A DNA stretch of 32,000 nucleotides from Propionibacterium ruminifibrarum (GTDB lineage: Bacteria; Actinomycetota; Actinomycetes; Propionibacteriales; Propionibacteriaceae), in the NCBI RefSeq assembly GCF_900289195.1, contig NZ_OMOH01000003.1, positions 90,001-122,000 of the forward strand, given 5' to 3'. Under the pieces are notes generated by a model. That model saw only the letters and a list, made by a program, of their open reading frames with translations, made no database searches and was not told where the DNA came from. How positions within the stretch are numbered: the stretch's first letter is position 1; every line of letters begins with the position of its first letter. A program made the position numbers and the translations under genes. Shown here piece after piece: positions 1-32,000 of this stretch.

Positions 1-694
1 GGGCGCCGTCGTCGTCCTCGTCATGGGCGTGGGGACGACGCTGGGTCTGTCGGGCGGCGCCTTCGTCGGCGCCCTCGCCGCCTTCGCGATCATGCTCACC
101 CTGGCCCGGCTGGCCGGCGGCACGACGGACAAGATCGTGCTGTCCGGCGTGGCCGTCACCCAGGGCTTCTCGGCGCTCACCTCGTTCATCATCATGGTCG
201 GCGCCGACGCGAACACCACGCGCGGCGTCCTGTACTGGCTCATGGGTTCGCTGGCCAGCGCCTCCTGGGCCGACGTGGCGCAGACCATGGCGGCCTTCGC
301 CGTCATCATGGTGCTGGCCATGGGCATGGCCGGCTCGCTCGACGCCTTCACCTTCGGCGAGCGGCAGGCGGCGTCGCTGGGCGTGGCGGTGATGCGCACC
401 CGGGTGAGCCTGCTCGTGCTCGCCGCGCTGCTCACCGCCATCGTCGTGGCGTCCAGCGGCGCCATCGGCTTCGTCGGCCTGGTGCTGCCGCACATGGCCC
501 GCATGCTCGTCGGCACCCGACACCGCGGCGTGCTGCCGGTCTCGGCGGTGCTAGGAGCGATCTTCCTGTTGTGGGCCGACACGATCGCCCGCTCGGCCTT
601 CGCCCCGCTCGAGGTGCCGGTCGGCGTCATCACCGCCATGGTCGGCGTGCCCGTGTTCGCGGCGCTGCTGGCCCGCAGGAGGGGATCACGATGA
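1..694 (+). CDS. FecCD-family ABC importer permease (iron-siderophore/cobalamin type), 5' end outside window
   Basis: The reading frame is open to the window start. The sequence is polytopic and hydrophobic with a FecCD-like C-terminal region (GAIGFVGLVLPHMARMLVG..HR, VPVGVITAMVGVPVF). Its stop overlaps the next start (ATGA at 691-694). Confidence 0.8.
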   Translation, partial: GAVVVLVMGVGTTLGLSGGAFVGALAAFAIMLTLARLAGGTTDKIVLSGVAVTQGFSALTSFIIMVGADANTTRGVLYWLMGSLASASWADVAQTMAAFAVIMVLAMGMAGSLDAFTFGERQAASLGVAVMRTRVSLLVLAALLTAIVVASSGAIGFVGLVLPHMARMLVGTRHRGVLPVSAVLGAIFLLWADTIARSAFAPLEVPVGVITAMVGVPVFAALLARRRGSR

Positions 695-1494
695 GACTCG
701 AGGCGAAGGACGTCACCTGGTCGGCGGGCGGCACCGTCATCATCGACGGCATCGACGTGACCGCCATACCCGGGCACGTGCTGGGCCTGCTGGGCCCCAA
801 CGGGGCCGGCAAGTCGACGCTCATGAACGCCCTGGCCAGGCTCGTCACGCCCGACCGCGGCGAGCTGAGCCTGGACGGTCGCCCCTATGCGCAGTGGGGC
901 CGCCGCGAGATGGCCCGCACCCTGGTGGCCGTGCAGCAGCAGGCCGGCACCGACCAGGACGTGATCGTCGCCGACGTCATCGACCTGGGCCGCATCCCGC
1001 ACCGCAGCCGCTGGGCCGGCGTCAGCAGGCACGACCGCGAGGTCGCCGCCCGGGCCGCGCGCCTCACCGGTGTCGAGCACCTGATGCAGCGCCACTGGCA
1101 GACCCTGTCCGGCGGCGAGCAGCAGCGCGTGCAGCTCGCCCGGGCCTTCGCCCAGGAGGGCCGCATCATGCTGCTGGACGAGCCGACGAACCACCTCGAC
1201 ATCGCCCACCAGCTCGACGTGCTCGACCGGGTGAGGGCAACGGGGCTGACCGTCGTCGTCGCCCTGCACGACCTGAACCTCGCCGCCGCCTACTGCGACG
1301 AGGTGCTCGTGCTCAAGGGCGGGCGGGCCGTGCACTACGGGCCGCCGGCGCGGGTGCTCACCGCCGAGGTGGTGCGCGACGTCTACCGGGTCGAGGTGCG
1401 TGTGCTGCACCCCGACCCGGACGGCCCGCCCCTGTTCCAGTACCTGCGCGCCGACATCGACACTGGTGGGAAGGACACGCCGACGCCCGGGTGA
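691..1494 (+). CDS. ABC transporter ATP-binding protein (FecE/FepC-like partner of the FecCD permease)
   Basis: Walker A GPNGAGKST, signature LSGGEQQR and Walker B MLLDEPTNHLD are present. I chose the ATG at 691 (MRLEAKDV...) because it overlaps the permease stop. The upstream part of track ORF 571..1494 is Arg/Gly-rich and lies inside the permease gene. Confidence 0.9.
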   Translation: MRLEAKDVTWSAGGTVIIDGIDVTAIPGHVLGLLGPNGAGKSTLMNALARLVTPDRGELSLDGRPYAQWGRREMARTLVAVQQQAGTDQDVIVADVIDLGRIPHRSRWAGVSRHDREVAARAARLTGVEHLMQRHWQTLSGGEQQRVQLARAFAQEGRIMLLDEPTNHLDIAHQLDVLDRVRATGLTVVVALHDLNLAAAYCDEVLVLKGGRAVHYGPPARVLTAEVVRDVYRVEVRVLHPDPDGPPLFQYLRADIDTGGKDTPTPG

Positions 1495-1790
1495 GGAGGG
1501 CCGTGCCGAGGCCGCCGTCAGGAGGCGCTGCCGAGCCGCGAGGTGTCACCAATCCTGGAGGCGGTAACACCGAACCCGAGTTTGGTGTCACCTCCCAGGG
1601 CATGTTGCCGCGTGAGCCGGCGGCGGGTTCGGAGGACCCGAGAAATGTCCTCGCCCGTATGCGGTCCGGCCTGGAGTCGCCGGCTTCGTTCCTCGGGTGC
1701 GGGGTCTTGCTCGGCCGGCGGCATTGGGTGAGAGGATTCCCGGGGAAGCGGCTACTGCTGGTCGGCCGGTGGTTCGGTGAAGCGCCGGCG
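1491..1790. repeat. Copy A of a duplicated module (intergenic leader + deleted RHH gene + 3' end of glxA-like gene)
   Basis: By hand alignment, 1491-1580 matches 3459-3550 and about 1597-1784 matches about 3753-3940, at roughly 80% identity. Both copies start exactly at the TGA of the preceding gene (GGTGAGGAGGG vs GGTGAGAAGGG). Confidence 0.75.
1597..1704 (+). pseudogene. Remnant of a ribbon-helix-helix gene (internal/N-terminal deletion)
   Basis: The translation ...GMLPREPAAGSEDPRNVLARMRSGLESPASF matches the C-terminus of the intact 99-aa protein at 3559..3858 (DMLLRELAAGSDDPRAVLARMRSGLESLASV). About 200 bp corresponding to 3551-3752 is missing. Confidence 0.65.
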
Positions 1791-2714
1791 GTAGGCGGTC
1801 GGGGTGGTGGCGAAGGCCGCGGTGAAGCGTTGCCGGAAGGTGATCGGGCTTGCGTACCCGCATGCGCGGGCGACACGGCTGATGGGCCAGTCGGTGGTCT
1901 CCAGCAGACGGCGGGCCTCGTCGAGACGGCACGACCTCAGCCACTCCCCGGGGCTGACGCCGAACTCCGCCTGGAATCGGCGAGCAAGATGACGCGGACT
2001 CATGTTTCCGACGTCGGCCAGGTCCTTGACGGTGACGGGCTGGTCGAGGTGTTCCTGAACCCACGTCACCACGGTCCCCAGCCCGCCGTCGGCAGTCGAT
2101 CTCGCCATGGGGCGGGTGATGTACTGGGCCTGGTCCCCCTCACGGTGAGGCGCGATCACCAGACGCCGCGCCACCGTGGCGGCTGCGGCGGATCCCAGGC
2201 GGTCGCGCACCATGTGGAGGCATGCGTCGAGCGCGGCCGCGGTTCCCGCCGAGGTCACCACATCGCCATGATCGATGTACAGCGCTGTCGCGTCGACCTC
2301 GACGTGGGGGTGTGTTTCGGTCAGACGATCGGCGGCGGCCCAGTGCGTGACCGCGCGGCGTCCGTCCAGCAGGCCACTCTGCGCGACCGGAAACGCGCCG
2401 AGGCACAGCCCGACGATGACGGCTCCCGCCCGATGAGCCCGCCGAATCAGTGAGACCAGGGCTTCGGATGCGTCCGGAAACTGCGCAGGCCATGAGCAGA
2501 ACACCACCACGTCCGCCGCAGCCACGGCCTCCGCCCCGGCAGGCTCGGGCAGGGCGAGGCCCTCGGCGGTGCTGATCGGTTCACCGTCCTCACTCCATGT
2601 CACGGTCTTCCACTCGGCCAGCCCGAGCCGGGCCACCTCGCCGAAGACGGCGAGCGGAGCCGCGAGGTGGAACAGCCTGATGCCCTCGAACGCGTGCACT
2701 GCGATCCGCGTCAT
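1752..2714 (-). CDS. GlxA-family transcriptional regulator (DJ-1/PfpI-like GATase1 domain + AraC-type HTH)
   Basis: 320 aa. The N-terminal half has a DJ-1/PfpI-like nucleophile elbow (IVGLCLGAF). The C-terminus has an AraC HTH (VKDLADVGNMSPRHLARRF...ARACGYASPITFRQRFTAAFATTPTAYRRRF). It is divergent from a cysteine-hydrolase gene, a common pairing. Confidence 0.85.
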   Translation of the reverse strand: MTRIAVHAFEGIRLFHLAAPLAVFGEVARLGLAEWKTVTWSEDGEPISTAEGLALPEPAGAEAVAAADVVVFCSWPAQFPDASEALVSLIRRAHRAGAVIVGLCLGAFPVAQSGLLDGRRAVTHWAAADRLTETHPHVEVDATALYIDHGDVVTSAGTAAALDACLHMVRDRLGSAAAATVARRLVIAPHREGDQAQYITRPMARSTADGGLGTVVTWVQEHLDQPVTVKDLADVGNMSPRHLARRFQAEFGVSPGEWLRSCRLDEARRLLETTDWPISRVARACGYASPITFRQRFTAAFATTPTAYRRRFTEPPADQQ

Positions 2715-2732
2715 GTCCCGATCCCATCGAAC

Positions 2733-2750
2733 AGTGTCATTTCGGACACT
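2733..2750. promoter_or_regulatory. Perfect inverted repeat AGTGTC-N6-GACACT in the divergent glxA-like/isochorismatase intergenic region (candidate operator)
   Basis: The repeat is read directly from the sequence. It lies 19 bp upstream of the regulator's ATG (2714) in the 109-bp divergent promoter region. Confidence 0.3.
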
Positions 2751-2823
2751 CGCGATGCTACGCAGTCCCCAGGAATGATCGATTCAGCAGAACCAGTAGT
2801 CGACCAGGAGCAGCACCGCACTC

Positions 2824-3462
2824 ATGACCTCACCTCGCCGCGCACTCGTTGTCATCGACGTTCAGCAGGAGTACTTCTCCGGCCCCCTTGAGATCCATTA
2901 CCCGGCACGCGATGAATCCCTGGCGCGCATCCTCAGTGCCATCGATGCCGCCCAGACGCAGCGCCTACCGATCGTGGTCGTACGGCACGAGAACCCGGTC
3001 GGCGCCGCGGCCTTCGCGCGCGGGTCGACGGGCGCGGAACTGCACCCCGCCATCGCGGCGCGGGTGCGCCCCGAGTGGAAGCAGATCACCAAGCACTACG
3101 CCAGCGCCTTCGACGGCACCGATCTGGCCGACTGGTGCCGGCGACATCGCATCGACACCCTCACCCTCACCGGCTACATGACGGGCAACTGCGTCCTGGC
3201 CACTGCGGCCTCCACCGCCCCGCACGGGCTCACCGCCGAAGTCCTGTCGGACGCCACCGGGACCACGCACCTCGCCAACGGCGTCGGCGGTATCTCCGCG
3301 CGCCGGCTGCACCAGACCCTCATGGTCCTGCTCCACTCCAATCTCGCCGCGGTCACGACGACCCGGGACTGGGCGAACGCTCTCGAAACGGGAACGGCCA
3401 GCACGAGGAGCAACCTCGTCGCCTCGGCCGCGGCGGGAGAGGGGCAGGCAAGTCGAGGGTGA
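2824..3462 (+). CDS. Isochorismatase-family cysteine hydrolase
   Basis: 212 aa. N-terminal ALVVIDVQQEYF (catalytic Asp context), a mid-protein Lys (WKQITKHYASAF), and LTGYMTGNCVLATA (nucleophile Cys motif). Confidence 0.85.
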   Translation: MTSPRRALVVIDVQQEYFSGPLEIHYPARDESLARILSAIDAAQTQRLPIVVVRHENPVGAAAFARGSTGAELHPAIAARVRPEWKQITKHYASAFDGTDLADWCRRHRIDTLTLTGYMTGNCVLATAASTAPHGLTAEVLSDATGTTHLANGVGGISARRLHQTLMVLLHSNLAAVTTTRDWANALETGTASTRSNLVASAAAGEGQASRG

Positions 3463-3558
3463 GAAGGGGTCGTGCCGATCCCGCCGCCAGGAGGCGCTGC
3501 TGAGCCGCGAAGTGGGACCAGTCCCGAAGGCGGCAACACCAAACCCGAGTGATGACCG

Positions 3559-3858
3559 ATGAACATCGAGGAACTGATCGCCGTCGAGGCCGAGGCCGCC
3601 GAGCAGAACAGGGACGCCCCGCTCCGAACCGGGGCGCGGGTGACGCGGGGCAATGGCCGGGCGAAAACCCTTCAGATCAGGCTCAATCCCGAGGAACTGG
3701 CTGCTCTGACTGCTCTCGCCGAGGAGCGTGGGCTTCCCGTGTCCACCCTGGCCCGGGACATGCTCCTGCGAGAACTGGCCGCGGGGTCCGATGACCCGCG
3801 AGCGGTCCTCGCCCGTATGCGCTCCGGTCTGGAGTCGTTGGCGTCGGTCGTTGGCTGA
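3559..3858 (+). CDS. Ribbon-helix-helix (CopG/antitoxin-like) DNA-binding protein
   Basis: 99 aa. KTLQIRLNPEELAALTALAEERGLPVSTLARDMLLREL fits the beta-strand/helix/helix pattern of RHH proteins. No toxin partner gene is visible. Confidence 0.6.
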   Translation: MNIEELIAVEAEAAEQNRDAPLRTGARVTRGNGRAKTLQIRLNPEELAALTALAEERGLPVSTLARDMLLRELAAGSDDPRAVLARMRSGLESLASVVG

Positions 3859-3910
3859 GGGGTCCCGCTCGGTCTGCGGCGTACGGGTGAGCGGATTCCC
3901 GGGAGAGTGG

Positions 3911-4049
3911 CTACCGCTCGTCGGTCGATGGTTCGGTGGGGCGATCACCAGGCGCCGCGCCATCGCAGCGGCTGAGGTAGTCCCCCAGCGGTCGCGCACC
4001 ATGTGGCGGCAGGCGTCGAGCGCGGCCGTGGTGCCCGCCGAGGCCACCC
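3911..4049 (-). pseudogene. Fragment of a second glxA-like gene (HTH domain and N-terminus deleted)
   Basis: The minus-strand translation SAGTTAALDACRHMVRDRWGTTSAAAMARRLVIAP matches TSAGTAAALDACLHMVRDRLGSAAAATVARRLVIAP of the intact gene. The 3' terminal codons join directly to this block, which implies a deletion of about 368 bp relative to 1785-2152. Confidence 0.7.
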
Positions 4050-4172
4050 GCCGCCGTGGTCGGGTGAACGGCAGAGGCGCCAAGGGTTGTGCAAGACTGT
4101 TTCACAGAATTCGAATGCGGTGACCGTTGTCCGAGACGAAGAGCGTTGCACGGCCGCCAAGGGGGTTGAAGA

Positions 4173-4706
4173 GTGGGACGAGCAGGCGAGAAGAAAAGAC
4201 GATGGGCTCCGGCGCTCCCTGTCGCTGGGCTGATGATTGCCGTCATCGCATTTGTCGCTGACGAATTTTATCCAGAAGGCAGGTATAAGGCTTTATTCTT
4301 CTTGTGTCATGAACTCGGAGTGCTTCTCGTCATCATCTCAGCGATTGTCGCCGTCATTTCAGGCGGCGCGGCCATGCGGACTCGCAGAAGGATCGTGCTG
4401 AGTGCCGGCGCGGCCCTGATGGCCGCCTATCTGGTGGTGGCCACGGCATTCTGGTGGGCTCTCGGCGGGCATTACGATCTCAACCGGCTGAAGTATGACG
4501 ACAATTGGATCATCGGAAGGAATATTGCCGAGGTTGAAGAACGGTACGGCGATGCAGAGGAATGGGGCAGCCATAGCTACTGCTATACCCTTTATCGGGA
4601 TGAAGCGGCGATCATGCCCTCGCACAGTGTCATGTACTATGTCATGTACACCGATGACAGTGGCGTGGTGACGGAAATCAAAGAGCGCCATCGCCCTGGT
4701 GAATGA
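4173..4706 (+). CDS. Hypothetical membrane protein (3 predicted TM helices + about 80-aa C-terminal soluble domain), low-GC gene
   Basis: 177 aa from the GTG at 4173, with a GGGGG 7 nt upstream; an in-frame ATG at 4233 is an alternative start. Hydrophobic stretches are LPVAGLMIAVIAFVA, LGVLLVIISAIVAVISGG and LSAGAALMAAYLVVATAFWWAL. I recognise no family. A hand count of 4261-4320 gives 24/60 GC. Confidence 0.55.
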   Translation: MGRAGEKKRRWAPALPVAGLMIAVIAFVADEFYPEGRYKALFFLCHELGVLLVIISAIVAVISGGAAMRTRRRIVLSAGAALMAAYLVVATAFWWALGGHYDLNRLKYDDNWIIGRNIAEVEERYGDAEEWGSHSYCYTLYRDEAAIMPSHSVMYYVMYTDDSGVVTEIKERHRPGE

Positions 4707-4737
4707 TTCACTCGTGAGGCGGATGGAATTCCATCGC

Positions 4738-4755
4738 GGGTCCGGACTCGGACCC
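4738..4755 (+). terminator. Stem-loop GGGTCCG-gact-CGGACCC downstream of the 177-aa gene
   Basis: A 7-bp perfect stem with a 4-nt loop, 32 nt after the stop. There is no U-tract. It sits between convergent genes. Confidence 0.35.
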
Positions 4756-4852
4756 CTGCGTGTCATGTGCGGCTTGTTCGCCTTGCCCATGGAGGGAGTA
4801 GGACAGTCGGCCGCAAACGCCGTCCTGTGGGGGTCCCGAGAGGGCTGCTGGG

Positions 4853-6097
4853 TCAGCCCGCGTCCTGGTCCACGGGAGTCTGCCCCGGCGCCTCGGCCCG
4901 TGCCCTGCCCCTGAAGTCCCGGACGAACGCCCCCAGTGCGATGAGACCGATCATGATGCCGGCGGACCACAGGAACTGATCGTCGCCGATGTAGGCGCCG
5001 CCCTCCTGGCAGGTGTTGAGTGCTTTGAGGAGCCACAGCGGGTCGTGAGAATGCGACTGGAAGGTCTCGGTGGAGCAGTCGGTGATCTCCCGGTCCGATA
5101 TGCCCGACGCCAGCGTCCGGAGGATGTTCGCCGGGGAGAAGCCGATGCGCGTCATCGAGACCAGGAGGACGATGAACACGAGAGGAGCCACGAGCCGCCG
5201 GACGACGAGGTTCTCCGCCTTGTGGCACATCCTCGTGAGGGAGACGAACAAACCGATCGTCACCCCGATGATCGCGGACGCGGCGGGGATGTCGACGAGA
5301 ATTCTGGGGGTGAGGGACATGGACTCGTCATCGTGAATCGTCAGGAGGAATGCCGCGGCGGGTACGAGCGCCGCCGTGAGGAGCCCGGCCGCCGTCCCGA
5401 TGCCGGTCCCCTCGGCGATGGCCCGGACGGTCGCCCGCAGGTCGAGGCCGACGGTCAGCGTCCGGGAATAGGTCAGGACCGCCATGAAGAGGATCGTCAG
5501 GACGAGTGTCGTGGTGAGGCACGAGGCGATGGCCAGGCCGTTGTATCCGAACTCTGCTCCAAAAGTTGCCCGGGAGAGACTGGGGCTGCTCTCCACCGTC
5601 CACACGAGAAGGATCGCGACCAGGACCGGGGAAAGGATCACACTCAAGAGGTAAGCCCGGATGAAGGTCTGAGGTTCGAGTAATTTCTCCAGCGAATGCG
5701 GGCCGATGTTCAGCTCGCCCCACCCGTGTGGTGCGATGATCCGGTTCCCCCGGCGGAGGGTCGTCCGGGTCCTCGCCGCCGTCCGGCGCGCCCAGCGCAG
5801 CGGGAGGGATCGGATCGGGGCCCCGTCGTTGCGCTGAACACTTCGCAGCAGCCGTGACACGCTCAACGTGATCACCGCGGCGCACGAGCACACCAGGAGC
5901 ATGACCAACAGCGTTGTGGTGGACGCGACGGGGGCGAGGGGGATGAGTGCGGCGCCGACGCACCAGGCGATGACCTCGGTGATGGCCTTCACGGCGGACA
6001 GCACCGGGTGCGTCCGTCCCGGACGGCGCAGCCACCCGGTGAACCGGGCTCCGCCGAGGACGAGCAACCCGATGCCAATGATGATGAGGCCTGCCAT
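4853..6097 (-). CDS. Hypothetical polytopic membrane protein (about 9-10 TM)
   Basis: 414 aa from the ATG at 6097, with GGAG upstream. Hydrophobic segments alternate with Arg-rich loops. I recognise no family motif. Composition is intermediate (36/60 GC at 5461-5520). Confidence 0.6.
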   Translation of the reverse strand: MAGLIIIGIGLLVLGGARFTGWLRRPGRTHPVLSAVKAITEVIAWCVGAALIPLAPVASTTTLLVMLLVCSCAAVITLSVSRLLRSVQRNDGAPIRSLPLRWARRTAARTRTTLRRGNRIIAPHGWGELNIGPHSLEKLLEPQTFIRAYLLSVILSPVLVAILLVWTVESSPSLSRATFGAEFGYNGLAIASCLTTTLVLTILFMAVLTYSRTLTVGLDLRATVRAIAEGTGIGTAAGLLTAALVPAAAFLLTIHDDESMSLTPRILVDIPAASAIIGVTIGLFVSLTRMCHKAENLVVRRLVAPLVFIVLLVSMTRIGFSPANILRTLASGISDREITDCSTETFQSHSHDPLWLLKALNTCQEGGAYIGDDQFLWSAGIMIGLIALGAFVRDFRGRARAEAPGQTPVDQDAG

Positions 6098-6242
6098 GCG
6101 TCTCCAGGGTCGTCAGGTGGGTGTGGATGATTGTTCAGCGCCGGCCCCGGGGTGAAGAGGCCCGCCGTGCCGTCGGCGCGGCGTGTCTGGCGGGAGCACG
6201 CGCCGCCTCGTGCAACGGACCCATGCTCGCCCGGCGTGACAG

Positions 6243-6275
6243 AAAACCCCTGGCCAACCAATGGTTGGCCAGGGG
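6243..6275 (-). terminator. Rho-independent terminator downstream of tRNA-Leu
   Basis: The minus strand reads CCCCTGGCCAACC-ATT-GGTTGGCCAGGGG followed by TTTTCT. That is a 13-bp perfect stem, starting 11 nt after the tRNA 3' end. Confidence 0.8.
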
Positions 6276-6285
6276 TCTCGTGCTG

Positions 6286-6369
6286 TGCGCGAGAGAGGAG
6301 TTGAACCTCCACGCCCTAAACGGGCACTGGCACCTGAAGCCAGCGCGTCTGCCATTCCGCCACTCGCGC
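6286..6369 (-). tRNA. tRNA-Leu (anticodon CAG), class II with long variable arm
   Basis: Hand-folded from the minus strand. Acceptor GCGCGAG/CUCGCGC, 3-bp D stem, anticodon stem CUGGC/GCCAG with loop UUCAGGU, variable arm GCCC-GUUUA-GGGC, T arm GGAGG-UUCAACU-CCUCU, discriminator A. Length 84 nt; CCA is not encoded. Confidence 0.93.
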
Positions 6370-6394
6370 AACGCCGCCATGCGGCAACCCGAAC

Positions 6395-6425
6395 AACATA
6401 GCACAGCATCCCCAGTGCCCGGCAA
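6395..6425 (-). promoter_or_regulatory. Possible tRNA-Leu promoter (TTGCCG - 19 nt - TATGTT)
   Basis: On the minus strand, TATGTT (6400-6395) lies about 25 nt upstream of the mature tRNA 5' end, and TTGCCG lies at 6425-6420. The spacer is longer than optimal. Confidence 0.3.
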
Positions 6426-6753
6426 ACCGGTTCTGCTCGAAGGCCGGCCGTGGGCCGTGACGGGGCGGGCGGGTGCGGGGTGCGCCGACGAGCGGCATGT
6501 CCTGCCTCGAGGATGAGCCCCTACCGGTCTGGCGCCAGTGAGTCGCGCCGGGACTTGGGGGAGGGGGTGCACGGAGGTCGCGCACGGGCCGGATGCGGGC
6601 ACTGCGGGTGAGAGCCCTCCTGGCTTTCCGCGGGGGGGTCCGAGAGCTGTCCGGCGGGCGCTGCGTATGAGGGTGTCCTCGGGGGCTCCGTGGGGTGACG
6701 TCCTTGGTGTCTGCGTAGGGGGCGAGGGGCGTCGGAGCGGTGACCGGCTTGTT

Positions 6754-6835
6754 CCATTCCAGACTGGTTGGAGGGCGGGGGCTGGCCTGGAATTGTCATT
6801 TCCATGGCAAGGAATGCGAAACCACATTCCAGTCT
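6754..6835. promoter_or_regulatory. Cluster of TGGAAT/ATTCCA-type half-sites in an AT-richer stretch upstream of the ABC operon
   Basis: CCATTCCAGACTGG (6754-6767), CCTGGAATT (6786-6794), TGGAA-N7-TTCCA (6788-6804), GGAATG-N8-CATTCC (6811-6830), and CATTCCAGTCT (6825-6835). All are read directly from the sequence. Confidence 0.35.
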
Positions 6836-7069
6836 CACTCAAAAGAATCTCACGCCGAGACCCTTTCAAGCTGAAGAATCTGCTGTGCAGAACCAGATAA
6901 TCGCGTGAGGGGAACCTGAGTTTCGGGTGGGCGGCCTCGATTCGGTTGGCGGCGGGCCGTAATCTTGTGACTTGGCGGGGTGCCCCCTAGGGGTACCCAG
7001 TGCTCACGTTGCCCTGTTCTTTCAGGCTGCATCACCCTGATGCGCCACTGGATCGTCGAAGGTGAAGAC

Positions 7070-8710
7070 ATGATCTCTCTCACTCGCCGTAACGTGCTGC
7101 AGGTCTCCGGCGCGGCCGCCGCTGCCGCCGCCCTGGCCGGCTGCGCCCAGACCTCCGACAGCTCGTCCGGTTCCGGTTCCGCCGCCTCCAGCGACGGCAT
7201 CACGATCGGCACCACCGACAAGGTGACCAGCCTCGACCCTGCCGCCCAGTACGACCACGGCTCGTTCGAGATCATCTCGAACGTCTTCCCGATGCTCATG
7301 AACGTGCCGCTGGGGGCCACTGACGGCACGCCGGAACTCGACGTCGCCGAGTCCGCCGAGTTCACCTCGCCCACCGAGTTCACGGTCAAGCTGCGCAGCG
7401 GCCTGAAGTTCGCCAACGGCCACGACCTCACCGCCGAGGACGTCAAGTTCAGCTTCGACCGCCAGCTGTCCATCAACGACCCCAACGGCCCTGCGAGCCT
7501 GCTGACCAATCTCGATTCCACCGAGGTCGTCGACGACCTGACCGTCGTCTTCAAGCTCAAGGTCGAGAACGACCAGACCTTCGCCCAGGTGCTCATGAGC
7601 CCCGCCGGCCCGATCATGGACAGCGAGACCTTCCCCGCCGATTCGGTCATGAGCGACGAGGACATCGTCGCAGCCCAGCCCTTCTGCGGCCCCTACGTCA
7701 TCGCCGACTACTCCAAGAACCAGCTCGTCAACTTCACCAAGTGGGACGGCTACACCGGCACCATCGACGCGCCCCAGGCCGACTCGATCACGCTGAAGTA
7801 CTACTCCGAGGCCGAGAACCTCAAGCTCGCCGTGCAGCAGAACGAGATCGACGTCGCCTACCGCAGCCTGACGGCCACCGACATCGAGTCCCTGCGCTCC
7901 AGCGACGGTCTGACCGTCTACGAGAGCCCCGGCAGCGAGATGCGCTTCATCGTCTTCAACTTCGACACCATGCCGCACGGCGCCCAGAGCTCCGAGCCCG
8001 ACACCGCGAAGGCCGCCGCCGTCCGGCAGGCCGTCGCCTCGGTCATCGACCGGGATGCGATCGCCGAGGACGTCTACAAGGGCAGCTACACGCCGCTGTA
8101 CTCCTACATCGTCCAGGGCTTCGCAGGCTCCACCGAGACCCTCAAGAGCGCCTACGGCGACGGCAACGGCGGGCCTGACACCGACAAGGCCAAGCAGATC
8201 CTCTCCGACGCCGGCGTGAGCACGCCCGTCACCCTGAGGATGCAGTACAACCCCGACCACTACGGCACGAGTTCGGCCGACGAGTACGCGGCCATCAAGA
8301 ACCAGCTGGAGGCCACCGACCTGTTCACCGTGGACCTGCAGTCCACCGAGTGGGTGCAGTACAACAAGGACCGCGTCTCCGACGTCTACCCCGTCTACCA
8401 GCTCGGCTGGTTCCCCGACTTCGCCGACCCCGACAACTACCTGACCCCCTTCTTCGGCGCCGACAACTTCATCCACCAGCACTACGAGAACACCGAGGTG
8501 CAGGAGCTCATCACCGCCGAGGCCACCACGCAGGACGAGGCGTCCCGGGAGCAGATCCTGTCCGAGGTGCAGGAGAAGCTGACCGCCGACCTCCCGACCA
8601 TCCCGTTGCTCCAGGGCAAGCAGATCATGGTCGCCAACAGTTCGGTCTCCGGCTGCGAGAACGCGATGGACATCGTGTCCAAGCTGCGCCTGTCGGCCCT
8701 GAACAAGTGA
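7070..8710 (+). CDS. ABC transporter substrate-binding lipoprotein, family 5 (peptide/nickel, DppA/OppA-like)
   Basis: Start moved to the ATG at 7070 (GAAGG RBS). The N-terminus MISLTRRNVLQVSGAAAAAAALAGC has a twin-arginine motif plus a LAGC lipobox. The mature region has typical family-5 blocks (LDPA..YD, KFANGHDLTAEDVKFSF, GWFPDFADPDNYL). Confidence 0.9.
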   Translation: MISLTRRNVLQVSGAAAAAAALAGCAQTSDSSSGSGSAASSDGITIGTTDKVTSLDPAAQYDHGSFEIISNVFPMLMNVPLGATDGTPELDVAESAEFTSPTEFTVKLRSGLKFANGHDLTAEDVKFSFDRQLSINDPNGPASLLTNLDSTEVVDDLTVVFKLKVENDQTFAQVLMSPAGPIMDSETFPADSVMSDEDIVAAQPFCGPYVIADYSKNQLVNFTKWDGYTGTIDAPQADSITLKYYSEAENLKLAVQQNEIDVAYRSLTATDIESLRSSDGLTVYESPGSEMRFIVFNFDTMPHGAQSSEPDTAKAAAVRQAVASVIDRDAIAEDVYKGSYTPLYSYIVQGFAGSTETLKSAYGDGNGGPDTDKAKQILSDAGVSTPVTLRMQYNPDHYGTSSADEYAAIKNQLEATDLFTVDLQSTEWVQYNKDRVSDVYPVYQLGWFPDFADPDNYLTPFFGADNFIHQHYENTEVQELITAEATTQDEASREQILSEVQEKLTADLPTIPLLQGKQIMVANSSVSGCENAMDIVSKLRLSALNK

Positions 8711-8723
8711 CCCATCCCGTCCA

Positions 8724-8774
8724 GGCGAAGATGCCCGTTCGGTCCTCCTCGCAGGGCCGGCGGGCATCTTCGCC
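8724..8774 (+). promoter_or_regulatory. Intercistronic stem-loop between binding-protein and permease genes
   Basis: GGCGAAGATGCCCG (8724-8737) pairs perfectly with CGGGCATCTTCGCC (8761-8774), a 14-bp stem. Hairpins after binding-protein genes are commonly linked to differential mRNA stability or partial termination. Confidence 0.5.
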
Positions 8775-8807
8775 GCATTCGCTCCCACTCACCGCGAGGA
8801 AGGCCTC

Positions 8808-9977
8808 ATGAGCCACACCGAAGAACCCGATCCCGACGAGGCGGTGGCGGCCGACGTCGCCGAGGCCGTCGCGGACGCCGAGACGAGTACGGGAGAGTCG
8901 GCGCGATCCTCGGTGCCCGTCGCAACGGCCAAGGGGGCCGGTGAGAAGCGACGCCGAGGCGGGCTGAGCCGCTACATCATCACGCGCTTCCTGCTCATCT
9001 TCCCGACGATCTTCATCCTCGTGACCGTCGTCTTCTTCCTCATGCGCGTCACCGGCGACCCGATCACGGCGGCCCTCGGCGGACGCCTCACGCCCGACCA
9101 GCTCGCCCAGCGGGTGCACGAGGCCGGCTACGACCGGCCGATCCTCATTCAGTACCTCGACTACCTGGGCGGTCTCGTACGCGGCGACTTCGGCACCACC
9201 TACACCGACAACATGCCGGTGCTCTCGGTGCTCAAACAGTACGGCTCGGCCACCCTCGAACTCGTCCTCTTCTCCCTGGTCATCTCGCTGCTCATCGGCC
9301 TGCCGCTGGGCCGTCTCGCGGCCGCCAAGCGCGACAAGTGGCAGGACGCGGTCCTGCGCATCTTCGCGATCCTCGCCTACGCGACCCCGGTCTTCTTCCT
9401 CGGCCTGCTGCTCAAGCTCGTCTTCGCCGTCAAACTCGGCTGGCTGCCCGTCTCGGGCCGGATCAGTGCGAGCGGCGAGGGGACGATGGGCCGGCTGCTC
9501 AACCCGTCGCCGTTCTACCTGGTCGACGCGATCAGGCTCGGCAACGGCCCCCTCATCGTCGACGTGCTCAGGCACGCGGTGCTGCCGTCGGTGGCCCTCG
9601 GCCTGCTCAACGGCGGCGTCTTCCTGCGCCTGGTGCGCACGAACGTCATCGGCACCATCGACCGCCAGTACGTCGAGTCGGCGCGCTCGCGCGGCGTGCC
9701 CGAACGCCGCCTGGTCACCAAACACGCCATGCGCCCCGCGCTCATCCCCATCATCACGGTGATGGGCATGCAGATCGCCCTCATGCTCGGCGGCGCCGTG
9801 CTCACCGAGACCACCTTCGAATGGCGGGGCCTGGGCTTCATGCTCGCCCAGTACATGACGGCCCGCGACTACGTCGCCGTGCAGGGCATCGTCATGCTCA
9901 TGGCCGTGATCGTCGCCCTGGCGAACTTCATCGTCGACGTCATCGCCGCGCTGATCGACCCGCGAGTGAGGTACTGA
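8808..9977 (+). CDS. ABC transporter permease (DppB/OppB-like) with about 60-aa acidic N-terminal extension
   Basis: ATG at 8808 with a GAGGAAGG RBS. The conserved core starts at LSRYIITRFLLIFPTIFILVTVVFFLMRVTGDP. The C-terminus IDPRVRY is typical of the family. Confidence 0.88.
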   Translation: MSHTEEPDPDEAVAADVAEAVADAETSTGESARSSVPVATAKGAGEKRRRGGLSRYIITRFLLIFPTIFILVTVVFFLMRVTGDPITAALGGRLTPDQLAQRVHEAGYDRPILIQYLDYLGGLVRGDFGTTYTDNMPVLSVLKQYGSATLELVLFSLVISLLIGLPLGRLAAAKRDKWQDAVLRIFAILAYATPVFFLGLLLKLVFAVKLGWLPVSGRISASGEGTMGRLLNPSPFYLVDAIRLGNGPLIVDVLRHAVLPSVALGLLNGGVFLRLVRTNVIGTIDRQYVESARSRGVPERRLVTKHAMRPALIPIITVMGMQIALMLGGAVLTETTFEWRGLGFMLAQYMTARDYVAVQGIVMLMAVIVALANFIVDVIAALIDPRVRY

Positions 9978-9978
9978 G

Positions 9979-11091
9979 ATGTCCCAGACCACAACCGTTG
10001 TCGCCGAGGGCCCCAGCCGCGCCCCCTGGTACCTGCGCCTGCCCGTCATCGCCGACCTGCGCCGCTCCGTCGGCCTGCAGCGCGGCATGCTCATCGTCGG
10101 TCTCGTGCTCACCGCCCTCCTCGTGCTCACTGCCATCTTCGCGCCGCTCATCGCCCCCTACGGCTTCGCCGCCTCGGCCGCCGACGGCGTCGGCTTCGGT
10201 ACCCAGCAGGCGCCGAACCCGACGAACCACTGGGGCACCACCGTCGCTGGCTACGACGTGCTCAGCCGCGTCGTGTGGGGCGCCCGCACGGCCGTCCTCA
10301 CGATCATCACCTCGGTCACCATGAGCTTCGTCATCGGCGTCCTGCTGGGCCTGGTGTCCGGGTACGTCGGTGGCTGGTTCGACCGCATCTGCACGATGAT
10401 CACCGACGCCGTCTACGCCTTCCCGTCGCTGCTGCTGGCCATCGTCCTGTCGATCGTCATCTCCGGCGGTCAGTCCAGCGCGGCCGGCGGCATCATGAGT
10501 GCGGCGATCTCGATCACCGTCGTCTACGTGCCCCAGTACTTCCGCGTCATCCGTGCCGAGACGGTGCGCCTGAAGGCCGAACCCTTCGTCGAGGCCGCCC
10601 GCGTTACCGGCGTCCCCGTGCGCCGCACGCTGTTCGGCCACATCCTGCGCAACGCCACGCGCACCCTGCCGCTGATCTTCACACTCAACGCCTCCGAGTC
10701 GATCCTGACCCTCGCCGGCCTGGGCTTCATCGGTTTCGGCATCGAGCCGTCCAGCGCAGCCGAGTGGGGCTACGACCTCAACCGCTCGATGACCGACGTC
10801 ACGAGCGGCATGTGGTGGACCGCCATCTTCCCGGGCCTGGCCATCGTGCTCTCCGTGCTCGGCATCACCCTCATGGGCGAGTCGATGAACGACCTGAACG
10901 ACCCGCGCCTTCGCCGCCGCCGGGCCCCGAAGAAGACCAGGGCCGCGGCACCAGCGGCCCGCGCCGCCGAGCCAGGCGCCCCCGCCCGGGCGGAGGCCCC
11001 GACCGGATCGGCTTCGAGCGGCCCCGCCGGCGACGGGCCCGAGGGGCCCGCCCGCGCGGCCGACGACACGGACGACACGAAGGAGGCATGA
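9979..11091 (+). CDS. ABC transporter permease (DppC/OppC-like) with about 65-aa Ala/Pro-rich C-terminal tail
   Basis: The ATG lies 1 nt after the upstream stop. The core has the EAA-type loop (FVEAARVTGVPVRRTLFGHILRN) and LNDPRLRRR, followed by a low-complexity tail. Confidence 0.88.
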   Translation: MSQTTTVVAEGPSRAPWYLRLPVIADLRRSVGLQRGMLIVGLVLTALLVLTAIFAPLIAPYGFAASAADGVGFGTQQAPNPTNHWGTTVAGYDVLSRVVWGARTAVLTIITSVTMSFVIGVLLGLVSGYVGGWFDRICTMITDAVYAFPSLLLAIVLSIVISGGQSSAAGGIMSAAISITVVYVPQYFRVIRAETVRLKAEPFVEAARVTGVPVRRTLFGHILRNATRTLPLIFTLNASESILTLAGLGFIGFGIEPSSAAEWGYDLNRSMTDVTSGMWWTAIFPGLAIVLSVLGITLMGESMNDLNDPRLRRRRAPKKTRAAAPAARAAEPGAPARAEAPTGSASSGPAGDGPEGPARAADDTDDTKEA

Positions 11092-11092
11092 G

Positions 11093-12832
11093 ATGACAGG
11101 CGAACCCGGCACCGATCTCACCTCGCACCGCTTCGGCACCGGCGAGCCGCTGCTGCAGATCAAGGACCTGTCCATCAGCTTCGCCACCGACCGCGGCGAC
11201 GTCCCGGCCGCCCGCGGCGTCAACCTCGTCCTCGACGAGGGCGAGATCCTGGCCATCGTCGGCGAGTCCGGGTCCGGCAAGACCGTCACCGCCCGCTCCG
11301 TGCTCGGCCTGCTGCCCGAGACCGCCACCACGACGGGGGCGATCCTCCTGCGCGGCCAGGACGTCGTGACGATGAGCCGCGCGCAGTTGCGCAGGGCCCG
11401 GGGCGCCGACGTGTCCATGGTCTTCCAGGAGCCGTCCAGCGCCCTCAACCCGGTGTACCCGATCTGGTGGCAGCTCGGTGAGGGGCTGCGCGCCCACGAC
11501 CCGAAGCTGACCAGGGCCCAGCTCAAGGAGCGGGCCGTCGAGGCGCTGCGCATCGTCGGCATCCCCGACCCCGAGAACCGCATCAACCGCTACCCGCACG
11601 AGTTCAGCGGCGGCCAGAAGCAGCGCATCATGATCGCCATGGCCCTGGCCCTCGGCACGAAGGTGATCATCGCCGACGAGCCGACCACCGCCCTCGACGT
11701 CACCGTGCAGGCAGAGATCCTGCAGCTGCTGCGCGACGTGCGGGACAACTACGGCGCATCGATCATCCTCATCACCCACAACATGGGCGTGGTGGCCGAC
11801 CTGGCCGACACCGTCGCCGTCATGCACGACGGCGTCATCGTCGAACGCAACACCGCCCAGGAACTGTTCGACAACCCGCAGGACCCGTACACGAGGACGC
11901 TGCTCGCGGCCGTGCCGCGCATCGGCGCCGCATCGGCCTCGGGCCGGATGAGCGAGACCGACCGCGCTGAACTCGCCGGCCACGAGGTCATCGTCGAGGC
12001 CAGGGGGCTCGAGGTCACCTATCCCGGCCGGCTCGGCACCAAACCCTTCCGCGCGGTCCGTGGCATCGACTTCACGATCCGCGCCGGCGAGGTCTTCGGG
12101 CTGGTGGGCGAGTCCGGCTCGGGCAAGACGACGACCGGACGAGCCATCGTCGGGCTGGAGGAGACCACCGGGGGCTCCCTGACGGTCTTCGGCTACGAGA
12201 TGCGGCGCTTCCGCGAGCGCACCTTCAAGCCGCTGCGCAAGGACATCGGGTTCGTCTTCCAGGACCCCGCCACGAGCTTCGACCCCCAGCTGACGATCGG
12301 CGCGTGCATCGCCGAGCCGCTCCAGGTGCACGCCAGGGACCTGCCCAGCGCCGAACGCCGCCGCCGCGTCCACGACCTGCTCGAGGCCGTGCAGCTGCCG
12401 GCCGCCTATGCCGACCGCTACCCGCATGAGCTGTCCGGTGGCCAGCGCCAGCGTGTCTCGCTGGCCCGCGCCCTCGTGCTGCGGCCCAGGCTGCTCATCG
12501 CCGACGAACCGACCTCGGCACTCGACGTGTCGGTGCAGGCCACCGTCCTGGAGCTCTTCCAGCAGCTGCAGGCAGAGTTCGGTTTCGCCTGCCTGTTCAT
12601 CAGTCATGACCTGGCCGTCGTCGACATGCTGGCCCACCGCATCGGCGTGCTCTACCACGGCCGGCTCGTCGAGGAGGGCATCGGACGGGACGTGCTGCAG
12701 AACCCGCAGCACCCCTACACGAAACGGCTCGTCGCCTCGCTCCCGGTGCCCGACCCGGCGGAGCAGGCGAGGCGCCGTGAGGAGTTCCGCATCCTCGACG
12801 CGCAGCTGCCCGCCGCCGACGAGATGGGCTGA
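11093..12832 (+). CDS. Fused double ABC ATPase (DppD-DppF-like)
   Basis: 579 aa with two full nucleotide-binding domains: GESGSGKT twice, signatures FSGGQKQR and LSGGQRQR, and Walker B IIADEPTTALD and LIADEPTSALD. Confidence 0.92.
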   Translation: MTGEPGTDLTSHRFGTGEPLLQIKDLSISFATDRGDVPAARGVNLVLDEGEILAIVGESGSGKTVTARSVLGLLPETATTTGAILLRGQDVVTMSRAQLRRARGADVSMVFQEPSSALNPVYPIWWQLGEGLRAHDPKLTRAQLKERAVEALRIVGIPDPENRINRYPHEFSGGQKQRIMIAMALALGTKVIIADEPTTALDVTVQAEILQLLRDVRDNYGASIILITHNMGVVADLADTVAVMHDGVIVERNTAQELFDNPQDPYTRTLLAAVPRIGAASASGRMSETDRAELAGHEVIVEARGLEVTYPGRLGTKPFRAVRGIDFTIRAGEVFGLVGESGSGKTTTGRAIVGLEETTGGSLTVFGYEMRRFRERTFKPLRKDIGFVFQDPATSFDPQLTIGACIAEPLQVHARDLPSAERRRRVHDLLEAVQLPAAYADRYPHELSGGQRQRVSLARALVLRPRLLIADEPTSALDVSVQATVLELFQQLQAEFGFACLFISHDLAVVDMLAHRIGVLYHGRLVEEGIGRDVLQNPQHPYTKRLVASLPVPDPAEQARRREEFRILDAQLPAADEMG

Positions 12833-12934
12833 ACCGGGCCCGCACGGCCGTCATCGGGCGCAGGGGCACCCGCCTACCGGTCTCGGCTCGTGGGGTGCCT
12901 GCACGCCCGCCTCGGCCGTGCGTCCTCCGCGTTG

Positions 12935-14575
12935 TCAGCTCGTGAACCGGTACAGCCGCCAGGTGAGGCCGCGGCCGTCCCGCCACTGGCGGACCATGGT
13001 GGCAACACCCGCGCCGTCGGCCCACATGCCCGGGTACTGCTCCTCAATGGCGTCGGCGGGGGCCGTGTCCGGAGACGTCAGCAGGGCGTAGTCGACGCCG
13101 TTCCCGCGGGGGTCGGCGAGCAGCTCCCTGAAGTCCTGGTCGGTGGTGATCGCGTAGACACGCGGATCCTCCGCAGCCAGGACGATCGGGAAGGAGTAGG
13201 CGACGTCGGTGATGACGGAGCCCTCGGGCAGGCCCATCGCGGTGATGTCCTCGGCGGCCTGCTGCTCCATGGGGTACTGGCCGCCCCTGGCGACCTCGAC
13301 GGCGAGCGCCTCCTCGCGGCCGAACCGGGGGTTCGTCTCGGTCCACCAGGCCAGCGGCAGTGTCAGTGCCGTTGCGCCTGCCAGGGTCACGACACCGGCC
13401 CGGCGCAGCCCTCGTGAGGCACCGGACCGGCTCACCGCCCCGGCGAGACAGCCGACGGCAAGCACGGCGAGCGGCACGGCGGTGATCTGGAACCGCAGCC
13501 AGCCGAACGACATGCCCCGCAGGAAGGTGAGGTTCTGGAAGACGAGCACCGAGCCGAGCACGAAGACCGGCGACAAGAACCTCGTGTCCCGCCGCCGCAG
13601 GGCCACGACGAGAGCGACCAGCGTCAGCGGGACGGCCAGCGGTGCCGTGCGTGCCAACTGCTCGACCAGGTAGCCCGGGCGGGCGTACCGGCCGGTGCCG
13701 ACGATCCCGTCGATCGACTCCTGGAAGGTGCCGACCTGGGCCGAGTTGCCGTACTGGGAGGTGAAGGTCTCCAGCCACGAACCGACGATGATCTTGCTCG
13801 CCAGCGCCCACAGGCAGAAGGCCGCGACGATCGGCCCCACTGCGAGGACCATGTCGAGAACGGCCATCCCGAGCGCCCTCGCCCGCCCGCGAGAACGGGC
13901 CCACGTGACGACGAGGACGAGCACGCCGACCGCTGCGCCGACCGCCAGCGCCTCGTATCGGACGAGGTAGGCCACTCCGACGCCGACGCCGACTTGGACG
14001 AGCTGCCAGGGGTCGTTGTCGGTGAGCCAGTCGACCAGGTGGGCGGCGACGTACAGGCACACCGTCAACAGCATCGCCTCGCTCGCGCCGGTCGCGGAGG
14101 CGAGCAGCACCAGCGGGTGCAGGGCGAAGAGGGCGGTGAGGACGACACGCATGACCCGCCCGGCGCCCAGCTGACCGAGCAGCCGATGCATGAACATCAC
14201 CGCGAGCGCCCCGCACAGTGCCGACACGAGGCAGCCCGCCAAGGCGTCGCTCGCCAGCGCGGGCCACAGCGGCGACAGCAGGAGCAGCGGGATGACGGCG
14301 AGCGAGGGCAGCGGGTTCCACACGAAGCCGATGGCCGCCAGGTGCGGGTCACGGCTGAACAGCACGTAGTAGGCGTTGGCGACCCGGCTCATGGCGTCCG
14401 GGAAGACGAGGTCGTGGGCGCTGAGCCAGAACGCCGCCACCAGGTAGCCGACGAGGAAGACCAGCCCCACCACCCGCTCGGGGCGGTGTTCCTGGCGGCG
14501 TGTCAGGGCGCGGCTGGGGGCGCCGGCGTCGAGCTCCGCCTCCGCGGCCCCCGCGTCGAGTGCGGCGCGGCTCAT
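12935..14575 (-). CDS. GT-C-fold-like polytopic membrane protein (ArnT/PMT-like glycosyltransferase candidate) with C-terminal extracytoplasmic domain
   Basis: The start ATG at 14575 overlaps the upstream stop (ATGA). About 12 hydrophobic helices. The first loop (FPDAMSRVANAYYVLFSRDPHLAAIGFVWNPLPS) resembles loop 1 of GT-C enzymes. About 150 aa at the C-terminus are soluble. The family call is by resemblance only. Confidence 0.5.
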   Translation of the reverse strand: MSRAALDAGAAEAELDAGAPSRALTRRQEHRPERVVGLVFLVGYLVAAFWLSAHDLVFPDAMSRVANAYYVLFSRDPHLAAIGFVWNPLPSLAVIPLLLLSPLWPALASDALAGCLVSALCGALAVMFMHRLLGQLGAGRVMRVVLTALFALHPLVLLASATGASEAMLLTVCLYVAAHLVDWLTDNDPWQLVQVGVGVGVAYLVRYEALAVGAAVGVLVLVVTWARSRGRARALGMAVLDMVLAVGPIVAAFCLWALASKIIVGSWLETFTSQYGNSAQVGTFQESIDGIVGTGRYARPGYLVEQLARTAPLAVPLTLVALVVALRRRDTRFLSPVFVLGSVLVFQNLTFLRGMSFGWLRFQITAVPLAVLAVGCLAGAVSRSGASRGLRRAGVVTLAGATALTLPLAWWTETNPRFGREEALAVEVARGGQYPMEQQAAEDITAMGLPEGSVITDVAYSFPIVLAAEDPRVYAITTDQDFRELLADPRGNGVDYALLTSPDTAPADAIEEQYPGMWADGAGVATMVRQWRDGRGLTWRLYRFTS

Positions 14576-16095
14576 GAGGCGCCTCCCGCCTCGGCGGCCG
14601 TCGTCTGCTGCCGGTGGAGCCCGTGAGTGGTCTTCTCCCAGTAGGACGGCGCGGTGACCAGCTGGATCACGGCCTTGAGGGCAGCCAGCCACATGAGCCC
14701 CCAGTACAGGGGCATCAGGAGGGCGGCCGGGAGCAGATCGGGGCGCTCCAACTGTCGCGCGGTGAACACGCCCATGTAGAGCACCGAGAGATTGCCCAGG
14801 ACGAGGCAGACCATGCCGAGGTAGTAGACCACCGGCGGGAACAGCGCGGCGATCGCCGGGTCATGGGAGGTGAACCACATGGCCGTCAGCGCCCAGAAGA
14901 AGCCGTTGAGCGCCGACAGCAGCGGGGTGCCGGCGATGAAGACGACCAGGCCGGCCACGCCGCGCGCACCGAGCTGGGATGTGACGAGCCGGGGGCTGCG
15001 CACGTGGACGAGGAAGGTCTGGATGTAGCCCTTGTACCAGCGGCTGCGCTGCCTCACCCAGTTGATGGCGTCGGGGTTGGCCTCCTCCAGGGTCGTCGAC
15101 CCCAGCACCCCGACCCGGTAGCCCGCCCGGTGCAGGCGCAGCCCGAGGTCGGCGTCCTCGGTGACGTTCCACGGATCCCAGGCTCCGACGTCCCGCAGCA
15201 CGTCGGAGCGGAAGTGGTTCGAGGTGCCGCCGAGCGGCACCGGTGCGCCCAGGGCGACGAGCCCGGGGAGCATGTTCGTGAACCAGGAACCGTAGTCGAG
15301 GGTGAACCAGCGGGTGAGCATGTTCTGGGCGCTGTTGTAGAAGCCCAGCCGCGCCTGGACGCAGGCATAGGACGGGCCGAGCCGCCTCATCGCGACGACG
15401 GCGCGCCGCAGCTGGAGCGAGTCGGGGTCGTCCTCGGCGTCGTAGATGGTGCACATCGCGCTCTCGGCCGTGAGGAAGCCGTAGTTGCAGGCCTTGGGTT
15501 TGGTGCGCGGGTCCAGGGACGGGACGGTGACGACGCGGACGTGCTCGCGCGGCGTGATCCGGCGGGCCGCATCGGCCGTCTCGGTGTCGTCGGCCTCCAG
15601 CAGAAGACGGACGTCCAGGAGGTGGCGGGGGTAGTCCAGCCGTTCGAGTCGTTCGACGAGTTCGCCCAGGAGCGGCTCGTGGAACACGGGCACGAGCACG
15701 GTGTAGGTGGGCAGTTGGTCGTCCGGGACGGACCGGGCCTCCTCGTCGCTGACCATGACGGTGCGCCCGCCCCTGGCGCCGAGGCGGAACAGGGCGAGTC
15801 GGTAACCCAGCGCGGCGATGTAGGCGAGGACCACCAGGGCGATGACGACGACGCCGGCGGTCCTGGGGGAGAGCAGCAGACCGGCCAGCAGCCCGGCGGT
15901 GAGGACGGCGAGCACGACACCCTGCCAGCGCACGAGGACGCTGCGGGCGGAGTACGCGGGAGCTGCGGTGGCGAGGCCGTGGCACGACAGCTCGACCAGC
16001 TGGTCGTGGTCCTCGGCGAGCACGCTCGCGGGCGGCACGCTGAGGAACCTGGTTCGGTTCTGGGTGACGTCGGGTGTCACCAGGACCACCCCCAT
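14572..16095 (-). CDS. Processive family-2 glycosyltransferase (cellulose/chitin/PNAG-synthase-like) with N- and C-terminal TM helices
   Basis: TVLVPVFHEP, a DAED (DxD) motif, NVTEDADLGLRL and the QRSRWYKG (QxxRW) motif. It has 2 TM helices before and about 4 after the catalytic domain. Start is the ATG at 16095; GTG at 16080 (GTGA overlap with the upstream stop) is an alternative. The first 201 aa of track ORF 14572..16698 are rejected. Confidence 0.85.
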   Translation of the reverse strand: MGVVLVTPDVTQNRTRFLSVPPASVLAEDHDQLVELSCHGLATAAPAYSARSVLVRWQGVVLAVLTAGLLAGLLLSPRTAGVVVIALVVLAYIAALGYRLALFRLGARGGRTVMVSDEEARSVPDDQLPTYTVLVPVFHEPLLGELVERLERLDYPRHLLDVRLLLEADDTETADAARRITPREHVRVVTVPSLDPRTKPKACNYGFLTAESAMCTIYDAEDDPDSLQLRRAVVAMRRLGPSYACVQARLGFYNSAQNMLTRWFTLDYGSWFTNMLPGLVALGAPVPLGGTSNHFRSDVLRDVGAWDPWNVTEDADLGLRLHRAGYRVGVLGSTTLEEANPDAINWVRQRSRWYKGYIQTFLVHVRSPRLVTSQLGARGVAGLVVFIAGTPLLSALNGFFWALTAMWFTSHDPAIAALFPPVVYYLGMVCLVLGNLSVLYMGVFTARQLERPDLLPAALLMPLYWGLMWLAALKAVIQLVTAPSYWEKTTHGLHRQQTTAAEAGGAS

Positions 16096-16667
16096 GCGGC
16101 GAGGAGCACCAGGGAGGCCGCCACGGCGGGCACGACGAGTCGGCGCGGGTCGACACGGTCGAGCTGGCCTGGTGGTACGGGCCCGCGGCGGGCGGCCATG
16201 ACGACGGCGCCGAGCAGGCAGGCGGCGAGCCCCACGGCGCCTGCCGGCACGGAACCCAGCGCGGGGACGGCGCCGAGCAGTGGTGCCGGGGCCGCGGGCA
16301 GGGCCCAGCAGCTCTCGCGGGTGCCGAGCACCCAGAACAGGCAGCCCAACACGAGTGAGGTGGCCGCCGCGCCCGCGGCGAACGGGTGCTCGCCGGCATC
16401 CCACTGGAGGGCGGCCCAGGCCGCGGTGAGCAGCCCGCCGCACCCGAGGATCCGGTCCAGGTCGCGGTCGTCGATGTGCGGCTGGTGCCGGCGGGTGAAG
16501 ACGAGGGTGGTCGCGAGGGCGAGGCCGCCGATGTTCCACATCCAGGAGCCGGGGGATGCCGCCGGGCGCGGCATGGCGGCCCAGAGGCAGGCGCAGGCGC
16601 CCAGCACCAGTGCGTGCTGGAGGACGAGTGGACGCAGAGCGGGCAGGGCAACAGGGGGCGGTGTCAT
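16077..16667 (-). CDS. Hypothetical small polytopic membrane protein, first gene of the GT operon
   Basis: 196 aa from the ATG at 16667 (MTPPPVALP...), preceded by purine-rich GGAAAAGAGAAG. The track start at 16685 is a TTG. About 6 hydrophobic segments. Its 3' end overlaps the GT2 start. Confidence 0.6.
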   Translation of the reverse strand: MTPPPVALPALRPLVLQHALVLGACACLWAAMPRPAASPGSWMWNIGGLALATTLVFTRRHQPHIDDRDLDRILGCGGLLTAAWAALQWDAGEHPFAAGAAATSLVLGCLFWVLGTRESCWALPAAPAPLLGAVPALGSVPAGAVGLAACLLGAVVMAARRGPVPPGQLDRVDPRRLVVPAVAASLVLLAAWGWSW

Positions 16668-16860
16668 GGCACTTCTCTTTTCCAAGACGACATGGCATGG
16701 GGTGCGGTCGTCATTCGGTGACGTCGGGGGCGGTCACCATCGGGGATGGGGGCCGTGCGCCAATAACACGACTCCCGGAGACGAGCCCATCATGGCACGC
16801 GACACCGACAGGCCGGGCTTGTCTTGGCCAGTGGAAAGGATCGTCCCAACGGCGCGGGGA

Positions 16861-16884
16861 GGCCCGGGTTTCCTGCCCTGGGCC
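16861..16884 (-). terminator. Possible stem-loop terminator after the cutinase-like gene
   Basis: The minus strand reads GGCCCAGGG-caggaaa-CCCGGGCC, an 8 bp stem with one bulge, about 25 nt after the stop at 16909. There is no U-tract. Confidence 0.3.
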
Positions 16885-16908
16885 CTGCTCTCCCGGTCTT
16901 CCGGTGGC

Positions 16909-18120
16909 TCAGTCCTCGGCCTGCTCGTCCCCGCCTTGCCCGGCCCGCCGACGCCGCACGAGAGTCACACCGGTGCCGCCGGCCAGCACCACCGCGACGC
17001 CGAGCGTCGCGAGGATGATGCCCCGGCGCCCAGAATCCGTCGCGGCGGCCTGCTCCTCGGGCGCGGCCAGGTGGGGGAGCCCGGTGAGCTCCGCGGTCAC
17101 CGCGTCGAGCGTGTCCGGCAGGTTCTCCGGGGTGTACGAGCCGTGGTTCGAGCCGCCGTCGGAACGCTCCTCCTTCAGCGTCGTCGAGCGGGTCAGCACG
17201 CGCGACAGCGCATCGGCGGAGTCGCAGACCGGGTCACCGGCCGTGCACACCGACCACGTCCTGGGCGCCGCCTCGCCGGGCACCGCGGCACCCGAGCCGG
17301 ACATCGCCGAGGAGAAGGATGCGGCGTCGACCGTGCCGTCGTACAGGGCGACGACGACCTCGATGAGTCGTTGTACCTGCGCCTGGCGGTCGCCGGTGCT
17401 GCCGGCAAGCTCCGCCTTGAGGTAGTACAGGGCCGCCGTCAGGCCGTAGGAGCGGTTCGAGGCGGTGCCGTCGAGCTCGGTGATGTTCTGCCCGTCGTAG
17501 TGCAGCGGATTGCCGAGCAGCACGGCGCCCAGCAGGTTGCCGTTCAACGCCCCAGAGCCGAGGGCGCGGGTGGCCACCTCGGCGCCCTGGCTGTACCCCA
17601 CGACGAGCAGTTTCTCGTCGGGGCAGCGCTGCGCCTCGGCTCCTGCCAGCCGCTCCAGTTCGGTGGTCCCGGCCTCGACGGAGGCGACGTAGGCCGGTGC
17701 GGCCGACGACTCCTCACCCAGCACCATGTCCTGTACCGATGCCGTGTCGATGTCGTCGAGGGAGACGGCCGGGTAGTCCAGGTACACCTGGGCCAGGTCC
17801 ACGTCCGGCCGCTGCTCGCCGAGCCGTGAGGCCAGCTCCGAACGCACACCGTCCACCATGTCGCCGTACGGCGCCTCCTGGCCCGAGCCGCGGGCGCCGA
17901 CGAGCAGCACCTGCGCGCAGCCCTGGGTGTCGGCGGCGCTGGAGGCCACGGGATCGCCGGACCAGCCGTCGTCGGCCCCGGCCGGCACCGAGGTCAGCGC
18001 GGTGGCGGCGAACAGGGCGGTGGCCGTCGCGGCCGCGGCCCACCTCGGGCCCGCAGTGGTGACCCATCCGGGCATGCGCATGATCAGGGGGCTCCTTCGG
18101 TGAGGTGACGTCATCGTCAT
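16909..18120 (-). CDS. Secreted cutinase-family serine esterase with C-terminal transmembrane anchor
   Basis: Signal-like N-terminus (AAAATATALFAATALTSVPAGA). Cutinase blocks are CAQVLLVGARGSG, CPDEKLLVVGYSQGA (GYSQG nucleophile), CTAGDPVCD (Asp plus disulfide) and NHGSY (His). The C-terminus ends GIILATLGVAVVLAGGTGVTLVRRRR. Confidence 0.8.
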   Translation of the reverse strand: MTMTSPHRRSPLIMRMPGWVTTAGPRWAAAATATALFAATALTSVPAGADDGWSGDPVASSAADTQGCAQVLLVGARGSGQEAPYGDMVDGVRSELASRLGEQRPDVDLAQVYLDYPAVSLDDIDTASVQDMVLGEESSAAPAYVASVEAGTTELERLAGAEAQRCPDEKLLVVGYSQGAEVATRALGSGALNGNLLGAVLLGNPLHYDGQNITELDGTASNRSYGLTAALYYLKAELAGSTGDRQAQVQRLIEVVVALYDGTVDAASFSSAMSGSGAAVPGEAAPRTWSVCTAGDPVCDSADALSRVLTRSTTLKEERSDGGSNHGSYTPENLPDTLDAVTAELTGLPHLAAPEEQAAATDSGRRGIILATLGVAVVLAGGTGVTLVRRRRAGQGGDEQAED

Positions 18121-20675
18121 GATTCCACCTGGCGGCCGGCCGGCCCGTCCAACCTGCCGAAGCCGACGACATGGACGATGAGATCGTCGGCCTCGTCGCA
18201 GGAGTCGAGGTCGATCGTCGCGGTGATCGCCCAGTCATGGTCGCCTTCGGGGTCGGCGATCGTCTGGCGCACCGTCCACAGACGGCCCGTCTCGTCGATC
18301 CGCAGGAACTGTGGGCCACGGGCGTCGGCGCCGGTGCCGATCTCGTCGTGCTCGTCCCAGTAGTCGCCCAGCGCGTCGTCCCAGTCGTTGAAACCGAAGC
18401 TCGCCTCGGGGTCGGACGAGTTGAGCGCCGCCAGGGCCTCGACGTCGTCATCGGCGGCCAGCTGCACGCGGCGGAACATCGCGTTGCGCACCAGCACCGT
18501 GAAGGCGGCCCTGTTCGCCGTCAGTGCCCGGCTCTTCTCGGCCGGTTCGGGCCGTTCGACGCCGAGATCGCCGCCGGCGCCCAGCCGCGCCCACTCGTCG
18601 ATGAGTGAGGAGTCCGTCATCCGGACGACCTGACCGAGCCAGTCGAGGATCTCGTCGAGGGCCGGCGTGCGCGCGGTCAGCGGGACGGTCTGGCGCAGCG
18701 CGCGGTAGGCGTCGGACAGATAGCGCAGCACGGTGCCCTCCGAGCGCTGCACCTTGTAGAAGGCGCAGTACTCGCCGAAGGTCATGGCCCGTTCGTACAT
18801 GTCACGCGCCACAGTCTTGGGGTGCAGCGGGTACTCGGCGAGCCAGGGGCGGGTGGCCGAGAAGGTCTCGAACGCGGCCTCGAGCTCGTCGGCCAGGGGC
18901 TGCGGGTAGCTGATCTCCTCAAGGGCCGCCATGCGCTCGGTGTAGTCCATGCCGTCGGCCTTCATCTCGGCGATCGCCTCGTCGCGCTCCCTGCGCTCCT
19001 GGGCCCGCATGAGGGGCCACGGGTCCTCGAGCGTGGCCTCGATCGTGCTCACCACGTCGAGGGCGTAGTCCTCGGCCGTCGCGTCGAGCAGTTCGAGGGC
19101 GGCCATGGCGAAGGCGCTGAGCGGCTGGTTCAGCGCGAAGTCGTCCTGCAGGTCGGGGTTCAGGTCGTACCAGCGTCCGCCGGGCGTCGGCTCCTCGCGG
19201 CGGACCACGACCCCCGCCGAGATCATCGACCGGCCCAGCTGGGCGGCCCGGCGCAGCAGGCGCCCGCGGATCCTCCGATCGGTGACGCAGGCGTCGACGA
19301 TGTGGACCAGGGCCGCGCCGGTGTCCTCGTCGCGGCTGAGCAGGTTGAGGAGCATCGAACTGGTCACGCGCATCCGGGCGTGGAGCGTCTCGGGCACGGA
19401 CTCGATGAGCTTGGTGAAGCTCGCCTCGGTGTAGTTGACGAAACCCTCCGGCGGTTTCTTCTTCCGGACGCTCTTGAGCTTCTTGGGGTCGTCTGCGAAC
19501 TTCGCGGCGAGGCGCGTGTTCTCGACCTGGTGCTCGGGGGCCTGCGCCACGACGTAGCCGATCGTGTCGAACCCCGCGCGGCCGGCGCGCCCGGCGATCT
19601 GGTGGAACTCGCGGCTGCGCAGGATCCGTTGGCGGCGGCCGTCGAACTTGCTCAGCGAGGTGAACAGCACCGTGTGGATCGGCACGTTGATGCCGACACC
19701 GAGGGTGTCGGTTCCGCAGATGACCTTGAGCAGGCCCTGCTGGGCCAGCTGCTCGACGAGACGACGGTATTTCGGCAGCATGCCGGCGTGGTGCACGCCG
19801 ATGCCGTGCCGCAGCATCGACGAGAGAGTGGCGCCGAAACCGGGTGCGAACCGGAACCCGCCAATGGCGCCTGCGATCTCGTGGCGCTGCTCGGTGGTCA
19901 CGAGCTTGACGCTCATCAGTGCCTGGGCCTGCTCGGTGGCGAGCTTCTGGCCCGAGTGGACGATGTAGACCGGTGACTGGCCGGTGGTGACGAGCTCACT
20001 GATCGTCTCGTGCAGCGGCGTGAGGGCCCAGTGGTAGGTGAGCGGCACCGGGCGTTCCGCGCCCGTGACGACCGAGGTGCTGCGGCCCGACCAGACGGTC
20101 AGGTTCTGCGACAGCTCGGTGACGTCGCCGAGCGTGGCGCTCATGACGACGAACTGGCAGCCGGGCAGCTCGGACAGGCCCACCTGCCAGGCCCAGCCGC
20201 GGTCGGGGTCGGCGATGAAGTGGAACTCGTCCATGACGACCAGGTCGATGTCGGCCTGCGAGCCCTCGCGCAGCGCGATGTTGGCCAGGATCTCGGCCGT
20301 GCAGCAGACGATCGGGGCGTCGGGGTTGACCGAGGCGTCCCCGGTGACCATGCCGACCAGGTCGGCGCCGAAGATCTCGCAGAGCGCGAAAAACTTCTCG
20401 TTGACGAGGGCCTTGATCGGGGCGGTGTAGTAGCTGCGGCCACGCGCGGCGAGCGTGACGAAGTGCGCCGCAGTGGCGATCATCGACTTGCCCGAGCCCG
20501 TCGGCGTGGTGACGATCGCGTTGTCGCCGGCCAGCAGCGCCATGAGCGCCTCGCTCTGGTGCGGGTACAGCGACAGCCCCTGCCCGGCCGCCCAGCGGTC
20601 GAAGGCGTCGAACAGGGCGTCGGGGTCGTGCGCCAGCGGGCCGGTGGGCAGCAGATCGGTCAGTGTCTGGGTCAT
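18117..20675 (-). CDS. Ski2-like DEAD/DEAH-box helicase with long C-terminal domain (DUF3516-type actinobacterial helicase)
   Basis: 852 aa. Motif I TPTGSGKS, Ia TAPIKAL, II MDEFH, III SAT, V TDTLGVGINVP, VI QIAGRAGRAG. The roughly 400-aa C-terminal region is as in the conserved actinobacterial family; the domain name is from memory. Confidence 0.85.
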   Translation of the reverse strand: MTQTLTDLLPTGPLAHDPDALFDAFDRWAAGQGLSLYPHQSEALMALLAGDNAIVTTPTGSGKSMIATAAHFVTLAARGRSYYTAPIKALVNEKFFALCEIFGADLVGMVTGDASVNPDAPIVCCTAEILANIALREGSQADIDLVVMDEFHFIADPDRGWAWQVGLSELPGCQFVVMSATLGDVTELSQNLTVWSGRSTSVVTGAERPVPLTYHWALTPLHETISELVTTGQSPVYIVHSGQKLATEQAQALMSVKLVTTEQRHEIAGAIGGFRFAPGFGATLSSMLRHGIGVHHAGMLPKYRRLVEQLAQQGLLKVICGTDTLGVGINVPIHTVLFTSLSKFDGRRQRILRSREFHQIAGRAGRAGFDTIGYVVAQAPEHQVENTRLAAKFADDPKKLKSVRKKKPPEGFVNYTEASFTKLIESVPETLHARMRVTSSMLLNLLSRDEDTGAALVHIVDACVTDRRIRGRLLRRAAQLGRSMISAGVVVRREEPTPGGRWYDLNPDLQDDFALNQPLSAFAMAALELLDATAEDYALDVVSTIEATLEDPWPLMRAQERRERDEAIAEMKADGMDYTERMAALEEISYPQPLADELEAAFETFSATRPWLAEYPLHPKTVARDMYERAMTFGEYCAFYKVQRSEGTVLRYLSDAYRALRQTVPLTARTPALDEILDWLGQVVRMTDSSLIDEWARLGAGGDLGVERPEPAEKSRALTANRAAFTVLVRNAMFRRVQLAADDDVEALAALNSSDPEASFGFNDWDDALGDYWDEHDEIGTGADARGPQFLRIDETGRLWTVRQTIADPEGDHDWAITATIDLDSCDEADDLIVHVVGFGRLDGPAGRQVES

Positions 20676-20913
20676 CGTGGAGCCAGTCTAGGGGCGCCCG
20701 ACGCACGGGGACGTGCGGTGCCTTGCGCCCTGGGCGCGGTGTCCTCGACGGGGCGCCCCGGTGTACGGGACGGTTGATCCGGGTCGACCGGGTTGCTGCG
20801 ACGACCCAGGACGGGAGCCGGGGCCGTGCCGTCCCTGCCCGCCGGGTGATCCGGCGAGGCCGTGGCATGGTCACGGGGGTCCACTGCACGGCGCTGGGGC
20901 TGGGTGGGATGCC

Positions 20914-20919
20914 TAGAAT
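20914..20919 (+). promoter_or_regulatory. -10 hexamer TAGAAT positioned for a leaderless transcript of the Eda-like gene
   Basis: TAGAAT ends 6 nt before the GTG at 20926 and no Shine-Dalgarno sequence lies between. Leaderless mRNAs are common in Actinobacteria. Confidence 0.4.
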
Positions 20920-20925
20920 CAACCC

Positions 20926-21582
20926 GTGAGCGAGATGACCGAGGCCGGCGAGCAGCCCGGCGCGCCGGCGCCCCTGCCGCGCGAGCTGGAACTGGTCAGG
21001 GCGCTGGTCGTCCTGCCGGACAGGGGTGTCGACAAGCTCATGCCGGTCATCGAGGTGCTCGTCCAGGAGAAACTGGACGTCGTGGCCGTCGAGCTCGGGG
21101 ACGAGGACCTGTCGGCGCTGTTCCCGCTCTACGCGTTCCGCGCCTGCCTGGGTGTCGCCGGGATCACCGGGGCCGGTGATGCGCGCCGCGCGGTCGAACT
21201 GGGTGCGGCGTTCGCCCTGTGTCCCGACCCCGATGACGAGACCCTCGACGTGCTGCGAGCCGGTGGGATCCCGGTGATCTGCGAGGCGCTCACGCCCGGT
21301 GAGGTCCGCGCCGCCTGGCGTCGTGGCGTCGCGGCCGTCGAGGTGCGGCCCGCGGACGTGATGGGTGACCGCTACCCGAAGGCGCTGCCGCCGATGGTGC
21401 CCGGCGTACGTCTCATCGCCAGCGCCCAGGACGTCCCCACGGGTCGCACGTGGCTTAACCAGGGCGCGGTTGCCATTGATGTCACTGATCCGGTTCTCTC
21501 GCGGGTGTTCGTCTCGGGCGATCACGCCTCGCTGCGCAAGCGCGCGGCCGACGCCGTACGGCAGGTGAGCCGACGCCACTAG
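20926..21582 (+). CDS. KDPG/KHG-aldolase (Eda)-fold protein, apparently lacking the catalytic residues
   Basis: 218 aa. It aligns by eye along E. coli Eda (GVAGIT~GAGTV, LGAAFALCPD~AGAQFAISPG, IPVICEALTPGE~IPLIPGISTVSE, VEVRPAD~FKFFPAE). GTG start at 20926; ATG at 20935 is an alternative. Confidence 0.6.
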   Translation: MSEMTEAGEQPGAPAPLPRELELVRALVVLPDRGVDKLMPVIEVLVQEKLDVVAVELGDEDLSALFPLYAFRACLGVAGITGAGDARRAVELGAAFALCPDPDDETLDVLRAGGIPVICEALTPGEVRAAWRRGVAAVEVRPADVMGDRYPKALPPMVPGVRLIASAQDVPTGRTWLNQGAVAIDVTDPVLSRVFVSGDHASLRKRAADAVRQVSRRH

Positions 21583-21593
21583 GGGTGAAACCA

Positions 21594-21719
21594 CTCAGGG
21601 AGGCCTCAGGGAACCCTGGTTCTCTCAGGAACGCCACGCAGTTCCCCGGCGTTGCTCCTGAGAGACCGCCTGCTGATTCTGAGATTCTCGGCCGCCGAAG
21701 TTGAAGTTTTCTCAGGAAG
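21594..21719 (+). promoter_or_regulatory. Structured 5' leader of the NlpC/P60 gene: four direct CTCAGG(G/A)A repeats, one inverted copy, and a 15-bp bulged stem
   Basis: CTCAGG occurs at 21594, 21605, 21624 and 21711. TCTCTCAGGAACGCC (21621-35) pairs with GGCGT..TCCTGAGAGA (21648-65). The last repeat contains the RBS AGGAAG (21714-19), 6 nt before the ATG at 21726. Confidence 0.5.
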
Positions 21720-21725
21720 TCACAT

Positions 21726-22742
21726 ATGGTGGGACGCGTCCGGTGCTCAAGCACTGATCATTCCCTGACCATCACAGAGAACGAGGAAGCCGTGACCGCA
21801 CGCCGAGCTCTGCTGAACGACGACACCATCGAGGTCGTCGAGACTGCTGAACCCGCTGCCACCCCCCGTCGCGCCATGATGCCGGCCCTGGCCGACATGG
21901 CCGTCGAGTCCGCCAGCTCGCGGGACGTCACCACCCTGCACGTCGTCGGTGGCTCCAAGGCCGCCCCGACCAAGAGCCGCCGCCGTTTCGCCGCCCCGGT
22001 CACCGCCGTGGCCGCCGCCTCGGCCATCGGCGTCATCTCAACGCTCGTCCCCGCCGCCGCGGTGACGAACCCCTCCGTCCAGTCCGGCGCGTCCTCGGTC
22101 GATGACGGCACCGTCTTCCAGGCCAACGCCCTCGCCGCAGTCGAGGCGAACAGGAACGCCGACGAAGCCCTCAACGGCAACATCGACGCCCTGGCCGCCG
22201 CGTCAGACGAGGCCAACTCCGCCTTCGCCAACGCCGGCGCCAATGCCGCGGCCGCAGAGCAGAAGAAGCAGGAGGAGGCCGAGAAGGCCGCCGCCGCTGC
22301 TCTCGCCGACCAGGAGGCCGCGGATGCGAACGCCGCCGCGAGCACCACGAGCAGTGAGGCTGGTTCCTCCGCCCCGTCGGTCACCGCCTCCAGCGCCGCC
22401 GCTCAGGCCGCCGTCGACTTCGCCCTGGCCCAGCTCGGCAAGCCCTACGTGTACGGCGCCACCGGCCCCGACGGCTACGACTGCTCCGGCCTCATGATGG
22501 CAGCCTATGCGGCCGCCGGCGTCTCGATCCCCCGCACCAGCCAGGCGCAGATGGCCGGTCTCACCTCGGTGTCCCTCAGCAGCCTGCAGCCCGGTGATCT
22601 CGTCTTCTTCTACGGCGGCAGCCACGTCGGCATGTACATCGGCAACGGTCAGGTCGTCCATGCCCCCACCGAGGGCGATGTCGTCAAGATCGCCGACATG
22701 AACTCCATGGGCCCCACCAGCGCGGCCCGCGTCGCAGGATGA
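21726..22742 (+). CDS. NlpC/P60 (C40) peptidoglycan endopeptidase with Ala-rich coiled-coil-like linker
   Basis: The C-terminal domain is [38 protein letters not shown]...[25 protein letters not shown], carrying the Cys and His catalytic residues. There is a TM/signal segment around residues 85-110. The start is moderately uncertain. Confidence 0.88.
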
Positions 22743-22812
22743 CCGCGCGGAAAACCTCGGCGATGTCCGCAGCCCCGGCTGCGGACCTTGCCGTTAACAC
22801 AGCTCCGCGCCG

Positions 22813-22818
22813 TAGGCT
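22813..22818 (+). promoter_or_regulatory. -10-like hexamer TAGGCT positioned for leaderless pgi
   Basis: TAGGCT (TANNNT) ends 7 nt before the ATG at 22826. There is no SD sequence. Confidence 0.3.
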
Positions 22819-22825
22819 GAGCCCC

Positions 22826-24505
<1,680 letters not shown>

Positions 24506-24517
24506 CCGGATTTCGTG

Positions 24518-24557
24518 GTGGAGGGAGCCGCGCCGTGACTGGTGCGGCTCCCTCCAC
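24518..24557 (+). terminator. Stem-loop terminator after pgi
   Basis: GTGGAGGGAGCCGC (24518-31) pairs perfectly with GCGGCTCCCTCCAC (24544-57), a 14-bp stem with a 12-nt loop, 13 nt after the stop. There is no U-tract, as is common in high-GC actinobacteria. Confidence 0.65.
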
Positions 24558-24703
24558 GTCCGGCCCCGAGTTGACCCCGACGCCGACCCCCTCAACACCC
24601 TGACTGAACCCTGGTTTTTGACCGGCTGAACGGCTCTTGCCTGTAAAAATACGGACCCGGTTGGTCCGCAACATTCGGTCTGGTTTATCGTCTGGCTTAG
24701 GAA

Positions 24704-24714
24704 CGGTCTGACCG
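24704..24714. promoter_or_regulatory. Palindrome CGGTC-T-GACCG (GntR/FadR-type operator-like) upstream of the FAD/Fe-S dehydrogenase gene
   Basis: It matches the generic GntR-family core GT-N3-AC inside a 5+5 inverted repeat, 38 bp upstream of the ATG at 24752. Related half-sites GGTCTGG and CGTCTGG lie at 24677-24696. Confidence 0.35.
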
Positions 24715-24751
24715 GTGTCAACGTAGACCCGGCCTTCTGTGAGGAGGCAAG

Positions 24752-27535
24752 ATGTCGTCACCCACCATCAACAAGGAGATCGGCACCACCCGGCTGATCG
24801 ATCGCGTCGGCATGGCACACGACGCGTCGCACTACCTGCTCATCCCCGAGGTTGTGATTACGGCCACCGACACGGCCCATGTTGCTTCGGTGATGGCGCA
24901 GGCCCGCCGTGACGGCAAGCACGTCACGTTCCGCTCGGGTGGCACCAGCCTGTCAGGGCAGGCGCTCAGCGACTCGATCCTGCTCGACGTCCGCAAGAAC
25001 TTCCGCGGCGTCACCGTACTCGACGGCGGCGAGCGGGTGCGCTGCCAGCCGGGCGCCACGATCCTCAACATCAACGCCCACCTGGCGCGCTACAACCGCA
25101 AGCTCGGCCCCGACCCGGCGTCCTCGCGCGCCGCGACGATCGGCGGCGTCATCGCCGACAACTCGTCCGGCATGAGCTGCGGCACCCAGCTGAACTCGTA
25201 CCAGACGGTCGAGTCGATGGTCATCGTGCTGCCCAGCGGCACCATCATCGACACCTCGTCGCCCAACGCCGACGACTACCTGCACCGCGCCGAACCCGAG
25301 ATGTGGGAGGGCCTGGCCGCCCAGCGCGACCGGCTGCGCGCCAACCCCGAGGCGGTCGCCAAGATCCGCCAGCAGTACGCCATGAAGAACACCATGGGCT
25401 ACGGCGTGAACTCCTTCCTCGACTACGACGAGCCGGTGCGCATCCTCGAGCACCTCATGGTCGGCTCGGAGGGCACACTCGGTTTCGTCTCCGAGGTGAC
25501 GATGCGCACCATCCCGATCCAGCCGCACGCCGCCACCGCGCTGCTCATCACGCCCGAGCTGAGTGTGGCCACCGACGCCCTGGAGGACCTCATCGCCAAC
25601 GGCGCCAAGTGCCTGGAGCTCATGGACGCCGCCAGCCTGCGGGTCGTCCAGACCTACCCCGAGGCCACGCCCGAGCTGGCCGCCCTCAACGTCCGCGAGG
25701 ACTCCGGCCTGCTCGTCGAGGCCCTCGCCGACTCCGAGCAGGAACTCGTCGAGCGCATGGACGCCCTGAACTCGGTGCTGGGCGGCCTGCCGATCGCCGA
25801 CCCGCCGCGCTTCACCAAGGACCCGCGCGAACGCGCCAATCTGTGGCAGCTGCGCAACGGCCTGTACACATCGGTTGCCGGTTCGCGCCCGGCCGGTACG
25901 ACGAACCTGCTCGAGGACATCGCCGTCCCGGTCGGTGACCTGACCGCACAGACCGATGACCTGCGCAAGATCTTCGCCGCGAACGGCTTCAATGAGGCCG
26001 TCATCTTCGGCCACGCCAAGGACGGCAACATCCACTTCATGGTCACCTGCGACTGGAACAAGCCCGGCGACATCGAGCGCTACGAGGCTTTCACCGAGGA
26101 CATGGTCGCCTCGGTGCTGGCCCACGAGGGCACCCTGAAGGCCGAGCACGGCACGGGCCGCGTCATGGCCGCCTATGTCGAGCGTCAGTGGGGGCCCGAG
26201 ATCTACGACGTCATGAAGACCGTGCGTCGTCTGGCTGACCCGAGTGGCGTGCTCAACCCGGGCACGATCATCACCGACGACCCGCAGATCCACATGAAAC
26301 ACTTCAAGATGATGCCGCCGGTCGACGGCTTCATCGACCGGTGCGTGGAGTGCGGCTACTGCGAGCCCACCTGCCCGTCGAAGGACCTCACCCAGACCCC
26401 GCGGCGCCGCATCGCGCTGCTGCGCTCGATGAAGGTGCTCTCGGACGAGGCGGCCGCCGAGATCCGCAAGGACTACGCCTACGAGGGCGTCGACACCTGC
26501 GCCGCCGATTCGCTGTGCTTCCTGTCCTGCCCGCTGCGCATCGACACGGGCAAGTTCATGAAACGCTTCCGCGCCGCTCGCCACTCCAGCCCGTACAAGG
26601 CCGTCATGACCGCGGCCGCCAAGGGCTGGGGCCCGGTGGTCTCGGTGCTGCAGGTGGCGCTCAACGTCGTCGACAAGGTGCCGAGCCCCGCCATGACCGG
26701 CGTGACGAAGGCCGCCCGCGCCGTGCTGCCGAAGGACATCATCCCGCTGGTGGGCGACGACCTGCCGGCCGGCGGTCCGAAGCGCCCCGCGGCACACAGC
26801 ACGCCGGCTGACGACTTCGTGCTCTTCTCCAGCTGCATGGGTGCCCTGTTCGCCCCCGCCGAGCACAGCCACGGCGGTGGAGCCGGGTCGAGCTTCACCA
26901 AGCTCGTCGAGCTCGCCGGCCAGCATGCCCGGGTGCCCGAGGGCCTTGGCAAGCTGTGCTGCGGCACGGTGTGGGTATCGAAGGGCTTCACCGACGGCGC
27001 CGACGAGATGGCCCGCCGCGTCTACGCCTCGGTGTGGGAGGCCAGCGACCACGGCCGCCTGCCGGTGGTCTGCGACGCCGCGAGCTGCACCCACGGCCTG
27101 GAGGAGACCGGCAACCACCTGAGCGGTGAGGAGGCCGAGAACTGGCGGAAGATCACGATCTACGACTCGACCACCTGGGTGGCCAAGTTCGTGCTCGACA
27201 AGATCACGCCGCGCTCGAAGGCCGGCTCGATCGTCATCCACCCGAGCTGCTCGATGCGTCACCTGGACTGCGTGGACGACACGGTGGCCTGCGCCGAGTT
27301 CGTGAGCGACGACGTGACGGTTCCGGTCAACGCCGGTTGCTGCGCCTTCGCCGGCGACCGCGGCCTGCTGCACCCCGAGCTGACCCGTTCGGCCACCCGC
27401 GCCGAGGCGGCCGAGGTCGCCGAGCGCGAGTACGACGAGTACGTCTCGGCGAACCGCACCTGCGAGCTCGGCATGAGCCGCGCCACCGGCCACGAGTACC
27501 GCCACATCCTGGAGGTGCTCGCCGAGCACGTGTGA
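24752..27535 (+). CDS. FAD-linked oxidase fused to Fe-S/CCG-domain subunit (GlcD-GlcF-type D-lactate/2-hydroxyacid dehydrogenase)
   Basis: 927 aa with a GAGGAGG RBS. N-terminal FAD-binding PCMH-type region (VTFRSGGTSLSGQA) and oxidase C-domain (HAKDGNIHF, LKAEHGTGR). Ferredoxin-type cluster CVECGYCEPTCPS with a second motif C..DSLCFLSCP. Two Cys-rich CCG-like regions (KLCCGT, GCCAFAG). Confidence 0.88.
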   Translation: MSSPTINKEIGTTRLIDRVGMAHDASHYLLIPEVVITATDTAHVASVMAQARRDGKHVTFRSGGTSLSGQALSDSILLDVRKNFRGVTVLDGGERVRCQPGATILNINAHLARYNRKLGPDPASSRAATIGGVIADNSSGMSCGTQLNSYQTVESMVIVLPSGTIIDTSSPNADDYLHRAEPEMWEGLAAQRDRLRANPEAVAKIRQQYAMKNTMGYGVNSFLDYDEPVRILEHLMVGSEGTLGFVSEVTMRTIPIQPHAATALLITPELSVATDALEDLIANGAKCLELMDAASLRVVQTYPEATPELAALNVREDSGLLVEALADSEQELVERMDALNSVLGGLPIADPPRFTKDPRERANLWQLRNGLYTSVAGSRPAGTTNLLEDIAVPVGDLTAQTDDLRKIFAANGFNEAVIFGHAKDGNIHFMVTCDWNKPGDIERYEAFTEDMVASVLAHEGTLKAEHGTGRVMAAYVERQWGPEIYDVMKTVRRLADPSGVLNPGTIITDDPQIHMKHFKMMPPVDGFIDRCVECGYCEPTCPSKDLTQTPRRRIALLRSMKVLSDEAAAEIRKDYAYEGVDTCAADSLCFLSCPLRIDTGKFMKRFRAARHSSPYKAVMTAAAKGWGPVVSVLQVALNVVDKVPSPAMTGVTKAARAVLPKDIIPLVGDDLPAGGPKRPAAHSTPADDFVLFSSCMGALFAPAEHSHGGGAGSSFTKLVELAGQHARVPEGLGKLCCGTVWVSKGFTDGADEMARRVYASVWEASDHGRLPVVCDAASCTHGLEETGNHLSGEEAENWRKITIYDSTTWVAKFVLDKITPRSKAGSIVIHPSCSMRHLDCVDDTVACAEFVSDDVTVPVNAGCCAFAGDRGLLHPELTRSATRAEAAEVAEREYDEYVSANRTCELGMSRATGHEYRHILEVLAEHV

Positions 27536-27575
27536 GACGTCGACCGGCTGTCGCGCCGGCCGGCGGACGATGAGT

Positions 27576-27617
27576 GAGAGCCGGGTGGGCCGCCCTTGGG
27601 TGGCCCACCCGGCTCTC
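27576..27617 (+). terminator. Strong stem-loop terminator after the dehydrogenase gene
   Basis: GAGAGCCGGGTGGGCC (27576-91) pairs perfectly with GGCCCACCCGGCTCTC (27602-17), a 16-bp stem, about 40 nt after the stop. Confidence 0.7.
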
Positions 27618-27828
27618 TGCGCGGCAGTGTCGCGCCAGAACCGGGTTCAACCTGCGGTTCTTGTGTGTCATTTCACGACGAGCGCAAGGCGAACCGGCGC
27701 CGGCACAGGTCATCACAGGGTGTTCACTCGAGAGACGACTACTCTTGCGTGCCCGGGGCGCTCGACGCTCCGGGTCTCCTCGCGGGCCGGGGAGACGGCA
27801 GGGACAAGACACGGGAGACAGAGACTGC

Positions 27829-29724
27829 ATGAGCGCTGTCAGCGCACCGGCCGAGCACATCGAGCAGATCAGGGACGCCGTCGATGAGCGGCTGCGGCGC
27901 AGGAGGCAGCGGAGGCTCTTCCAGAACAACGAGACCTACGCCGCGGCGGCGCTCGCCCTCGCCACCGTTATCGCCCTCGTGTGGGCGAACGTGGGGGACA
28001 GCTACCAGACCTTCTGGCACACGTCGGCGGCGGTCTCTCTCGGCCCGTTCGAGATCGACCTCACTCTGCACGAGTGGGTGGACGAGGGCCTCACGTCCGT
28101 CTTCTTCTTCATGGTGGGCCTGGACGTGCGCCGCGACCTCACCCTGGGAGACCTGCGGCTGCCCGGCCACGCGCTCCTTCCTGCGGCGGCCGCCGTCGGC
28201 GGGTTCATCGTCCCCGCCGTCGTCTTCGTGCTCGTCACCGGAGGCGGTGACGGCGCCCATGCGTGGGGTGCGGTGATCTCCACCGACACGGCCTTCGCCC
28301 TGGGCATGCTCGCCCTCATCGGCCCCAGACACGCGCCCCGGCTGCGGCTGTTCCTGCTCGCCTTCGCCGTCATCGACGACATCGGCGCGTTGACGGTCAT
28401 CGCGATCTTCTACTCCGGCTCCCTGAACCTCGTGGCCCTCGCGGTGGCCGTCGCGGGGCTGGCCGTCATCTGGCTCATGGCCCGCCGGGGCGTGTGGCGG
28501 GTGCCGCCCTATCTCGTGCTCGGCGTCGTCATCTGGTACGCCCTCTACCGCTCCGGTGTGCACGCCACCCTGGCAGGGGTGCTCATCGCCCTGCTCATGC
28601 CCGTGTACACCGTGCGAACCCGGGACGTGGACGAGTCGAACGAGATCGCCACGCTCTACCGTCAGGCCCCGGCTCCAGCGACCGCCCTGGCGCTGCGGGA
28701 GTCCCTCATCTACTCCATGCCGCTCAACCAGCGGCTGGCGTTCGTGCTGCCCCCGTACGTCAACTACGTGGTGGTGCCCCTGTTCGCCCTGGCCAACGCC
28801 GGTGTCGTACTGAGCGCCGACAGCCTCGGCAACGCCTTCTCCTCGCGGCTCACCTGGGCCATCGTCGCCGGCCTCGTGCTCGGCAAGGTGCTCGGTGTCG
28901 GCCTGGGTGCGGGCCTCGTGCTGCGGCTCGTGCCGCACTCGCGGCTGCACGGCCTGGACATGCCCCGGATCCTGGGGCTGGGCGCCCTGTCCGGCATGGG
29001 GTTCACCATCTCGCTGCTCGTGGTGAACATCGCGTTCGAGGACGAGACCCTGCGTGACCAGGCGAGGCTGGGCGTGCTGTTGGCCTCCCTCATGGCGCTC
29101 GTCCTGGCCTGGGTGATCTTCCGCGTGGCCGGCAGGCTCTCCCCGCTGCCCGAACCGGCCGGTGAGGTCCTGGAACGCCCCGTCGACGTCGAGCGGGACC
29201 TGACCGTCGGCGACCAGGACGCCCCGCACGTGCTCGTCAACTACGCCGACATGAACGACGAGGGCAGGTGGCGTCTCGCGGAGGCCCTGCAGGCCAGCCA
29301 GCACCTCGTGCAGTCCGGTGAGCTGCTCCTCGTCATGCGCCACATCGTCTCCGGGCCGGAGAGCCTGCTCGCGGCGCTCGCGCTCGAGGCGGCCGCGGCG
29401 AACAAGGAGCCGAACCTGTGGCCCTTCCACGACGCCCTGGCCGCACTGCGCGGCGGCATCACCGCACGCACCATCACCCGGGCCGCCCGCGAGACCGGCA
29501 TCGACGTCGACGCCCTGTGGCGGCGCATCGACTCCCGGACGGACGAGAAGAAGGTGCTCGCCGACTCCGACGACGTCGAGGACCTGACCGAGGACGGCGC
29601 CCCAGTGGTGTACATCGACGGCAGGCGCCTCACCCGGCTGCTGCACAGCTGGACCATCACCGACGAAATCAACCGGCTCAACCAGGAGGCTGCCGACCAG
29701 GAGGACTCCGTGCAACGCCCCTGA
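27829..29724 (+). CDS. nhaA: Na+/H+ antiporter NhaA fused to a C-terminal DsbA-like thioredoxin-fold domain
   Basis: Start at the ATG at 27829 (MSAVSAP...). NhaA blocks are EWVDEGLTSVFFFMVGLDVRRD, VIDDIGALTVIAIFY and VPLFALANAGV. The C-terminal roughly 170 aa resemble the DsbA-like domain fused to NhaA in many actinobacteria. Confidence 0.88.
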   Translation: MSAVSAPAEHIEQIRDAVDERLRRRRQRRLFQNNETYAAAALALATVIALVWANVGDSYQTFWHTSAAVSLGPFEIDLTLHEWVDEGLTSVFFFMVGLDVRRDLTLGDLRLPGHALLPAAAAVGGFIVPAVVFVLVTGGGDGAHAWGAVISTDTAFALGMLALIGPRHAPRLRLFLLAFAVIDDIGALTVIAIFYSGSLNLVALAVAVAGLAVIWLMARRGVWRVPPYLVLGVVIWYALYRSGVHATLAGVLIALLMPVYTVRTRDVDESNEIATLYRQAPAPATALALRESLIYSMPLNQRLAFVLPPYVNYVVVPLFALANAGVVLSADSLGNAFSSRLTWAIVAGLVLGKVLGVGLGAGLVLRLVPHSRLHGLDMPRILGLGALSGMGFTISLLVVNIAFEDETLRDQARLGVLLASLMALVLAWVIFRVAGRLSPLPEPAGEVLERPVDVERDLTVGDQDAPHVLVNYADMNDEGRWRLAEALQASQHLVQSGELLLVMRHIVSGPESLLAALALEAAAANKEPNLWPFHDALAALRGGITARTITRAARETGIDVDALWRRIDSRTDEKKVLADSDDVEDLTEDGAPVVYIDGRRLTRLLHSWTITDEINRLNQEAADQEDSVQRP

Positions 29725-29897
29725 ACACGGACCGGCAACCGGCGGGGCCGATGCGTCAGGTCGAGGGGACGCCGACTGGTCGTCCTGGTCATCGGAGGTA
29801 TCGGCGAGGACGCCGGACTTCATGGTGGACACCGACGGGCCGGCGGGCTGCACCGTCCCGGCGGGGCCGGTCGACTCAGCCGCTGGGCCGGATGCTC

Positions 29898-30095
29898 TCA
29901 GCGGAGCAGGCGCCTGCCGTGGCTGCCCGCCCAGCCCACGGTGACGGCGACGAGCACCCAGCAGACGTTCTCGAAGACGCCCGGATGCCGGCCGGCGGCC
30001 AGCTGGATGACCAGGTCGAGCAGCAGGCAGGCAAGCGTGATGGCGGCCCACTCGGCAACGATCCTGCCGGTGATCCTCACTCCACTCGCAGCCAT
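29898..30095 (-). CDS. Possible small two-TM membrane protein
   Basis: 65 aa from the ATG at 30095; the track start at 30122 is a TTG. There are two hydrophobic segments (WAAITLACLLLDLVIQLAAG and VCWVLVAVTVGWAG). The RBS is weak and no homology is recognised. Confidence 0.3.
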   Translation of the reverse strand: MAASGVRITGRIVAEWAAITLACLLLDLVIQLAAGRHPGVFENVCWVLVAVTVGWAGSHGRRLLR

Positions 30096-30137
30096 GGCGG
30101 CCCCTGGTATTCCTCGTGGCAATCAGTGCCAGTTTAG

Positions 30138-30217
30138 TTCAGCTCGTCGTGGTCAGGGTGGACGTGCCGTCCGGGCTCGGGCGCACGCTCACCCGCTCGG
30201 CGATGCGCTGCTTCATC
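30138..30217 (-). pseudogene. Orphan duplicate of the last 26 codons + stop of sbcC (left direct repeat)
   Basis: The minus strand reads MKQRIAERVSVRPSPDGTSTLTTTS*. It shows 75/80 nt identity, without gaps, to 31657-31736. Confidence 0.8.
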
Positions 30218-30313
30218 GGTGCCTGTGTCTCAGCTAAGAAAAAAGTGGACAGCGTCCAGCGGGAAGTCACTAGGTGTTAACTGGGTACAAGATCACCATC
30301 ACTGGATGGAGCA

Positions 30314-31582
30314 ATGCTAATGGCTAGAGGAACCTCGCTGGCAGGGCCGAACAAATTCGTGGGGTGGGGTATCTGCACCGCAGCATTCCCTTGGGTATTT
30401 TTTATCATTCAATGTATCGAGCAAGTGTTTATATCGGTGCGTAATGCTCATGATATCAAGTCAACCATAGTCTCTTCTTTTTCGGGTTCTTTCTCTAGCT
30501 TGAAAGGGTCAATGCCTGGAGAGCTCAGTGTAGTTCTGGCGCTGCTTACTGTTGAAGGCATTTTGATGGCTGCAGCGTCGGGGTTTAAGGGGGTTAAGTT
30601 TAGACCATGGTCCAAGGTGCGAGGCGAGTCATTATTGACAATTACAAGTGAATATCAAAAAAGATGGTCAGCTTATATGGTGATAGCAGTCTTGGGATCC
30701 TCTTCGGGGGTTGTGCTTTTTTGCGGCGTGGTTATCCTCTTTTCCAACCATGGCTTATTATTTGCATTAATCATGATTTGTCTGGCTGCTATGCATGTCG
30801 TGGTGAATGTATTTCTCGTTTCGCTAGAGGCGGGTGACTTAAATGAATTTGCCCCGTATGTACTCTATTGCAAGCTCTTTCAGCGCGTAGTTGATGTTAA
30901 AGCCGCTGGGCCGCTAAATCGCAGAGATAGCCCGACCGCTGTACCGGTCTTGGCTTATGCGTTGGCGGTGCTGGCGCTACTTCTGTTACCGGTGGTTCCG
31001 CTGATCGGGGTGATAGCTGTTGAGTGGGCTGAATTGCGCGAAGAATATAGATGGGTCTTTGTTGTGTGGGTCTTTGGGCCAGAAGTTGTATTGGCCTGTG
31101 TTGCCTTGTTTGTTGCCCGGTCATACTGGGGTGGCTGCCACTGGTCTGCCGACTATAGTGATAGCGCATCGAAGCGAGTCGCCGTATTGCTCATAGAGTG
31201 GGTGCTGTTTGGGGGTGTGGCTTTGTTCATGGTTCTGTCCCTATTAATATATCATGACGCGGGTGTGAGTGGATTGAGCATGATTCTCTTTGCATTGTCC
31301 GTGATGTGCAGTATCGTCGTAGCGTTCATGGCTGCTTCTCGCTCGGGGGTAATCTGGCGGCGCGGTCTGATGAATAAGCTTTGGAGTCAGATATATCATA
31401 TGGCTGGTCAACAATTCGTTCAGGGTCGTTCTGACCTTTTCAAGATGGACGGCGGCGCGTCACTTGACAGCGCCAATAAGGAGTTGTTGCGAATGTATTC
31501 CGCCAAAGATCGTGCTGAGCTGTCGGTGATCGCAAAACAGATTATTAATTGGGGGTATGACGGCTCCAATTCTGTGGGCTGA
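30314..31582 (+). CDS. Orphan polytopic membrane protein (about 8-9 TM + about 70-aa C-terminal soluble tail), function unknown
   Basis: 422 aa from the ATG at 30314; ATG at 30320 is an alternative, with GGAG at 30307-10. The long ORF in AT-rich DNA is unlikely to be spurious and is followed by a canonical terminator. I recognise no family motif. Confidence 0.7.
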   Translation: MLMARGTSLAGPNKFVGWGICTAAFPWVFFIIQCIEQVFISVRNAHDIKSTIVSSFSGSFSSLKGSMPGELSVVLALLTVEGILMAAASGFKGVKFRPWSKVRGESLLTITSEYQKRWSAYMVIAVLGSSSGVVLFCGVVILFSNHGLLFALIMICLAAMHVVVNVFLVSLEAGDLNEFAPYVLYCKLFQRVVDVKAAGPLNRRDSPTAVPVLAYALAVLALLLLPVVPLIGVIAVEWAELREEYRWVFVVWVFGPEVVLACVALFVARSYWGGCHWSADYSDSASKRVAVLLIEWVLFGGVALFMVLSLLIYHDAGVSGLSMILFALSVMCSIVVAFMAASRSGVIWRRGLMNKLWSQIYHMAGQQFVQGRSDLFKMDGGASLDSANKELLRMYSAKDRAELSVIAKQIINWGYDGSNSVG

Positions 31583-31590
31583 TAGGTATG

Positions 31591-31636
31591 GCGGTATGCG
31601 CCACCCATGAAAACAGGTGGCGCATACCGCGTTTCT
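31591..31636 (+). terminator. Rho-independent terminator of the 422-aa gene
   Basis: GCGGTATGCGCCACC (31591-605) pairs perfectly with GGTGGCGCATACCGC (31616-30), a 15-bp stem, followed by GTTTCT. It starts 9 nt after the stop. Confidence 0.75.
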
Positions 31637-31656
31637 GGTGTTGCTCGTAGAACTGG

Positions 31657-31736
31657 TTCAGTTCGTCGTGGTCAGGGTGGACGTGCCGTCCGGGCTTGGG
31701 CGAACGCTCACCCGCTTGGCGATGCGCTGCTGCATC
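31657..31736. repeat. Right direct repeat (authentic 3' end of sbcC)
   Basis: 80 bp with 5 mismatches to 30138-30217. Confidence 0.8.
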
Positions 31737-32000
31737 TCGGCGACGTGGCTGATGACGCCGATGCAGCGCCCGCCCGCGCGCAGCTGTTCCAGCTGGCCCA
31801 TGACCGTGTCGAGGGCGTCGGCGTCGAGGCTGCCGAAGCCCTCGTCGATGAAGAGGCTGTTGAGTTCGATGCCCCCGGCCTCGCTCGTCACCGTGTCGGA
31901 CAGGCCGAGCGCCATCGCCAGCGAGGCCAGGAAGGTCTCGCCGCCCGACAGGGTGCGCGGGTCGCGTTCGGTGTCGACGGGCACGTGGTCGACGACGACC
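31658..32000 (-). CDS. sbcC: SbcC-like SMC-family nuclease ATPase, C-terminal part (5' end outside window)
   Basis: LSGGETFLASLAMALGLSD (signature), LFIDEGFGSLD (Walker B/D-loop) and GVISHV (H-loop). It closely parallels the E. coli SbcC C-terminus (TLSGGESFLVSLALALALSD...LFLDEGFGTLD...IGVISHV). The frame stays open to the window end. Confidence 0.8.
   Translation of the reverse strand, partial: VVVDHVPVDTERDPRTLSGGETFLASLAMALGLSDTVTSEAGGIELNSLFIDEGFGSLDADALDTVMGQLEQLRAGGRCIGVISHVAEMQQRIAKRVSVRPSPDGTSTLTTTN

Follow-up and report, generated by a model that had tools for sequence, protein, structure and literature searches.

3′-end displacement by homology-facilitated illegitimate recombination (HFIR) has been proposed for Rhs/CDI loci and for the T6SS effector-immunity arrays of Vibrio cholerae, and both HFIR and C-terminal displacement that leaves orphaned 3′ regions behind are documented (PMC5361080). 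In E. coli, e14 (and phage 21) sits in the 3′ end of icd, with icdC as the orphan, according to the account in PMC13626634, which cites Hill et al. 1989. In streptococci, fda, rpmG or rpsI can have at the 3′ end a cis-mobilizable element (CIME) of 1.2–13 kb that carries no recombination genes (PMC7563491). Here we describe a locus in Propionibacterium ruminifibrarum JV5 in which a single-gene segment of low GC content is bracketed by two copies of the sbcC 3′ end. Our tentative reading, and the one we favor, is that it is the scar of an sbcC 3′-end displacement, with recombination anchored in sbcC and an illegitimate join at nt 80 (positions in sbcC are counted from the stop codon). The features of the locus, given as positions in the window (the whole 32-kb stretch of DNA that was analyzed), are as follows.

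29780..29885, no strand: JV5-specific unalignable patch in the spacer between NhaA and the small ORF
29898..30095, minus strand: small hydrophobic ORF (65 aa), the conserved left neighbor of the junction
30096..30136, no strand: linker from the small ORF to the orphan, sbcC's original downstream flank
30137..30217, minus strand: left copy of the repeat, with sbcC's final 26 codons and stop as an orphan
30218..31655, plus strand: foreign low-GC segment (1,438 bp), recognized by its GC, its lack of matches and its absence from relatives
30320..31582, plus strand: ORFan, 420 aa from the annotated start at 30320 or 422 aa from an ATG at 30314 (WP_147385343)
31591..31630, no strand: hairpin with a perfect 15–18-bp stem, between the convergent ORFan and sbcC
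31656..31736, minus strand: right repeat copy, sbcC's working 3′ end
31658..32000, minus strand: C-terminal 113 codons of sbcC, with a match to SbcC_Walker_B; the gene leaves the window

The analysis recovers the direct repeat as 81 nt at 94% identity, with five mismatches and no gaps, in agreement with the roughly 80-bp repeat of the sbcC 3′ end described in the initial annotation. Each copy comprises the sbcC stop codon, the last 26 codons and 2 nt past the stop, and the right copy runs into the ORF that matches SbcC_Walker_B. A 41-nt core pattern of the repeat occurs exactly twice in the window, against zero expected occurrences (100 shuffles), and the longest identical run between the copies is 34 nt (TCGTCGTGGTCAGGGTGGACGTGCCGTCCGGGCT). 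The silent differences are likewise those originally reported, with GTG/CCG in the left copy and GTT/CCA in the right, while the coding differences (left versus right) are a terminal S versus N, E versus K and K versus Q. The left joint of the islet lies at CATC|GGTGCC. Both islet junctions are also present in GCA_040307615.1, and the left junction is seen again in a Logan assembly, which rules out an assembly artefact.

Between the repeat copies, the GC content computed in 200-nt windows is 0.425–0.555 over 30300–31600, compared with 0.66–0.755 in the flanks. This profile bears out the drop that had been estimated by hand, although the lower figure of 38% given at that time is not attained in windows of this size, where the minimum is 0.425. 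BLAST homology to relatives ends at 30104 and restarts at 31658, neither blastn nor tblastn matches the islet to plasmids or phages, and no second copy was found in relatives, plasmids, phages or viral contigs. The segment is thus supported as foreign DNA with a single gene. Its content had been put at exactly one gene plus its terminator, and we do find one long ORF and one strong hairpin. The ORF spans 30314–31582, the remaining five frames of the islet reach at most 90 aa, and the probability of 422 codons without a stop is 7.5e-10 at the islet's composition. The annotated start at 30320 has a GGAG 8 nt upstream, and GC3 is 0.52 in the ORFan versus 0.89–0.94 in neighboring genes. The hairpin, at −32 to −36 kcal/mol (z = −3.0 on the plus strand and −5.8 on the minus strand), is likely a bidirectional terminator. 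A second terminator-like site on the minus strand (30246–30258) is weak and at chance level, and an Rfam match to ST7-OT4_3 (E = 0.057, under the gathering score) was set aside as noise.

About 9–10 transmembrane helices are predicted in the ORFan, whose C-terminal 75 aa or so form a soluble region. No homolog was returned by a word-indexed protein search or by exhaustive phmmer against 1.84 billion representative proteins, and there is no match in Pfam, NCBIfam, PADLOC, PHROGs, PDB or IMG/VR, nor by tblastn or blastn against plasmids and phages; among about 15 billion predicted proteins no relative is detectable. The search for further copies that the initial annotation proposed therefore found none anywhere and leaves an element family without evidence. 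Another uncharacterized membrane ORF in the window (4853–6097) was considered as kin and is unrelated, and a single-sequence AlphaFold model (pLDDT 43) was not relied on. Judged from its anatomy alone, the ORFan would be an integral membrane protein, carried as moron-like cargo with its own terminator.

For comparison at the locus we used five P. ruminifibrarum-like samples (L008/L014, L009, L010 and L017), termed A-type, whose contigs are 97–98.5% identical to JV5 in the aligned flank, a figure that rises to 99.75% when the mosaic zone is left out. Their gene order is the small ORF, a 210-nt spacer, a flavodoxin-like gene of 159 aa, and sbcC. The small ORF at 29898–30095 (GC3 0.89) recurs as a gene call in every related contig and has no family match in Pfam, NCBIfam, PADLOC or PHROGs. 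The flavodoxin-like gene lies after sbcC in all the relatives sampled and is missing in JV5, so that the islet has replaced a gene rather than simply been inserted. An empty site, with sbcC directly beside the small ORF, had been suggested as a check and was not found in any sampled relative. Between the P. ruminifibrarum-like samples and P. australiense, the flavodoxin-like protein is 74% identical in amino acid sequence, equal to SbcC, which indicates that the gene is vertical and that the JV5 state is derived. The outgroup L007 carries MerR/GyrI and an rve fragment at the locus. One A-type contig, L010, has a P. australiense-like sbcC 3′ end, showing that this end has been exchanged between lineages. 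The unalignable patch at 29780–29885 is a further mark of a mosaic locus, and we do not claim that it belongs to the islet event. Arrival of the NhaA block together with an sbcC fragment from Actinomyces was also considered and rejected, as Actinomyces NhaA genes lie in unrelated contexts.

P. australiense has the same flavodoxin-like gene and, beside a homologous linker, its own sbcC 3′ orphan, which is older than that of JV5 and decayed. The linker at 30096–30138 (including 2 nt of the repeat) is identical to its P. australiense counterpart at 27 of 43 positions without gaps (P = 1.2e-7). The orphan is 80 nt long in JV5 and at least 190 nt in P. australiense. There the orphans carry an indel and have lost about 70 nt in one deletion, and those of two lineages differ by about 11%, a figure counted by hand in the alignment. 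Since the P. australiense orphan brackets a different, vertical gene, orphaned sbcC ends are not specific to the JV5 islet. By eye, the 210-nt A-type spacer had been suspected to be a hypermutated sbcC orphan, but its similarity is only z = 0.4–1.9 relative to shuffles and the reverse-complement control scores equally. Metagenome scans with the small-ORF protein and with a 28-nt sbcC-end pattern gave no matches.

The substitutions that separate the two repeat copies are polarized. At all five mismatches the left copy, the orphan, has the state of the relatives and the right copy is derived, mostly AT-ward, which upholds the earlier suggestion that the left copy is host-like and the right copy element-derived. 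Four derived changes are private to the right copy (nt 5, 40, 46 and 60 from the stop); neither the orphan nor any relative has them. Within 80 nt of the stop, the orphan departs from the relatives' sbcC ends at four positions (nt 25, 34, 75 and 80); the difference at nt 80 is the end of homology, leaving three (nt 25, 34 and 75) inside the repeat, and the orphan states 25C and 75T agree with the outgroup L007. In its 80 nt the orphan has no indels and at most one private change. An unconstrained orphan is expected to change faster than a working gene end, and the opposite is seen here. We tentatively read the left copy as the displaced native 3′ end, and the right copy as having arrived with the foreign DNA.

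The same asymmetry bears on a simpler origin, in which 80 nt were duplicated in place at a staggered break, by end joining or template switching, foreign DNA was captured, and the differences arose later. This would require neither a donor arm nor a recombinase, and Ku/LigD end joining is general in Actinobacteria. We nevertheless regard such a duplication as the least probable of the origins considered, and very improbable in itself. With equal rates after an in-place duplication the asymmetry has P = 0.03, and it is the constrained working copy that holds five of five differences while the orphan holds none (P ≤ 0.03). Moreover, an 80-nt fill-in is far above the typical length of end-joining products, and private changes extend past the duplicated stretch.

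Over the last 343 nt of sbcC there are 12 mismatches between JV5 and the A-type sequence, and at each of them JV5 differs from all relatives; branch lengths over the sbcC end are 10.5 for JV5, 1.5 for A-type and 13.5 for P. australiense. JV5-private changes number 12 in nt 1–208 (5.8%) and one in nt 209–585 (about 0.3%), where the sequence beyond nt 343 is taken from a second strain (L001), so that the right boundary of the tract rests on L001. Farther into the gene, divergence is symmetric at 1.9% in nt 344–1100 and falls to 0.45% in nt 1101–1545, against a background of 0.25%. The L001 assembly shows four clustered differences of its own at 31892–31958, and a strand-biased C-to-X mutation cluster in sbcC was rejected, as four of its sites are L001-specific and the residual 7:1 split is not significant. 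An excess of private changes in nt 1–60 over nt 61–343 is marginal (P = 0.04). The JV5-private states 25C and 91G agree with the distant outgroup L007, which would fit an allele of a different lineage better than new mutations. Six private changes (nt 91, 105, 121, 139, 204 and 208) lie outside the 80-nt repeat. Changes that run to nt 208 are not predicted by a surrogate end of 80 nt, whereas they are expected of a homologous arm accompanying the foreign DNA.

The age of the orphan is relevant to another possibility, namely that it was inherited from the common ancestor with P. australiense. In that case it would go back to the arrival of the NhaA/small-ORF block or of the flavodoxin-like gene and would have been kept sbcC-like by gene conversion, with low-GC DNA later taking the place of the flavodoxin-like gene between two repeats that already existed. 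A single origin is the most parsimonious count, the linker–orphan junction is common to P. australiense, each orphan resembles the sbcC end of its own species, as under concerted evolution, and 34C occurs in both JV5 copies, orphan and working end, as well as in one P. australiense-type orphan (L013). We consider an old orphan unlikely all the same, given the evidence for youth and against conversion. The JV5 orphan is nearly intact beside a linker that is about 37% diverged from that of P. australiense, whose orphans have an indel and a large deletion and are themselves about 11% apart, and from this we take the JV5 orphan to be young. The four private changes of the working end are missing from the orphan, which speaks against recent conversion by the present end, and the longest identical run of 34 nt is marginal for RecA-mediated conversion. 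In addition, no orphan is detectable in the same-species A-type contigs.

Displacement of the sbcC 3′ end would account for the observations as follows. The incoming DNA would have consisted of foreign low-GC DNA with the ORFan and its hairpin terminator, attached to an arm of at least 208 nt from a Propionibacterium-type sbcC 3′ end. The arm would have recombined homologously within the resident sbcC, and the other end would have been joined without homology to the resident gene at a point 80 nt upstream of its stop codon, so that the incoming arm would now complete sbcC and the resident last 80 nt would be left as an orphan beside their original downstream linker. The flavodoxin-like gene may have disappeared during this event or in a step adjacent to it, for instance because a deletion running from an older orphan to the resident end removed it; alternatively, the recipient lineage may have been without it. 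Two observations fit this course of events. The old 3′ fragment lies past the new DNA and at its original flank, where it adjoins the linker homologous to that of P. australiense, and the donor-type tract is contiguous with the insert and ends abruptly, private divergence dropping after nt 208. The HFIR-style mechanism, the order of events and an unsampled donor lineage are what we infer from sequence comparison. No lineage with sbcC followed by the ORFan is among those sampled, which makes the composite donor molecule hypothetical. The model only shifts back the origin of low-GC DNA after an sbcC stop codon, and it calls for a second deletion step unless the recipient was without the flavodoxin-like gene, a state never observed.

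A competing explanation is the one originally put forward, site-specific integration into the sbcC 3′ end. A decayed element, of the CIME kind or mobilized in trans, would have entered by means of an integrase with an 80-nt surrogate sbcC end as its attP, everything but one cargo gene and both att sites being lost later. In anatomy the locus matches e14 in icd, where icdC is the orphan (PMC13626634), and the ICEs, IMEs and CIMEs that occupy fda, rpmG and rpsI at their 3′ ends (PMC7563491). As in integrative elements, the target 3′ end is duplicated at both borders, and the foreign-looking changes sit on the working end. The islet, at 1.44 kb and devoid of recombination and transfer genes, falls within the reported CIME range of 1.2–13 kb (PMC7563491), with the repeats as putative att sites, and in P. 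australiense a second cargo, the flavodoxin-like gene, lies between copies of the sbcC end. Several observations count against this origin. As the initial annotation had noted for integrase, transposase and excisionase, no recombinase is among the Pfam matches across the window, nor is one present within about 8 kb beyond sbcC in related contigs. The site itself has no integrase, transposase, terminal inverted repeats or tRNA, and the sole ORF beside the putative att sites is the ORFan, with no family match. The related loci examined contain no related element and no ICE or IME that shares the target and att sites; the sampled relatives show no empty attB, all having the flavodoxin-like gene at the site; and the cargo is without a second copy in the 1.84 billion representatives, plasmids, phages and viral contigs. 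Target-derived foreign sequence is not confined to the repeat, with the changes out to nt 208 unexplained by an 80-nt attP; the orphan lengths of JV5 and P. australiense are unequal; and the surrogate end has 66% GC and shares 94% identity with host sequence, compared with 49% GC in the cargo. The original proposal is thus supported for the foreign single gene, the polarity of the copies and the lack of a nearby recombinase, and is unsupported or weakened on the empty site, the element family, the specificity of orphaned sbcC ends and the extent of the changes. A decayed site-specific element is less likely than anchored displacement, and we consider it doubtful. A transposon, insertion sequence or MITE was rejected because of the 81-nt duplication and the lack of a transposase and of an inverted repeat between the islet ends, as was an integron cassette, because the sole hairpin is of the perfect-stem terminator type and there is no integrase or relevant Rfam match.

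We also considered that the sbcC 3′ end in the P. ruminifibrarum/P. australiense clade is an attachment site that exchanges recombinase-less single-gene cassettes through a recombinase acting in trans. The flavodoxin-like gene and the ORFan would then both be cassettes, in a system outside integrons and ICE/CIME accretion. We judge this very unlikely, and the understanding of mobile DNA is unchanged unless such a recombinase exists. Read as a displacement of the sbcC end, the structure is a scar, neither an autonomous element nor a demonstrated new mobile element. It offers a clean natural case, in a high-GC actinobacterium, of a foreign gene fixed beside a core gene without mobile-element machinery, with the displaced gene end as a dated scar. 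If anchored recombination is the correct explanation, searching whole genomes for orphaned gene ends could reveal where DNA was acquired independently of a recombinase. The cargo is itself a candidate for study as a true ORFan.

Compared with known systems, the locus resembles the strain-specific genomic islets or 'morons' found at recombination hotspots in having one AT-rich foreign gene with its own terminator between core genes, and in a content that varies among close relatives: the ORFan, the flavodoxin-like gene or, in L007, MerR/GyrI plus an rve fragment. A double homologous crossover that replaces the content of a hotspot, however, does not normally leave a duplicated gene end such as that in JV5. 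CIMEs are, like the JV5 islet, small cargo-only islands with direct repeats at a gene 3′ end and without recombination or transfer genes, but they are known by the att sites that they share with ICEs or IMEs in related strains, and sbcC has no known partner of this kind in the clade. In e14, too, the insert supplies a slightly different surrogate 3′ end that leaves the gene intact, the native 3′ fragment persists as a pseudogene at the far end, and deletion between the copies restores a chimeric functional gene. However, e14 is about 15 kb, encodes its own integrase and excisionase and is excised on SOS induction, whereas the JV5 islet is 1.4 kb with one gene, no recombinase and no known excision or empty site, and its foreign-looking changes run past the repeat. 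In displacement at Rhs/CDI and T6SS loci, as proposed here, a conserved upstream stretch serves as the homologous anchor, a new 3′ end and downstream gene are brought in, the old 3′ part is orphaned downstream, a recombinase is unneeded and events recur at one locus. JV5 differs from these in that its anchor is a DNA-repair nuclease subunit with a conserved 3′ end and not a polymorphic toxin, its new and old ends encode nearly the same peptide, its cargo is a single ORFan and not a toxin-immunity pair, and its mechanism is deduced from substitution patterns. Set beside these systems, the JV5 locus is an ordinary kind of gene-acquisition scar.

The 3′ end of sbcC is present twice in the window as an ungapped direct repeat of 81 nt with five mismatches; searched with a 41-nt core, the window gives exactly these two sites, and 100 shuffles give none. 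The right copy is the terminus of an ORF matching SbcC_Walker_B, and the left copy, termed here the orphan, is a stand-alone fragment of 26 codons. GC content in 200-nt windows falls from 0.66–0.755 outside the copies to 0.425–0.555 between them, where a single ORF, the ORFan, has a GC3 of 0.52 compared with 0.89–0.94 for the adjacent genes; at the local composition, the probability that a frame stays open for this long is 7.5e-10. The initial annotation described the locus correctly in each checkable detail, including the GC discontinuity, except that its lowest hand-counted GC value was not reproduced (minimum 0.425 in 200-nt windows). The features are as follows:

27829–29724, NhaA gene
29780–29885, patch of ~100 nt in the NhaA/small-ORF spacer
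29898–30095, small ORF of 65 aa
30137–30217, left copy of the sbcC 3′ end (orphan)
30218–31655, low-GC segment (islet) of 1,438 bp
30314–31582, ORFan, annotated start 30320, with GGAG 8 nt upstream
31591–31630, hairpin with a perfect stem of 15–18 bp (15 bp; 18 bp on the minus strand); on the plus strand its T-run is only weak
31656–31736, right copy, the working end of sbcC

The hairpin lies between the ORFan and the convergent sbcC and is part of the foreign segment, so that sbcC now terminates at a foreign terminator. The same structure was found again in independent assemblies and is therefore not an assembly artefact; a second genome, GCA_040307615.1, has an identical arrangement at 99.9% identity. 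This genome carries four clustered C→G/T changes in sbcC (31892, 31910, 31916 and 31958, within 67 nt), which may reflect local hypermutation, a conversion tract or an assembly error, and one ORFan change at 30515 (P68S), with otherwise zero differences over 4.35 kb.

The ORFan product is identical to WP_147385343 of P. ruminifibrarum JV5 and has ~9–10 hydrophobic helices plus ~75 residues of soluble tail. The protein itself was the only match among 5.8 billion clusters in a word-indexed search and among 1.84 billion representatives in an exhaustive phmmer search, and Pfam, NCBIfam, PADLOC, PHROGs and the PDB gave zero matches. Further copies of the islet, envisaged in the initial annotation, did not appear among plasmids, phages or IMG/VR at either the protein or the DNA level. 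A single-sequence AlphaFold model (pLDDT 43) was too poor for use.

Three states occur between the small ORF and sbcC, the window being state C. In state A, represented by five P. ruminifibrarum-like metagenome/MAG samples (L008/L014, L009, L010 and L017), the small ORF is followed by a 210-nt spacer, then by a flavodoxin-like gene of 159 aa and last by sbcC, with the flavodoxin-like gene starting 9 nt after the sbcC stop; similarity of the spacer to the sbcC end is not significant. Over 8.3 kb, contig L010 agrees with the window at 98.5% identity, rising to 99.75% to the left of 26250. In state B, that of P. australiense (L003, L011, L012 and L013), a linker and an orphaned sbcC 3′ end separate the small ORF from the same flavodoxin-like gene, after which comes sbcC. 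This decayed orphan is present in 4 of 4 P. australiense-type loci; in L003 (12406–12540) it comprises nt 1–93, counted from the sbcC stop and interrupted by a 1-nt insertion, and resumes at nt 161–191 after an internal deletion of ~70 nt. Between two P. australiense lineages, orphan divergence is roughly 11% in our own alignment count. A distant uncultured Propionibacterium (L007; SbcC 67% aa identity) lacks an sbcC orphan at the locus, which reads sbcC, terminator, MerR/GyrI gene, rve fragment, helicase and then the same FAD oxidase. Between states A and B the flavodoxin-like protein shows 74% identity, exactly as SbcC does; its gene was therefore vertically inherited in the clade and lost by JV5, and the low-GC segment thus sits where relatives have a gene. 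The empty site anticipated in the initial annotation was seen in none of the sampled relatives, which hold either the flavodoxin-like gene or, in L007, the MerR/GyrI–rve–helicase set, and metagenome scans with the small-ORF protein and a 28-nt sbcC-end pattern gave no matches.

The repeat mismatches lie at nt 5, 40, 46, 60 and 75. At all five the orphan shows the state of the relatives and outgroup; in the working end, four states are private (two non-synonymous, two synonymous) and one is polymorphic. After an in-place duplication, one would expect the orphan, being free of constraint, to change no more slowly than the working end, but all five changes are on the constrained working copy (P = 0.03 even under equal rates). 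Alternatively, the orphan may be ancient, with gene conversion having maintained its similarity to sbcC. This reading is permitted by the orphan that P. australiense carries beside the same linker, and the orphan of each species indeed resembles that species' sbcC end. Against it, for JV5, the orphan shows no decay (0 indels and at most one private change), and the private changes of the working end are missing from it. By contrast, the adjacent 43-nt linker matches its P. australiense counterpart at only 27 of 43 positions, a significant homology (P = 1.2e-7) with ~37% divergence. The one-sided distribution of the changes and the undecayed orphan together indicate that the orphan belonged to the working gene until recently and that sbcC received its present end from another source, which supports the polarity first proposed (left copy native, right copy foreign).

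The divergence runs beyond the repeat. Counting on the window for nt 1–343 and on the second strain for the remainder, there are 12 JV5-private sbcC changes in nt 1–208 (5.8%) and one in nt 209–585; nt 344–1100 stand at 1.9%, symmetric on the JV5 and A-type branches, and nt 1101–1545 at 0.45% against a genomic background of 0.25%. Three-taxon branch lengths over nt 1–343 are 10.5 for JV5, 1.5 for A-type and 13.5 for P. australiense, so the distance between the JV5 allele and its conspecifics is almost that of another species, and two JV5 private states are those of the distant outgroup. The sbcC 3′ end has demonstrably been exchanged between lineages, because the A-type contig L010 carries a P. 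australiense-like end (8973–9220, 248 nt; 6 mismatches to L003 vs 9 to its own group, L008) beside an A-type flavodoxin-like gene and spacer, which indicates inter-species recombination there. The patch at 29780–29885 is JV5-specific and unalignable to any relative, whereas A-type contigs and P. australiense are mutually homologous there; conversely, the A-type contigs diverge, and JV5 agrees with P. australiense, across the linker and the small ORF's 3′ half. The few hundred bases around the locus are a fine-scale mosaic.

Outside P. ruminifibrarum and P. australiense, the closest NhaA proteins are from Actinomyces (73–75% aa identity), where the gene lies in unrelated contexts; Acidipropionibacterium copies reach only ~50–53%. 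In L007, the interval between FAD oxidase and sbcC holds the MerR/GyrI gene, rve fragment and helicase instead of the NhaA block. Given this affinity and the different content of L007, the NhaA block (NhaA and the small ORF) appears to have entered this same variable interval earlier, by horizontal transfer.

The initial annotation noted no recombinase; integrases, transposases and excisionases do not appear among the gene products of the whole 32-kb window (ABC transporters, glycosyltransferase, cutinase, helicase, NlpC/P60, PGI, FAD oxidase and NhaA), nor in the ~8 kb past sbcC in related contigs (sbcD, flavodoxin, MFS transporter and alcohol dehydrogenase). Elsewhere in the window, tRNA-Leu(CAG) (6285–6369, minus strand) adjoins a lower-GC stretch (0.61–0.66) with function-unassigned ORFs at 4173–4706 and 4853–6097 and no Pfam match above threshold; 4173–6369 may represent a small tRNA-associated island, but no integrase was seen.

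The most economical reading is anchored recombination, in which a homologous crossover inside sbcC would have brought in foreign DNA with the incoming arm and an illegitimate join would have formed at nt 80 of the resident sbcC. The private changes past the repeat, the lineage exchange, the mosaic, the unequal orphan lengths (80 nt in JV5 vs at least 190 nt in P. australiense) and the failure to find a recombinase, partner element or second islet copy all point to it. The same features make it unlikely that the islet is a decayed integrative element, either a cis-mobilizable element (CIME; PMC7563491) or an e14/icd-like element minus its integrase (PMC13626634). Of the site-specific integration first proposed, the polarity of the sbcC ends stands, but an 80-nt surrogate end cannot explain foreign-type changes at nt 91–208, which a homologous arm can. 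It is very improbable that a recombinase acting in trans uses the sbcC 3′ end as a site for exchanging cassettes. Anchored recombination requires a donor with low-GC DNA already after its sbcC stop, none of which was sampled, and either a recipient without the flavodoxin-like gene or an extra deletion reaching from an older orphan to the resident end.

A homologous plus an illegitimate join is the mechanism proposed for C-terminal displacement at Rhs and T6SS loci (PMC5361080). As in such displacement, the old 3′ fragment lies beside its original flank and a donor-type tract is contiguous with the insert. The non-anchored joint lies at CATC/GGTGCC. The hallmarks of site-specific elements are missing, with no recombinase, empty site or partner element and with foreign sequence beyond the repeat. 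To our knowledge, and in line with the initial annotation, the literature searched describes no element family or other system targeting sbcC. The JV5 islet thus shares its anatomy with e14/icd–icdC and with CIMEs and its inferred mechanism with 3′ displacement by homology-facilitated illegitimate recombination, adding a new target gene without making a new kind of system.
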